Shown here piece after piece: positions 1-64,000 of a stretch of 64,000 bases of DNA. Below the pieces are notes generated by a model. It was given only the letters and a program-made list of their open reading frames with translations, was not told where the DNA came from and did no database searches. Origin of the DNA: a virus; IMG/VR virus record IMGVR_UViG_3300011116_000709, positions 3,973 through 67,972 of that record, one strand, 5' to 3'. Numbering within the stretch: position 1 is the stretch's first letter; each line of letters opens with the position of its first letter. A program made the position numbers and the translations under genes.

Positions 1-283
1 CCATTAGGTTTGGCATAGCACGACGAACGAGTTGGATCAGGATTGGATCGTAACCCTTGATGTTACCTTCACCACCGATTACGGGGGACATACCACCGCT
101 GGCAATGTTGGTTGGGGCTGCTTCGGCTAGCATCTGCTGACGAACTGCCTTCTCCTGATTCTCTAGGAGGGTGGCAGTTACAGCACGACGGTGCGGATCT
201 GCGATTGGGGCCATATCGGCGTGATCTAGAACAGGCTTCCACTTGCGGAGAGCGTGTTCAGTTAGCATCTTGTTCTCTTCCAT
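1..283 (-). CDS. gp23: Major capsid protein, N-terminal part (runs off the window)
   Basis: Manual translation MEENKMLTEHALRKWKPVLDHADMAPIADPHRRAVTATLLENQEKAVR is the T4-like gp23 N-terminus (KW.P.L, LLENQ). SD AAGGAG upstream; lies downstream of gp22. Confidence 0.95.
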   Translation of the reverse strand, partial: MEENKMLTEHALRKWKPVLDHADMAPIADPHRRAVTATLLENQEKAVRQQMLAEAAPTNIASGGMSPVIGGEGNIKGYDPILIQLVRRAMPNLM

Positions 284-347
284 TTTAGTGACTCCTTTGG
301 GTTTTAACAGTCGGAATTGACTGGAAAGTGTGAATTGAAAAAGTAAA

Positions 348-1538
348 TTAGTCCTTGCTCTTGCTCATGGACTTGAGGTACGCCTCCATGAGCGGAGAAG
401 CCTCTTCGGAACCTTCCTCGTAGGACTCTTCAAGAGACTCCTCTTCGGTGGCGGTTTCGGTTGTGGTTCCGATCTTCTCAATGTTCTCGCGGAGAACAGA
501 GAGTTTCTCGGCAAACTGCTCTACGGACTCAAACTCAACGCTCTCAGCGAGATCGCGTAGTTTCTGAGTCTCGGTGTCGGTTAGCCCTTCGGCTAGTTCG
601 CGGAACAGGAGTTCGCAACGGAGTTGTTCGCACTCTTCGTTGATCTCCATGTTCTTGGAAACCTGCTCGTCTAGTTCACTCTTGAGGCTCTCGTAGTCCT
701 CAACGGTGGACTCAAACAGATCAAGTTTCTCTTCGGGAATTTCAATGTACGACTCGGCAAACACGCCCTTGAGACGCTCAATGAATCCTTCGGTGATCTC
801 GGTGCGAAGACCGTTGGCTACTGCAAGACGGTTCTCCTGCATCCACTCTTCCACCACATAGTTGAGGTACTCGTCAATACGCTCAACCATTTCTTCGGTG
901 ACGGCGAGGGTGTGCTCTTCTAGGAGAGTCTCGTACTTGCCCTGTAGTTCCTCTTCGATCTCGCTTGTGCGAGAAGCGAGTTGAGCCTCAAACAAGGTTG
1001 CAGCCTCGCTCATAAACTCTTCGCTGAGTTCCTTGCCAGCGAACAAGGTTTCAATGCTCTCCTTCATGGAGGGCTTCTCTACCTTGCCGTTGGCATCGCT
1101 CTTCTTAGCCTTGATGGTTCCCATGTTCTTGCCAGCGTTGGCGTTGTGGGGTTCAGCAATCTTCTGACCCTTCTTGTTTGCGTCATGGGCAATATCAGTG
1201 CTAGAGAAATCAGAAGCGGCTTCCTTCATGGACTTCTTGGAAGGCGTTTCGTCTTCCTCTTCGTCCTCCTCTTCCTCTTCTTCAGAGTCTTCCTCTTCTT
1301 CGTCCTTCTTGCTTTTCTTGGAGAACTTCTTGTACTTGTCCTCAGAGGCATCATCGTCCACATAAGTGCCTTCTTCTAGTTCACCTTCGTACTCCTCTTC
1401 CACGATCTCCTCCTCAACAACCTCTTCTTCGGCTTCGATAGCCTCGGTGGGTTCTTCGGTGGGTTCGGGGTTCTCTGCGAGGAAGCCTTCGCCTAGAATT
1501 ACCTTCTTGATTACATCTTCGATCTTTTCGTTAGCCAT
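348..1538 (-). CDS. gp22: Prohead core scaffold protein
   Basis: Very acidic; LSEEF..AATLFEA, YLNYVVEEWM.EN.LA..GLR.EI motifs; between gp21 and gp23. Confidence 0.93.
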   Translation of the reverse strand: MANEKIEDVIKKVILGEGFLAENPEPTEEPTEAIEAEEEVVEEEIVEEEYEGELEEGTYVDDDASEDKYKKFSKKSKKDEEEEDSEEEEEEDEEEDETPSKKSMKEAASDFSSTDIAHDANKKGQKIAEPHNANAGKNMGTIKAKKSDANGKVEKPSMKESIETLFAGKELSEEFMSEAATLFEAQLASRTSEIEEELQGKYETLLEEHTLAVTEEMVERIDEYLNYVVEEWMQENRLAVANGLRTEITEGFIERLKGVFAESYIEIPEEKLDLFESTVEDYESLKSELDEQVSKNMEINEECEQLRCELLFRELAEGLTDTETQKLRDLAESVEFESVEQFAEKLSVLRENIEKIGTTTETATEEESLEESYEEGSEEASPLMEAYLKSMSKSKD

Positions 1539-1571
1539 GACTGGAGTTCTCCTTTGAAATATGTAGACGCT

Positions 1572-2225
1572 TCAGAGTTTTGAGATGAAGTCTTTGAAGA
1601 GGCGAATTGCCTGTTCTTCTAGTTTGCGTGATGGGGTATTTTTAATTACTTTCTTGTAATTTTCAATAACCACTGGTTTGAGAACCCCGTTATCCCAAAT
1701 CCATTCCTTGCCTTCCATAATACCGTTCACAAACGCATTAGGTGCGGAGGGATCAGCCACCACATCTACTGCTGCCAGCATGAAGTCTTCCTGTACCACA
1801 TTGACTCCATCTTGTTCCTTCAGGCTTCCCATGCCTCGGGACGAAACGCCTAGTTTGGCTCCTTCGTCAATCAGATTCTTTACAATCTTGCCGTAGGGGG
1901 TGTCCATGATCTTGGCTTCGCCAATGATCTGCTTGCCGTCTACAGACAAGTTCTTGATGATGTGGGACACACGCTCTAGGTTTACGGTTGGACCTTCGGG
2001 ATGTCCGAGTTCACCCATAGCACGGTTCTGCTTCACATACTCGGTGTTGTAGCGACCGATTTCTTTTTCCATGATCTCGCCGGGATACATTCTACCGTTA
2101 CGGTTCTTGGTATCCGACTCCATGAATACACCCTTAATGAAATAATTCTTCTGACCGTTCTTGTCTTCGGTCAGAACTTGGATTTCGCTCTGGGTTGTTT
2201 CGGTTATGAGTTTCATGGATTTCAA
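1572..2225 (-). CDS. gp21: Prohead protease
   Basis: KNRNGRMYP, GELGHP, GVSSRGMGSL, DVVADPSAPNAFV motifs. Confidence 0.97.
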   Translation of the reverse strand: MKSMKLITETTQSEIQVLTEDKNGQKNYFIKGVFMESDTKNRNGRMYPGEIMEKEIGRYNTEYVKQNRAMGELGHPEGPTVNLERVSHIIKNLSVDGKQIIGEAKIMDTPYGKIVKNLIDEGAKLGVSSRGMGSLKEQDGVNVVQEDFMLAAVDVVADPSAPNAFVNGIMEGKEWIWDNGVLKPVVIENYKKVIKNTPSRKLEEQAIRLFKDFISKL

Positions 2226-2551
2226 TAAGAATCGCTATCGGTTACGGTGCTAGCCTTTCCACTCTTCTTGGAGGCAGTCTTGGTCTTGGTGGACTTCTCT
2301 TCCTCTGCCTCTTCGTACATGGAAGGCTTTTCTTCCTTGGACTTCTTCTTGTTCTTCTTAGCCTCTTCGTCCTGATCGTGGCTGTACATTCCCATCTTCT
2401 TGTCTTCGCTGAATAGTTCAGCAGCAATACCCACACGCTCTTCGTCTAGAAGGAGCGAAGCCTTGGCGTATAGAGCATTGAAAACGCACTCTTTAGCGTC
2501 CACATAGTTCTTCTCTAGCAGGGCTTTTACGATCTTTTTGTTGTTGTCCAT
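2222..2551 (-). CDS. Probable small prohead core protein (gp67/gp68 position)
   Basis: Charged 109-aa ORF between portal and protease; SD and late-type promoter upstream. Confidence 0.55.
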   Translation of the reverse strand: MDNNKKIVKALLEKNYVDAKECVFNALYAKASLLLDEERVGIAAELFSEDKKMGMYSHDQDEEAKKNKKKSKEEKPSMYEEAEEEKSTKTKTASKKSGKASTVTDSDSY

Positions 2552-2610
2552 AGGTTCTCCTTGTCAGACCTTATTTATTTAGTATTCCCTGTATTTCTCG
2601 TGAATCGGGG

Positions 2611-4308
2611 TTATTCTTTAGGATTTCCGAATTCGTCTTCGTCTTCATCGCCACCAACGATTTCCCCGATTGTGACTTCTGGTTCAGCAGGAGTTTCTGC
2701 GGTTTGGGGTGCACCGGCTGCTCCTTCAGGGGCAGCCCCAACAGCCCCAACAGGGGTCATTTCGCCCTCTGGAGCCACAATCTTACCCTCTGCCATTTCT
2801 TTCTTGATGGCATCATCAATTTCTTCAATATCTTCCGCAGTCTGTTTCAAAATATTGCGACGCACAAAGTCTCGGGAATAGTACTTGCCCACAAAGTCTT
2901 CGGCATCCCGTGCAGTCTGTAGACGATCCTTGAGCACTTCGCTTTCCTTGAGTTCGGAGAAGTGGGAGTCCTTGTTGAACTTGAATGCAATCTTGGGTTC
3001 AATATCCTTCCACTCGTCGTCACGAATAATACCCTTGAGCACCAATTGGGTATGCAGAAGATTGAGGAATACTTCAGAGAACTTCATACGGAGCCGTTCC
3101 ACAAACTTGAAGAACTTTACTTCGTCGCGGCTAATCTCTGAAGCACGACCAATGTTGAAACCTGTACTTTCTTCTAGACGAGAAGTAGGCACATTAAGAG
3201 ACTGGAACAGTTTCTTCTGGAAATACTTGACATCTTCCATCTCGCCAAGATTCTGACCACCCTGTAGAGTGCTGACTTCTGTGCCCTTGCCGCCTTCACG
3301 ACGAGGCATCCAAAAGTCTTCAAGCATAGACAGGTGCTTACGGGTATCAGTCATTTCTCCTGTGTTGGGATCGTACATGAGTTTGTTACGATACCGCTGC
3401 ATAAGCCCACGCACATACTCTTCAGCCTTTTGCTTGGGTAGATTGCCCACATCCACATAGAAAATACGGCGTTCAGGAGCACGGGCTAGACGGTAAATAA
3501 TTACTGCATCTTCAATCATTCGCAACTGATTGAGTGCCTTGATAGCCTTGTGCAGATATCCCACGATCTTTTTGCGACGAGAATCGTACAGACCGCTGTG
3601 AACAAAACAAATAGAATCAGGGTTGATTTTGAGTCCGTCAAGCGTCATGGTAGATGACGCTTGATCTTGTTCGGTATAAATGTAAAACTCTTCTATTTCA
3701 GAAACAAGGTTGATGCCTAGCGGAATGTTTTGTGTTTTCCCGCCACTGGTATTTGCTGCGAGTGGCTTCTTCTTTACCTTACGAACCTTACGGATCTTTG
3801 TTGGATCAATAGGACGCAGTTCAAGAATGCCCTTCTTGCGGTTCTTCTCGTCAATAATGATGTGGTAATAGATTCGGCTGTCCACATACCACTTACGGAA
3901 CACTTCGTATCCACGACGGGTAAACTCCAGCAGTTGAAGCACTTCGTGGAATTCTTCTTCAATTTTATCTTTGATTGCCTTGCTTTGCTTGACTGAAGAC
4001 ACATCAATCTTTACTGCATCTAGTGTGTCGTTGTAAACAATGCTCTCGTTGCAAATATCTGCAATAGCACTTTCCACTTCAGGGTGGAGTGCCATTTCAC
4101 GATACTTGTAGATGAGTTCAATGTCAGACTTTACAGAACCGTCAAAGTCAACATACGCACCAAAGTATCCGCCCACTTCAATCGGTGTGGCTCCGTCATC
4201 GTAATCGGGTGGCACAAAAGAAACGGGCTTCTTGAGGATTTCCTCCGCAGAAGCCGCGTCTCTGCCATCCTTTTTACCGATGCTAAAGCCGAACAGGTTG
4301 ATAGCCAT
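2611..4308 (-). CDS. gp20: Portal vertex protein
   Basis: YRLARAPERRIFYVDVGNLPK.KAEEY, EDFWMPRREGGKGTEVSTL.G motifs. Confidence 0.98.
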   Translation of the reverse strand: MAINLFGFSIGKKDGRDAASAEEILKKPVSFVPPDYDDGATPIEVGGYFGAYVDFDGSVKSDIELIYKYREMALHPEVESAIADICNESIVYNDTLDAVKIDVSSVKQSKAIKDKIEEEFHEVLQLLEFTRRGYEVFRKWYVDSRIYYHIIIDEKNRKKGILELRPIDPTKIRKVRKVKKKPLAANTSGGKTQNIPLGINLVSEIEEFYIYTEQDQASSTMTLDGLKINPDSICFVHSGLYDSRRKKIVGYLHKAIKALNQLRMIEDAVIIYRLARAPERRIFYVDVGNLPKQKAEEYVRGLMQRYRNKLMYDPNTGEMTDTRKHLSMLEDFWMPRREGGKGTEVSTLQGGQNLGEMEDVKYFQKKLFQSLNVPTSRLEESTGFNIGRASEISRDEVKFFKFVERLRMKFSEVFLNLLHTQLVLKGIIRDDEWKDIEPKIAFKFNKDSHFSELKESEVLKDRLQTARDAEDFVGKYYSRDFVRRNILKQTAEDIEEIDDAIKKEMAEGKIVAPEGEMTPVGAVGAAPEGAAGAPQTAETPAEPEVTIGEIVGGDEDEDEFGNPKE

Positions 4309-4334
4309 AATATAATTACCTTTTCAAAAGGGCT

Positions 4335-4940
4335 TCAGAAGCCCTGACCGAAGTTGATACCAAGACCTTGTAGTACGGCTCCTAGACCGCTTCCACCTGT
4401 AGAGGGTACTGCTGCACCGGGTGCTGCCTCCCACCACGAGTAGTTTAGGGTTACGGGGAATTCAGCAATCTGATCGTTGTTCTCGTAAGACAGATCAATG
4501 CTGCCTACATCGCTGGGGAAGCAGCCGATGAAATTGTAGGTGCGGACTGCTTCGCCGTCACGATGGAGTTGAGTAACCGACCAAGTAGGCATGAACTCCA
4601 TGAAGTTACGGGGAGCGGTGTTAGCAGTGTGCTGATTGAAGATTGCACTCCAAGCCTCAAAGGCTGAACGGAGAGCAAGATTGGTGTCAGAGATGACTGT
4701 GAGCGACCAATCAGCAAACGAACGATCACCGGGCAGTTTGATACGGCGACCACGATACGGAACTTCAATAGTTCCGAGCGAGGACGCAGGAATCTGTGCT
4801 GCTTTTACCAAGAAAGAAATTGCTCGGTTATCCGCATAACCCGGAATAGACCCGTTCACTACGAACAGGTTTGTGCGAGCACCACCGCCAGCGAAGGCGT
4901 TTACGAACCCTGAAATATTGTTTGTTGGTTCTACTGGCAT
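4335..4940 (-). CDS. gp19: Tail tube protein
   Basis: GGGARTNLF, IEVPYRGR.IKLPGDRSFADW, IDLSYENND.IAEF motifs; follows the sheath gene. Confidence 0.96.
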   Translation of the reverse strand: MPVEPTNNISGFVNAFAGGGARTNLFVVNGSIPGYADNRAISFLVKAAQIPASSLGTIEVPYRGRRIKLPGDRSFADWSLTVISDTNLALRSAFEAWSAIFNQHTANTAPRNFMEFMPTWSVTQLHRDGEAVRTYNFIGCFPSDVGSIDLSYENNDQIAEFPVTLNYSWWEAAPGAAVPSTGGSGLGAVLQGLGINFGQGF

Positions 4941-4976
4941 TAGGAATTACTCCTTTTCTCTCTCTTATCTATACGA

Positions 4977-7046
4977 TCAGCCGCCAACTTCGCTGAAGTT
5001 TACGCCTGTCTTGGTGGCGATAAAGTTCAACTGGATGAAGTTGATGCTGCGAGTGGGCTTGACGAAGATATCGGCTACGAACTCGTTACGATCAATGACT
5101 TCGCCGGTGTTGTTGGTTTCATCGCATACCACCTTGAAATCGGTGATGCCGCGACGCTGTTGAACCGTCTTGAGGAACGGAACCACCAAGTTCTTGAACT
5201 GTGCCCGTGTGAAGGCATCGTTCTGCTCAAACAGGAAGAACTTGCTTGCGGTGGCAATTGCTTTCTCAAGAATGATGAACAGGCGACGAACATTGATGCG
5301 ATCAAAGGCAGAGGGCTTGGTCTGCATGGTCTTATCACCGTACAGAATTACGCCTTCACCGGGGAACGATACGACAGGGTTTACCTGACGGGTATACAGT
5401 TCATCGCGGTGTGCTTCGCTGCTTGGGTTATAAGCCAACTTGACCACGCTCTTGACCTGTCCACGATTGAACCCTGCGGGCGAGAACCACGCTTCGTTGG
5501 TGAACTCGGTGCGAGCAACTAGACCTGCAATGTCTGCGTTGAGCGGAACAAGACGGACTAGGTTGTTGTAGGTGTCAAGTTGATACTTCCAACCGCTATC
5601 AAGTACAGCGTATGAAGAGTTTACATTGAATGTGCTGTCGCGGAAGGTCTTGATGTTGTTGAGAGCCTCGTATGGCAGTTTGTTCTCTACATTGCTTTGA
5701 GTTGGAGAGACGAATGCCATGCAGTCTAGACGCTTTTCACAAACTTGCTGAACGATGAGTTGAGCAAGAGTTGCAGAGGCGTTACCGCAAGGCAGTAGCG
5801 AAACATCAACGGTGTCTGCGTCTTGGAATAGACTCCAACCGCTAGACCAACGCTCGCTGTCGTTTGGTGCGGCAGATACAGCACCAGTTAGTCCTAGAGA
5901 ATTTACTCCCTGACCAACAGCGGAAGTTACGCTCAGGTCTGGTCCTATCAGATTCAGACTTGAGAAGTTTTGAGTTGCCTGATAACCCGCACCAGCATTG
6001 TTACCGTAAAGGTCTGCACAAAGTGCCCAAACATAATCGGACTGATCGTTGATTACTGTGCGATAGTAGTTGCTGCTTCCGTCAAACTTGCGAGCATCGG
6101 TTGCACGAGATAGACCCTCAAACTTCTCAAGAAGGGTGTTTGCTGTTCCAGTCCACTTTCCTTCTTTGTCTAGAACTAGAACATTGATTATGTCGTTTGC
6201 ACCACCTGCATCAGTAGCGTATGCAGATGTTGTTGCACCTGTTGAGACATACTTCGAATATACACTCTTGATGCTTAGTGTGTTGCCAGCAGCCTGAGTC
6301 TTTGGCAGGATGCTGTCGATAAGAACACGAACAACGGTTGGGCCACCTGATGCTAGAGTGTAACCACTGGTAACTCCGAAGAAGTCTCCAAATGTGGCAG
6401 TTACACCGAACAGTCCACCGCCAGTGGTTAGTGCTTTCTGCACTCCACTTACGGTTACTGTAGTGCCGTCTTCAAATACAATGTCGTCACCCTTGGCAAA
6501 GTACAGATATTTGCTGCTGGTTCCGGTGACGATATCCATATAAGTAGCACCAATGTTGGCGGCTGCACCTAGTGTATAACCAGTTGTGGTTCCGTTTCCG
6601 TTAGTGACTACTACCTTGATGCTGTTTCCAAGAACTCCCGGATACTTTGACGCAAAAAGCACACCGTTTGTAGCCTGTGTGTTTGCAGAAGCACCTTCGT
6701 TTGCATTGAAATCTGTAGTGTTATTGATGTCAAATGCACTCTGATATGTTGCACCACTCTTGGTTACATGAGAGTTCTTTGCGGCAGAACCAACTACACG
6801 CACCACTTGGCAGTTGTTGCCGTATTGCAGGAAGTTAGCCGCAGTGAAGAAGTCCACATAGTTGTTATTGTCGGGCTTCTGGAAAATGTTGGCTAGTTCA
6901 CGCTCATTGGCAACAGTCACGATTTCGTTGACTGGGCCCCAATGGAAATAACCCGCGAATCCACCGGGTGTGGTGGCTACAGCGGGAACGATTGTGGTCA
7001 GGTCGATTTCTTTGATGCTTACGCCGGGGCTTACTCTAAATCCCAT
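4977..7046 (-). CDS. gp18: Contractile tail sheath protein
   Basis: SPGVSIKEIDLT N-terminus; WFSPAGFNRG; SAFDRINVRRLF; KPTRSINFI.LNFIA. Confidence 0.98.
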   Translation of the reverse strand: MGFRVSPGVSIKEIDLTTIVPAVATTPGGFAGYFHWGPVNEIVTVANERELANIFQKPDNNNYVDFFTAANFLQYGNNCQVVRVVGSAAKNSHVTKSGATYQSAFDINNTTDFNANEGASANTQATNGVLFASKYPGVLGNSIKVVVTNGNGTTTGYTLGAAANIGATYMDIVTGTSSKYLYFAKGDDIVFEDGTTVTVSGVQKALTTGGGLFGVTATFGDFFGVTSGYTLASGGPTVVRVLIDSILPKTQAAGNTLSIKSVYSKYVSTGATTSAYATDAGGANDIINVLVLDKEGKWTGTANTLLEKFEGLSRATDARKFDGSSNYYRTVINDQSDYVWALCADLYGNNAGAGYQATQNFSSLNLIGPDLSVTSAVGQGVNSLGLTGAVSAAPNDSERWSSGWSLFQDADTVDVSLLPCGNASATLAQLIVQQVCEKRLDCMAFVSPTQSNVENKLPYEALNNIKTFRDSTFNVNSSYAVLDSGWKYQLDTYNNLVRLVPLNADIAGLVARTEFTNEAWFSPAGFNRGQVKSVVKLAYNPSSEAHRDELYTRQVNPVVSFPGEGVILYGDKTMQTKPSAFDRINVRRLFIILEKAIATASKFFLFEQNDAFTRAQFKNLVVPFLKTVQQRRGITDFKVVCDETNNTGEVIDRNEFVADIFVKPTRSINFIQLNFIATKTGVNFSEVGG

Positions 7047-7159
7047 TGTGGTGTCTCCTTCGTCTGTGAAGCACGGGGGTTTGGTGTCGTTACTTCTACT
7101 CTTATGTATTATTTGGATATTTCTGCCGTACCGCCCGACCCGTTCCCATATTTAGCCGT

Positions 7160-8797
7160 TCAGTCGCCCCAATTCCACGCCGTTCCGCTGCCGTCCGTGA
7201 ACGAAGTTGGGTCGCTTCCGTCGTCCACAAAGCCAAAAGGGGTCATTTCTTCTTCCAAATTTTTCATTTGGTCTTCGTACAGATCACGCCGAATATCGCT
7301 GCCCGTGATGTCCTTGAAGTACGCTTGGGTTGTGAGCCACCCAAACAGCACCAGCGTCATCACTAAATCGTCGTTGTGGTTGTCTTCGGCTTCGTAGGAA
7401 TCGCCTTTAGCCACAAACGAACAGAACTCGTCCACCACACCAAAGTCTTCAACAATCAGTTTAGTGTCTTCAATCAAATTTTTGAGAATGGCACACCCGA
7501 TACGCTTTACCGCTGTGGATGTCTTGACACCTTTCATAGCCGAGCCACCACGCCCGAAGCCACCGTTCACCACTTGCCCTTTGCGTCCCTGCATCTGGAC
7601 ATAGATGATGTTGTCGTATTCCATATCATCGTGGAGAATGTCTGCTATCTGCTGCCCGATGTCGTTGATCTCTACCAGTACGAATGCGTTGTTGTACTGC
7701 CGTGCCACAGGGTAGATGGCATTAGGATACAACATGGGAGCCAACTGGTTGTTGCGGAAGGTGGCTACGAGCCTGTACGGCATCTGTGTGACATCTATAA
7801 CGGTAAACGCATGGTAGTCCTGTCCCACACCACGAGAAGTGTCCACCACGGTCACATACTTGTGGTTAGGTTGTGGCTTGGCATATACCCGTAGCCCCTC
7901 ACTATTGAAATATTCAGGAGTGCGGTACACAAGACATTTTAGTTTTTCAGGATGGATCAGAGTGTGAACCGATCCCAAGAATTCAGTTTCAAACTCGGTG
8001 CGGAACTGCTCTTCAGAGGTGTTGGCAATGGTTTGCTTTTTCCATTCCTCGTCTCGTCCGGGTACATCGCTCCAATGCACCTCAATAGGATAGTATTCGT
8101 TCTTGCCTTCTTCGCCTGTTCTTTTATTTGCATTTACCCACAGGCGGTAGAACATGTTCAAGCCCTTTGGGGTTGACACAATAATCACTTTGGTTTCTTT
8201 ACCGCTTGTGATAGTGGGATACACGGACGAGAAAAACTCTTCTGCTACATTCTGTGGCACATACGCAAACTCGTCCAACATGATGCAGTTGTACGAACCA
8301 CCACGAACAGCAGATGACGAAGTAGCGGCTGCAAGCACTTTGGAGCCGTTTTCAAGCACAATTGAGCCTTTGTTCCATTCCACCACGCCCTGCTGCAACC
8401 ATGTGGGCAGATACTCGTAGGCTAGTTTTAGGCGACCAAGCAGTTCACGGGCAGTAGCCAGTTTGTTAGCGAGGATGGCTACACTCATGTTCTGATTGAA
8501 CAGGATATAGTGCAGCAGGAATGAAATCATGGTTGTAGACTTACCGCTCTGACGAGGCATCTTGCAGATCACGAAACGGTTCTTGTGAACTGCCTCAATC
8601 ATGTCCTCTTGGAACTCATACGGTTCAAACGGAACCAAGCCCTTGTCAAGCGACACAATTTTCACATAGTGCTTGATGAAATATAGAGGGTCTTGAGAAC
8701 ACTTCACATACTCCTCAATCTGCTTGGGAGTAAAGTTGATATTGACTCCAGCCGCTTTCAGGTTGGAGTTGCCAAGATACTTTTGACTCTTGTTCAT
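7160..8797 (-). CDS. gp17: Terminase large subunit
   Basis: PRQSGKST Walker A, MLDEFA Walker B, nuclease DDLVM motif; uninterrupted ORF. Confidence 0.98.
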   Translation of the reverse strand: MNKSQKYLGNSNLKAAGVNINFTPKQIEEYVKCSQDPLYFIKHYVKIVSLDKGLVPFEPYEFQEDMIEAVHKNRFVICKMPRQSGKSTTMISFLLHYILFNQNMSVAILANKLATARELLGRLKLAYEYLPTWLQQGVVEWNKGSIVLENGSKVLAAATSSSAVRGGSYNCIMLDEFAYVPQNVAEEFFSSVYPTITSGKETKVIIVSTPKGLNMFYRLWVNANKRTGEEGKNEYYPIEVHWSDVPGRDEEWKKQTIANTSEEQFRTEFETEFLGSVHTLIHPEKLKCLVYRTPEYFNSEGLRVYAKPQPNHKYVTVVDTSRGVGQDYHAFTVIDVTQMPYRLVATFRNNQLAPMLYPNAIYPVARQYNNAFVLVEINDIGQQIADILHDDMEYDNIIYVQMQGRKGQVVNGGFGRGGSAMKGVKTSTAVKRIGCAILKNLIEDTKLIVEDFGVVDEFCSFVAKGDSYEAEDNHNDDLVMTLVLFGWLTTQAYFKDITGSDIRRDLYEDQMKNLEEEMTPFGFVDDGSDPTSFTDGSGTAWNWGD

Positions 8798-9279
8798 GTG
8801 CCGCCCTCTGGCTGTACATCAATAAAGGCTTTGGTGCTGGATCGTGCAGAGTTTATTATGTCCTGCAATTCACGAGTCGATCCCACATAGATGGCATTGT
8901 TTGTGGTGTGGTTGTTTGTGGTGTTGTTTTCAGTCTTGCGAATCGTCTTTACCTTGTCGTGCAAGTCTAGCAGATCACGATTGGTTTCTGAAAGGGTCTT
9001 TATCATTTGGGCTACCACCTCATACGCACGAGGAGAGTCACCTTCTTGGGCTACAGCAATCACACCGTCCAGTGCGTTCTTGCCTGCTTCTACAAGTTCT
9101 CGCAGGTTCTTGCGAGCCGTCTCGTAGTCGTGTGTAAGGTCTTTTGCCAAGCCTTCATCAGTCAGGGGCGGTGTTTGCACCTTGACCATAGGCATGGGTG
9201 CAGAAGGCACAATGGCTACGCTGTCTGCTGTGTTTCCAACCCCTAGAACGCTTTCAATATGAGAAAACCCGTCACTCAT
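8794..9279 (-). CDS. gp16: Terminase small subunit
   Basis: DYETAR.NL, SPRAYEV, NNAIYVGST.ELQ motifs; overlaps the gp17 start. Confidence 0.93.
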   Translation of the reverse strand: MSDGFSHIESVLGVGNTADSVAIVPSAPMPMVKVQTPPLTDEGLAKDLTHDYETARKNLRELVEAGKNALDGVIAVAQEGDSPRAYEVVAQMIKTLSETNRDLLDLHDKVKTIRKTENNTTNNHTTNNAIYVGSTRELQDIINSARSSTKAFIDVQPEGGT

Positions 9280-9290
9280 AAATTATTCCT

Positions 9291-10145
9291 TTATCCTGTA
9301 GTGCCTGTCAGCCCTGTTGTTCCCAACCAATCAACCGTTACACCGGCTGCAAGTGTAGAGTTGTTTTGATACTCGTAAATCTTGGCATATGGAGTGTAGT
9401 TGTACTTGGCTGAACTTGCACCGCTTGGGCCAGTAATACCAACAAATACTTTGGAATCTGTTCCCGTAACTCCACCGAGTGTATTTCCTCCAGTGAAACT
9501 TGGAAAGTAATTGAAATCGTAAATCTTGGCATCCACTTTGCGAATCTCGCTATAACTGCGAACATTACCAAAGATGTAGGACTTCATGGTGAAGTTGAGG
9601 GTAAAGATAATGCTACGACGGTTTTGAAAATCGCCTTCGTAGTCCTCTTCAGAAGACACAGAGTTCAAGTAGATGGGCACATCTACTTTGGTGTTCACCG
9701 CATCAAAGTTGATGGTGGCTACAAACTCGGGAGCAAAATACGGAAGAATCTGCTCTATGATCTGTAGCCCGTCGTCCATGTTTCGCACATACACATACAG
9801 CCCAAAGTCAATGTTGTATGGAACTTCGGAAAATGTGTACTTTACACCAGACGAAGTACTGTCTCGCACAATGTTTCGCTGGCTGCTGTTTCGTTTTCGT
9901 GTGGGATCGTATGCAAATCCTGTGATTTCAAATGCCATTCGGGGCAGGGTAATCTGCATGGGATTCTGTAGATACGGATCGCCTGCAATACGCACTTTAT
10001 ATTTTTCTTTGGGTGCATACGCTAGAGGAACCTCAATGTACTTGGTTCCGCTGCTCTCGGTGCGTGATATCTTGATTTGGTTGAATATAGCACCAAATGC
10101 AACCACCATTCGTCTGATGGACTGATTATAGAACTGTGTAAACAT
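9291..10145 (-). CDS. gp15: Tail sheath stabiliser / tail terminator
   Basis: FY..SIRR.VVAFG.IFN, VPLAYAPKEK, LPRMAFEI, QIIEQILPYF.P motifs. Confidence 0.95.
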   Translation of the reverse strand: MFTQFYNQSIRRMVVAFGAIFNQIKISRTESSGTKYIEVPLAYAPKEKYKVRIAGDPYLQNPMQITLPRMAFEITGFAYDPTRKRNSSQRNIVRDSTSSGVKYTFSEVPYNIDFGLYVYVRNMDDGLQIIEQILPYFAPEFVATINFDAVNTKVDVPIYLNSVSSEEDYEGDFQNRRSIIFTLNFTMKSYIFGNVRSYSEIRKVDAKIYDFNYFPSFTGGNTLGGVTGTDSKVFVGITGPSGASSAKYNYTPYAKIYEYQNNSTLAAGVTVDWLGTTGLTGTTG

Positions 10146-11029
10146 CAGTACTGTCCTTCAGAGAACGGATCTTTCTCTGTGAAATCAAAGATGTTGTCAC
10201 GATTGGCTTCAAGATCAATGGCTTCGTTGTCTTGGATATTTGCGTTGGTTGTGCGGGTATCGGTGTCACTTATAGCAGTAATTGTGGAAGACGCACCGCT
10301 TGTTCTGCCTATTACGATATCACCAATATCAAAAACGCCTTTTGTGACATTCACAGTCAAGTAGTAGACATTTTCAGCGGTATCGGTTACTGCGTCTACC
10401 CTACCAACTGCATGGGGAGAAGACGAACTACCAGCGTAGACCTCTTCACCAACCGTGAATGCTTTAGCCGAACTGGTAATGGTAAACCGCTTCTTGTAAG
10501 TGGCAACTGCCTGAACTGCTGCATCCATATCGCTTTCGCCTGTGTCAATTTCTTCTTGTGTGTACTTGAAGGCTTCGCAATACAGTTTGAAAGAGTAACG
10601 CTGACCCAGTGGATAGAACGGGTTGTCGTGCTCCACAAACTTGATCTCAAACAGATTATACGGATAGTCAAAATAGATCAAGTCACCTTCACGGGGGCGA
10701 CCCATATCACGAATGGTTGCGTTGTGTGACATGACTTCAAGAAAGCGTCGCTTGGACACAATAAAAGTACAGTTCTCACGAATGTCCAAACCAAAACGAG
10801 TCATGTCACTTTCGCCGTCAAACCCCTCTGCGTTCTCCATGTACATTTCAATACGGTTGGCATCCTTGAACTTGGACACCTCTTCACCAAGAATCTTGTC
10901 GTCCACAACCGTTTCTCGCGGAATGTACACCATCTCGTGACCGTGAATCTTGATGGCTTCGGTCGTGAGTGATTCTAGTAGGTTCTGCTCGCCTACATTG
11001 TTCCTGCGAAAATACGGGTTTACTGCCAT
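10145..11029 (-). CDS. gp14: Neck protein
   Basis: NPYF..EQNL.E.L..EAIKI.G, RPREGDLIYF, FEIKFVEH..PFY.LG, DFTE.DPF motifs. Confidence 0.95.
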   Translation of the reverse strand: MAVNPYFRRNNVGEQNLLESLTTEAIKIHGHEMVYIPRETVVDDKILGEEVSKFKDANRIEMYMENAEGFDGESDMTRFGLDIRENCTFIVSKRRFLEVMSHNATIRDMGRPREGDLIYFDYPYNLFEIKFVEHDNPFYPLGQRYSFKLYCEAFKYTQEEIDTGESDMDAAVQAVATYKKRFTITSSAKAFTVGEEVYAGSSSSPHAVGRVDAVTDTAENVYYLTVNVTKGVFDIGDIVIGRTSGASSTITAISDTDTRTTNANIQDNEAIDLEANRDNIFDFTEKDPFSEGQY

Positions 11030-11032
11030 GCT

Positions 11033-11788
11033 TTATCCTGTAATGAAATCGGGCGGCAACTGATACCGTGTCTCAATTTCTTCTTCTAGTTTGGCGATCT
11101 GCTCTTGTGCTTCTTCGTAAATCTTTGTGCCGTTGAATGTAACATTACCGGGGAGAGGCATACCCTCGTACTTGGACAGGTTGGCTCCCCACTGCCGTTT
11201 GATAAGAGCGGTAGAGTATTTCTTTAGCCAAATGTCGTCGTAAATTTCGGTTGCTGTTTGTGGATCGTTGGCACTGTACGCTTCAATCATCAGGTAAGTG
11301 CCAGCGGTCATGTCTGTGGTTGTCGCATCAATATACAGTTTGTTGCTGACACGATTGAACCGTATTTGCTTTTCAGGATCAAGCAACTGCTCTAACATCT
11401 CAATATACTGCATGGTGGACACATAGTAGTTCAGGTTGGTCTGCCCTGTACGCAATCCGTAAAAATCGTTGAGTGCCAACTGGTAGCGAATATTGAAGAT
11501 GTTGTGGGTTGTCAGGTTGAAACCCATATGAAATATACGATTGATGGTCAGAATAGACGGATCAATAGGATCAGTATTGATCCACTTTCGGGAGATGTCT
11601 TCTGCTGTCAGGCTATAGGTGTAATACATCTTCATTCCACCGTCGTGGTGGAAATTAGCGTAATACTCAAGGGCTTCGTCTATGCGATCTTCTACCTGTG
11701 AGTCTTCCACATTGACTTCAATCACAGGCTGTCCCAATGCACGAAGGCAATAGTCTTTTAGTTCTTGGCGAGTATGTGGGCGAGCCAT
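11033..11788 (-). CDS. gp13: Neck protein
   Basis: RQELKDYCLRALG.PVIEVNV..Q.EDRIDEAL, KRQWG.NLSKY.G..LPG motifs. Confidence 0.96.
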   Translation of the reverse strand: MARPHTRQELKDYCLRALGQPVIEVNVEDSQVEDRIDEALEYYANFHHDGGMKMYYTYSLTAEDISRKWINTDPIDPSILTINRIFHMGFNLTTHNIFNIRYQLALNDFYGLRTGQTNLNYYVSTMQYIEMLEQLLDPEKQIRFNRVSNKLYIDATTTDMTAGTYLMIEAYSANDPQTATEIYDDIWLKKYSTALIKRQWGANLSKYEGMPLPGNVTFNGTKIYEEAQEQIAKLEEEIETRYQLPPDFITG

Positions 11789-11828
11789 GCAGTCTCCTTT
11801 TCAAGTATTTAGGAGATACGCACGGTCG

Positions 11829-12101
11829 CTATTCTCCGTTTTCAGCCTGTAGACGCTGCACTAGAATGGCTAGTTCAGGTTCTCGGCTGCACCATCGGTC
11901 ACACCCCGCATCGTCTTTTCGGAGATACAGGGTATTGTCTCCATCGGTTATGTAGTGGCGTACACCCTTTTCATATACTCGTGTGTGAAACCCAAAAGGA
12001 ACGCTGTAGTCGCCACACACTTTTAAAAAATCATCCCACGAGTACTCTCTCCCGTTTAGAACCACTTTGCTGTGCCCATAATGTATAAGAGAGATGGACA
12101 T
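11829..12101 (-). CDS. Hypothetical protein
   Basis: 90-aa ORF filling the gap, co-oriented with neighbours. Confidence 0.6.
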   Translation of the reverse strand: MSISLIHYGHSKVVLNGREYSWDDFLKVCGDYSVPFGFHTRVYEKGVRHYITDGDNTLYLRKDDAGCDRWCSREPELAILVQRLQAENGE

Positions 12102-12107
12102 GGGAGA

Positions 12108-13898
12108 TTATGGTGCGTATTCTACAGGAGTTTTCTCTACACTTATATTCCAATAATTTTCAGGTGAACGAGCGGTTTTTGTTGCAATAGAAATTGGGCT
12201 AATGAACAGGGATTGGTTGCCTGAAGCAGCAAGTTTACTCACCAAACCTGAAGCAGTTGTTCCCACGAGCAATTTCAGAGCACCGAATGTGGCTTGAGCA
12301 TCAATCCTATTAGAAACTGCTGTAAAAGAAGTGTTGGCTGCGTTGTAATATGTCAGCACATCTTTGTAGAGATTCACGGCATCTGCTGTGGCAAAATTGT
12401 AATAGACCCCATAAGAATCGGCTACAGAAACAGGAGCAGTGCTTCCGGCTACTATGATGGCATCGTAAATATTTTTTAGATAATTCAAATTGGCTTCTAG
12501 CGGAGTGTATGTGAAAGAATTTGGATAAGTGGAGCCGCTGTATAGATTCTTGAAATCTCCGCTGCTTCCACTTGAACCGTACATGGTAAGCCCAAGATAG
12601 TATCTGAAAGTGTAATCGTTCAGGTTCTTTCGGTATTGCTTGGCTGCTGTTAGCCCTGTAGACAATTCTGTGACAGCCGTAGGAATCCAACACGCACCGC
12701 TGTCGTAACCAAAAATGTAACCAGCGGAACTGCCTGCGGCTGCATGACCACCACACACTCCACTAAAAGCGGGTTTCCATTGGTTTGAAGCGGTGACACC
12801 TATACATCCGTATGTGTATAGACTACCTCCTGCAAATGCCACATTGCTAGTCATCTTGTTTGAAGTATCGCAGGGGAAATATGATGTTCCGATTGGGCCA
12901 TCCATACTTAGATAAAACACAGTATAGTAACCAGCGTCTTGATGTACGCTCGGAACGGGTGCTGTACTTCCGTGTTGGAAGCCACGAAGTGCTTCAAGAG
13001 TGGTTCCTGCACTGATGATAATATCGTCCAACCATCCCTTGAACGGCTTCTTGCCGCTTCCACCACATCCAAGATAAACAGAGGATTGTGATCCACGAAT
13101 AGAACCTGTTGCACCAGTATATTTTTGTACTTGATTTCCGTTCCAATACGAACTGACTGCTGCACTGTTTCCAGCATTTGTATATGCCACAGCAAAATGA
13201 TGCCATTCGTTTAGGGTAACTCCCACAGGGGACACATTCATATTGTGGTCAAATCCTGTAGAAGTTGTGTTTGCTGCGGTTGAGAAATGGAACTGAAAAC
13301 GAGAAGACGAGTAGTCATATTCAAGACGGAACGAATCGCTTGTGCTTCCGCTAACTCCATCTGGGCTACGAGTGATTATGATTGGATCGTATGCAGAAGT
13401 GGGAGAAGTTTCCATATACACCCAACCAGAAACCAAGAAATAAGTAGCAGAAGAAATTCCTGGAAGTGATATGCCTGCGGCAGCGGTATCGGTATCCAAA
13501 TACGATCCCTTGAACTGTGCTGCTCCCGATCCCACATATCCTGTGGCTCCTATTGTTCCAACTGTTGGATTGTACTCGGTTGCAGTAGTACCGCTCAAAG
13601 TCAAGTAATTGATTACTTGTGGTGTTATGGTGGATTGAAACACCAACTCGGTGGGAATGAAAACTCCGTATCCGCTTCCGTCTATCTTTTGTTCGGCTAG
13701 AGGAAACACAGAAACAGCCTTATTGTACCTGCCCTGTCCTTCTTCCAAAGTGACTCCATAAAAATCAATTACTTCTGGTATAGTAGAGTCTACAATAAAA
13801 ATATTTGTATCATTTGTAGAAAAATTTTTGGCATCATAGTCGGAAGACAATACACCAGTTTGTCCGTTTCCATTTAGTTGTAACAGTTTTTTTGCCAT
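12108..13898 (-). CDS. LamG/concanavalin A-like domain virion protein
   Basis: F.VSGWVY...LNEWHHFAV....YWNG...LG......FKGWLDDI is the LamG-like pattern; TATAAATA upstream. Confidence 0.75.
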   Translation of the reverse strand: MAKKLLQLNGNGQTGVLSSDYDAKNFSTNDTNIFIVDSTIPEVIDFYGVTLEEGQGRYNKAVSVFPLAEQKIDGSGYGVFIPTELVFQSTITPQVINYLTLSGTTATEYNPTVGTIGATGYVGSGAAQFKGSYLDTDTAAAGISLPGISSATYFLVSGWVYMETSPTSAYDPIIITRSPDGVSGSTSDSFRLEYDYSSSRFQFHFSTAANTTSTGFDHNMNVSPVGVTLNEWHHFAVAYTNAGNSAAVSSYWNGNQVQKYTGATGSIRGSQSSVYLGCGGSGKKPFKGWLDDIIISAGTTLEALRGFQHGSTAPVPSVHQDAGYYTVFYLSMDGPIGTSYFPCDTSNKMTSNVAFAGGSLYTYGCIGVTASNQWKPAFSGVCGGHAAAGSSAGYIFGYDSGACWIPTAVTELSTGLTAAKQYRKNLNDYTFRYYLGLTMYGSSGSSGDFKNLYSGSTYPNSFTYTPLEANLNYLKNIYDAIIVAGSTAPVSVADSYGVYYNFATADAVNLYKDVLTYYNAANTSFTAVSNRIDAQATFGALKLLVGTTASGLVSKLAASGNQSLFISPISIATKTARSPENYWNISVEKTPVEYAP

Positions 13899-13908
13899 TT
13901 TACTCTTC

Positions 13909-13916
13909 TATTTATA
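13909..13916 (-). promoter_or_regulatory. T4-type late promoter TATAAATA
   Basis: Exact consensus upstream of the LamG-like gene. Confidence 0.7.
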
Positions 13917-16900
13917 GTTCTGGTGGTATAAATTTACAAGTTCCTTGTGATGTCATTATGATGGGTATAGGATAAACAGCATTCCAAGAACCTGCTGGAA
14001 TAGTGGATGGACTCGTATCTGGGTGCATCCATTTCGCCCATTCTCCGCGATTGGGTTTTGGTTGCGTAGCAGTTGAGATGTAACCATCACCACTCGCTTC
14101 AAAATTTTTGTTGCCGTCTGCTGCCGAACCATCTGAAATTTTGTTTGCAACTCCTGCCCATTTTCCGTAAACAGGATAATTCGGTTGAGCACCTGTTCCG
14201 TTATTTGGAAAACCACCAAAACTTGCACCCCTTAAACTGTCCCACCATTGGTAATATTTATTGCTTGAATTTACATTATAATTTGCAAAAGGATTGGCTT
14301 GTGTAAAGTTGGTAAGTGGAACTCGTGTTGCAATTTTTGCATTAGAATTTCCTGTGATATCCGCAACATGTGCCCACGAATACAGGTTATTTACTCCTAT
14401 TTCTTGAGAGGCATAAGTGGTTAAGGTGTAAAGGGGTAGTGGATAAACTGAAGAACTGTCAAACAATCGCACTTTACCACAACTTCCTATAGTCAAAGAT
14501 AACTGATATGGCCACAAACCGGTTGAAGCAGCAGCCTCCGTAAATGTGGCAACATTTCCTATATTTCCTGCTGAAGTTGCTACGCCATTCACTGTTGTGG
14601 GCACAAAATACGATTGTGCATTGTTATATCTAGAAAACCCTTCTGTGATTCCTGTGTTCCACCCGTCACACATGGACACTCGATGCCCACTGTTTATGGG
14701 GTAGTAGAGTCCACCGTCTACGCCGAAGGTGCTACCAACAGAAGCATTGAATGGTCTTCCGTAGTAACTAGAATTCGTTTCCAGCAACAACATTCCAGAA
14801 TAGTTGAAAGAATATCTAACTGCGTTTAATGCTATACTTCCACCACACAAAGTATGGGAGACGGCATAAGAGCCTGCTCCAAACCCAAGACTTATGCCTG
14901 AATATGTGCTGAACGCATGGCTTGTAAATGGCCAACAAAGAGCAACCAAATTTCCATCTTGATAAATTTTTGAGTTTTGTGTGGCTCTTATTGCGTGGTT
15001 TTGTCCGTCATAAACATTACCATAACTAGAAGAATATCCTCTTGAAAACCATTGTTGATTTTTAGATATAACATTTCCTAACCGTGCTTCAGATCCCAAA
15101 TCAACGACTATGGAACCATCTGCTACTTCAGACACAACTATGGAAGCCTGTCCTCTAGGACGACACGACAGCCTACTGCTTTCACTAATTCTTAAACCAC
15201 GCCTACCACCTTTTACGACCATCAATTTATTGATGTACAGTTCAGAATTATTGTAAACATGAACAGGATATAGTCCAGAATTTTTAAATCCGCTCCAACC
15301 ATTACTCCATCCAAACTGCATATCCTGACAAGCGTTTGATGTGGTAGTTCCAGAAATGGTGCTACCATTTTGACCAGAGAATTGGCTTCGATTTCTGTGA
15401 AGTGTTATTCCACTTAAAAAATTTGTTCCCTCAGAGTCGCTGTATGCACGGAAATATAGAGTGCAACCGTCTGTTGAGAGGAATTTAACCCAATCGTCCG
15501 ATTCGTGCATATTCACATTGCCCATCTTATATCCGTAGACTATAACTCTTTGCTGATAGATGGGTTGTCCGTTTCCGTATGCGGCAGAATTGCTCCATAT
15601 CGAACCGCTATATCCAGCACCTAATCCATAAGGAGAAGCAGTTGTAAACTTAGTAACAGTTGGTTGACCAATACTGAAAACTCTACCGAGAGTAATACCA
15701 GTAGAAGTACTGGAAAAATCTGCACTAATAGTAATATTTCGATAAATAGATGAATTGAAAGATTCTACATTATAAAAACCAGCACTGAGTCCACTGGTAG
15801 AACCTGGATATACAGGAACATTAAAAGACATATTAAACATTGGGAGTCCGCCAACAGCAGATGTCCAAAAATGACCCAAAGAAACTTTACTGTTGTTGGA
15901 AGCCTTTATTGCATTTCCAACATAACTCACAGTCTGAATCCATATACTACTATCTGTCAAATAACGACCAAGAGGATTTGATCTGCTTCCGCCAGCAATT
16001 TTATCGTTTGGCGGATCGTATTGTGGTATATCAGCACCCTCAAGGAAATTGATCTGGGAATTGTTACACAAGATTCCGTTAATCATATGGGAAGCAGTAA
16101 TCAATGGAGTATTATACAAGTATCCATCTACTCCTGGAGCATTAACATTAGAAACTCCAGCAGAATGTCCCGGATGATTATCAGAAAATGCGTAATCCAA
16201 CCCGTAACCGTCCCATCTAGTAACTTTGCTGTTCACGCAGTTCAAAACAGACATATACCCCAAAGCACCAATATGTGCAATTCCTATTTCAGAATCTTCA
16301 ACATTCAATAGATGGGGTCTTGGAGAAAGAGTATCGCTATTTGCTTCAGTAAGAGAAAAAGTACTAGAATATGTTCCAGCAGTTGCTCCTAACGGACCAG
16401 TTGCACCAAGAGGATACTGTTCTGTAAATCCGTCAATTCTTGCATTTACAAACATCAAATTCCTGATGGCTTTTAATTTTCCACCACGAATATTTAGAGG
16501 AGACTTGGATTCAAATGCGTATGGTGTAGAAGACCCATAGTATGTGTGACGAATCACAACTGGGAAATTGGTTACAAGATGAACATCATCGCTGATGTGT
16601 GTGACTCCACTTGGGCGAGAAGGATATGTGAATCCACTAGAAACTGTTGGTGCGTTGTTCCATGCAGTAAGCCCGTAGTATCCGTTTGGTTCACTATATT
16701 GGGCTTCAGGATAAGAAGAAGCCATTCCACCCCAAGACACATTGTTTCCTAGCCCACTTGGAATTCTTCCAGCATTTCCACTGGCATCAGACATTCCAAC
16801 CAATCCAGTTTGACTGTTTCCAACAAAACTTGGAACTCGGGTATCCACATTTGCATTTTTAAACACAAGACTCAAAGCATCAACAGAACCAGTAGCACCA

Positions 16901-17619
16901 GAAATTTTTGCAAGTCCAAGAATTCCATCACCTTCTTCATACGGCAATTTGTGGTTAAAGAAGTGGTTTCCAATACTCTGTGTCATGGTTCTAGAACTAT
17001 TAAGTGATATACTGTACTTAGTGTCTTCAAAAGCCGAACTGCTACCTGCTGCGGTTGAATACAGATCAGAATAGTAGTCATGCGAACCTAGACTGGCATT
17101 TGAAATTGCAACATATCCACCAACATCTTCTGCTGTAAACCCGTGTGCTGTGCCGCCGTCTCTGCTCCACAGATAAACATCACCCGTGTGTCCGTAACCA
17201 CTAAATTTGCTCAAGTCCCATTGGTAGTTTGCAACCTGCCACAAATACCTTTGTTTTACAGCAGCAGCATCTCCCTGAATTATAATATTTCCACCCTGTG
17301 GATGGTACAGATTATCGGGCCAATCACTCGCAGATGTAGAGGTGTAAATTCCTTTTTGGAACTGAATAGTTAGTGTTGCATTTCCAAATATTGTATATTT
17401 TTGTGCTTCTGCCCAAGCCTTTGCTAGCGTGGCAAAAGGCTTGGCAAGAGTTCCGTTACCAGTGGTATCGTTTCCCAGAGTAAGTCCTGTCCATGTGGAG
17501 GTAGAACCAGTTTTTCCTCTACCATCAGGAGCAATATAGATGGTGGTGTCCTCTGCAATAACCTTGAGGTTTTGCAGGGGGTTGTTGGACGGTGACGGTA
17601 TTGGGGAAAAGTCTGGCAT
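13912..17619 (-). CDS. Large fibre / receptor-binding-like protein, possible beta-helix
   Basis: 1235 aa; IYIAPDG..GND.TGNGT.AKPFATLAKA motif typical of pectin-lyase-like beta-helix N-caps; G/S/N rich; late promoter upstream. Confidence 0.6.
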   Translation of the reverse strand: MPDFSPIPSPSNNPLQNLKVIAEDTTIYIAPDGRGKTGSTSTWTGLTLGNDTTGNGTLAKPFATLAKAWAEAQKYTIFGNATLTIQFQKGIYTSTSASDWPDNLYHPQGGNIIIQGDAAAVKQRYLWQVANYQWDLSKFSGYGHTGDVYLWSRDGGTAHGFTAEDVGGYVAISNASLGSHDYYSDLYSTAAGSSSAFEDTKYSISLNSSRTMTQSIGNHFFNHKLPYEEGDGILGLAKISGATGSVDALSLVFKNANVDTRVPSFVGNSQTGLVGMSDASGNAGRIPSGLGNNVSWGGMASSYPEAQYSEPNGYYGLTAWNNAPTVSSGFTYPSRPSGVTHISDDVHLVTNFPVVIRHTYYGSSTPYAFESKSPLNIRGGKLKAIRNLMFVNARIDGFTEQYPLGATGPLGATAGTYSSTFSLTEANSDTLSPRPHLLNVEDSEIGIAHIGALGYMSVLNCVNSKVTRWDGYGLDYAFSDNHPGHSAGVSNVNAPGVDGYLYNTPLITASHMINGILCNNSQINFLEGADIPQYDPPNDKIAGGSRSNPLGRYLTDSSIWIQTVSYVGNAIKASNNSKVSLGHFWTSAVGGLPMFNMSFNVPVYPGSTSGLSAGFYNVESFNSSIYRNITISADFSSTSTGITLGRVFSIGQPTVTKFTTASPYGLGAGYSGSIWSNSAAYGNGQPIYQQRVIVYGYKMGNVNMHESDDWVKFLSTDGCTLYFRAYSDSEGTNFLSGITLHRNRSQFSGQNGSTISGTTTSNACQDMQFGWSNGWSGFKNSGLYPVHVYNNSELYINKLMVVKGGRRGLRISESSRLSCRPRGQASIVVSEVADGSIVVDLGSEARLGNVISKNQQWFSRGYSSSYGNVYDGQNHAIRATQNSKIYQDGNLVALCWPFTSHAFSTYSGISLGFGAGSYAVSHTLCGGSIALNAVRYSFNYSGMLLLETNSSYYGRPFNASVGSTFGVDGGLYYPINSGHRVSMCDGWNTGITEGFSRYNNAQSYFVPTTVNGVATSAGNIGNVATFTEAAASTGLWPYQLSLTIGSCGKVRLFDSSSVYPLPLYTLTTYASQEIGVNNLYSWAHVADITGNSNAKIATRVPLTNFTQANPFANYNVNSSNKYYQWWDSLRGASFGGFPNNGTGAQPNYPVYGKWAGVANKISDGSAADGNKNFEASGDGYISTATQPKPNRGEWAKWMHPDTSPSTIPAGSWNAVYPIPIIMTSQGTCKFIPPEL

Positions 17620-17626
17620 ATGTGGT

Positions 17627-17634
17627 TATTTATA
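17627..17634 (-). promoter_or_regulatory. T4-type late promoter TATAAATA
   Basis: Exact consensus 7 nt upstream of the ATG at 17619. Confidence 0.75.
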
Positions 17635-17638
17635 GGAG

Positions 17639-20104
17639 TTATGCTAGCCGTTGAATGTATCCGTATCCTGACCCAAGCGGTGTATTATTTCCAGTTCCAC
17701 GAACACCATAAGTGTCGTATTCAGCGTATCCAAAAACATAGCCTGACATTGCTGTAACTGTATCTGATCCTACTGTTGTGGCACTAGGATTGAGAGTCGG
17801 AGGAATTACAAAAGCGGTCCACCCACCCCCCCAATTGCTAACTGCACCTTTTATTGTTTCTATGGCATTATTACTCATCTTCCAATGCAAGTTTATTTTT
17901 CCACCTTTCCCATCATCAGTCGTACCCGTACCCCACAACTGATCGTCACTAGCAATATGTAAATACTTACCTGTTGGAACTGTCCATACTTTAGCCATAT
18001 AATTGGTGGGATCGTTGTCATAAGCACTGTTTGTATTTTCCACCCATTGTCCGTAAACAAACCAAGTTCCAGCAGGAATTCCATTAGATGTTATACCACC
18101 ACTAGATGCAAAATAAAATGGTTGAACATACCCAACCGCTCCCGGAGTGGTATTGCTTGGTTTCACCATCACATTCGTAGCACCACCAAAATCTCCAACC
18201 TTGAGAGTGCCGTTCACATCAAGAGACGCACCTGGAGTGCCTGTGTGGATTCCTACATTCCCTAAATTGTTAACATACAATCTGGTTTGTGAGGATGTGT
18301 CATTTTGTCCACGAGTAGCAAGTTGCCATTCAGTATACTTTAGTGATTGAGTGCTGTACCCATTAAAACCAAAATATCCAACGGTTGTTCCGTCTTGTTT
18401 GGTGGAGATAAAGAAAGCATCGTCCTTGTTGTTGGTTATTTGGCTTCCACCAACACTCAGTATTAGTGGATTTCTGCTAGTGTTATTTGTGTCACCAGAG
18501 AACAGGATGTCACCTGGGTTTCCACTGCCGTATATCCGCATCCGCTCTGTGCCTGTCTTGGATGTCTCGCCGCCGTTGGTGTAGAACACCAAGTCGCCAC
18601 CGCTTGCACCACTCAGCAGTTCGCTGCGGAGCGAATTGGAGTCGGTGGAACGAATCAGGAGGTTACTGTACGGCAGGTCAACCCCGTCAATGATGGCTGC
18701 ACGGGTGTACGGCTTGGCTTTAATGATGTAACGAACTGCCAGATACGGTGGCATGTTGTTGTGGGGGGTGTTGGAGCCAGTATCAGAGATAAAGACAGGA
18801 TACTCGGAAGCAGCCGTACCAACATTAACCTGTAGTTCACCTGCACCTGCGGTACGAGCAAGTGCCGTTGTCAGAGTTCCGAAAAGAGCGTGATCGTGGG
18901 CAGGCATCTCTGCAATTGTGAGTTGATGCCGATCTTCTCCACCCATTGCTCCAAGAGCGATTGGGCCATATTGTCCAGTAATATGAATATAAGGATTATC
19001 GCCTTCTGCACCAGCAGCATCAGAATCCGTACTCATTACGCCGATAGGAGTTCGCCCAGACAGATCGGGAACATTAAACGCAAGAACTTGCACAGTATTG
19101 ATACTGGCAACGCCTCTGTCTGTTTTTGCATCTGCTCCGCTAATCACACGAACCGCTGAAGCAGCAGGATTAGGATTGGTGTTGGAACCCAATCCCTGAA
19201 CAAAAAAGTTAGGCATTATGAATCTGCGTGTGTTGCTTGGTCCAGTAGCAGTCCATTTAGGAAGTATTTGAACCTGAAGCCCATATGCTCCACCGTCATG
19301 CCCAACGCCTTTAGACACAACTAATCCGTATACATCCCATGTGTTTTCGTGAGACGCTACATCCGTTCCATTCAGAGTTCCCCAAGGGGTGGAACTAGGA
19401 TTAGTCAGAGTTCCAGCCGCAGCATTATTGTGATTTTTTACAAATACATAGTCACCAACTTGGGTTGCGGTGTGAATCGAAGCCGATCCAGCACTCAAAG
19501 AAATACTTACAATGTGCCCGTAAATAGGAGCACGATCACCTGTGGTGTAGCACAGTTTAGAATACAATTCAGTATACGAACCTATAGAGTAGGTTCCACC
19601 ATTGCACTCCAACCATGTATCAGGAATGCTTGTGCCTGCAAACGGCATGATTGTGCCCACAGGCTGAATCTCGTCTATTCCAATGGTGGACGATCCGCCA
19701 ATCTGTGTGCCCAAGTAGTTGTTCAGCACAAAGCCGTTCAGGGTGGGGTGGCGTGTAACCACAGGCTTCACAACGGTTCCCAAAGCACTGGGTGGATTGT
19801 GGGTCAAGCCGCCTGCACACACTCCCGACAGGAAAAGTACTGGATACGAAATGCCTGCAAACTGGGGCAGATCAATGTAGCCACCGTAAGTAAGTTCAAA
19901 AGTGTTGGTGTCTACTTTGGCACTCACAATACCCAACACTTCAGCGTTAACAGCAGAGTCCGCTTGTGCTCGCACATACGAGGGCGATCCGTTGTTCCAC
20001 CGAAGCACATCACCCACAGTAAAGCCGTGAGACGCAAGAGAAATGCTCTCTTTCAGAGTTCTGGCTGTTGCTGCACCGCCTGTTAATACGAGTGATGATC
20101 CCAT
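17639..20104 (-). CDS. Tail fibre protein with tail collar domain
   Basis: PVGTIMPFAG..IP.TWLECNG, FNVPDLSGR, GGE..HQLTIAEMPAHDH, PHNNMPPYLAVRYIIKA collar motifs. Confidence 0.85.
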   Translation of the reverse strand: MGSSLVLTGGAATARTLKESISLASHGFTVGDVLRWNNGSPSYVRAQADSAVNAEVLGIVSAKVDTNTFELTYGGYIDLPQFAGISYPVLFLSGVCAGGLTHNPPSALGTVVKPVVTRHPTLNGFVLNNYLGTQIGGSSTIGIDEIQPVGTIMPFAGTSIPDTWLECNGGTYSIGSYTELYSKLCYTTGDRAPIYGHIVSISLSAGSASIHTATQVGDYVFVKNHNNAAAGTLTNPSSTPWGTLNGTDVASHENTWDVYGLVVSKGVGHDGGAYGLQVQILPKWTATGPSNTRRFIMPNFFVQGLGSNTNPNPAASAVRVISGADAKTDRGVASINTVQVLAFNVPDLSGRTPIGVMSTDSDAAGAEGDNPYIHITGQYGPIALGAMGGEDRHQLTIAEMPAHDHALFGTLTTALARTAGAGELQVNVGTAASEYPVFISDTGSNTPHNNMPPYLAVRYIIKAKPYTRAAIIDGVDLPYSNLLIRSTDSNSLRSELLSGASGGDLVFYTNGGETSKTGTERMRIYGSGNPGDILFSGDTNNTSRNPLILSVGGSQITNNKDDAFFISTKQDGTTVGYFGFNGYSTQSLKYTEWQLATRGQNDTSSQTRLYVNNLGNVGIHTGTPGASLDVNGTLKVGDFGGATNVMVKPSNTTPGAVGYVQPFYFASSGGITSNGIPAGTWFVYGQWVENTNSAYDNDPTNYMAKVWTVPTGKYLHIASDDQLWGTGTTDDGKGGKINLHWKMSNNAIETIKGAVSNWGGGWTAFVIPPTLNPSATTVGSDTVTAMSGYVFGYAEYDTYGVRGTGNNTPLGSGYGYIQRLA

Positions 20105-20120
20105 GTGTGTGTTCCTTTTA

Positions 20121-20324
20121 TCAGCCTACTACTATAAAACTAACATCTGCTATGAGATTGTAATCCGTAGAATCTGTTGAATTGTCCCAAATAGTATAAT
20201 AGAATTCTGTGGTTGTGTTAGCATAAGTATCATGCCCATCGGCTACACTCAATCCAGCAACTGGTGCTCCCAGAGTCAGAGTTGAACCGATTGGACTTAT
20301 TGTGTTGGCTTTAAGAGTGCTCAT
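20121..20324 (-). CDS. Small hypothetical protein, fibre-associated
   Basis: MSTLKANTI start resembles small fibre-associated phage proteins; sits between two fibre genes. Confidence 0.5.
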   Translation of the reverse strand: MSTLKANTISPIGSTLTLGAPVAGLSVADGHDTYANTTTEFYYTIWDNSTDSTDYNLIADVSFIVVG

Positions 20325-20332
20325 GTGTGTAT

Positions 20333-23300
20333 TTACCCCACGAAAATTACAGTAACCACTTCTGGATCGGTGTTATTATTTAAGTCGATATTTGCTATTG
20401 TTATTGTACAAACACTTGTTGCCGCAGCAGCACCGCTCCACAAACCAACTGCGGTTTGATAAACTCCTCCTTGTCCACCACCCGGATTAGGGTGCACAAC
20501 ATTTGGATTTCTTTCGTTTGCGGCTCCAGCAACAGCATAATTATCCGGAAGTGGTGTAGTGAAATAAATGCTGTATTGTCCAACAGCGTCTCTGTATACT
20601 GAAGATATGTTTCCACTACCTTGAATCGTTATGCTACCTGTTCCAACTGCTGGATTAGCAGCAACATAAAATCTAACCCACGCACGAACACCAAACAAGG
20701 GTGCAGTCCCAGTCGGAGCAGCAAAAGTGGCTCCACCAATCACCATTCCGCTTGTTGCACGGACATAAGTGCTTGACTTAATATCACCGTTCACATCAAG
20801 GGCTACGGCAGGATTGCTCTTATTGATACCAACATTCATATTAGTACCACTAAAAGCCATCAGCAATCCGTGTGTTCCGCTAGACCACGGGCCAATTCCA
20901 AATGTGTGTCCTTGATCTATTGCACCAACTTTTCCAAATACTAGGTAACTTCCACCTTTATACGCATTTGTGCCATTATAATCTCCCTGACCACCACTGG
21001 TATTGAAAATCAAGAAATTGTTGTCTGTACTGGTTGCAACTATTTGTGGACTAGAATAGCCGTATGTCCAGCCCTGAACAACCAAACGAGGCTGATATCC
21101 AAAAGAACTAGTAGTAGAAACACGATCATATGTGGTTCCAATATTAAAACTACCAGAAAAACTAGCAGTGCTTCCAACAATACTGAAAGTATCGCTCATA
21201 GACACCGCTCCACCCAACGACGGGCTAACAGCACCCGAAGTCTTCCACACAAGAGACGGCTCGCTTCCGCTAGCACCCACGACCAGTGCACTTCGTGCGG
21301 AAGAAAGTGCAGGAACACTGCTGATCCATCCGTCTGAAGACACAGCAGAACGCACTCCGTAACCAATTGCTAGGCTTGGAGTGGACGGGCGTGTGCTAAT
21401 CACATTCCACGAAGCAGCAGTGTATCCTCCACCTGCAACTGATGGGCTAGTGTCCGATGTGTAACGAGACACCAACAGGTCACGACCTTGTGCGGTTGCG
21501 GCTAGAGTGGCTCCCACGCGAACTTCACCAAGCACATCAAGCGGGCACAAGATACGATTACCAGCAGCAGAATCATCAACGCCTAGCCACTTGCTAGACG
21601 CTCCACCCGCAGCCACTCCCACATATCCTGTCACACCCACAGTGCTGGTGTAACTGCCTGGACCAGAAGCAATTCGTATGGCTTCACGCCCATTAGAAGT
21701 GCCGTCGTACACACCTACTTGCAAATCACCAGTAATACCATCCAAAATATTTGTAATCAAGAAGTTGTCAAGATTGGCGTAACTGATACCTGTGGCAGCA
21801 CCACGAACATCGCCACGATACGAGAACAGGTATCCGGTAAGAGGGCCAGTTGCCATCAACATGGGCTTACGAACTGTGCCTTCTGCTGATGGTGGGCTAC
21901 TTGAAAGAGAAGAAACTCCACTCTCAAAAGAACCAGTTGTTCCAGCACAATCTTTAGCCAAGAAGTAAACAGTTCCAGCAGTAAGTGGCGACAAATTACA
22001 CGAGAAGAATCCGTCCATTAGTATATCAAAATTTTCGTTCACATCACCAGTCGCTCCAACAGAAATCACCATTCCTGCAATTTCTGCTTCTTCAGGAGTA
22101 TTGGCTTGCCCCTTTACATAAATTCCGTTGGGATAATACGCTTCAGCAGTCTTTCCACCTGTTAGACTGTATGTGAGAGTGACTCCGGGTGTATACGCTT
22201 TGAATCGCACCACATCACCCACACTAAACTTGTTGAACTGTTGAATTCGTGTGGCAACCGAAGACGAATTAGCAATCTGAATTGGGGTTTGCAACACACC
22301 ACCAGTAAAAGGAATAACAATTGCCGAGTTTGTTCCTGTGGCAATCAGAACTGCTTTTTGGATGGTTCCGGGTGAACTCGGTTGAACTGGTGTAATAGTT
22401 CCTGCTGAAGACGGAGACAGGTAATACGCTCTGCCTGCCACAAGAGAAGTAGCCGCTTGATTCACAGGGGCAAAATTTCCAAAAATTTCACCTATGAATG
22501 TTATTTCAAATTCAGGATCGCCTGATTTGGAAACAATTCCAACAACTTCTGCACTGTCAGCATCAGAGGCAACCGCTGTTTCATATAGACCATTGGTTTG
22601 ATTTAAACGAACAGGAGTACCAAACAAGAAAGTGTTGCCCGATTGATTGATGGTCTTTCGGTTTGCACCGTCAGAAATGTTGACAAACGGGCGTGCTCCG
22701 TATGTGGTTCCGTTCAAAACTTCCATGAATACAGTAGCACCTGCGGGAGAATACCGTCCAAACTGAACCGAACGATTGCTTGTGGTTCCTGCGTCTCCAC
22801 TGGAAGTCAGTTGAACAAGCAATCCGTGATCGCTGGTGCTGCCACCGTCTAGACGGATTCCTGTTCCGTGAACAGGTAGAACCCCACCCGCATTTGGATA
22901 AATTCCAAAAGTAGCCCCGCTGATACCAATATGAGCATTGGCTTGCCACACACCCGTCAGCCCATGAACATTCGTAGTTTTCCACAGCCACTCTGCGGTG
23001 TTTCCGCTACCCCCACGATCAATCAGCAGACCACCACCACCTGCTGCATCAATTTTGGTGTCGCTAGACCCCGCAGCAGTATTTCCTAGAATCAGGTTGT
23101 AGTCATCAATAGTTACCACATTTGCGTTTACAGTGAATGTAGACGCATTGAATGTGACATCACCGTTGAATGTGACTCCACTTTGGAATGTCACAGGCTG
23201 CATGAAAGTAATGCCCTTGTTTACATTATCTGCAATAGCAGCAGACAGGGTTCCACCCGCAGCCACAGTAATATCAATAGACGAAGACGAAACTCCGTCG

Positions 23301-23428
23301 TACACACGCATCTTGTTCAGTTTGTAAATTTCTGTATTGGTAACATCCCTCCAAGTGTTGAAGGTGTCGCCAAGAGCCACTTCAGGAATAGCGTATGTGT
23401 TTATGTCTGGGCCGGTGTTTGCTGCCAT
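20333..23428 (-). CDS. Tail fibre-like structural protein
   Basis: N-terminal DTF.TWR..TN baseplate-attachment-type motif; NVGIN...P..ALDVNG; C-terminal RAWVRF..GNISSV...GQYSIYF. Confidence 0.75.
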   Translation of the reverse strand: MAANTGPDINTYAIPEVALGDTFNTWRDVTNTEIYKLNKMRVYDGVSSSSIDITVAAGGTLSAAIADNVNKGITFMQPVTFQSGVTFNGDVTFNASTFTVNANVVTIDDYNLILGNTAAGSSDTKIDAAGGGGLLIDRGGSGNTAEWLWKTTNVHGLTGVWQANAHIGISGATFGIYPNAGGVLPVHGTGIRLDGGSTSDHGLLVQLTSSGDAGTTSNRSVQFGRYSPAGATVFMEVLNGTTYGARPFVNISDGANRKTINQSGNTFLFGTPVRLNQTNGLYETAVASDADSAEVVGIVSKSGDPEFEITFIGEIFGNFAPVNQAATSLVAGRAYYLSPSSAGTITPVQPSSPGTIQKAVLIATGTNSAIVIPFTGGVLQTPIQIANSSSVATRIQQFNKFSVGDVVRFKAYTPGVTLTYSLTGGKTAEAYYPNGIYVKGQANTPEEAEIAGMVISVGATGDVNENFDILMDGFFSCNLSPLTAGTVYFLAKDCAGTTGSFESGVSSLSSSPPSAEGTVRKPMLMATGPLTGYLFSYRGDVRGAATGISYANLDNFLITNILDGITGDLQVGVYDGTSNGREAIRIASGPGSYTSTVGVTGYVGVAAGGASSKWLGVDDSAAGNRILCPLDVLGEVRVGATLAATAQGRDLLVSRYTSDTSPSVAGGGYTAASWNVISTRPSTPSLAIGYGVRSAVSSDGWISSVPALSSARSALVVGASGSEPSLVWKTSGAVSPSLGGAVSMSDTFSIVGSTASFSGSFNIGTTYDRVSTTSSFGYQPRLVVQGWTYGYSSPQIVATSTDNNFLIFNTSGGQGDYNGTNAYKGGSYLVFGKVGAIDQGHTFGIGPWSSGTHGLLMAFSGTNMNVGINKSNPAVALDVNGDIKSSTYVRATSGMVIGGATFAAPTGTAPLFGVRAWVRFYVAANPAVGTGSITIQGSGNISSVYRDAVGQYSIYFTTPLPDNYAVAGAANERNPNVVHPNPGGGQGGVYQTAVGLWSGAAAATSVCTITIANIDLNNNTDPEVVTVIFVG

Positions 23429-23607
23429 GTGTGTCCTGTGCTGATTCGTGCTTCTAGTTCACTTACCCGTGCTGTCAGAGTATTTATCTGATCTTGTAAA
23501 GACTGTATGGTTATACTGACGGTTTCTTGGTGTGCTCGGTGGACAAGAGCATTCTTGTCTTTCAAATATAGAGCACCTGTGTGGGGATCACGAATGTACT
23601 TGCTCAC
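23401..23607 (-). CDS. Small coiled-coil hypothetical protein
   Basis: YIRDPHTGAL motif followed by a heptad-like segment, downstream of the DUF4815-like gene. Confidence 0.6.
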   Translation of the reverse strand: MSKYIRDPHTGALYLKDKNALVHRAHQETVSITIQSLQDQINTLTARVSELEARISTGHTWQQTPAQT

Positions 23608-23608
23608 C

Positions 23609-26600
23609 TTACCTCCATGTCACTACGCGAATATTTTTGAGAGCAGGGGTCTTGCTGTAGTCTGCGGTTGTGGGAGCCAAGAATTCGGCTTTGATCTGAT
23701 ACGCACTAATGCTGTTTGCCAGCGAACTGGTATTGGAAGCCGGAGCGGTTATTCCGTAAACTGCTTCTCGGAAATCGTTGTCTGTGGCACTCGTAAATCT
23801 ATTACCCGCATAAGTCATCAGCCTCCACGGTGCTTGATATAGTCCGCTTTCGCCGTTGGTTGAATATTTGCAATACATGTTCACGGTTGCACCTGTGGGA
23901 ATCAATGCGTTGGTAAACACAAACACGCCCTGAGATGTAGAGTCTGTTGGGAGAACTACCGCACGAGACACATACGAAGATGTTCCGTATGGAGTTGTGG
24001 TTGATGGAGTTGTAGTCACAAACATATCTACCGCTTTGCCACAGAAAGTTCCAGTATCCAACACAGGAGAAATTGCGTTGTTGGTTCCTCGTGTCAAAGT
24101 ATACTGTACGGTAGAAGAAGATTTAGAAGAAGTGAAATAAGCATTTTGGTTATTGCTTATTAGTGTTCCGCCCACAGTTCGGGTCAAAAAGCACCCAACA
24201 GGTACAATTTCTGTGTTGCAGAGTTTCATAATCTCTGCTGCTCCACTCCAACTAGCAGACGAATACTGTAGAGTTCCGCTTGTTGCACTAAAACTGCAAC
24301 GGTTCAGACGGAAAGCAATATCGGTGGTGTTGTTTGCAACCCATGTGCTGGTGTTTTGTGGAACATAAAGAGTTCCAACCGCAGAATTATTGCCTGCTCG
24401 TCCTCCAACTGTTGTGTTCAAAGAAGTGTTGGAAGCGTACAACTCGTATTTGCCGCTGTTTGTGATTACGGCAATAGCGTATTCTCCCGGTTCAAGATAC
24501 ACAGGGCTAGTGAACGAGAAAGTTGTAGCCAACGGATTTCCGTTGTTGGAATTAACGGTTACGGCAGATGCCTGCTTGGTTACTGTAGAGAATGGCAGCG
24601 AAACAGATGGAGACGGATATCCGTTTACTGTGGGACGAATCTGAACAGTAACAGGAAGAAGTGGATCAGCCTTTGCAAAGAACAGATCAAGGCTTGTCAA
24701 GAACAAACCGTCAGGATATGTCTTCTTGTCCACAATAAAGGTCTGACAGAGTGGATCAGCCCACTGGTTGTTTTCAACCGTATCCGTAACGCTGTCATAC
24801 GATACTTCTCGGTTGAATGGAGTCTTGATTATTCCATTACTGGTCACGCATTGACGGCGTAGAACAGGCGGGCGGGTAGAATACGATCCTGAATCACGCT
24901 GCTCAAATGTTCCAGTTGAATAGAATACTGCATCGGCTGCGGTGGACGCATTTTGAGGATCAAACGAATCGCTTACTCTTACAAGTTTCTCACCAACCGT
25001 GAATGTTCCTGCGGGAATAGTGAATGATGTAGCCAATGTTCCGTTAGAAGTGGCAGACAGCCCTGTTTTTATAGCCACACCATCAAAGAACACAGACAAA
25101 CCAGTTGCATTAGGCTTAAGCCCGTATGCAGTAATACCAACAGTTTGGGTTGGAATATAAGGCAGAACGCTGTTATCAACGGTTCGGTTTGCTGATGTTT
25201 TCTTGATGCGATTTTTTAGTCGCTTGGATTTTACATACGACATCATCTTTTCAGATGTGGTTGCATCTATTCTGCGATTCACTCCGATAGACGGATTTCC
25301 AGAATCAATTCCAGCAACAGAAGATGGAGCAGCGTTTCTAGGCAGTTCAAGAATTGAACGCTGAACTGTGTCGTTTTCTTCTTCTCGGTTTTCAATACCT
25401 GTCCACAGGCTTTCCCAATCGTTCCATTGTGTTCCGAATCCACGCTTGTCTCTTGCATCAGAAGAAATCCAGTTGTCGTTTTCTCCCAGTGCATTTGTCT
25501 TTACTAAAGGACGATAAGAGGTGTCCCATGTGGTGTCTATGGTCTTGGACATTTCCAAGAAACCAAGCCAATTTGTGGTGTTGGTTGGATTAGGTTTGAC
25601 TGTGGTAGTATAACCCAAGTTCTCCACATAAGCAGTTGCACCGTATGCAAGAGTGCAAATACCGTCAGAAGAAAGTGAAATTTGCGTATTAAGTGACGCG
25701 GCTCCTAAAGCCACATCAGATGTGGTAAAGAACGGACGCAGTTCTCCGTATTCGTAATCCACAGAGCAAATGTGTTCGTCAGAAACAACATCGCCCGAAT
25801 TGTGTCCAACAAACTCGTCCACATACAGAGAGGTCTTTAGTGGTTCAGAAGTTATAGAAGAGCCTACTGTACGAGCATATCCAAGCAACTGCCTGCTTTC
25901 CAATTCGGTTTCAGATATTGAAAGTGAAGCGTATGTTTCCACATCATCTACACGCCGTTCAATCTTTCCAATATCAGACATGGTGTATCGTCGGTTGTCG
26001 TGTGGTGTCACAACAATATCAGATGCCTTATGGGTATAAGCAGGAACAAGAACGGTGTATAGCGTAAGTGCGTCTTCGCTATCCGGTGGAGGAACGGGAA
26101 CCATGTCAGGAATTCCCTGATCCACGAAGAACAAAGGCGAACCGTTATTTGGATCTGCTTTGATCTTTATCTTGTCAATTCGTGGCAGATAGTGAGAATA
26201 TGTCACCTTTGTGTTTGCAAATGCAGCAGGGAACTCGTAAGCACCATACGGCTTGAGAACCGGAGCGTCTAGAGTTGGGCCAGAATGACGGAAATCCAAA
26301 CAGTTTGCTAGAGATACAGTCTTGCCTGTTCTTGTATTGGTGTAAAGAGGAATGTGACTATAAGTAACACCAATGTACGAATTAGAACCCACAAACGGAG
26401 CCATAGTCAGACCACCGTGAAGGAAGTAATTGTAACTTACCTGATAGGTTCCAGCACCAGCAGAACCAGCCTTCTCTGATTTAACATATACACGAGAATA
26501 ATCGTAATTGCTTTCTCGTTGTCCGTCGTCTAGTTCAAACCACGATGTGGCATTCTGTGCTGCACCAACACTTGGAGTATAGGTAATTCCAACAATTGAA

Positions 26601-28690
26601 TACACATCCCAGTGTGGAAGTTGGATGTATTTTCTACTATTTCTAGACGGATCTGTTGGAACAGATGTTGTGCTGTGTGTGTAAGCAGTAGAGGTCTTGG
26701 TTCGGATATTAGATGATGCTGCGGTTGTAAGTGCAGAGGCATCCAACTGATAAAAAATTGGTGCACTCATTCTTACAGCACCTTGAGTGTATCCGATGGG
26801 ATGCTTACTTCCCGCAATCTGCAACTTCAAATAGGTTCCATCAGAAGACAGAGTAAATCCTGTAAGAGTCGGCTCGTGACCTGGGCTGTATCCAAATGCG
26901 GTTGTTCCAGTCAATCCAGTAGAAATCAAAACTACTTGTTGGATATCTGTTGCATTGTTTGTTCCATTCACTCCATATTGTGACGGGAACTTTACGGCTG
27001 TATTGGAAGCAGCACTAAAAATACCACTCAATTTGGATTTATCTATCTGATAAGTTATGGGAGAAGCAGCAGCGTATGATGCTGTTTCGTTTATATTGAT
27101 TGCATCGCTAATAACTTTGGTGTAGAATTCTGCTGCACTAAACCCTGCCACAGCGTATCCCGGACGCACATCGCAAACCAATCCAAGATCGTTGCTTCCG
27201 TTTAGGGTAATTCCTGTAGAAGTCATAGTAATACCAAACACGGCAAGAGTTCTGCCACTAGCAACACCAAATCCATGAGGCATCACTACAGCACTTGACG
27301 CTCCAGCAATGGTAGAACCAGCACAAACACCGTACAGATACATTTTATAAATTCCACGAGTCAGTCCTGAAGCAGATGAATTAAAACCAAAAGGAACAAG
27401 ACCGTGAACTTTTGCTTGACCAACTACTACATTAGTTGAGTTTCTGAAATACACATCAGCAGAACCGTGATTTAGAGTTGTGCCAATAGCGGTGCTGAAT
27501 GTGCTGCCCCATGTAGAAATTCCTTCCAAACTAAAACCAGCACACACACCAATCCAATTACCAACACCGTATGGGAACAGCAAATCTGTTTCGGTTGCGG
27601 TTGTGCGAGCGGCTGGTACAGAAATGGTTTGAGGATATTGCGACTCTACTTCATACCCCTGAATATACGCTTTACCTGATCCAAATGTATAGTTTAGTGT
27701 TGCACCACTCAAATCAATCTTGATATCAAACGGACGAACAATATACGAACCAGATTCGTCATATGTTCTGCGAGACAGGGTTTTTTCAATCTCGCCGTAG
27801 GTAATACGCTCAATCTTTCGTGTGATCTTTCCGCTTTCAAACCGAAGTAGTTCAACAAAATCGTCTGTGTCTTCTGTGGGGCGGCGTTGATCCAAAACCA
27901 AATCAATCTTGAAACGATCAGCACCCGGAGCATTGTAGTTGTAGGAACCGATAGCAGGATCGCGTAGAGTTGCGTCTTCACTTTCGGTAACAGAATCACG
28001 GGTAATTACCAAACCCACTTTGGTTGTCAGGTCTGTGAATGCTGTTCCGTACTCAAAGTCTCTGCGGCTACCGCTGCCGTTTGCAAGAGTTCTTCCGGGA
28101 ACAAAATATTGAGACGGATTGCGGGCAAAGAAACCGTCAACATAAAAAATTCCATCGTCTACAGAAACCAGTTTGCAGCGACCGTTTGCCCATGTGTCTG
28201 TGGCAGGAGAAAGGGTATAGTCGGTTGGGGTATCAGACGATGTGGTTAGAGTTACTTGTGTATTGGTATCAAAACTAGCACCAGAAATAAAGTCCACAAC
28301 CAATACCAACTTGCCGTCTGTGGAATCAGGCTCAATATAATGAACTACTCGTCCTTCAGGCTGTGCTGTAGCAGCACCACTTCCAACCTTTACTGTGCTG
28401 CCCAATACAAACGAATAATCTGTAATACTTGTCAGCCCCGCAGTATTTGGCTGTACCATCAGGTAGTTTGTATTACGAACGCTGATAGCACCACCAACAA
28501 TACGAGAACCGTCTTTGAATAGGTGATCGCCAACTTTGGACACCTGATCCTGTAGAATGGACTGGAGTTGGGTCAGTTCACGAGCCTGAACCGCGTATCC
28601 GGGCTTGAAAAGCACACGAAGAAAGGACTTGGCAGGATCGTAGTCGTCGTAATACGGGTTGATATTAAAGATGCTGGGATCGTAAGCCAT
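23609..28690 (-). CDS. Large virion structural protein (DUF4815 / VrlC-like)
   Basis: N.NPYYDDYD..K.F.RVLFKPG.AVQARELTQLQSILQ, APGADRFKI.L, RRTYDESG.Y, DPL.QTF motifs. Confidence 0.9.
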   Translation of the reverse strand: MAYDPSIFNINPYYDDYDPAKSFLRVLFKPGYAVQARELTQLQSILQDQVSKVGDHLFKDGSRIVGGAISVRNTNYLMVQPNTAGLTSITDYSFVLGSTVKVGSGAATAQPEGRVVHYIEPDSTDGKLVLVVDFISGASFDTNTQVTLTTSSDTPTDYTLSPATDTWANGRCKLVSVDDGIFYVDGFFARNPSQYFVPGRTLANGSGSRRDFEYGTAFTDLTTKVGLVITRDSVTESEDATLRDPAIGSYNYNAPGADRFKIDLVLDQRRPTEDTDDFVELLRFESGKITRKIERITYGEIEKTLSRRTYDESGSYIVRPFDIKIDLSGATLNYTFGSGKAYIQGYEVESQYPQTISVPAARTTATETDLLFPYGVGNWIGVCAGFSLEGISTWGSTFSTAIGTTLNHGSADVYFRNSTNVVVGQAKVHGLVPFGFNSSASGLTRGIYKMYLYGVCAGSTIAGASSAVVMPHGFGVASGRTLAVFGITMTSTGITLNGSNDLGLVCDVRPGYAVAGFSAAEFYTKVISDAININETASYAAASPITYQIDKSKLSGIFSAASNTAVKFPSQYGVNGTNNATDIQQVVLISTGLTGTTAFGYSPGHEPTLTGFTLSSDGTYLKLQIAGSKHPIGYTQGAVRMSAPIFYQLDASALTTAASSNIRTKTSTAYTHSTTSVPTDPSRNSRKYIQLPHWDVYSIVGITYTPSVGAAQNATSWFELDDGQRESNYDYSRVYVKSEKAGSAGAGTYQVSYNYFLHGGLTMAPFVGSNSYIGVTYSHIPLYTNTRTGKTVSLANCLDFRHSGPTLDAPVLKPYGAYEFPAAFANTKVTYSHYLPRIDKIKIKADPNNGSPLFFVDQGIPDMVPVPPPDSEDALTLYTVLVPAYTHKASDIVVTPHDNRRYTMSDIGKIERRVDDVETYASLSISETELESRQLLGYARTVGSSITSEPLKTSLYVDEFVGHNSGDVVSDEHICSVDYEYGELRPFFTTSDVALGAASLNTQISLSSDGICTLAYGATAYVENLGYTTTVKPNPTNTTNWLGFLEMSKTIDTTWDTSYRPLVKTNALGENDNWISSDARDKRGFGTQWNDWESLWTGIENREEENDTVQRSILELPRNAAPSSVAGIDSGNPSIGVNRRIDATTSEKMMSYVKSKRLKNRIKKTSANRTVDNSVLPYIPTQTVGITAYGLKPNATGLSVFFDGVAIKTGLSATSNGTLATSFTIPAGTFTVGEKLVRVSDSFDPQNASTAADAVFYSTGTFEQRDSGSYSTRPPVLRRQCVTSNGIIKTPFNREVSYDSVTDTVENNQWADPLCQTFIVDKKTYPDGLFLTSLDLFFAKADPLLPVTVQIRPTVNGYPSPSVSLPFSTVTKQASAVTVNSNNGNPLATTFSFTSPVYLEPGEYAIAVITNSGKYELYASNTSLNTTVGGRAGNNSAVGTLYVPQNTSTWVANNTTDIAFRLNRCSFSATSGTLQYSSASWSGAAEIMKLCNTEIVPVGCFLTRTVGGTLISNNQNAYFTSSKSSSTVQYTLTRGTNNAISPVLDTGTFCGKAVDMFVTTTPSTTTPYGTSSYVSRAVVLPTDSTSQGVFVFTNALIPTGATVNMYCKYSTNGESGLYQAPWRLMTYAGNRFTSATDNDFREAVYGITAPASNTSSLANSISAYQIKAEFLAPTTADYSKTPALKNIRVVTWR

Positions 28691-28700
28691 TGTTTCCTCT

Positions 28701-31100
28701 TTAGAAGCCTAACCGCATTCGGAACTCTTCGGATTGACCTTTTACTCGTGAAATTGGGCGTATATTGTTTATGTATATGATTTCTCCAGAGGCAGGATCA
28801 ATGTCTGGTTGGGTCACAGAAGTCACAATATATCCACCAAGAGTGCTACCTGTGATCCCATTTGCCTGTACGCTATTGAACGATCCAAACACATCGGTCA
28901 GGTACAACTTTCCGCTTGAAGAATTTACAAATTCCCAGTTATAAACCTTTCCGCTAGCATAATAACCAAAAGCGTCTCCACTCGCTCCCTGCTGTACAAA
29001 ATCTCCATTAGAGAACGAGTTTTGTGTTAGTTCAGACGAGGTAACATCCAAACCACCAGTAGAACCACTAACACTCGTTCCCAAGTCTAAAATAGTAAGC
29101 CCAGTAAACGAAGGGGTTTCGTTCAGATCAAAATAGGGAGAACCAACCTCAACGATTCGGAACAGGTCATATGTTCCGCCCTCATTTATAAATGAGTTTG
29201 CATTTGTCTTGTACACCCAAGCGTATTCGCCGTATCTTGGAGCCACGCTTGACGGAGCACCTGACGCACCACTCTTTTGTCCTATTACCTTTTGAGAACC
29301 TGTGACGAATGCGTTTTTGCTAGTTCTTACAACTATATTCGTATTGGATTTATCCATCACAATTCCGCTTGCTTGTATATCGTATCCGTAAGACAACCCA
29401 GCAGCAGTCAATGTGGTTCCAGCAGGTATAGTTTGGTTTACAGTTTCGCCTACTATAAAATTAGAAGCAGTAGATACGCTACCAAGATTCATTATAAAAT
29501 CATTTGGTCTGGTTTGGTATGTTACAAAATTACCACCTATATTTTTTACCTTTATTAGCAATCGTCGTTCATTGTTCAGCGTGGATACAGATTTTAGTTG
29601 AGCAATTTTTGCACCAACTGAAGACTCGGTTCCTATGATGAAATTCTTGGAAGAGGCATCGAACCCGCCAGCCTTCCACCCATCCAAATCTCTGCTAGTT
29701 TCTGCACCGCTGTAAACCAATGAAATGTCTCGGTAGTACGGAGAATCAGAACCAGCAACCGTATCCGATCCATCGTTCAGTATGGGATTTTTCACTATAC
29801 CAAACTGACGATACGATCCTCCCCCAATAAATTTGTCTGCGTCTTCTTCCAACACTTCCACAATAATGATAATGTCTTTTACATTCAGTTCTTTCAGAAT
29901 GTTGCTGCCGTGACCGCCCTTTGGAGCCAAAACTGCCGTGATGGTGGGCTGTATTTTTGTTGGCTGTGTTGCAATAGAAGTGGTTACTGCCACATTGGTT
30001 TGTGTGTAATCTTCTCCACCGCTTATCAGATTCACACCTGTTATCTGTTTGCTAGAAGAATCAACCACAGGGAAAGCGTAAGCACCCGATCCGTCTCCAG
30101 TTATTCGTATACGAGGAAGAACTTCAAAATTTGTAAAATCTGTTCCGTTGGGAGTAGGATTGTCTACTGTAAAGGTAATCGCATCATCTCTTACTATGAA
30201 ATAAGGAACATTGTTTCCACCAGTTGTTCCACTCTCTATAATCACACCGTAATTGTTGTTTGTTTGCGGATTTGTGGTGGATTGAACCACTCTCAAAATA
30301 TAACCAACTCTGGATATCGTCATGTCAAGACTTCCGATATCAGATGATAGAACCTTTACCAATTTGGTTCCACCCGTATTGGTGTATTCTCCAAGACGAA
30401 GTGGCTTGTTGTCACTAGCCAATTTGGTTCCATTGTATACCGCAGCAGACACACCACCATTAGTTACAAAATTTAGACGAGTAATCTGACCTGATACAGC
30501 AGTTTGCTGCACAGCATATTGATTGGTGGATTCTGTGTCGTCACGACTAGAAATAAAGTCTACAGGAATATAATCGGTCAGTTCGTATGGCAAATCCGAA
30601 GATCGCACAGTAGCCAAATACTTCCACACATAACCATCAGACAACCGAATTGGTGTGGTCAAAGTTCCTGTTGGTTTTACTGTTGATGGACTTCCTGTTC
30701 CATTATATGTTCCGTCTATCGTTGGGCGAGTCAAACACTTGTAAATATTGTTTTCATCTGTGATTACATAAAAAATCTTGGGATCATCTGTGTCAAACAA
30801 TCCAACGGCATCGTCATATTGATCGTAAACGGTTCCGCTTGTCCACTCGTAACGGGGCAGAGCAAACAGCACATTCTTTGGATTTAGTTTCTTGTATCCA
30901 ATCACATTACGCATGATCTCGCGTTCGTTTTCGTCGCTGTCAGGATACTCTGTTGTGCCAGGTGTGGGTGGCGTATTGTCGTCTGTCCAAGCGGTAGGCT
31001 TGGCTACAAAGAAAAAATACTGGTTATCGTTGCGTTCCAGTTCATTCAGGAAGCCTTCAGCATAGGATCGCTTGATTGACGCTTTCAGATAGGCAGGCAT
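28701..31100 (-). CDS. gp8: Baseplate wedge subunit
   Basis: RY.WTSGTVYDQY, FYV.T...NIYKCL, DGYVWKYL, P.GGHG.N...EL, SGEIIY.NN..PI.R...Q.E motifs. Confidence 0.88.
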   Translation of the reverse strand: MPAYLKASIKRSYAEGFLNELERNDNQYFFFVAKPTAWTDDNTPPTPGTTEYPDSDENEREIMRNVIGYKKLNPKNVLFALPRYEWTSGTVYDQYDDAVGLFDTDDPKIFYVITDENNIYKCLTRPTIDGTYNGTGSPSTVKPTGTLTTPIRLSDGYVWKYLATVRSSDLPYELTDYIPVDFISSRDDTESTNQYAVQQTAVSGQITRLNFVTNGGVSAAVYNGTKLASDNKPLRLGEYTNTGGTKLVKVLSSDIGSLDMTISRVGYILRVVQSTTNPQTNNNYGVIIESGTTGGNNVPYFIVRDDAITFTVDNPTPNGTDFTNFEVLPRIRITGDGSGAYAFPVVDSSSKQITGVNLISGGEDYTQTNVAVTTSIATQPTKIQPTITAVLAPKGGHGSNILKELNVKDIIIIVEVLEEDADKFIGGGSYRQFGIVKNPILNDGSDTVAGSDSPYYRDISLVYSGAETSRDLDGWKAGGFDASSKNFIIGTESSVGAKIAQLKSVSTLNNERRLLIKVKNIGGNFVTYQTRPNDFIMNLGSVSTASNFIVGETVNQTIPAGTTLTAAGLSYGYDIQASGIVMDKSNTNIVVRTSKNAFVTGSQKVIGQKSGASGAPSSVAPRYGEYAWVYKTNANSFINEGGTYDLFRIVEVGSPYFDLNETPSFTGLTILDLGTSVSGSTGGLDVTSSELTQNSFSNGDFVQQGASGDAFGYYASGKVYNWEFVNSSSGKLYLTDVFGSFNSVQANGITGSTLGGYIVTSVTQPDIDPASGEIIYINNIRPISRVKGQSEEFRMRLGF

Positions 31101-31112
31101 GGGTTCTCCGTG

Positions 31113-34022
31113 TTAAGCACCAGTATTTTCCAGATATCCATATGTATCGCCTGTAAGCACCGTTCCTCCAGACAATACTGTTCCCTTTGACTTGTATATG
31201 GTTTCAGGCATGTTCAAGAAATTGGTAATAGTTATTCCTGCAAAACTGATTCCTGCGGGAACAGTCAATAGATTCTTTGAATTGGGGTGGTGGGCAATCT
31301 GCCAATAGGTAAGCCCCTTTTCGTAGCCGCTGGCATGAGCCAAGTAGTACGAATCGGGGAGTTTGGTGTCCATTTTATATTTGCGAGCCAAGTACCCGTA
31401 AACCTGTTGACGCTCTTCCTCTTGCAGTTTACGGTCAAACACTATAACTTCGTTTAAAACTCCTCTGAATCCATATGGAGTGTTTGTAATAGCAGACGAA
31501 ACCCAAGAAGAGCCTCCAAACAGGTTATCACTGGACAAACCGTCTATAGCAATAGCACCAAATCGTCCAATAGAAAGAGTTACTCCAGAAATAGGAGTTG
31601 GAGACTCTGAAACGGAAGAAGAAATGCTAGAGATATACAGTCCCGTAGATTTAGAATAATTGGTTGCCCTGTCTCCATTCACATAAGCATACAGAACACC
31701 ATTATCGTCCCGTTGAGCCTCTCCAATAATCATGCCCATGCACGCACCAGAAACATGAGGATCGTATACTATAAACTTTCTGTCAGAAAGTGATGTGGTA
31801 GAGACGCTACTACCCCAAGGCGTAAACCCAAAAACACCAGTGGCGTTGACTGAACTATTTGGAGACAGATATCGTTTCGTTCCATCTGCATCAATAGAAT
31901 AGTAAATTGAATTAGACTGAACGCTGCTGTCTCTGTCTGCATAGTTCCAAGAACGAGAGAACACTATAGTGTCGTTGAAATTATTTTCATTAGAGAAACA
32001 AATTCCAGAACACACAAAACCAGAACCGTATGAATAAGAATCTACTTGCGGTCTAAACACCAAGAAAATATCAGTATCACCAACAACCTCTAGCGGTCTA
32101 GACAGATAGAAATGCCTACCAACTAGAAGAGATTCACCTGTTTTTCCTGGAGCAAAAGATATTCCGTTTCCTAGAGTGTAACCAGCAGAATATCCTGATC
32201 CGTTTGAAGCGTCTCCTGCTTGAGTCCAAACTGTATGCGGTGAAAATATCACTCCTCCATCAAAAGATATTCCTGTGGCTCCTGCTATTCCACCGTCATT
32301 TATCACCAAAGTAGGACGAAGTTTGTCTATGGTAACTCCTGCATAAGCAGGATCGGTTGTCCATTTGTCCCATTTTGGTGGTACAGCATGATTTCCTTGA
32401 GGGGACGCATCCAACCACACATTCATGCTCGCACCAGCAACAACCGCACCACACACTCCAATATTTTCAGGCTTCAACCACAGCACCAATCCACGCATAC
32501 CTTCAGGTGTTAGAGCGGTTTCTTTGCCTCTAAACCACGCGGTTGTGCTGCCTAGAGGAGCACCCAACGGATCGTGAGCCGTCTTGCCGCCTTCAGGAAC
32601 GATGCAATAGGTGTATCCCAAAGATGTGCCGTAGAACAGGGTTCCAAGTGGAGCAGTCTTACCACTTGGGCCCACTTCACTTGTGCTGCCAATATACGGA
32701 TTGTAACCTAGAGGATACAGATCGCCTTCTGCTCCACACCATCCACCACCGCCTGTCAATCCGTTATTTCGTAAATCAACTGTTGTGCCGTGAGTATATG
32801 GAGTGTAGTTTCCAATTATGGGATCGCGGAAAACTACACCCTGTGTTGATGTGGTTGTAGTATTGTCTATCGCGTCCTTCACCAAAATAGAACCAAACAT
32901 CTTGGTTCCAGCAGGATGCACCAAATCTTTTAGTATTGTGAAATAGGTGTCTAGACTCACAGAGGTCTTGAGCACATACGAAAAGTCTTGGTAGTAGTTT
33001 CCGTCTTGTATCTTCTTTGTGGACGACAGTTTACCGCTATTGTTTGTGTAAAATCCTGGATATCGGGTAACTGCTGTTGGTTTGGCAATGACAACCGCAG
33101 AGTTTAGTGTACCAGTATCGCTTATGAACGATACCGTAACCGTATTGAAATAGTTGATGCCTGAGTTTTTTACACCAATCTTCTTGATGGTTCCACCAAG
33201 CCCTGTCTGCTCAATGAATGCAGAAAATCCTGTTCCTTTGGTGTCCGTGATGAACACTTTATCTCCCACACGGAAATTGCTTCCGGGAGTTTGAATAAAG
33301 AATTCAGACAGCACGCTGTACAGGGTTTCGGTGTATTGCTGTCCACCTATAGAAAAAGATACAGGATTAGAGTTTACAAAGTTTCCAACCAAGTTTTTCA
33401 AAAAGAACTCTGTGATTTCGTATCCGTCTTGATTGTACTGTACAACCGTATCAATATCAGCAGACGCTACAAGGGCATTTCCAATGTATTGGTAAACAGA
33501 TGTTCCTTTGGCACTAAAGAGAACAGAACCATTACTAGAAGTGGTTTTGATTGACAGATTTTCAACCCATCGTCCATCAGATGTTTTCAGGATATCTTCT
33601 TTGGGATAGTAGAATTCCACATCGCTATCGTAAAGAACTCGGAAAAGAAACTTGTAAGCACTTTTGGTTCCTTTGTTACCGTAAAAGTCTCGGATGTGCT
33701 TCAGCAGGGTGTTTTTGTTTGGTTTTCTTCCGCTTGTATTGGTTGCCAATACATCAGGAAACCCTTCAAGATATGTGGATTTGAAATGTGAGTAGAACTC
33801 TTCTAGACTACGATCAATATCGTATATGGTGTCTAGATTGCTCAACACATATCCCGGATTTCCTTTGGATTCAGACCACTCGTAGTATGCTTTCAAAAAC
33901 AGAACAAGTTTTCTGTAGTCTCTACGAACAAATGACGGAAACTGCTCCTCAATAAACGGAGACAAAATCCGTTCAAGGTCTTCTGTTGGCTTGGTTAGAA
34001 TGATGTTTTTCAGATCAACCAT
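31113..34022 (-). CDS. gp7: Baseplate wedge subunit with C-terminal extension
   Basis: Q.P.FV..DY..LV.FLKAYYEW, FY..KGT...Y.FLFR.LY, IQD.NYYQ.FSYV.K, LVHPAG.K.FG motifs. Confidence 0.8.
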   Translation of the reverse strand: MVDLKNIILTKPTEDLERILSPFIEEQFPSFVRRDYRKLVLFLKAYYEWSESKGNPGYVLSNLDTIYDIDRSLEEFYSHFKSTYLEGFPDVLATNTSGRKPNKNTLLKHIRDFYGNKGTKSAYKFLFRVLYDSDVEFYYPKEDILKTSDGRWVENLSIKTTSSNGSVLFSAKGTSVYQYIGNALVASADIDTVVQYNQDGYEITEFFLKNLVGNFVNSNPVSFSIGGQQYTETLYSVLSEFFIQTPGSNFRVGDKVFITDTKGTGFSAFIEQTGLGGTIKKIGVKNSGINYFNTVTVSFISDTGTLNSAVVIAKPTAVTRYPGFYTNNSGKLSSTKKIQDGNYYQDFSYVLKTSVSLDTYFTILKDLVHPAGTKMFGSILVKDAIDNTTTTSTQGVVFRDPIIGNYTPYTHGTTVDLRNNGLTGGGGWCGAEGDLYPLGYNPYIGSTSEVGPSGKTAPLGTLFYGTSLGYTYCIVPEGGKTAHDPLGAPLGSTTAWFRGKETALTPEGMRGLVLWLKPENIGVCGAVVAGASMNVWLDASPQGNHAVPPKWDKWTTDPAYAGVTIDKLRPTLVINDGGIAGATGISFDGGVIFSPHTVWTQAGDASNGSGYSAGYTLGNGISFAPGKTGESLLVGRHFYLSRPLEVVGDTDIFLVFRPQVDSYSYGSGFVCSGICFSNENNFNDTIVFSRSWNYADRDSSVQSNSIYYSIDADGTKRYLSPNSSVNATGVFGFTPWGSSVSTTSLSDRKFIVYDPHVSGACMGMIIGEAQRDDNGVLYAYVNGDRATNYSKSTGLYISSISSSVSESPTPISGVTLSIGRFGAIAIDGLSSDNLFGGSSWVSSAITNTPYGFRGVLNEVIVFDRKLQEEERQQVYGYLARKYKMDTKLPDSYYLAHASGYEKGLTYWQIAHHPNSKNLLTVPAGISFAGITITNFLNMPETIYKSKGTVLSGGTVLTGDTYGYLENTGA

Positions 34023-34024
34023 GA

Positions 34025-35863
34025 TTATGTGCTAGCCGATGCCTTTGATGCCATTTCATTAGATAGAGATATGGAAACCGAATCAGAATATCCTCTGTTG
34101 ACTCGTATTACTCGGTTCTCTTTAACAAACAGGTCTTGATTGCTTGGCTGAACCGTGATGGTTATTCCGTACACTATTCCTTCAGCAATCTGGGGAACAA
34201 ATTTAGAATTTAGACGGACTATTCCTTTGGTGTAATCAATAGTTCCAACACCACCCAAAACTAGGCTCTTGTCTCCCGTCATTTCACACTTTATCACATT
34301 CAGAGTTCCGTATCCGTCGTCTTCAAGAACACAACTGTAAATAACTGTTCCATCGTAGTTCTTGTGTGGGAACATATTTGAAGCCAAAATGGATACATGA
34401 CCGTCATGTGGATGATACAGAGAGTTTCCAAAATCTATAACCAAACCTTTAGACGAAACAATACGACCAACCTCAACAGTCTTTCTCAACTTTATCTTGG
34501 TTTGATTGCTCAATATAGCGGGGTGTAGATTGCTCATCCCCTTGACAAAATCCGAGTAGTAAAAATTAGAACCAAAAGAGTTCAGGTTGATGTTGGAATA
34601 CGAAAATGCAAACGCTACGGCTAGTGCTTTCAGGGTTCCGACGCTTACATTCATTGCTGATTGGTTGTATGTAATCTTGCTGTCTATGATTAGATCAAGA
34701 TAATCAGTATCCACTATCTCGGGAATAATTGTGACCACCGAGGCGTTATCACGAAGATTATGCACTAGGCTTTCTTTTTCGCTGTCTGTTAGCGAAGATC
34801 CTGATGTTGGGCGAATAGCAATGAATACTTTTCCGTATTGTGGTGGAGTCACCGTTTCTCCACCATAAACATACACGGAAGCAGCATCAGGATAATACCG
34901 ATTGACTGCTGTGACATAATCGCTTTCGGTGACTGCACGGCTCTGTGAGCGGTAATACTTTGGAGCCATAAATTTGATTTTGGTGGAATTTTCAGGATCA
35001 CCACCACCAGAAGATTCAGATACAGTTTCAACAGTTCCAAGCCCACTCACATTAGACGAGAAAGTACTGATACCATTGGCTAATGTTCCATTCGTTTCCA
35101 AATACTCAATTGAAACAAGGTTTCCGGTTTGGGGTTCTTGACCCAAAAAGCCGTCTCCAAAATACAGTTCATACAAGCCTTTTTCTTTTTCTTGTAGGAA
35201 ATACGCTTTGGATGTGGGTGTCAGGTTAATATACGATGTGGCTTCAGTCCACACATCAGAGTATCCTGTGGTGTCTGTCACAGAAGCCTGAACACGAACA
35301 CGAATAGTGGTTGTGTCAATCTTGTCATTAGGAATGAGCAGAACAGAAAGGTCTTTTCGGTTTCTGTCGTACACATAACTGACCCGACGAATGCTGCCTT
35401 CGTAAACATCTATGGTTTCAAAACGAGCAGGGGAGTCGGTATTAGCGTAAGCATTTTCTAAAAGAACAAACTTATATTGAGTCCCTTCAGGATCGGTTCC
35501 TGTGAACTCGCTTCCACGAGCAAGATATGTGTCTGTAGTAGCCGAACCGCTTGAGATTGGAACAGTCAAGGTAGCCTTTGCTGCACGAGCCGACTGTGGT
35601 GTATATCCTAACTGCTTGGCATGAGACGCAATAGACGGACGCAGAACCGCACTATCCAAAAACATTTCGTTAGCCACCATGTTGGCATAGAATGACTGGT
35701 AATGGGTGTTGTACGCCATTACATCAAGAATGGTGCTCAATACCGAACCGTTGAAGTTATAGTCCTTCAGAGTATCCTGTGACTCAAGGAATGCTTTTAG
35801 AGAAGCCTTTGCTTCTGTAAAGTCCAATCCCACCACATTCAGAGCGTTAGCGTTTGTAGCCAT
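34025..35863 (-). CDS. gp6: Baseplate wedge subunit
   Basis: LDF...K.SLK.FL, DYNF.GS.LS.ILD.MAYNTHY, Q.RAVT..DY, PPQYGKVFI motifs. Confidence 0.96.
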   Translation of the reverse strand: MATNANALNVVGLDFTEAKASLKAFLESQDTLKDYNFNGSVLSTILDVMAYNTHYQSFYANMVANEMFLDSAVLRPSIASHAKQLGYTPQSARAAKATLTVPISSGSATTDTYLARGSEFTGTDPEGTQYKFVLLENAYANTDSPARFETIDVYEGSIRRVSYVYDRNRKDLSVLLIPNDKIDTTTIRVRVQASVTDTTGYSDVWTEATSYINLTPTSKAYFLQEKEKGLYELYFGDGFLGQEPQTGNLVSIEYLETNGTLANGISTFSSNVSGLGTVETVSESSGGGDPENSTKIKFMAPKYYRSQSRAVTESDYVTAVNRYYPDAASVYVYGGETVTPPQYGKVFIAIRPTSGSSLTDSEKESLVHNLRDNASVVTIIPEIVDTDYLDLIIDSKITYNQSAMNVSVGTLKALAVAFAFSYSNINLNSFGSNFYYSDFVKGMSNLHPAILSNQTKIKLRKTVEVGRIVSSKGLVIDFGNSLYHPHDGHVSILASNMFPHKNYDGTVIYSCVLEDDGYGTLNVIKCEMTGDKSLVLGGVGTIDYTKGIVRLNSKFVPQIAEGIVYGITITVQPSNQDLFVKENRVIRVNRGYSDSVSISLSNEMASKASAST

Positions 35864-36273
35864 CAGCGTACCCTTTCAAGTAGTGTTGTTACCCTGTCTA
35901 CCGCTCCTACCGACTGGATCGTATACTCTACTGCCACCTGATAGTCGTTGGAATCAGGATTAGACACCACATCTACTATTATATTGCTTACACGCGGTTC
36001 GTTTTTTCGTATAGTTTCAAGGATTCGGTCACGAATTTCAAACGCAGTAATGGAATCCACAGGCTCAAACAGGAGAGGACGCAAAGACGCACCGATTTGT
36101 GGCTGAAATAGCCGTTCGCCAAATGCGGTGGACAGTAGATTTTGAATTGCCACTTTGATGGCTTTGGTGTCTTTTGTTAGCACCACATCGCTAGTTTTGG
36201 GATTACGGGTAAACAGCGGATCAATATCCGTGTACACTGGTTCCTGCTGGGATGTTGAAATTTTTAGGGGCAT
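35863..36273 (-). CDS. gp25: Baseplate wedge subunit (gp25/GPW family)
   Basis: AIK.AI.NL..T..GERLFQP.IG....LLFEP, EPRV motifs. Confidence 0.95.
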   Translation of the reverse strand: MPLKISTSQQEPVYTDIDPLFTRNPKTSDVVLTKDTKAIKVAIQNLLSTAFGERLFQPQIGASLRPLLFEPVDSITAFEIRDRILETIRKNEPRVSNIIVDVVSNPDSNDYQVAVEYTIQSVGAVDRVTTLLERVR

Positions 36274-36935
36274 TAGTGTTTACCTAGAGTAAGATGTGTG
36301 TTTATAGCCTTTGTGGAGGTGCAAATCACCTCTCCCAATGAATTTTCAGATATTCCTTCAGCGTGAACCGAGTCCAATTCAGAAAAATCACACCAATGGC
36401 AGCACACAAATCCCATAGGAGTAAGCCCGTCTTCACATCGTAGAGGGCTAACCGCAAAGCACAGCACATTATTTATTTCAAGTCCGTAACGAAACGAGCA
36501 TTGTGGAAGATCACTGGTTCTAATTATTTTATTACTGCTGGTGTCTAAAATATCAACCAATTCTTTATAACGAGTCAAAAGGACATCCTGTGACTCCAAA
36601 AGCATTCCTTGAACCCCGTTTCCACACGATTCGTGGGTCACGGAGAACCGCTTAATAGAACTACCGTCTGCAAACTTGCCACCGTTATGAAACTGAAAAA
36701 CTATTGACCGGGATGCACGAACCAACAACCGCAATTCGGTAAGGGCTTCGTGAACTCGGCTGTGAACCTGTGCTATCTTTTCTTCTTTCCTCACATTTTC
36801 TCGTGCTGCATTTTTTCGCTTTTTAATCATTGTCCACAGACCAACAACCAAGCCAACACCGAACACGCCCATAAGTTCTCCGAGCGAGTAAAATATTTCT
36901 TTGAAAGACGCAACCGCTGATACTTCTTCACTCAT
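36273..36935 (-). CDS. Membrane-anchored GAF-like protein, possible T-type holin
   Basis: One N-terminal hydrophobic helix (LMGVFGVGLVVGLWTMI), then L..LR....A.R..VFQFHNG...FSVTHE...MGFV. Confidence 0.5.
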   Translation of the reverse strand: MSEEVSAVASFKEIFYSLGELMGVFGVGLVVGLWTMIKKRKNAARENVRKEEKIAQVHSRVHEALTELRLLVRASRSIVFQFHNGGKFADGSSIKRFSVTHESCGNGVQGMLLESQDVLLTRYKELVDILDTSSNKIIRTSDLPQCSFRYGLEINNVLCFAVSPLRCEDGLTPMGFVCCHWCDFSELDSVHAEGISENSLGEVICTSTKAINTHLTLGKH

Positions 36936-37765
36936 CGCGTTGTTGTACTCCCTGAACTAGCAAATGGAGAAGCCACAGAAGCGTTTGCTGCTCCTGCCAA
37001 CTGTTGAAATTCTGGAGTCAATAAATTATTACTGTTAATTGCAACACTCATTTTGTTGCACGGATCATTTGCTTCACCTATAAGATTACTGAAGAAATTT
37101 ATTTGGCTATATTTTCCTATCACACCCGCAGCCTGTTGAATCATGTTTACACTATCGTTTGTGACTTGGCTAATAGCAGAGGTTGCTTGATTTATTTTTG
37201 AACTGATTCCTTCAAGTGCAGCATTGAACTCTTTTGCTGCATTTTCCATACCTGAACCAGCAGGATTCTTTGCAAAATTATCAAGTATTCGCTCCAAATC
37301 TGCATGAACTCCTCCACCAATTGAAATAGCATTTTGTCCATTTCCAGTCAAAACTCCTACAGAAAGTGTAACATCAAGACCTTCTATTCCAAGAGCACAT
37401 CCAAGATTAGCATAAAAATTCATGCTACCAATAGTACTCATTAGAGTTTGAGGATTGCTTAATTTATCTGCTTGGCTTTTGAAAGCATTCACAGCACCTT
37501 GCATAGTGTTTAGGTTTCCAATAATACCGTTTACTTTTGCTAAATCTATACCCGTCTGTCCTAGTGCATTTCCTAATGTTCCTGCACCACCTGGATTAAC
37601 AACTGTTGACGCTATGGCAGTTAGTTTAGAGATAGATTGAGACAGATTGCTGCTAAGTGCACCAGCCTGCCCACCTGTTGGATTTTGCACAAAAGTCTTG
37701 CCTAGTTGGCTATTTACCAAATTCTTTTGTTCGTCAGTTAGTTTTTGCTTACATGGACATGTCAT
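36932..37765 (-). CDS. Hypothetical protein in baseplate cluster
   Basis: 277-aa ORF overlapping the next gene's start; A/N/Q/S rich. Confidence 0.7.
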   Translation of the reverse strand: MTCPCKQKLTDEQKNLVNSQLGKTFVQNPTGGQAGALSSNLSQSISKLTAIASTVVNPGGAGTLGNALGQTGIDLAKVNGIIGNLNTMQGAVNAFKSQADKLSNPQTLMSTIGSMNFYANLGCALGIEGLDVTLSVGVLTGNGQNAISIGGGVHADLERILDNFAKNPAGSGMENAAKEFNAALEGISSKINQATSAISQVTNDSVNMIQQAAGVIGKYSQINFFSNLIGEANDPCNKMSVAINSNNLLTPEFQQLAGAANASVASPFASSGSTTTR

Positions 37766-37768
37766 AGT

Positions 37769-38029
37769 TTACCCCACTATTACTCGTGCTGAACCTGTTG
37801 GAACATCACCACACGATGCCTGACTGGCTTCTGTGCAGACAGGAATCCCCCCTACTACGACTCGTGGATTTCCGTTAATCATGGTTGCGTTGCTGTGTTC
37901 GTCTTTTCCGTGATTTTCAACAGGATTTCCCTCTACAACTACAGGCTGTCCTTCTATAACCACAGAAGAATCACCAACCAAAATAGTGCCTCCAGCAGTA
38001 TCTATGTAAGCCCTACAAACGCCCGGCAT
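37769..38029 (-). CDS. gp5.4: PAAR-like spike tip protein
   Basis: D.AGG.I..G...V.I.G.PV...G..V..HG...H, V.VGG.PV....ASCG; next to gp5. Confidence 0.88.
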   Translation of the reverse strand: MPGVCRAYIDTAGGTILVGDSSVVIEGQPVVVEGNPVENHGKDEHSNATMINGNPRVVVGGIPVCTEASQASCGDVPTGSARVIVG

Positions 38030-38250
38030 TAGATAACTCCTCCATCAATTACGGTTGGATTTGGAGACGGATCGGTTGTGATTGACATCAGCGTAAACCC
38101 TGATCCGCTTTCACTTGGAAGATAACCATACGATTGGGTGATCCCGCAAATCCAAAAATATCCGTCTCGTGTTACCACATCTCCGTAGTTGTAAACGCGA
38201 TATACAGATGAACCGGGTTCATATTTGCGATGGTCGCCTCTATAATTCAT
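38029..38250 (-). CDS. Small hypothetical protein
   Basis: Y..GDVVT.DG.FW.C segment resembles small carbohydrate-binding (CBM5/12-like) modules. Confidence 0.55.
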   Translation of the reverse strand: MNYRGDHRKYEPGSSVYRVYNYGDVVTRDGYFWICGITQSYGYLPSESGSGFTLMSITTDPSPNPTVIDGGVI

Positions 38251-39347
38251 TGTAGTTGAACCTTACTTGGGCGAACAGATGGCGATCCCGAATTCAATTC
38301 TATGCGGCTACCAATCACAGCAACCGAGCCGTCAGAGATGAACTCAACGGTCTTACCCGAGAACGCAATACTGTCAGCAGCAAAAAATTCCATCTGCTTG
38401 CCCGAAGCACGGAATTTGCCTTCACATTGCAGATTCACTTCAGCCTTTGCAAAAATATTGATGTTACCGTCTATCTGAATATTGCTGCCGTTACCATTGA
38501 TAGTGAGATTCACAGGGCCATCAACCACTACATTCAATCCTTCTTTGCCACCAATATACACTTTCTTGTTGCCCAAGCAGATTTCGTAGTCATCACCAAC
38601 AATCTTTTGAACGCGGGTTCCATCAGGATTGTTTTCCCAACCGTTTCCTACTTCAGTAAATGTACCTGATGCGTGATATTCGTGAATACGCTCTGCACCG
38701 GGAGTGTCGTCGTATTCTTTTACATGTCCACTCTCTGTAAACTGCACATGGTTGTGGGGATACGCTGCGTTGTATGGCGTAAGAGGCTCGCTCCATTGTG
38801 ACTTGCCGTCTTTGATGCCCGGTGTGCTTTGTATATTTTGCTTTAGTGTGCTTGCTTTCTTTTCTGTAACTGTGCCCTGCCCATTAGTTTCGCCGTTGTT
38901 TCTTGCCAAACGATTAGTATCAGTTTCGCCAACCACAGACACACCAATAGGAAACAGCCCGTTGTTTACATCATCTGTTTTTGCGGGATATTGCCCTGAC
39001 GGATCATCAAAACCTTTAGAAGTAACTGCTTCGGATTGTGGAATACCACCAAAAGAACCCATCATAACAGGTTCTTGTGCGTCTTCTCCGTCTCTAAAAA
39101 ATCCAAACACATGGGAACCGTTCAACAGTCCTGTTGGAGACTGCCCGATACCAGACAGGGCAGCACTGGTAATTGGCTGCATGGGATACGCCCAAGGCAG
39201 AGCAGCGGTTGGCAGTTCCACCTTGTTATCAGAATGAAAACCAAATATTCGGACGCGGCATCTGCCTAAAAATAACGGGTCGGCGTTGTCTTCCACAACA
39301 CCGTGCCACCACACAAAGCCTTCTCGCCCTGAAAAACCTTTCATCAT
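38247..39347 (-). CDS. gp5: Baseplate central spike, without lysozyme domain
   Basis: FVWW.GVVED..DP..LGR.RVRIFG.H, LPWA, YP.NHV..TESGH..EYDDTPG.ERIH..H.SGT. Confidence 0.93.
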   Translation of the reverse strand: MMKGFSGREGFVWWHGVVEDNADPLFLGRCRVRIFGFHSDNKVELPTAALPWAYPMQPITSAALSGIGQSPTGLLNGSHVFGFFRDGEDAQEPVMMGSFGGIPQSEAVTSKGFDDPSGQYPAKTDDVNNGLFPIGVSVVGETDTNRLARNNGETNGQGTVTEKKASTLKQNIQSTPGIKDGKSQWSEPLTPYNAAYPHNHVQFTESGHVKEYDDTPGAERIHEYHASGTFTEVGNGWENNPDGTRVQKIVGDDYEICLGNKKVYIGGKEGLNVVVDGPVNLTINGNGSNIQIDGNINIFAKAEVNLQCEGKFRASGKQMEFFAADSIAFSGKTVEFISDGSVAVIGSRIELNSGSPSVRPSKVQLQ

Positions 39348-40669
39348 ACCCCCAATGCGTTTCTGGACAGTTCCATTTTACAACTGTATGCCGTACCAAA
39401 AGTATGCCTGACTGATGTTATAAGATAGTTTCCGCTAAAGTTCTTGTCTGCCTTGTCTGCCTTGACAGCGTGATCGGAAGCAAACTTTGGAGTATACAGA
39501 TTTATGACCTGACCTACTCGTTTGGTGCTGTCCCCGTAAACATCTATTGCTATTTTTTGTGTCATTATGGCATTTAGGTGGTATTTTCTTTTTAGGAAAA
39601 ACGATTCGAATCCGGTGTTGTCCACTATATTGTTTTGATCGGTGTATGCGGTGTAGTTTGTTGATGGCAAGAAGTAGTATGCACAGGGGTCTTTGTAAAA
39701 ATACTCATCATCATTATCAGAGTTCTTATAGTGAGACTTGGTTCCGAGTTTTGTTGAGTCTTGGAACACATCAGTTTCTCTGAATTGTGTTTCACGCTGT
39801 TCTTTTCTCAACATATCGTGGACCAACAACCGAGACGAAACCACACCATTCATAATATTCTCTGCCATGTTGAAACGAGACAACTCTTCCAAAGCCTGAA
39901 CTCGGTGAAATATGGCACTTAATGGGCCATCGGTAGGCAGACTGCTTGGGCCACCATCAGGAGCAGCAATCTTGTCCTTTATGTAATAATAGTCCTGAAC
40001 TTTAACAGAACCGTCCTCTATGATTTTGCTCAAACTTTTAAAGGTGTATCCGTCAAAAGTCTCGTAGAAAAAGAAAGGGCTATAGTCGGTTGCAACTCCA
40101 CTTACTGCTTTGGATGTCAGCCACGAAATAGCCTTGAATGGTGTGTGACTTTTTGGGAGAACGAAAGAGTAGTTGTCTACTGTTGGTTGAATATCAAACC
40201 GATCTTTCCAAATGTGATCGGGAAAGTGCTTTGTTACTATGGTTTCTATCATCTTGGAAACCGAACCGTTCACATGGTATCCGCAGCGTTGTGAATAGTT
40301 TATTAGCCCACCTTCGCTTATCAGGTGAATGGTATATCGCTGCCCCTTTCCATTAGGATCAGCAGCGTGTTTGTCCAGTTTGTATATTCTAAAAATCTTT
40401 CTAACAGGTTTTACATTCTGAACATCGGTTTTAAATTCTATTTCCACAAACTCTTGCCCCGTGATAGGAACTATTTCAGGAGCATTAAAAGATTCGTTCA
40501 TAGCAATCGTGCCAGACATATAAGGAGAGAACATGTCTTCAAACAATTCCATCTGCGTATACAGATTAGAAATGTCTAACTCTTTTTTGGTGACGGTTGA
40601 TCTAATCAATAGTTTGGTGAGTTTATAATCACCAGCCTTGAGAAGATTTTGTCCTCCGTTCTGTGACAT
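39344..40669 (-). CDS. Baseplate hub protein (gp27-like)
   Basis: ELFED.FSP..SG.I, PF.AI.WL, F.FYET.DG..FKSL, SG.YLIT.VRH; between gp53 and gp5. Confidence 0.75.
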   Translation of the reverse strand: MSQNGGQNLLKAGDYKLTKLLIRSTVTKKELDISNLYTQMELFEDMFSPYMSGTIAMNESFNAPEIVPITGQEFVEIEFKTDVQNVKPVRKIFRIYKLDKHAADPNGKGQRYTIHLISEGGLINYSQRCGYHVNGSVSKMIETIVTKHFPDHIWKDRFDIQPTVDNYSFVLPKSHTPFKAISWLTSKAVSGVATDYSPFFFYETFDGYTFKSLSKIIEDGSVKVQDYYYIKDKIAAPDGGPSSLPTDGPLSAIFHRVQALEELSRFNMAENIMNGVVSSRLLVHDMLRKEQRETQFRETDVFQDSTKLGTKSHYKNSDNDDEYFYKDPCAYYFLPSTNYTAYTDQNNIVDNTGFESFFLKRKYHLNAIMTQKIAIDVYGDSTKRVGQVINLYTPKFASDHAVKADKADKNFSGNYLITSVRHTFGTAYSCKMELSRNALGV

Positions 40670-40672
40670 ACT

Positions 40673-41590
40673 TTACACCTTCAACAAGTTTTGAATTTCT
40701 CGCTTCACGCTGTCTGCGTATCGTGGATGCAGCACTTTTATTCGTCTACGAAGTTCGTTCTTTTCGTTTTCGTATGTGTAATTTGAAACCGCATATTGGT
40801 TCACATCATCTCCTGATATGCCCATGTATCCGCCAATATAGGTTTCCCAAAGAGCAACCGAACCTGTTCCGCCAGTGCTTGTTCGTATACCCAGAACAGG
40901 AGTTCCTGATCCAACAACTCCTAATTGGCTATAATCAGAATACTGATTGGTCTGTTTGGCTAGAGGATCAAGAACAGGAATTTCTTCTGTTCCGTTTTCT
41001 CCTGTTGGGCCAACTGTAGCAGTGTATCCAACCGCTCGGAAATAATTCACGGCTGTGTACGAAGGCAACACTCTCTGTATTTTTACTGTGAGCAATCCAC
41101 CGCCAGACAAACCAACTGTAGCAGAACCGGTTGTAAACGACGGAGAGTCCACAACCAATTTACATAAAGTTGGATGATACTCGGTTATGGCAGAAGACAC
41201 ACCATTTTGCGTCAAAACAGAACCCGCAAACAGATTGGTATTGTACAGGAATTCATCGCTGCTGCTTGTAAAGAAAACAGAGAACCCACCGTACTTCGTG
41301 GAAATATACTCTTCCATTGCAGCAGAAGACTTGTACCAGTCGTGATACGGATCAATTATGTCATTTGATAGCAGGACAATCCAATGATCTTCTGGATTTC
41401 CGTATACACGATCTGCAATATGTTCAGGGCGTTCACCGTCTTTGATGTGGTACTCAACAAATGCACCACGAGACGCTTTGGTTTCATCAGACATGACAAC
41501 ACGCCGAAGTATGTTTCTTGCCACAATATTTTTAGTGGCATCACCAATCTGATACGGATACGATAGAATTGGAAAATTATTGAAATACAT
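40673..41590 (-). CDS. gp53: Baseplate wedge subunit
   Basis: MYF..FP, Y.I.DGERPE.IA..VYG....HW.VLL.N.IIDP, V.NY.YE...NE.RR.IK.L. Confidence 0.92.
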   Translation of the reverse strand: MYFNNFPILSYPYQIGDATKNIVARNILRRVVMSDETKASRGAFVEYHIKDGERPEHIADRVYGNPEDHWIVLLSNDIIDPYHDWYKSSAAMEEYISTKYGGFSVFFTSSSDEFLYNTNLFAGSVLTQNGVSSAITEYHPTLCKLVVDSPSFTTGSATVGLSGGGLLTVKIQRVLPSYTAVNYFRAVGYTATVGPTGENGTEEIPVLDPLAKQTNQYSDYSQLGVVGSGTPVLGIRTSTGGTGSVALWETYIGGYMGISGDDVNQYAVSNYTYENEKNELRRRIKVLHPRYADSVKREIQNLLKV

Positions 41591-43080
41591 CAGTAACCAG
41601 CCTCCACATGCTCACGAGTCATCTGGGTTACTTCGTTTACGGTCATGCTAAAAGATATTGCTGTTGGGGCATTGTTTTGGAATGTAGAAAAGACTCCATT
41701 AGTTGTGTAGTCAACAGTTATATCTGTAATAACACACCTTCCAATTTTTGGAATATATTCGTTTTCGGTATAGCCAACAATTCCAGGATTAGGAGTGGAG
41801 GATAAGAAACGAACTTCAAACTCCGCAGGTACGCGAAGCATTATTTTAGTGTGGGCTTGCTTTTGTTCAGCCGATGCGTCTTTATGTGCATCCGATGACA
41901 TTGAAATAGCAGGATGTGAATGGTATCGGAAAGTATCAATAATACTTTTTATGTTGTTGACTTCGCTTTGGTTTCTTGGATAGAAATCCCAAGCAAAAGT
42001 AAAGGTTCTGATGCCTTTTTGTTGGAAGATTTTTTCCAGACGCGGATTGATTACTGTGCCTGTGAATGCAGAAACAGCATCACCCAACCCTTTAGTGTCT
42101 CCAACTTTGGTTGCAAGAGCCTGTGCTCCTTGAATAGCCGATTCTTTCATTGGGCCACCAAGAATATCCATAAGCCCACCCGCAACAGCCATATTTGCGT
42201 CCTTATACACAAACATATCTGCTTGGTTTATCTTTGTGCATATGGGCAGATACACCGATACCATCTGATCGTATACAGGTTGGGCTTGTGTGTACTTTGC
42301 AAGAGCAGTAGCAACCGCTGTTCCTGCACCAACAGCAAGACCAGTAACACCACCCTTAACAGTTGCCTTTGCTAAACGAGACTTAACCGATCCAGTAGTG
42401 GAAAAGAATGTGGATGCAGCCTGAAATAATCCAGCAAATGCACCTGCCTTTGCTCCTGCCTCTAGTGGATTAGTGTTCGCTATCTGTTCATTTACACCAC
42501 TTCGCAGAGCAAGTCGCTCATCTGCATCGGGCGGTGTCTTGCCTAGAAGTTCTGCACGGTGTTGGCTTATGGTATCTACTTTAGCCTGTTCGCTAGTAAC
42601 CTTTTCTTCAAGAATAGATTTGGCTTCCCATCCTTCCAAATCACCACGCTCAAACAGATTTCGTAGATTGTTTTGGTCTATGATCTTTCCTACTTGTGGA
42701 TTCTCTAATGCTTCAGCAGCATAGGTGGAAGATTCCGAGTCTCCTGTTGATATTGTGCTACTCAAAGCCTCAACATTCTTTTGGCTTTCTGCCTTCATGT
42801 TATCCAAACTGTTAGCCAAATCTGGGCGTTCCCATCTCCAAAATATTTTGAACTGCATAACATGGGGGACTTCTGCCATCCCAATGTTGTCGGGATATTT
42901 CATTATTGACGGCTGGTTTCGTGATCCCCGATTTGTTTTGGGGGTATTCTCAAGTGCAGCAATTATGCTGTCTCCGCTTTGAGGGCCAAGCACACCGTCT
43001 CGGATTCCACCGTAGTTTTGGGGACGATTGGACGCTCCGATTGGTTTTGAGGATACATTTTCGGGTGTTGATTCAGCCAT
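41590..43080 (-). CDS. gp48: Baseplate tail tube cap
   Basis: NP..E.IF.....R.F.F.W.F.P....E...I..II..FR, P..F...F, CVIT.I.VDY motifs. Confidence 0.85.
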   Translation of the reverse strand: MAESTPENVSSKPIGASNRPQNYGGIRDGVLGPQSGDSIIAALENTPKTNRGSRNQPSIMKYPDNIGMAEVPHVMQFKIFWRWERPDLANSLDNMKAESQKNVEALSSTISTGDSESSTYAAEALENPQVGKIIDQNNLRNLFERGDLEGWEAKSILEEKVTSEQAKVDTISQHRAELLGKTPPDADERLALRSGVNEQIANTNPLEAGAKAGAFAGLFQAASTFFSTTGSVKSRLAKATVKGGVTGLAVGAGTAVATALAKYTQAQPVYDQMVSVYLPICTKINQADMFVYKDANMAVAGGLMDILGGPMKESAIQGAQALATKVGDTKGLGDAVSAFTGTVINPRLEKIFQQKGIRTFTFAWDFYPRNQSEVNNIKSIIDTFRYHSHPAISMSSDAHKDASAEQKQAHTKIMLRVPAEFEVRFLSSTPNPGIVGYTENEYIPKIGRCVITDITVDYTTNGVFSTFQNNAPTAISFSMTVNEVTQMTREHVEAGY

Positions 43081-43116
43081 TGGCTATTTTTTCCTTGTGG
43101 GCTTCTACATATCTAT

Positions 43117-43560
43117 ATGCCCTATAAAGGATATTTTTCGCCAACAAACCCGTCCAAGTATATTGGAAACCCTACACAGATTGTGTATCGTTCCATGTGG
43201 GAACGGAGATTTATGAAATTCTGTGATTTGAGCGAAACAGTGATCCGATGGGGGTCAGAAGAGGTTGTTATACCGTACATCAGCCCACTAGACCGCAAAC
43301 CACACCGCTACTATGTGGATTTTATTGTAGAGATGCGAACGGCTGAAGGTGGTGTGAAAACCATGCTCATAGAAGTAAAGCCCAAAAAACAAACACGAGA
43401 ACCCAAGAAGCCCAAGCGGCAGTCGCGGAACTATATCTACGAAGCCCAAACATGGATCACAAACAAGGCTAAATGGGCAGCAGCCAAAACTGCTGCGGAG
43501 TCTCGTGGATGGGAGTTCCGAGTACTTACCGAAGACGATCTGTTCAGGCACAAACAATGA
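43117..43560 (+). CDS. gp4: Head completion nuclease (TnsA-like)
   Basis: YKG.F.P.NP.KY.G.P..I.YRS.WE, W.SEE..IPY.SP.D...HRY..DF, IEVKP..QT, N.AKW.AA. Confidence 0.95.
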   Translation: MPYKGYFSPTNPSKYIGNPTQIVYRSMWERRFMKFCDLSETVIRWGSEEVVIPYISPLDRKPHRYYVDFIVEMRTAEGGVKTMLIEVKPKKQTREPKKPKRQSRNYIYEAQTWITNKAKWAAAKTAAESRGWEFRVLTEDDLFRHKQ

Positions 43561-44153
43561 TTGAACAAAAACAAGTAAAAGAACTGCAAGAACTACTGCA
43601 AGAAACTGTTGCGGGGCTTGGTGGAACCGACCAATCGTATCTGCAACTACTAAAATATTTGAACGGCATCGGAGAGTTGCGAATTCCTTCACGGCTCATG
43701 GCAGGGCAGATGGTATTTTTTAAATACAAACCACAAGACGACAGGTTTCTAGGCTCATCCAAAGCGTATGATGTGTTTCCCCTAGTAATAATAACAAAGG
43801 TACACAAAGACGGATTTGAAGGGCTAAATCTGCACTACATTGCCCACAAGTGGAGACGGCAACTGTTTACGGCTATTGAAAAAAGCCTGCCCATGAAAAA
43901 GAGCGGAGACAAATCACTTACCCGTTTGGGGGTATCATATGATCGCTTGAATGGGCCTAGAAGATTTGGCTTCTTCAAGCCATGCTACCGACGATATGTA
44001 ATAGGTGGGCTTCGCAAGCGTCCGATTCAAATACCTATGGAATTTTGGGATGTGTTGGTTGATGTGGATTTGGCTCTGTTTGTAAAGGGGCGGAAGATGG
44101 GTATTCGTCGTATGTCATACAACTCGTATGTGCAATCAGGAAACAATCCATGA
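43557..44153 (+). CDS. gp2: DNA end protector protein
   Basis: G.M.FF.Y.P, YD.FPLV, GF.GLNLHY, KPC.RRY motifs; ATG at 43557 overlaps the gp4 stop (ATGA). Confidence 0.85.
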   Translation: MIEQKQVKELQELLQETVAGLGGTDQSYLQLLKYLNGIGELRIPSRLMAGQMVFFKYKPQDDRFLGSSKAYDVFPLVIITKVHKDGFEGLNLHYIAHKWRRQLFTAIEKSLPMKKSGDKSLTRLGVSYDRLNGPRRFGFFKPCYRRYVIGGLRKRPIQIPMEFWDVLVDVDLALFVKGRKMGIRRMSYNSYVQSGNNP

Positions 44154-44905
44154 CTTACATTCCTTCAAACATAAACGAAATGATGGGCGAAATCTATCGG
44201 GACAGCCTGATATACGCCAATCGTTTTGAAATGGTGATAAACACCCCTGCAATATTTGCGTATCGCCCAGCATCTCAAAAGCAGATGACTCTGCGTTGCA
44301 ACTCTGCATCTATTCCCGGCAGATCGCTGACAACGCAGAACTACAGATTCTATGGGCCACAACGACAGTTTCCAACCGAACCTTTGTATTCGGGTGATCT
44401 TGCTCTAACTTATATTCTGTCTGCTGATCTAAAAGAACGAGCATATTTTGAAGAATGGTTAAATTTCATTTGCAATCCATCAAACTACAAGTTTTCATTC
44501 TATGATGAGTACACCACATCAGGAGTGATAAACATTCTAGACAAAACAGATCAAGTTGTATACTCTGCAACCATTGAAGAGATGTATCCCAAACAAATTG
44601 GAGAAATTGCTCTAGGGTACGAAAAAGACAATGAGTTTTTGACTCAAGACATAGTTCTTGCGTACAGAAAATACACACCGGCAACCACAGCAGTTTCAAA
44701 TCCACCAACAACAAGCCAAGCAGCGGCAGCACAACAACTAACACCTTCTGGACTGATACCACCACAGTTCTCTCAATTCCTACGCCCATTACAACAGACT
44801 GCTTCACGAGTACAGCAAGTTTTTGGTATAGATCCCAAAACAGGACGAGTAAACAGATACGGAAGCGATGGCAGCGTAAACGGAGTAATAAACGGTCAAG
44901 GTTGA
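44150..44905 (+). CDS. Tail tube initiator (gp54 / gp19-like)
   Basis: NRF...I, C.S..IPGR, YG....P, FE.W...I, FY.EY, YP..IG...L motifs of tube-like baseplate proteins. Confidence 0.75.
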   Translation: MTYIPSNINEMMGEIYRDSLIYANRFEMVINTPAIFAYRPASQKQMTLRCNSASIPGRSLTTQNYRFYGPQRQFPTEPLYSGDLALTYILSADLKERAYFEEWLNFICNPSNYKFSFYDEYTTSGVINILDKTDQVVYSATIEEMYPKQIGEIALGYEKDNEFLTQDIVLAYRKYTPATTAVSNPPTTSQAAAAQQLTPSGLIPPQFSQFLRPLQQTASRVQQVFGIDPKTGRVNRYGSDGSVNGVINGQG

Positions 44906-44913
44906 TATAAATA
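44906..44913 (+). promoter_or_regulatory. T4-type late promoter TATAAATA
   Basis: Exact consensus upstream of gp26. Confidence 0.75.
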
Positions 44914-44943
44914 TAATACCTCATTTATTTGAACGGAGATAGT

Positions 44944-45654
44944 ATGGAAAAACTGAAACTGATTCCTTCGCAAGTGCCGTCGTATACCATGACTCTGCCC
45001 GTATCAGGGATTGTGGCAAAATACAGACCATTCCTAGTCAAAGAAGAAAAAGTACTACTCGTAGCCGCACAGTCTGGTGACATGAATCAGATAGTGGACG
45101 CTATGCGTAATATCATTTCTGCGTGCACCAACGGGCTACTAGACACTAAAAAACTGTGCACAGCCGATTCAGAGTATGCGTTTTTACAAATACGCATGAA
45201 GTCTGTGGGAGAAGAAGTCAAACCCCAAATTACCTGCTCCAAGTGCAACAACAAGACCAGCATAAAGATCAATCTGCAAGAGGTAAAGGTAAAGAAGGTT
45301 GAGAAAGAAGCGGTTGATTCCACAGTAAAGATAACCGACAACATATCATTGGTTCTTCGGTATCCGTCCATGCACGATGTGGACTACAGCAAAACCGAAA
45401 TTGACGCTATCTTTGGTGTGGCTAAAGATTGTATTGAAAGCGTAATATTTGACGATGCTGTTCATAGCCACGACGAGATTGATCCAAAGGAGTTGTCAGA
45501 CTTTGTGGACAATCTGCTACCCGAGCAATTTGAGCAGATAATGAAATTTGTCAAAACCACTCCTGAACTCCACTACTCCTTTAAATACATCTGCCCGTCT
45601 TGCAAGGAAAAGGTGGAAACGGAGGTGAAGTCTGTCTCCGATTTTTTTCAATAG
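44944..45654 (+). CDS. gp26: Baseplate hub assembly / tail assembly chaperone
   Basis: P.Y...LP.SG...KYRPFLVKEEK.LL.A, EY.FL.IR.KSVGE, CxxC motifs, ends DFFQ; SD GGAG before ATG 44944. Confidence 0.92.
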   Translation: MEKLKLIPSQVPSYTMTLPVSGIVAKYRPFLVKEEKVLLVAAQSGDMNQIVDAMRNIISACTNGLLDTKKLCTADSEYAFLQIRMKSVGEEVKPQITCSKCNNKTSIKINLQEVKVKKVEKEAVDSTVKITDNISLVLRYPSMHDVDYSKTEIDAIFGVAKDCIESVIFDDAVHSHDEIDPKELSDFVDNLLPEQFEQIMKFVKTTPELHYSFKYICPSCKEKVETEVKSVSDFFQ

Positions 45655-45836
45655 CACTCTGCCATAACACACTGGCAGCGTATTATAACACTAATTTTTC
45701 ACTAATGCAGCACCACAAGTACTCTCTATCTGAAATAGAGAACCTACTGCCTTGGGAGCGTGAAGTATACATAAATTTGTTAATACAATTCTTGAAAGAA
45801 GAGAAAGAACGAGCCAAACGACAAGGGCATCAGTAA
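45640..45836 (+). CDS. gp51: gp51-like ORF, probably the -1 frameshift extension of gp26
   Basis: YY.TNF.LMQHHKYSL.EIEN..PWEREVY..LL motif; -1 frame relative to gp26 and open across the T7 run at 45642-45648. Confidence 0.8.
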
Positions 45837-48134
45837 ATGGCAAAAAAAGGTTCAGGTAGGGGAAGACGAGGTGCTGTTCCACGAGTAGGTGGACGGTTTG
45901 CCAAAACCACACCCGTAACCGTGACTCCACCTACACCTCCTGCGGCAACTGTTGAATCCGCAGCAGTAGAGGTTGATAAAAAAATTGGTATTCTGGAAGC
46001 CCTGTTAGAAAAACAAAAAGAACTAACTGGCGGCGAAACCGAACTGTCTACGGCTGTTCTTGGCAAAGGCGGAACCAAAGGCGTTCGTGCTCAAATTGAA
46101 GATTTGGTACGAGAAAACCGAGAGCGTCTTCAAGACCTAGACGATCCCAATAACGCTGCTAATTTTGCTGTTATTGAATCTGCACTTGCTCTATCTGAAC
46201 GAGCGGTTCGCTCCAAAGACCGAAAAGAACAAGTAGACATATACAATAAACTAAAATTCATAAGACAGGTTGCGGAGAAAACCACAGGTGAAAAATCTGA
46301 TATTACTCAAAAAGTATCAGAGATAATCAAACCTGTTGAAACTGTTCTTCAAAGAAAAACAGGATTTGCTGCATTTGCCAAAGAACGATTTGCAGAAAAA
46401 GTAAAGGCTGTTCCCGAAGCCGTAGTTCGTCAAATTCCTCTGGTTGGGGGATTGATTGGTGATTACCTGCAAGAAAAACGAGCAGGGCGTGAAGAACTAG
46501 AGGCTTATGCAGGAAGACGGATTGAAAGTATTTCTCAAGCAGGCAGCAAAACCAACGAACTAGAACGAATCCTCACAGGAAGAGGAGGTGGAGGTGGTGG
46601 TCTTCCTCCGTTTAGAGGAGCGTCTACAGTAGGAGGAATGTTTGGTGGTGCTGCTGGTGCTGGTCTAGCAGGAATAGCAGCAGGAGACAAAGGCACACTT
46701 GGTCAGATTGCAGCGGATGTACGAGCCATCAAAGACCGAATCGTTACCAAACGATCAGGCACAGAAGGATTAAAAGAAAAAGAGTCCGCACTAAAGGCTG
46801 TTGCTTCTGCTGCCAAAAGTGACGAGAAACAAAAAGGATTGTTTGGTGGGTTAGGTAAAACCTTGTCGGGGCTTTTGGGTGGAGGTGGCTTATTAGGAAT
46901 GCTTGGTGGAATGTTTGGAATGGGAGGTGGAGGTGGAGCAGATGGACAACCCGGAATAATGTCATCTGTAACAGATTGGGCAACCGATAAAGCAACCGAT
47001 TGGGGATTAAAGAAAGCATGGCAAGGCACTAAAAATGTGGCATCCAAAGCATGGCAAGGCACTAAAGGACTTGCATCAAAAGCATGGCAAGGCACTAAAG
47101 GACTTGCATCAAAAGCATGGCAGGGAACAAAATCTATGCTTGGATTTGGTGCTAATGCTGGTGAAAGTGCTGCAAAGGGTGCTGTTAGTGCTGCTGAAAG
47201 TGCGGCTGGTGGTGCTGCAAAGGGTGCTGTTAGTGCTGCTGAAAGTGCGGCTGGTGGTGCTGCAAAGGGTGCTGTTAGTGCTGCTGAAACAGTTGCAGAA
47301 AATAAGTCGTGGTGGAAAAGTGCATGGGAAGGCACTAAAAACATGGCATCTAAAGGATGGGAAGGTGCAAAATCTGCTGGAAGTGCTACATGGGAGGCGG
47401 GAAAAGCCGTAGCAAGCGAAGCAGCAGCAGTAGCAGAAGCCGTAGCACATCCAACCACTTTTTTGAAAGGAAATATGGGCAAAATTTTGGGCGGGATGAA
47501 ATCTCTTGGCCCAATTACTGCTGCTCTTGAAGGACTTATAGGTGCATTTAATATTTACAGCATCAAGAATGATCCTAATCTTGGACCAGAAGAAAAGAAA
47601 GAAGCCATCGGAGCAGAAATAGCAAAACGGTTTGGTTCTGCTATTGGAGGAATAATTGGAGGTGGTCTTGGAACCGCTATTGGGCCAGTTGGAACTGTTC
47701 TCGGTGGATTGGCTGGTGCTCTTGGTGGAGAGTGGGTAGGCAATCAAATCGCTGATTTGGTAGGACCAAAAGGCATATATGATTTTGTCGCATCAATACC
47801 CGCAGTAGGCGATCTTATAAAAGTAGATGGTGGAACTCCGTCTGCAACACCAGAAGGATCAACAGCAACAGGAAGTATTTCACCCACACCAACATCAGCA
47901 ACACCCGCAGGACAGCAGGCAAATGCTATGGAAATGAATCGTCGCGGAGTAGAAGAAGTACGAGATTATGCTGCAAAACAATCTCAAGCACAGGCAGCAT
48001 TTGTAAGCCAACAAAGAACAGCAGCAGCAAACATGTACAATCAAAACAATACAGTTGTAAACAATTATAATGACGATCTGCGTGTTCGCAACAGCGAATC
48101 TACTCTAAAAAACATGGAGCGTAGCACTCTATAA
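45837..48134 (+). CDS. Tape-measure-like protein (gp29 analogue)
   Basis: 765 aa, Ala/Gly rich, Trp-periodic 11-aa repeats, glycine-zipper segments; directly after gp26/gp51. Confidence 0.7.
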   Translation: MAKKGSGRGRRGAVPRVGGRFAKTTPVTVTPPTPPAATVESAAVEVDKKIGILEALLEKQKELTGGETELSTAVLGKGGTKGVRAQIEDLVRENRERLQDLDDPNNAANFAVIESALALSERAVRSKDRKEQVDIYNKLKFIRQVAEKTTGEKSDITQKVSEIIKPVETVLQRKTGFAAFAKERFAEKVKAVPEAVVRQIPLVGGLIGDYLQEKRAGREELEAYAGRRIESISQAGSKTNELERILTGRGGGGGGLPPFRGASTVGGMFGGAAGAGLAGIAAGDKGTLGQIAADVRAIKDRIVTKRSGTEGLKEKESALKAVASAAKSDEKQKGLFGGLGKTLSGLLGGGGLLGMLGGMFGMGGGGGADGQPGIMSSVTDWATDKATDWGLKKAWQGTKNVASKAWQGTKGLASKAWQGTKGLASKAWQGTKSMLGFGANAGESAAKGAVSAAESAAGGAAKGAVSAAESAAGGAAKGAVSAAETVAENKSWWKSAWEGTKNMASKGWEGAKSAGSATWEAGKAVASEAAAVAEAVAHPTTFLKGNMGKILGGMKSLGPITAALEGLIGAFNIYSIKNDPNLGPEEKKEAIGAEIAKRFGSAIGGIIGGGLGTAIGPVGTVLGGLAGALGGEWVGNQIADLVGPKGIYDFVASIPAVGDLIKVDGGTPSATPEGSTATGSISPTPTSATPAGQQANAMEMNRRGVEEVRDYAAKQSQAQAAFVSQQRTAAANMYNQNNTVVNNYNDDLRVRNSESTLKNMERSTL
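47013..47132 (+). repeat. 33-nt tandem repeat (about 3.6 copies) encoding KAWQGTK(G/N)(L/V)AS
   Basis: aaagcatggcaaggcactaaa recurs every 33 nt. Confidence 0.9.
47167..47289 (+). repeat. 45-nt tandem repeat (about 2.7 copies) encoding AAKGAVSAAESAAGG
   Basis: gtgctgcaaagggtgctgttagtgctgctgaaa occurs three times at 45-nt spacing. Confidence 0.9.
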
Positions 48135-48166
48135 AAGAAAAAGGCACACCGAAGTGTGCCTCTTTC
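48133..48166 (-). terminator. Rho-independent terminator with cUUCGg loop, probably bidirectional
   Basis: Minus strand AGGCACAC-TTCG-GTGTGCCT-TTTTCTTTT between the convergent tape-measure and gp32 genes. Confidence 0.9.
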
Positions 48167-48185
48167 ATGCTGCTAGGCAGGTGGC

Positions 48186-49130
48186 TTACTCGTCGCCAGC
48201 CAACTTCTCAAAGTAAGAGAGCGAATCCTCTACCTCGTCATCGGACTCAACAACCCGCTTGATCTCCTTCTTGGGAGCAGGAGGAGCAGGCTTCCGCGTT
48301 TGGGGACGCGGTGTCTCGTCTTCATCATCAAAAGAGGCAGATTCCGCACCGCCCTTTGCAGCGGACTCGTTGACAGAAGCACGGATATCACCACCGAGAA
48401 CCTCGTGGAGCCGTGTCTTCAACTCGTCGTAAGACTTGAAATTCTTGGGATCGGTGAACTCCTTGAGAGGATACTGCTTCTTCCACAACTCCTCTAGAGC
48501 CTTGTCATCACCGCCCATCAGGGGAGCCGCTTCTGCAAACTCACTACGCTCGTAGTTCACATAGCCGTCCACCTGACGAATCTTCAACTTGAAGTCTGCA
48601 CCACCCCAGAAGTCGAACGGATTCATGGGCTTCTCGTCCTGATACTCAGGATTCATAGCACTCTGAATCTTCTCAAAAATCTTCTTTCCGTAGCGATACA
48701 GGAACACCTTGCCCTCGTTTTCAGGATTCTTGGGGTCGCTGACCACGAGAATGTTGCTGACATACGACAGGCGACGCTTGCGGTCACGAGCCAACTTCTT
48801 GTCCTCGTCGCTGCCGCTGTTCCACAACTGCGAATTCAGTTCTGAAACCGGATCCTTTAGACCGATGGTAGTGAGCGAATTCTCAATGTACCAACCGCCC
48901 GGACCGCGGAAACCGTGATTCCACACCCGTGCCCACGGCAGGTCTTCGCCTTCAACCGCAGGCAGGAAACGGATAACCGCGAATCCGTTGGAAGTCTTGT
49001 CTAGTGTGGGCTTCCAAAATCGGTCGTCCTTGTAGGACTCTGAACGCTTGTTCAGTTTCTCCATTTCAGCCGCAAGCGACTGATACGAGGTGGGCGACTT
49101 GGAACGATTCTTCATATCCTTGAAACTCAT
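48186..49130 (-). CDS. gp32: Single-stranded DNA-binding protein
   Basis: DDRFWKP..DK..NG.AVIRFLPA, GWYIENSLTT.G..DPV, PENEGKVFL..YGKKIF, FDFW.GA.FKLKIR; acidic tail. Confidence 0.97.
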   Translation of the reverse strand: MSFKDMKNRSKSPTSYQSLAAEMEKLNKRSESYKDDRFWKPTLDKTSNGFAVIRFLPAVEGEDLPWARVWNHGFRGPGGWYIENSLTTIGLKDPVSELNSQLWNSGSDEDKKLARDRKRRLSYVSNILVVSDPKNPENEGKVFLYRYGKKIFEKIQSAMNPEYQDEKPMNPFDFWGGADFKLKIRQVDGYVNYERSEFAEAAPLMGGDDKALEELWKKQYPLKEFTDPKNFKSYDELKTRLHEVLGGDIRASVNESAAKGGAESASFDDEDETPRPQTRKPAPPAPKKEIKRVVESDDEVEDSLSYFEKLAGDE

Positions 49131-49204
49131 GCGTATCTCCTTGTACTTGTTGTACTGTGTGTGTTTGTATGTTGACGAACAATTCAGACACAGGTATTTA
49201 GGTA

Positions 49205-49233
49205 ACTATACCTCAAGCCCTGCGGGTTGTCAA
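49205..49233 (-). promoter_or_regulatory. Sigma70-type promoter for gp32
   Basis: TTGACA-N17-TATAGT; a late-type CTAAATA follows at 49195-49201. Confidence 0.8.
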
Positions 49234-49236
49234 GTG

Positions 49237-49452
49237 TCAAATAGGAAGTTTTGCCTTCTTGGGGAGCAGATTTAGATTCTGCCCTTCAGCCCGTATCTTT
49301 TCAATTATAGGCTTGTTCAAAAATTTAGCAGCCACCTGTGGCTCTATGCCGTATCGCTCACACACCGCAATCACCGAGTCAATATACGAAACTCCGTATT
49401 TTTGAGCGTGAGTTTCTACTTCTTTAGGAAAACGAGCGTTATTGACTTCCAT
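49237..49452 (-). CDS. gp33: Late transcription co-activator
   Basis: F..EVE......SYID.V...CE...IE....AK......EK...E...LN.L; adjacent to gp32. Confidence 0.88.
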   Translation of the reverse strand: MEVNNARFPKEVETHAQKYGVSYIDSVIAVCERYGIEPQVAAKFLNKPIIEKIRAEGQNLNLLPKKAKLPI

Positions 49453-49531
49453 TTCAGACCTACTTTCAATTTTATACATAAGTTAGCAGTATTTAGGATT
49501 CTAACACCCCCAAGACGGAGCAAAATATCCA

Positions 49532-51265
49532 ATGGGAGCAACCAGCGACAACTACGCCATTGTTACTAGCGGCACTACTTATACCATAGCCAGCGATTAT
49601 GTCAAGCCCGCAGGTGCAGGAGAAACTGCACATTTTCAGGTTGTCAAGGTTGCTCACGGTGCAGACAATACTGTAAATTATGCGTCTAGCAGTGCTCCAC
49701 TTCCTGTTGGACTTTGTGGTGCGTGGCCCACATACAACTATACAAATGGTGCGTACAGCACGGTTGCAACCACAGTAATAGGAAATCTCAACGCACTAAC
49801 CGTTGCAGGTGTTAGTGGCGGAACTGCTATCGGGGTTACTTTTGGTTCAGTAGTAATTTCAAGTATTGGAACCACAGTATCCACCAGATTGCTAGCAGGT
49901 GGAAACGCTTCAGGCGGCACTGCTGGAGACTACCTTGCCGTTCAAGGATTGTCAGGTGGCTTCCCTGTTGGTATCACCGTATCTTCTGCGATACCAGTAA
50001 GCGGCTCGTTTGGAATTACAGGATCGGTTGCTGTTTATGGCGTTTCAGGAGCAACCGCAATTGGCGTAACGGTCGGAACCATCAGTATTCGTGGGCTGAC
50101 TGCTGCAAGCGACACAGTTACCGTTTACGGTGGTGGAACCGCTTCTACTGTCTCTGTTGGTCTGTTTGGATTCACAGGTGCGACCGCTGCTCCTCTGTAT
50201 GCAGAAGGTAATGCTCTAAATGTGAATGTCAAGACCTTCAGCGGTGGCATCAGCGGAGTAACTGTAACTGCCAATAATCTAGACATACGAGATATTGACT
50301 ACACTATCGATGACATCACAGTTGTTGGTCAAGGTGCAGCAGATGATGCGTCTCTTGCAACAGTTCCAACATATTTGACTGCAAGAGCGGCTAACGGAAA
50401 CCTGTACAGAGTTGGCGGTATAACTGGTGCAGGTTGGAGTTACGCTGCCATCAACACATATTTGGTAAACAGCGGATTCTCGTTTACTGCACAAGTAACT
50501 CTAGGAGCGGCTGTTGGTATCTCTCAAGAATACAACAACCCCATTCGTGTTGCGGGTTCAACTTATGCAGTAACCGGTCTTTGGGTTGCAGGAGACACTT
50601 CTAATGGCCCCGTAACCGTCAAGGGATATTCGGGCGGACTGCTGCCAGTTGAACTACAATCGTCTACTCTAGTAACTCAAACCAATTTTGATGCGAAGAT
50701 TGCACAACTTAAAACCAATACCGATTTCTTGATTGCAACCAAAAAGGCTCTTTACGATCCTTCAGTAAGCATTGGTGCTCTTGACTTCAACGATTCGCTG
50801 TCTCTCTACAGTCTCGTCAAGAGCGGGATAAATACGCAACTTCAAACTCTAGCCAACACCGTAAACACTAGCAGCGGAACAATTGGAGTGGCAGTAGAAG
50901 CATACACTCTACAGCCGTCTTTCATGGCTCGCACAAATTATGTGAGCAACACCGCAAAGAACCTGACTGAATATAACGGAAACGCAGGATTCACCTGTGC
51001 CAACGGTATTCGCATCAAGGTGTCACGAGTGGCAACAGGAGCAAACGCTTCACAAAATGAAATTCTGTGTGTAATTTCTGAAGCAGATGCAGCACTTTAC
51101 GGTGCTACAGCAGGAACCGCTTCATACACCATGTATCACGGTGATGAAATGTTCTTTGAAGTAGACAACATCAACAAGATCAAGGTGTTCTATCCACCAT
51201 ATTCTACAAATTTTGCTCCACATAACACAGGAAGCGGAATAACTTTCTCATTCTACGCTTCGTAA
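49532..51265 (+). CDS. Gly/Thr/Ala-rich putative virion protein
   Basis: 577 aa, SD GGAG, late-like TATACATA at 49473-49480, dense G-x-T/S motifs. Confidence 0.7.
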   Translation: MGATSDNYAIVTSGTTYTIASDYVKPAGAGETAHFQVVKVAHGADNTVNYASSSAPLPVGLCGAWPTYNYTNGAYSTVATTVIGNLNALTVAGVSGGTAIGVTFGSVVISSIGTTVSTRLLAGGNASGGTAGDYLAVQGLSGGFPVGITVSSAIPVSGSFGITGSVAVYGVSGATAIGVTVGTISIRGLTAASDTVTVYGGGTASTVSVGLFGFTGATAAPLYAEGNALNVNVKTFSGGISGVTVTANNLDIRDIDYTIDDITVVGQGAADDASLATVPTYLTARAANGNLYRVGGITGAGWSYAAINTYLVNSGFSFTAQVTLGAAVGISQEYNNPIRVAGSTYAVTGLWVAGDTSNGPVTVKGYSGGLLPVELQSSTLVTQTNFDAKIAQLKTNTDFLIATKKALYDPSVSIGALDFNDSLSLYSLVKSGINTQLQTLANTVNTSSGTIGVAVEAYTLQPSFMARTNYVSNTAKNLTEYNGNAGFTCANGIRIKVSRVATGANASQNEILCVISEADAALYGATAGTASYTMYHGDEMFFEVDNINKIKVFYPPYSTNFAPHNTGSGITFSFYAS

Positions 51266-51274
51266 AACCAATCT

Positions 51275-52690
51275 ATGTTTCGGACACAACACAGACAACG
51301 CGAAGCACATTCGCTACTGAATCGTGATGTGACACCAAGTGTCCGTGCTACTATTTACGGAGCAGACGGAAATAGCGACACATACATCACCAATAAAGAA
51401 GCAGTCAAGCCTGTTGCTGTTTATGAAATTGTGGGATCAAAGTTTATTGATATTCCTGATGAAACTCAAGAAATAGCAGTCACGGACGAAAGCCCCACAG
51501 TAAATTATTCAGGTGGAGCGGGAGGCAACCTACTGTATCGCTCTCGTGAATATTTGAGAGTTGGTGGCAATACTTTTGAAAATTATCGGGCTGTGATTAT
51601 TTTAGAACCAACCACGGCTATCGCCTCTGCTCTGTCCACCGTGAGCGGCTACACGGCAGGAGCCGCCTACAGCGTGGGCAACGCCACCTTGACCCTAGCC
51701 CTGCAATCAGGAGCCACGGGAACCGCCCTAGAAGCCGTCCTGCTGCCTCTAGGAGTGACTGTGGACGCTTCTGTGTCGTGGTATAAGCCATCAGAAGGGG
51801 CAGGAACCACATGGGCTAATGGGGGAGGAGACACCGAGCCTGCTGCGGCTGAAATCTTCTCCACGGGCGTGTGGAGCGGCTCAAATATTTCATTTGATAT
51901 CACCCCATTTTTAAATATTTGGAACACCAGCGGAAAACCAAAATTAGCAATTACTGTAAAGACTAAAGAACAAACAGGACAAATACTTCAATTTCACTCT
52001 TGGGAGTCTCAAGGAACTTCCATAGGTGGAAGCCTTTTACAGAATTGCAAATTCTTGACAGGTGGAGAAGCCAACTACACCACAACCGAAGGAATACGAG
52101 TGCTTGTATCTACCTCTGGTTCCACAGCAGCAGGAGTCACCGCAACAGTATCTCTTGCAGACGAGCGAGCCACAGCAGTTCAGCAATGGAATTCTTTTGG
52201 TGCATCCACAACCACAGGCAGCACCTTCACATTCTTTTCACCAGATAGCGAACAGGGATTAGTATTGGGCAGTGTCACCTGCACATTGAATGACAAAGTA
52301 TCAAACAGCACAGGCTCGCCACTCGTGGTTACAGGAATTTCTCTTGGTGGAATAACTGCGTACTACACAACTGTGGAATTGTCTAGTGTTTCAGTTCTAC
52401 CATCAGGAACAGGCATCATTGAAATATCCAACCCAACAGCACAAACTCTGTCTGATATCGGTGGATTGGCTACAAACCAAAACATCTATGTGGATTACCG
52501 TGCAGGATCAGCAGTAAATAATGTTCGTTCGTTTACTGTGAAATTCACAGCAGATGAAACAACCAAACAAAGCCGTGCACGAATCTATCTGAACGAAACT
52601 CCTGTTTCAGAAAACAGAAACGGATTGAACACACGGATCAGCGTGGTTCAAACCAAGCCATCGCTCACGATGGATTTGCTGTTGGGGTGA
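51275..52690 (+). CDS. Putative virion protein with DNRLRE-like domain
   Basis: YRA......ATLTL, SW......W..GGGD, FDIT.....W, F.S.E and C-terminal KP.L pattern. Confidence 0.6.
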   Translation: MFRTQHRQREAHSLLNRDVTPSVRATIYGADGNSDTYITNKEAVKPVAVYEIVGSKFIDIPDETQEIAVTDESPTVNYSGGAGGNLLYRSREYLRVGGNTFENYRAVIILEPTTAIASALSTVSGYTAGAAYSVGNATLTLALQSGATGTALEAVLLPLGVTVDASVSWYKPSEGAGTTWANGGGDTEPAAAEIFSTGVWSGSNISFDITPFLNIWNTSGKPKLAITVKTKEQTGQILQFHSWESQGTSIGGSLLQNCKFLTGGEANYTTTEGIRVLVSTSGSTAAGVTATVSLADERATAVQQWNSFGASTTTGSTFTFFSPDSEQGLVLGSVTCTLNDKVSNSTGSPLVVTGISLGGITAYYTTVELSSVSVLPSGTGIIEISNPTAQTLSDIGGLATNQNIYVDYRAGSAVNNVRSFTVKFTADETTKQSRARIYLNETPVSENRNGLNTRISVVQTKPSLTMDLLLG

Positions 52691-53065
52691 TTACTTTAGT
52701 GAAAGCAGATACTTGGTCTGGTTGAGCACCCCAAGCATCTCGTCACGGATGTTTAGAAGATCGGTATCGTCTTCGTCCACATACTTCTCAACTTCAGTCT
52801 TCACAAAAGCGATTCCGTCCTCAATTAGTTCTTGAGGAGTAATATCACCGTAGTCTGCAAGTTCAAGAGGAGCACGAGACTCACCGCTAGACGCAACTGC
52901 GGTGTGACGATCATGTGCACCAAAGTACACTTCCACGAATTGGTCAATCAGAGGATCAAGGGCTTCGTAGCACTTGCCAAGAGCCTTGTGTTCAGCATAG
53001 GACTTGGTTTGCCAATGCAGTACGCGAATCTGATTCTGTAGCCCAAGAAACTTTGGAATAATCAT
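52691..53065 (-). CDS. Ferritin/Dps-like protein (DUF5856-like)
   Basis: Q....HWQT.SYAEHKAL...Y..L..L.D.FVE...G, L.NIRDE.....N..KYLL.L. Confidence 0.8.
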   Translation of the reverse strand: MIIPKFLGLQNQIRVLHWQTKSYAEHKALGKCYEALDPLIDQFVEVYFGAHDRHTAVASSGESRAPLELADYGDITPQELIEDGIAFVKTEVEKYVDEDDTDLLNIRDEMLGVLNQTKYLLSLK

Positions 53066-53078
53066 GCCGCCCTCCTGT

Positions 53079-53267
53079 TCAACTATTTAGGAGATAGCGT
53101 TCCTTCCGCTTGGCTCGTTCAGCGGCTTTCCACAAGCCTTCGGTAAAGCCTGAATGATGCCCGTGAGCGTATCCCTGTGAATACGACCACCGATAAAACT
53201 TCATTTGGGCAGCAACGAATGCGGACACTCCCGAAACGATAAGAAATGCAATCTGTAGGTCTTCCAT
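53079..53267 (-). CDS. Small membrane protein
   Basis: N-terminal hydrophobic helix then GY..G...GF..G pattern. Confidence 0.6.
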   Translation of the reverse strand: MEDLQIAFLIVSGVSAFVAAQMKFYRWSYSQGYAHGHHSGFTEGLWKAAERAKRKERYLLNS

Positions 53268-53319
53268 ACTGGTATATTGGCTTGGAAACAGGCTTGAACA
53301 GGTTCTTTACAAACAAAAA

Positions 53320-53390
53320 TTCCTTCGCTTGGATTCGAACCAAGACAAGGAGGACCAAAATCTCCGGTGCTACCGTTACACCACGAAGGA
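53320..53390 (-). tRNA. tRNA-Gln(UUG)
   Basis: Cloverleaf TCCTTCG/CGAAGGA, loop TT-TTG-GT, GGTTCGAATCC; no encoded CCA. Confidence 0.92.
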
Positions 53391-53391
53391 A

Positions 53392-53463
53392 CTGGCTCGG
53401 CTGGATTCGAACCAGCAACCAACAAATTAACAGTTTGCCGCACTACCGTTGTGCTACGAGCCA
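53392..53463 (-). tRNA. tRNA-Asn(GUU)
   Basis: TGGCTCG/CGAGCCA acceptor stem, GCAAA-CT-GTT-AA-TTTGT, GGTTCGAATCC. Confidence 0.95.
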
Positions 53464-53469
53464 AAGCAG

Positions 53470-53556
53470 CGGGCAAGGTGGGATTCGAACCCACGATACG
53501 ATTACTCGTATACAGCATTTCCAATGCTGCTCCTTCAACCGCTCGGACACCTGCCC
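53470..53556 (-). tRNA. tRNA-Ser(GGA)
   Basis: GGGCAGG/CTTGCCC, CAGCA-TT-GGA-AA-TGCTG, long variable arm, G discriminator. Confidence 0.95.
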
Positions 53557-53561
53557 TGAAA

Positions 53562-53726
53562 TCAGATGCCCTTTTCAGCCTTTACCCAAGCAGGAAGACG
53601 ATCTTGTGCTTCCAGTTTGCGAAGGGTTTCCTTTTTGGCATTCAGTAGTTGTGCTTGACGAGCCTTCTTGCGGGACTCGTAGCGACGCTTCCGACGACGA
53701 TTCAATTCACGAAACTTGTTTACCAT
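53562..53726 (-). CDS. 54-aa very basic protein (below ORF-track cutoff)
   Basis: MVNKFRELNRRRKRRYESRKKARQAQLLNAKKETLRKLEAQDRLPAWVKAEKGI; SD AAGGAG upstream; lies between tRNA genes. Confidence 0.75.
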   Translation of the reverse strand: MVNKFRELNRRRKRRYESRKKARQAQLLNAKKETLRKLEAQDRLPAWVKAEKGI

Positions 53727-53749
53727 TTTAGTGTTCTCCTTGTGTTGAG

Positions 53750-53822
53750 TGAGCCTACGGAGATTCGAACTCCGGTCAAGAGGATGAAAGCCTCCTATCC
53801 TAGACCACTAGACGATAGGCCC
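53750..53822 (-). tRNA. tRNA-Glu(UUC)
   Basis: GGGCCTA/TAGGCTC, GGAGG-CT-TTC-AT-CCTCT, GTTCGAATC. Confidence 0.95.
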
Positions 53823-53886
53823 AGATGCTAGTTTTTTCAACCGACTGCAACGGTTCCGTGGACAAAACTAGCAAAACCTGATCGGT

Positions 53887-54291
53887 TCACCGCACCCACG
53901 CCTGCCCGCAGCCGCCACCGTACACAACGGGAGCAACCACGACGGCAGGCGGATAATACGGGTTGCCATAGCAACCAGTAAACGGCGAGTACGGCACATA
54001 CGCAGGTGCACAGCCACCGTAGTACGGCAGCACAGCAGGAGCAGGATAGCCACCACAGTAGCCACCGTAGCCGCCACCGTAGTAGCCACTGTTGTAGCCC
54101 ACACCAATGCCACCACCGAGTGTGGTGTTGGTGATGGTAGTGTTGCCACCGTAAGGGCCGCTGATACTGGTGCGACTATACGAGCCACCGAATCCCACAC
54201 CCACCGAAGTACCACCCCACTGGGCAGAAGCGTTGGAAGCGAAGGCGGTGAGAGACAGGACGGCAGAGACGAAGAGAGACTTGAGGTTCAT
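53887..54291 (-). CDS. Secreted Gly/Tyr/Pro-rich protein
   Basis: Signal peptide MNLKSLFVSAVLSLTAFASNASA|Q, then low-complexity GY-rich body; SD AAGGAG. Confidence 0.8.
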   Translation of the reverse strand: MNLKSLFVSAVLSLTAFASNASAQWGGTSVGVGFGGSYSRTSISGPYGGNTTITNTTLGGGIGVGYNSGYYGGGYGGYCGGYPAPAVLPYYGGCAPAYVPYSPFTGCYGNPYYPPAVVVAPVVYGGGCGQAWVR

Positions 54292-54312
54292 AGATGAACT
54301 CCTTTCACACAT

Positions 54313-54340
54313 ATGTTACCACAAAACTGTGCGGTGTCAA
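54313..54340 (-). promoter_or_regulatory. Sigma70-type promoter
   Basis: TTGACA-N16-TAACAT with TG extension, upstream of the secreted protein and tRNA cluster. Confidence 0.65.
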
Positions 54341-54344
54341 TGCC

Positions 54345-54473
54345 CTAACGAGAATTCTGATTATTTGATTTGGGCTTCTGACAACCACAGCGACCGCCGT
54401 TCCGTATTTTTTGAACAGCATTTTTTAATAGTGCAGACTTGAGTTTTTCTCGTGAAGTCTGGGATTTAGACAT
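54345..54473 (-). CDS. 42-aa basic protein with CGC motif
   Basis: MSKSQTSREKLKSALLKNAVQKIRNGGRCGCQKPKSNNQNSR; SD AGGAG; CTAAATA at 54487-54493. Confidence 0.55.
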   Translation of the reverse strand: MSKSQTSREKLKSALLKNAVQKIRNGGRCGCQKPKSNNQNSR

Positions 54474-54489
54474 TTTGCTCCTAAACTAT

Positions 54490-55350
54490 TTAGGAGTTTT
54501 CTGCGTCTAATTCTTCAAAAATTGTGATCCACTTGGGGTCTTCACCTCGACGCAGGTACGCAGCCTTTGAAAAACTCCACTCTTCTCGCTCTTGAATGCG
54601 ATATCCTGCCTTGTGCTTCTTGGCGTAACGACGAGCAGCCTCTTGATCTTCAAAATACTCGTAGTTGCCTTCGTCATCCATCGCACCCCACAGACCGCTA
54701 GAGGTTTTCCACACATCGCCTGCTTTGTGCTTGTGTGCAGCAGCGGCACTTTCACCGCTCTTCTCTTGTTCACCGCCTGCTGCCTGCTGTGGTTCGTCCT
54801 TGACATTAAATACAAACTTCTTGCCGCTGTGTGGGCCCTTGCGAAGTTGTGAGAAGAACTGCACAACCTTGTGCTTGGCGAGTTCAAGGTTGTTCTGTCC
54901 TTCACCCTTCTTGAAACGCATGAGAACTTTACCAATTCCAGCACTTTCGTTCGTGCCGATATAGTAAAAGTCCTGATCGTTCTTGTACATCACCGAGTGT
55001 TGCTTGTAGTGGCGACCCAACTTGACGATTTCTTCCTTTTTGATGTTGGGAATGAGCAGACTCAATTCCTCAACAACACCACCTTCTTCTTGGTAGCCGC
55101 CCTTCATCTCAATATAACCGTATCCCATGTCGCGGACACGCTTCTTGAGGTCATCGTGGAGTTTCTTGTTCTCTTCGCGTGAGTTTTCACCACGGAAAGC
55201 ACTCACAATACCAAAATCCTTGCTGTCGTCTTCCACATACTGGAAAACGCGAGACAGTTTGGCTTCAATTAGTGGAGTTTCGGTCGCGTTTTTGCGATCA
55301 AGCCACTCGTTTAGTCCGTTTTGGTCAAGAAATTGTGAAAACTTCTTCAT
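54490..55350 (-). CDS. Hypothetical protein, possible internal head protein
   Basis: MKKFSQFL...LNE leader; GIVSAFR...EN......L...G+GY....G.Y.E....E.S domain; late-type promoter at 55381-55387. Confidence 0.65.
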   Translation of the reverse strand: MKKFSQFLDQNGLNEWLDRKNATETPLIEAKLSRVFQYVEDDSKDFGIVSAFRGENSREENKKLHDDLKKRVRDMGYGYIEMKGGYQEEGGVVEELSLLIPNIKKEEIVKLGRHYKQHSVMYKNDQDFYYIGTNESAGIGKVLMRFKKGEGQNNLELAKHKVVQFFSQLRKGPHSGKKFVFNVKDEPQQAAGGEQEKSGESAAAAHKHKAGDVWKTSSGLWGAMDDEGNYEYFEDQEAARRYAKKHKAGYRIQEREEWSFSKAAYLRRGEDPKWITIFEELDAENS

Positions 55351-55768
55351 TTGAATCCTTCTCCTGATGGGGCAGTACTATATTTAGCGGCATCAGAGAC
55401 TCGCCGTGAAGCATTACACCCTCGTCGGTAGTGTACCAAATCTCTGAAAACGCTCCAATACACCACGGCATACACCGTTCACACGGTCTAGCCATCCGCA
55501 TCTGCCCAAAACTGTTGAAACGGGCGTTGAAAAGCACCAAACCCCGTTCGGGAGCGTTCAATTTCAAAAATGCGTCCAATTCCGAGTGCATTTCTTCAAA
55601 CATGTACCCCTTTTCCTTGGCTTGGGGGTGAGTTTTGAAGCGGTTGCAGCCGATTGTAACGATTCTGCCCTTGCGAAGAATGATGGAAATGTGCTTTTTC
55701 TGTCGTTTGATGTCCAAACACAGAGGATGAGCAATTTCCAACAGTCTTTGTATGCGTTTTGCATTCAT
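55325..55768 (-). CDS. Zinc-dependent cytidine/dCMP deaminase-family protein
   Basis: HSE ... RPCERC zinc-binding motifs. Confidence 0.82.
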   Translation of the reverse strand: MNAKRIQRLLEIAHPLCLDIKRQKKHISIILRKGRIVTIGCNRFKTHPQAKEKGYMFEEMHSELDAFLKLNAPERGLVLFNARFNSFGQMRMARPCERCMPWCIGAFSEIWYTTDEGVMLHGESLMPLNIVLPHQEKDSNEEVFTIS

Positions 55769-55820
55769 AAGAAAAGACGACAGAGAGAATTAACCCTCTG
55801 CCGCCCAAAAAAGTGTCAGT

Positions 55821-56198
55821 TCAGAGTGCCTTGCAGCAGTCTTCGGTCTTGGAGCAGTTGTTGTACCGCTCAAGTTCACGATAAAACGAACTAGACTCTG
55901 CGTCGATACGGCGACCCACCTTCTCGTTCTCGCTGTCGATGTAACGATAAACCGACTCAATCTCACGATTGCGGTCATTCGTCTCGTTGGCAAGAATTTC
56001 GTTGATGGTGTCCATGCTCTGCTTCTGACTAGCAAGCACATAGAAAGTCACCGTAGTGGACAGGAAACCGTAGAACGCGAGGAATGCGTTGGTGGTAGAC
56101 ACGGCTTCGCCACCCTTCGCGGTCATCCACCAGAAACCACCGAAACCGATCAGGCTCAACAGAGCGTAAGTGCTGAAAACAGAAAACTTGATACGCAT
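55821..56198 (-). CDS. Membrane protein with two TM helices and coiled coil
   Basis: MRIKFSVF start with SD AAGGAG; two hydrophobic segments. Confidence 0.7.
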   Translation of the reverse strand: MRIKFSVFSTYALLSLIGFGGFWWMTAKGGEAVSTTNAFLAFYGFLSTTVTFYVLASQKQSMDTINEILANETNDRNREIESVYRYIDSENEKVGRRIDAESSSFYRELERYNNCSKTEDCCKAL

Positions 56199-56303
56199 GA
56201 ATTTCTCCTTGAAAAAGTGTGTAGTGATGAAACACCTAAAGGGTGGGCATGTGGAGAATTTAGCAGCCACACACCCACCCCGCAGATGTCAGTCAGGACT
56301 GAA

Positions 56304-56555
56304 TTAGGCGACGAACACCTTCACGGTCGCGTCGCTCATGCCCGAACCGAGACGCTTCGTCCAACGGTTCAGCAGAATCGCCACGCCCTGCTCGCTGCAC
56401 TTGAAGGTGTACGCACGACCCTCATCGGTGTCGCGGGTGCGAACGAGGTCGATGTTCGTGCCGCTGATGCGATCAGCGAAAGCATCAAACTTCTGCTCGT
56501 TGCTGTTGCTGTAGAGGGCGACATTCACGGAAACGGTGTAGTTACGAGTCTTCAT
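56304..56555 (-). CDS. Hypothetical early protein
   Basis: MKTRNYTVSV start with SD GGAG; first gene behind a sigma70-type promoter. Confidence 0.7.
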   Translation of the reverse strand: MKTRNYTVSVNVALYSNSNEQKFDAFADRISGTNIDLVRTRDTDEGRAYTFKCSEQGVAILLNRWTKRLGSGMSDATVKVFVA

Positions 56556-56637
56556 TACGAGTATCTCCAATCGGGCTTGAGTTGAATGAGCCGTGGATGC
56601 TGCCCGTGAGCATCGTTGGCTGACTTGTTACTCCCAT

Positions 56638-56665
56638 AGTATAGCATCATTTGCGGCGGTGTCAA
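56638..56665 (-). promoter_or_regulatory. Sigma70-type promoter
   Basis: TTGACA-N16-TATACT with TG extension and A-rich upstream sequence. Confidence 0.8.
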
Positions 56666-56707
56666 TACCCTTGGGAGAGTTTTCTATATTTGTTTTGATT
56701 ACTTGAA

Positions 56708-57700
56708 TCAAATAGTCTCGGCATTATGTGAGAAACGAATATCGTGAAGTTCAGGAATATTACCGTATGACAATTCTTTAGCCAAATACATTTTGAATCC
56801 ACCCAAATCATTGAATTGGACTATTTCACCGTTGTGAATTAGTTTAAACACACCAACCCGAGACAGCACATCACACTTGTTGATGATTAGTTCAGAACAA
56901 CCTGACAACTTAATTGCTGAAATCAACTTGTCTAGATTCAGCCAGTTCGCAAGCCGCTTTCGCCCTGTGGTTGTGCCGTATTCGCCACCCTCGCGGATAA
57001 GTGCGTCAATCTGCGGGTCTTCCCAAAGGGTTTCGGGGAACAGAGGATCGGTTCCGCTCTTGGTGTCGTATGCTTTGGCAACACCAATCAGCCTGTTCAG
57101 TTTTCTTGGGGAAAAGCCAATAGAACAAGCCCCGTAAGGCATAGTAGAACTGCTAGTAACATACGGGTAATCTCCGTGATCTATGTCTAGCCAAACACTC
57201 TGTGCTCCTTCACACAAGATGTGTCCGTCCAACTCTCCGTCCCACAACCAATCAGAAATGAAATACTCCGCTGCTCGCCGTCCGCAACGCAGCATCTTGT
57301 CTGCGTAACACGGGGCAATTCCTTGCTTGGTTGTTCCTAGATGAGACAGGTTCTTGGTGTCGTAATCAATATGTGCAGCAGTAATGATATGAGCCGCAGG
57401 TGAAATCTTGACAAGGCTGGTATCAAAACCTTCACTACGGAGGTAGCGAATCTCTTCAAAAAACTTATCGGTGTTAATCACACAGCATGGTCCAATCAAA
57501 CACCGCTTGCCTGCAAAAATTCCTGAAGGGATGATATGGGTCTTGTGCTTCTTGCCGTTCACCCATACGGTGTGCCCTGCGTTTGGGCCGCCGTTCCAAC
57601 GACACACCCAATCGTATCGGGGAGCCATTGCAGCAGACACCTTTCCCTTGCCTTCGTCACCCCATGCCAAACCGTACACCACATCAACGCTTTGAATCAT
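56708..57700 (-). CDS. purA: Adenylosuccinate synthetase (short form)
   Basis: WGDEGKGK, GGPNAGHT, GTT.QGI.P.Y.DK, EGAQ..LD.D.G.YPYVTSS, EYGTTTGR.R, NK.DVL. Confidence 0.95.
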   Translation of the reverse strand: MIQSVDVVYGLAWGDEGKGKVSAAMAPRYDWVCRWNGGPNAGHTVWVNGKKHKTHIIPSGIFAGKRCLIGPCCVINTDKFFEEIRYLRSEGFDTSLVKISPAAHIITAAHIDYDTKNLSHLGTTKQGIAPCYADKMLRCGRRAAEYFISDWLWDGELDGHILCEGAQSVWLDIDHGDYPYVTSSSTMPYGACSIGFSPRKLNRLIGVAKAYDTKSGTDPLFPETLWEDPQIDALIREGGEYGTTTGRKRLANWLNLDKLISAIKLSGCSELIINKCDVLSRVGVFKLIHNGEIVQFNDLGGFKMYLAKELSYGNIPELHDIRFSHNAETI

Positions 57701-57951
57701 TGTAGCCCCAATTCTTCGTCTAGTTGTGCGAGGCGGTCAAGTGCTTCCAATCTTTTGCGAAGTTCGTCGTTCTTGTCTGCTACCTTTTCGCACACATGAC
57801 AACTGCCCTCAAAACCTTCTTCAAAAGACTTGATACGGTCTTCAAGACGAACAATCTCTGCATACGCATCAGAGATTGTGCGAATCACATCAGCAGGCAA
57901 ATCTGTTCGTTTGCTCTGCTCTCGCAAGTGCATGGCTACATCATACTTCAT
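57697..57951 (-). CDS. Hypothetical protein
   Basis: Translationally coupled ORF ending AQLDEELGL. Confidence 0.7.
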   Translation of the reverse strand: MKYDVAMHLREQSKRTDLPADVIRTISDAYAEIVRLEDRIKSFEEGFEGSCHVCEKVADKNDELRKRLEALDRLAQLDEELGLQ

Positions 57952-58307
57952 TGCTCGTCCTCACTATCAAACTTTGGCGGTTCCGACTTCTTTACTTCAG
58001 ACACAACACCATTCAAACTTTTTACAACTTTTGATTTTGGTGTGTTAAAGCAATCCCAACCTTGATTTTCGGCATGTTCAACTGCATCAGGACTAATGTA
58101 GGCAGACTTGCCACCTTTACCTGCAACAATCATACACACTTCACGCCGTGCCTCGTCACGCTCATTCTGCAACTGCTCACACTTTGTCACCAAATCTTCA
58201 ATGTGAGAAGTAAGTTCTTCAATCGTATCAGCGGCTTCCCGACAACGCAGTTCCACAGAACGGTCATTGTTCAAGACGCTTCGTAACCATTCAACAATAT
58301 CACTCAT
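57948..58307 (-). CDS. Hypothetical protein
   Basis: MSDIVE.LR...EAAD.IE.L, ERDEARREVC..GWDCF; SD GGAG. Confidence 0.75.
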   Translation of the reverse strand: MSDIVEWLRSVLNNDRSVELRCREAADTIEELTSHIEDLVTKCEQLQNERDEARREVCMIVAGKGGKSAYISPDAVEHAENQGWDCFNTPKSKVVKSLNGVVSEVKKSEPPKFDSEDEQ

Positions 58308-58323
58308 AGTATTCTCCGTTTAG

Positions 58324-58585
58324 TGCCCCCAGCAGGACTTGAACCTGCAACCTACCGATTAACTTACCACTTCGGTTTGCACCGCCCTTACGGTTCGTGG
58401 TCTGGACTTTATCTTCATCCGTTCTGGATGCCCGCCGTCAAGTCTCTACACCTTCCCTTTCGGGCTTGGCTCGGTATTGGGTCTTGTGACCGTCCACCGA
58501 ATTTGACGGGATTCAGATATCGCATTCCTGCGAAACTGCTCCTATTATTTAAAGTCGGCTACTCTACCAATTGAGTTATGGAGGC
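58324..58585 (-). tRNA. tRNA-Lys(UUU) interrupted by a group I intron (exons 58585-58552 and 58362-58324)
   Basis: A 34-nt exon and a 39-nt exon join into a 73-nt cloverleaf: GCCTCCA/TGGGGGC, GCCGA-CT-TTT-AA-TCGGT, GGTTCAAGTCC. Confidence 0.92.
58363..58551 (-). ncRNA. Group I intron, 189 nt, no internal ORF
   Basis: Exon ends in U, intron ends in G; P AAATTCGGTGGA, Q AATACCGAGCC, R GTAGAGACTTGA, S AAGATAAAGTCCA; P3 CCGTCAA/TTGACGG. Confidence 0.9.
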
Positions 58586-58597
58586 TGAAATCCTTTC

Positions 58598-58813
58598 TCA
58601 AAACAGACTAGGCTGTTGTGAATCGTTTTCTACACGAATGCGGACACGCAAATCGTCCAACGCATCGGTAAGACGCATAATCAAATTTTCAAGTTCCAAC
58701 GCGGTGTAACTCTCCACCATCTCAATGGTGTCCACTCCGAAAACTGCCACACACGGCTTGTTACCCTTGTGAGGATTGCGAACAATCTGCGTTCTGAAAT
58801 GTGTGTTGTCCAT
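58598..58813 (-). CDS. Hypothetical protein
   Basis: 71-aa ORF with SD AAGGAG. Confidence 0.65.
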   Translation of the reverse strand: MDNTHFRTQIVRNPHKGNKPCVAVFGVDTIEMVESYTALELENLIMRLTDALDDLRVRIRVENDSQQPSLF

Positions 58814-59065
58814 TTAAATCTCCTTTAGCCACTTGTGTCTAGCAACAATTCCAAATTCTTTTCTGATGGGCTTGCCTTCACGGAAAGCCTGCATCATGTC
58901 CATGAGGAACATTGTAATGTGTTCGTCACCCGAAATCAAGACCTCATCGTGAAGAATCTCAAACAAATCCAAAGTTGCTTGGGCAGTCACAGGATACCGC
59001 TGCTCATCGTGAATATGAAACCACAGGGGCTTCTTCCGAGTCTTCTTTCGTACAGGCTTCTTCAT
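58814..59065 (-). CDS. Hypothetical protein
   Basis: Likely start MKKPVRKK overlapping the upstream stop (ATGA). Confidence 0.6.
   Translation of the reverse strand: MKKPVRKKTRKKPLWFHIHDEQRYPVTAQATLDLFEILHDEVLISGDEHITMFLMDMMQAFREGKPIRKEFGIVARHKWLKEI

Positions 59066-64000: not shown

What the first reader, a model, noticed from the sequence alone, without database searches (positions are those of the whole stretch)
58324..58585. tRNA-Lys(UUU) split inside the anticodon by a very small (189 nt) group I intron
Seen: removing 58551-58363 yields a 73-nt tRNA-Lys. The 5' exon ends at U34, which can pair with a G in the nearby UAGGAG guide. The insert ends in G and has P, Q, R and S core elements, P3 and P7 pairings, and no ORF. 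Known: bacterial tRNA group I introns are classically in Leu(UAA), fMet, Ile(CAU) and Arg(CCU), and the Azoarcus intron (about 205 nt) is the usual minimal example. T-even introns sit in protein genes. Inference: a phage tRNA-Lys intron shorter than the Azoarcus one is a candidate minimal ribozyme at an unusual site. Standard tRNA scanners could miss it.
Basis: partly seen in the sequence, partly recalled or inferred. Interest (0 to 1): 0.88.

Follow-up and report, generated by a model that had tools for sequence, protein, structure and literature searches.

The report
Small group I intron, phage tRNA-Lys
The lysine-tRNA gene of this uncultured T4-like water phage is split in its anticodon by a real, very small self-splicing-type (group I) intron that belongs to the known bacterial tRNA-intron family, is present in some close relatives and absent in others, and is one of many such introns hidden in phage tRNA genes.

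Summary
Rfam's group I intron model hits 58381-58561(-) at 64.3 bits (cut-off 50). Removing 58363-58551 in silico gives a 73-nt tRNA-Lys(UUU). All 7 other syntenic phage contigs fetched carry that tRNA uninterrupted. DNA contigs of two runs skip exactly these 189 bases.

The intron has no ORF of 60 aa or more on its own strand. It has P1-P10, with a U34·G pair at the 5' splice site and a terminal G. A 35-sequence alignment of relatives supports the fold: 97% of cells are paired against 27-41% in slid controls, and 29 pairs show compensatory changes. The guide sequence covaries with the anticodon of each host tRNA.

It is not unique. One 18-nt core motif found at least 120 viral contigs, 80 of 125 segments being split tRNAs. 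Nine unique ones are tRNA-Lys(UUU), with introns of 183-212 nt. The motif also found 90 split tRNAs in bacterial genomes. The site is the classical tRNA-Leu(UAA) site.

The intron is 16 nt shorter than the 205-nt Azoarcus intron, mainly through a 15-nt P8, but it is not the smallest relative. This scan noted the same kind before on other DNA. Splicing itself is untested.

Verdict: a new member of a known kind.

The parts
58552..58585 (-). 5' exon of tRNA-Lys(UUU): acceptor 5' strand, D arm, anticodon stem 5' strand, loop nt C32 U33 U34
   Evidence: ARAGORN on the in-silico spliced sequence; matches the intron-less alleles
58363..58551 (-). 189-nt group I intron with no endonuclease gene; last base G58363 is the omega G
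   Evidence: (RF00028 64.3 bits), (DNA contigs of two runs skip exactly 189 bases)
58324..58362 (-). 3' exon of tRNA-Lys(UUU): U35 U36 A37 A38, anticodon stem 3' strand, variable loop, T arm, acceptor 3' strand, A73
58539..58544 (-). Internal guide UAGGAG. GAG (58541-58539) pairs with exon C32-U33-U34 to form P1, with U34.G58541. UAG (58544-58542) can pair with 3' exon U35-U36-A37 to form P10
   Evidence: P1 is kept in 35, 35 and 33 of 35 relatives and P10 in 31, 31 and 26 of 35, covarying with the anticodon
58514..58538 (-). P2 hairpin (10 pairs, with one U-U mismatch and one bulge) capped by the GNRA loop GGAA (58528-58525)
   Evidence: (9 of 10 pairs with changes on both sides)
58505..58510 (-). 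P3, 5' strand (CCCGUC)
   Evidence: (helix 2: 100% of cells paired, 4 of 6 pairs compensatory)
58471..58500 (-). P4 (58500-58495 with 58476-58471) enclosing P5 (GGUC/GACC, loop ACAA, 58491-58480)
   Evidence: Between the window and L007 the last two P4 pairs change U-A to U.G and G.U to G-C
58455..58465 (-). P6 hairpin (CCC/GGG with a GAAA loop). L007 has an 8-nt tandem duplication here
58431..58452 (-). Conserved R-type core: P7 5' strand (G58446, 58444-58440), a 3-nt joiner, and P3 3' strand (58436-58431)
   Evidence: P7 is paired in 99.5% of cells but never varies, so it carries no covariation evidence
58416..58430 (-). Shortened P8: a 15-nt hairpin (5 pairs, 5-nt loop), against 22-31 nt in 27 of the 28 relatives outside this clade
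   Evidence: (model positions of P8 deleted)
58402..58416 (-). S-type core: J8/7 and P7 3' strand (58409-58404)
58366..58401 (-). 3' domain: P9.0 (58401-58397 with 58370-58366) enclosing two GNRA-capped hairpins, P9a (CC-GUAA-GG, 58393-58386) and P9 (CGGU-GCAA-ACCG, 58384-58373)
   Evidence: (P9: 4 of 4 pairs compensatory). Between the window and L007 a U-A pair becomes C-G and both loops stay GNRA

Best explanation
This is a bona fide group I intron of the bacterial tRNA-intron (IC3-type) family, carrying no endonuclease gene. It is inserted between U34 and U35 of the only tRNA-Lys(UUU) gene seen in this fragment of an uncultured T4-like myovirus. Inferred mechanism: the tRNA is transcribed within the minus-strand gene block. 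The intron folds into P1-P9. Its guide GAG pairs with exon C32-U33-U34 (U34.G), and a free guanosine attacks after U34. The terminal G58363 then enters the same site, the guide's UAG aligns the 3' exon (U35-U36-A37, P10), and the exons are joined to restore the loop CUUUUAA. The product is an ordinary tRNA-Lys. At the DNA level the intron is an optional, laterally moving element. Close relatives, and even the same samples, hold intron-less alleles. It has no endonuclease of its own and none was found in the 68-kb record. Spread would therefore depend on recombination between co-infecting phages, a nuclease encoded elsewhere, or reverse splicing. Shown: sequence, fold, covariation, the exact empty site and the presence/absence polymorphism. 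Inferred: catalysis, autonomy and the route of spread.
For: 1. Family match. RF00028 scores 64.3 bits against a cut-off of 50, E 5.2e-14, over the full model.
2. Exact restoration. The spliced product is a 73-nt tRNA-Lys(ttt). All 7 other syntenic contigs have an uninterrupted tRNA-Lys(ttt) directly after the same 71-aa gene (Rfam tRNA 70.6-73.2 bits). L009 has an identical anticodon arm, so it is an empty site.
3. DNA contigs of runs X1 (depth 16.2) and X9 (9.1) skip exactly 189 bases. Other X1 contigs cross both exon-intron borders with 0 differences.
4. A second contig (L007) carries a 196-nt version. Its exons are identical (73 of 73) and its changes keep pairing: in P9 U-A becomes C-G, in P4 U-A becomes U.G and G.U becomes G-C, and all tetraloops stay GNRA.
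5. Fold. I aligned 35 of the 54 unique mapped relatives. RNAalifold recovers P2, P3, P4, P5, P6, P8, P9.0, P9a and P9, with 29 of 47 pairs compensatory. With P7 added, 97.0% of 1706 cells pair, against 27-41% when partners are slid. The covariation score is 0.552 against 0.06-0.10, and 0 of 500 shuffles reach it.
6. The guide covaries with the host anticodon. Exon base +1 pairs with the guide in 31 of 35: U.G or U-A in Lys, C-G in Arg(UCU), A-U in Leu, G-C in Thr and Ser.
7. The sequence alone folds to the same helices: MFE -58 kcal/mol, z -3.2.
Against: No splicing was observed, and I obtained no RNA-level evidence. The Rfam score is only 14 bits over the cut-off, and L007 scores 51.3, barely above it. 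P1 has just 3 exon pairs. P2 has a U-U mismatch. P7 never varies in my sample, partly because my search pattern fixed one strand, so it has no covariation support. P8 is cut down to 15 nt and lacks the CCUAA...AUGG-type stretch seen in 21 of the other 28 aligned relatives. A tertiary clamp may therefore be missing, and splicing could need help from a protein. The alignment rows were chosen by me (35 of 54), all share one exact 18-mer and they are related to each other, so the shuffle control overstates significance.
Confidence: 0.85

Rival explanations
1. The intron has the group I fold but is not autonomous. With its truncated P8 it needs a phage or host protein (an RNA chaperone or dedicated cofactor) to fold and splice at useful rates.
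For: P8 is 15 nt and lacks the receptor-like stretch present in 21 of the 28 other aligned relatives. L2 is GGAA instead of GAAA. P1 has only 3 exon pairs. The Rfam score is modest.
Against: GGAA and the 15-nt P8 occur together in 7 of 7 sequences spread over Lys, Arg and Thr-called hosts. This looks like a conserved alternative contact rather than decay. All other helices are intact and covary. The 205-nt Azoarcus relative self-splices efficiently at 37 C (PMC13168695, passages).
Confidence: 0.15
2. The intron is kept because it benefits the phage. It could delay or gate maturation of tRNA-Lys, or keep the anticodon loop unformed in the precursor so that host anticodon nucleases aimed at tRNA-Lys cannot cut it.
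For: Introns in viral contigs concentrate in U34 tRNAs: Leu UAA, Lys UUU, Arg UCU, Thr UGU, Ser UGA.
Against: The spliced tRNA matches the intron-less allele of L009 throughout its anticodon arm, so it is no better protected once mature. 7 of 9 contigs of this lineage, counting the window, do without the intron. Both forms co-occur at similar contig depth in one sample, as expected for a near-neutral selfish element. The U34 bias also follows from the requirement for a U before the splice site.
Confidence: 0.08
3. The intron is a dead relic, so this tRNA-Lys gene is a pseudogene.
For: No RNA evidence of splicing was obtained. The intron has no endonuclease gene, and P8 is reduced.
Against: Every core helix, the U.G pair, the terminal G and a matching P10 are intact. 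The window and L007 differ at about 10% of intron positions, yet the changes keep pairing and their exons are identical. No other tRNA-Lys was found in the window.
Confidence: 0.05

Closest known systems
Group I intron of cyanobacterial, plastid and other bacterial tRNA-Leu(UAA) genes ('Leu.3Ug' in Williams 2020, bioRxiv 10.1101/2020.01.27.920355)
   Same: Same insertion point (after U34, loop CUU/...). Same P1 guide GAG. Same exact 18-nt R/P7/P3' motif. Alignable throughout. No endonuclease gene.
   Different: The host tRNA is Lys(UUU). The P10 part of the guide is UAG rather than UUU, to match U35-U36-A37. P8 is 15 nt rather than 22-25 nt, and L2 is GGAA rather than GAAA. It is shorter: 189 nt, against a median of 203 in 27 viral and 237.5 in 18 bacterial Leu introns. 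The best identity to any bacterial intron in my sample is 70%.
Azoarcus sp. BH72 tRNA-Ile(CAU) IC3 intron, 205 nt (PMC13168695 and PMC3895272, passages)
   Same: A compact tRNA anticodon-loop group I intron without peripheral domains. Introns in the same tRNA context (CAU, site 5) share the 18-nt core motif (16 of 90 bacterial split tRNAs).
   Different: The Azoarcus intron is inserted after the anticodon, not inside it, and is 16 nt longer. The window intron is at most 60% identical to CAU-site-5 introns. I did not align the Azoarcus sequence itself, so any statement about its tetraloop-receptor clamps comes from my recollection.
tRNA-Lys(UUU) group I introns in other viral contigs and bacterial MAGs
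   Same: Same tRNA, same site, same guide UAGGAG (UAAGAG in two). L035, L065 and L116 share the short P8 and GGAA and are 82-87% identical to the window intron.
   Different: Different phages: the tRNA exons are only 64-85% identical. Sizes are 183-212 nt. The bacterial MAG examples are 206-223 nt, and three of the five map one base further on, at site 4. I could not confirm that Williams 2020 lists a Lys type. Its table and figures are images, and 'Lys' occurs in the held text only inside the word 'analysis'.
Small group I introns in capsid genes of Pelagibacter phage HTVC120P and Chosvirus KM23C739, and in the RNR gene of Rhizobium phage RHph_N3_13
   Same: These are the nearest matches among 50,697 deposited phage records (73.7% over 134 bases and 80.3% over 76 bases). 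They share the same core and are small: the gaps between annotated capsid CDS pieces are 191 and 186 nt. RF00028 scores are 77-84 bits.
   Different: They interrupt protein-coding genes, and KM23C739 lacks the P9a/P9 hairpins. HTVC120P itself gave no RF00028 hit at the gathering threshold. I did not map exact splice sites.
'Enigmatic' introns in tRNA genes of Lak megaphages (Devoto et al. 2019, PMC6784885, passages)
   Same: Introns in phage tRNA genes that are present or absent among variants. The authors state that introns in phage tRNAs had not been reported before.
   Different: The passages I read do not class them as group I, and one is predicted to encode a tRNA.

Membership tests
Group I intron (Rfam RF00028) | Covariance-model score at or above the curated gathering threshold | tested here: met
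   64.3 bits against 50, E 5.2e-14, model positions 1-253. The relative L007 scores 51.3 bits.
Group I intron (Rfam RF00028) | The 5' splice site follows a U that forms a U.G wobble pair in P1 with an internal guide | tested here: met
   U34(58552).G58541, U33-A58540 and C32-G58539. The U.G pair is kept in 35 of 35 aligned relatives.
Group I intron (Rfam RF00028) | The intron ends in G (omega G), and P10 pairs the guide with the 3' exon | tested here: met
   G58363. UAG 58544-58542 pairs with U35-U36-A37. P10 covaries with the anticodon across Lys, Arg, Thr, Ser, Glu and Leu hosts: 31, 31 and 26 of 35.
Group I intron (Rfam RF00028) | Conserved core P3-P8 with the P3/P7 pseudoknot | tested here: met
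   P3, P4, P5, P6 and P8 are supported by compensatory changes. P7 is paired in 99.5% of cells but invariant, so it is uninformative.
Group I intron (Rfam RF00028) | Precise excision restores a functional host gene | tested here: met
   In silico only. The product is a 73-nt tRNA-Lys(ttt), 0-5 bases different from the uninterrupted alleles of relatives. DNA contigs show an exact 189-base skip.
Group I intron (Rfam RF00028) | Guanosine-dependent self-splicing | not testable with these tools
   No experiment was possible. The RNA-library contigs laid showed no joint, which says nothing either way.
Subgroup IC3 (bacterial tRNA introns) | Homology to the classical tRNA-Leu, fMet, Ile2 and Arg(CCU) introns | tested here: met
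   The exact 18-nt core motif occurs in 72 bacterial split tRNAs of those four contexts (25, 18, 16 and 13 of 90). The window intron aligns end to end with viral Leu(UAA) introns. The IC3 label for those four comes from Williams 2020 (main text).
Subgroup IC3 (bacterial tRNA introns) | A GAAA L2 docking into an 11-nt receptor in P8 (a feature I recall for Azoarcus-type introns) | tested here: not met
   The window has L2 GGAA and a 15-nt P8 without the CCUAA...AUGG stretch. 21 of 35 aligned relatives have that stretch, and 27 of 35 have GAAA. Its status as a defining feature is from recollection.
tRNA-Lys(UUU) | Cloverleaf with a 7-nt anticodon loop, U33, anticodon UUU, a purine at position 37 and A73 | tested here: met
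   ARAGORN drawing of the spliced sequence. The uninterrupted homologues score 70.6-73.2 bits with Rfam tRNA.
Mobile intron with a homing endonuclease | An endonuclease gene inside or beside the intron | tested here: not met
   No ORF of 60 aa or more lies on the intron's strand. Four flanking ORFs have no nuclease domain. HNH, HNH_3 and GIY-YIG gave 0 matches in the 67,972-b record, which is estimated 37% complete.

The most novel reading that the evidence does not exclude
The window intron and its nearest relatives (183-196 nt; L007, L035, L065, L116, and the same module in an Arg(UCU) and a Thr-called host) form a miniaturised clade seen so far only in viral contigs. In it the usual L2(GAAA)-long-P8 clamp has been swapped for GGAA plus a 15-nt P8 hairpin. 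If these RNAs self-splice without protein, they would be the smallest natural self-splicing group I ribozymes I could find any record of, about 10% smaller than Azoarcus. They would also show that introns without endonuclease genes move between the tRNA genes of unrelated phages. More broadly, group I introns would be common in phage tRNA genes, contrary to the 2014 review statement that all phage introns lie in protein-coding genes.
Probability: 0.3. Interest if true: 0.65.

Novelty: new member of a known kind. Interest (0 to 1): 0.48.

Why it matters
1. Annotation. tRNA finders miss such genes. Phage tRNA inventories, and the codon-usage or host-range arguments built on them, are therefore incomplete. 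Even the cultured jumbo phage Atu_ph07 has an unannotated split tRNA-Leu.

2. Biology of mobile introns. The 2014 review (PMC3984707, passages) says every phage intron known then sat in a protein gene despite many phage tRNA genes. Devoto 2019 says phage tRNA introns had not been reported. My ten searches found no paper describing group I introns in phage tRNA genes. Here, one motif alone finds 80 split tRNAs in viral contigs.

3. Ribozyme work. Introns of 183-189 nt with a reduced P8 are natural candidates for a smaller model ribozyme than the 205-nt Azoarcus intron.

4. Population genetics. Intron-plus and intron-minus alleles coexist in one sample. Exon identity travels with the intron, which is a tractable case of intron spread without an intron-encoded nuclease.

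Tried and rejected
RNA evidence for splicing. I laid one DNA run and three RNA-labelled runs on 58150-58750. All are Logan contigs. The only joint, the 189-base skip, stands in X1 (DNA) and X9 (labelled RNA-Seq but probably DNA), so it shows an intron-less DNA allele, not splicing. X15 and X16 (RNA) gave no joint and cover the stretch only partly. Nothing follows from that.

Assembly artefact. Rejected. Two independent contigs carry the intron, 14 runs hold at least half of the sampled words, and X1 contigs cross both borders without differences.

Alternative splice sites. One base further on is equally possible at the DNA level, but the intron would then end in U. ARAGORN accepts many other U/G combinations. 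I ranked them by the highest ARAGORN score threshold they survive. The Lys(ttt) site-3 solution is the unique best for the window (115% against 105%). For L007 it ties with an 'Asn gtt site 2' call, which I overrode by homology with the window. I also overrode L031, taking Glu over Asp.

Uncertain boundary calls: L018, L033, L038, L104 (the two 174-nt values) and L088 (Thr site 3 or Lys site 4).

Rows dropped before the alignment: 19 of 54. They were L018, L033, L038 and L104 (uncertain ends); L027 (a different site class); L039, L044 and L081 (long inserts); and L055, L057, L067, L073, L097, L098, L099, L105, L108, L123 and L128 (near-duplicates of included Leu or Arg rows).

Homing endonuclease beside the intron, a lead from earlier notes e1-5934272 and e1-5706548. 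None was found here.

Own promoter or terminator. One weak sigma-70-like site at 58939-58911 and 0 terminators, no more than in shuffles.

'Lys.3Ug is listed by Williams 2020'. I could not verify this.

Literature. Ten searches found no paper describing a group I intron in a phage tRNA gene. 'Smallest group I intron' returned nothing. Subscription journals are not covered.

Not used: protein-database searches, structure prediction and complex prediction. The feature is an RNA.

Full report
WHAT IS THERE. The window is 64 kb of a 67,972-base IMG/VR virus record that CheckV rates 37% complete. PHROG hits identify portal, sheath, large terminase and baseplate genes. The portal is 53% identical to those of T4-like cyanophages. 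The record is therefore part of an uncultured T4-like myovirus. Runs holding the stretch are labelled freshwater, sediment, aquaculture and viral metagenomes.

On the minus strand a 34-nt 5' tRNA half (58585-58552) and a 39-nt 3' half (58362-58324) are separated by 189 nt.
- ARAGORN finds no tRNA here in default mode, and the Rfam tRNA model has no hit.
- With the 189 nt removed in silico, ARAGORN reads a 73-nt tRNA-Lys(ttt).
- Rfam's Intron_gpI model matches 58381-58561(-) end to end at 64.3 bits (gathering 50), E 5.2e-14.

THE EMPTY SITE. The 71-aa gene just upstream has relatives on 8 loci from viral contigs. One of these (L015) is the same contig as L007.
- The other 7 all carry an uninterrupted tRNA-Lys(ttt) at the same place. 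They differ from the window's joined exons at 4-5 of 73 positions, and L009 has an identical anticodon arm.
- L007 carries the intron (196 nt, RF00028 51.3 bits) with exons identical to the window's.
- The intron does not follow the flanks. The upstream protein of the intron-less L008 and L009 is 92% identical to the window's, while that of intron-bearing L007 is 78%. Exon identity travels with the intron. Co-conversion during lateral transfer would produce this pattern; that reading is an inference.
- In public runs, DNA contigs of X1 and X9 skip exactly 189 bases, while other contigs of X1 cross both borders without a difference. Both alleles therefore coexist in one sample.

ANATOMY (coordinates).
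- Guide UAGGAG, 58544-58539. GAG pairs with C32-U33-U34 (U34.G), and UAG can pair with U35-U36-A37 (P10).
- P2, 58538-58514, capped by GGAA.
- P3 (58510-58505 with 58436-58431), P4, P5 (loop ACAA) and P6 (GAAA loop).
- P7 (58446/58444-58440 with 58409-58404).
- A 15-nt P8 (58430-58416).
- P9.0 enclosing two GNRA hairpins.
- The terminal base G58363.
The sequence alone folds into these helices (MFE -58 kcal/mol, z -3.2).

A LARGE FAMILY.
- Of 125 motif-centred segments, which include the window's own locus and earlier loci, 80 are split tRNA genes.
- I mapped splice sites by requiring U before and G at the end, then ranked candidates by the ARAGORN thresholds they survive.
- This gave 54 unique sequences: Leu(UAA) site 3, 27; Lys(UUU) site 3, 9; Arg(UCU) site 3, 4; Arg(UCU) site 2, 4; Thr(UGU), 2; Ser(UGA), 2; and single cases of other tRNAs.
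- The nine Lys introns are 183, 184, 185, 185, 189 (the window), 196, 196, 200 and 212 nt.
- The same motif found at least 120 bacterial genome contigs, 90 of them split tRNAs: CAU site 2, 25; Leu(UAA) site 3, 18; CAU site 5, 16; Arg(CCU) site 5, 13; and 5 Lys(UUU) of 206-223 nt, all in MAG contigs.
The first four are the classical bacterial contexts, which Williams 2020 says a database classes as IC3. The window intron is therefore a member of that family by homology.

STRUCTURE TEST. I aligned 35 of the 54 unique sequences; the dropped rows are listed under Tried and rejected.
- RNAalifold gives P2, P3, P4, P5, P6, P8, P9.0, P9a and P9, with 29 of 47 pairs compensatory.
- With P7 added, 97.0% of 1706 cells pair, against 27-41% for slid partners. 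The covariation score is 0.552 against 0.06-0.10.
- P7 is invariant, so it is uninformative.
- Anchored at the splice sites, P1 holds in 35, 35 and 33 of 35, and P10 in 31, 31 and 26 of 35. The guide base opposite nucleotide 35 changes with the anticodon.
- Misses are L088 and L125 (mapping or alignment doubtful), L032 and L127 (A opposite G), and several third-position mismatches.
The tuning of the guide to each host tRNA is the strongest indirect sign that these introns are used.

SIZE. The Azoarcus intron is 205 nt, so the window's is 16 nt shorter. The difference lies mainly in P8, which is 15 nt here against 22-31 nt in 27 of the 28 other aligned relatives.
- L2 is GGAA in all 7 sequences with the 15-nt P8, and GAAA in 27 of the other 28.
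- Introns in viral contigs are smaller than bacterial ones: median 202 (n=54) against 237.5 (n=90). For Leu site 3 alone the medians are 203 and 237.5.
- Values under 190 nt occur in 7 of 54 viral and 0 of 90 bacterial sequences. Two of the seven (174 nt) rest on doubtful ends.
- The p-values ignore relatedness.
The intron is small, but it is neither unique nor the smallest. Capsid-gene introns of the same family in deposited marine phages leave gaps of 186-191 nt.

MOBILITY. No endonuclease gene was found inside the intron, beside it or elsewhere in the record. Among Lys introns, the intron is often more conserved than its host tRNA: window against L035, 82% and 69%; L126 against L133, 91% and 65%. 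This fits transfer between different phages but does not prove it.

WHAT IS IN PRINT.
- Hausner 2014 (PMC3984707, passages) says all phage introns known then were in protein genes.
- Devoto 2019 (PMC6784885, passages) says tRNA introns had not been reported in phages, and calls theirs enigmatic.
- Williams 2020 (main text) raises bacterial tRNA intron types from 4 to 21. It does not mention phages, and the held text does not name the new types.
- My ten searches found nothing on group I introns in phage tRNA genes.
- Earlier notes of this scan describe the same kind of Lys intron on other DNA (e1-5934265, e1-5859447, e1-6231178).

VERDICT. This is a real feature with ordinary chemistry: a new member of the IC3-type tRNA-intron family, in a host gene and a kind of genome that the literature I could search does not cover. 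Interest is moderate. The wider pattern, with many small introns hidden in phage tRNA genes and a reduced-P8 clade, is worth more than this single case.

Noticed in passing
window 56708-57700 (-) and 59316-60377 (-): The 330-aa 'short PurA' hits PHROG 1211, described as '2-aminooxy adenylosuccinate synthetase' (E 4e-65), as well as Pfam Adenylsucc_synt. It may be a PurZ-type enzyme, as found in phages with 2-aminoadenine genomes (the PurZ link is my recollection). The neighbour is an IMPDH/GMP-reductase-family protein.
   Followed up: partly
L255 (Agrobacterium phage Atu_ph07, MF403008.1, about 113,000-113,350): This cultured 490-kb phage has an unannotated tRNA-Leu(UAA) split after U34 by a 278-nt intron of the same family. 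ARAGORN reads the in-silico spliced form as an 84-nt tRNA-Leu(taa). Rfam gave no hit at the gathering threshold. The two papers that mention both this phage and introns say nothing about it in the passages or listing I saw.
   Followed up: partly
L005 1419-1637 (LR756501.1, 735-kb uncultured phage): tRNA-Leu(UAA) with a 205-nt group I intron at site 3. The record has no annotation.
   Followed up: partly
L002 about 1479-1669; L003 1447-1627 and 2156-2336; L004 1381-1630: The major capsid genes of Pelagibacter phage HTVC120P and Chosvirus KM23C739 are annotated in pieces, and so is the RNR gene of Rhizobium phage RHph_N3_13. Small introns of the same family lie in the gaps. L003 and L004 hit RF00028 at 77-84 bits. 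L002 gave no hit at the gathering threshold and matches only by blastn and alignment.
   Followed up: partly
L007 about 9470-9490 (-): The L007 intron carries an 8-nt tandem duplication (stem plus GAAA loop) in P6 relative to the window. This accounts for most of its 196 nt.
   Followed up: no
window 54490-55350 (-): A 286-aa protein with a Pfam S-AdoMet_lyase family match (E 2e-11) plus DUF3293. It may be an anti-restriction SAM-degrading enzyme.
   Followed up: no
window 62487-62793 (-): A permuted (two-piece) tmRNA gene: RF04321 71.1 bits, ARAGORN tag ANRMAMAA. A relative (L014) has one too, at 74.9 bits.
   Followed up: no
viral loci L016-L134 and bacterial loci L135-L254: 45 of 125 viral and 30 of 120 bacterial motif-bearing segments are not called as split tRNAs. 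These presumably sit in protein genes, tmRNA or rRNA, or in tRNAs that ARAGORN cannot pair up.
   Followed up: no
L088 679-884 (-), L104 2535-2722 (+), L031 503-715 (+): ARAGORN with introns allowed first called these as anticodon UCA. My mapping gave Thr(UGU) or Lys site 4, Ser(CGA), and Glu(UUC). Their true identity is unresolved and could include stop-codon-reading tRNAs.
   Followed up: no
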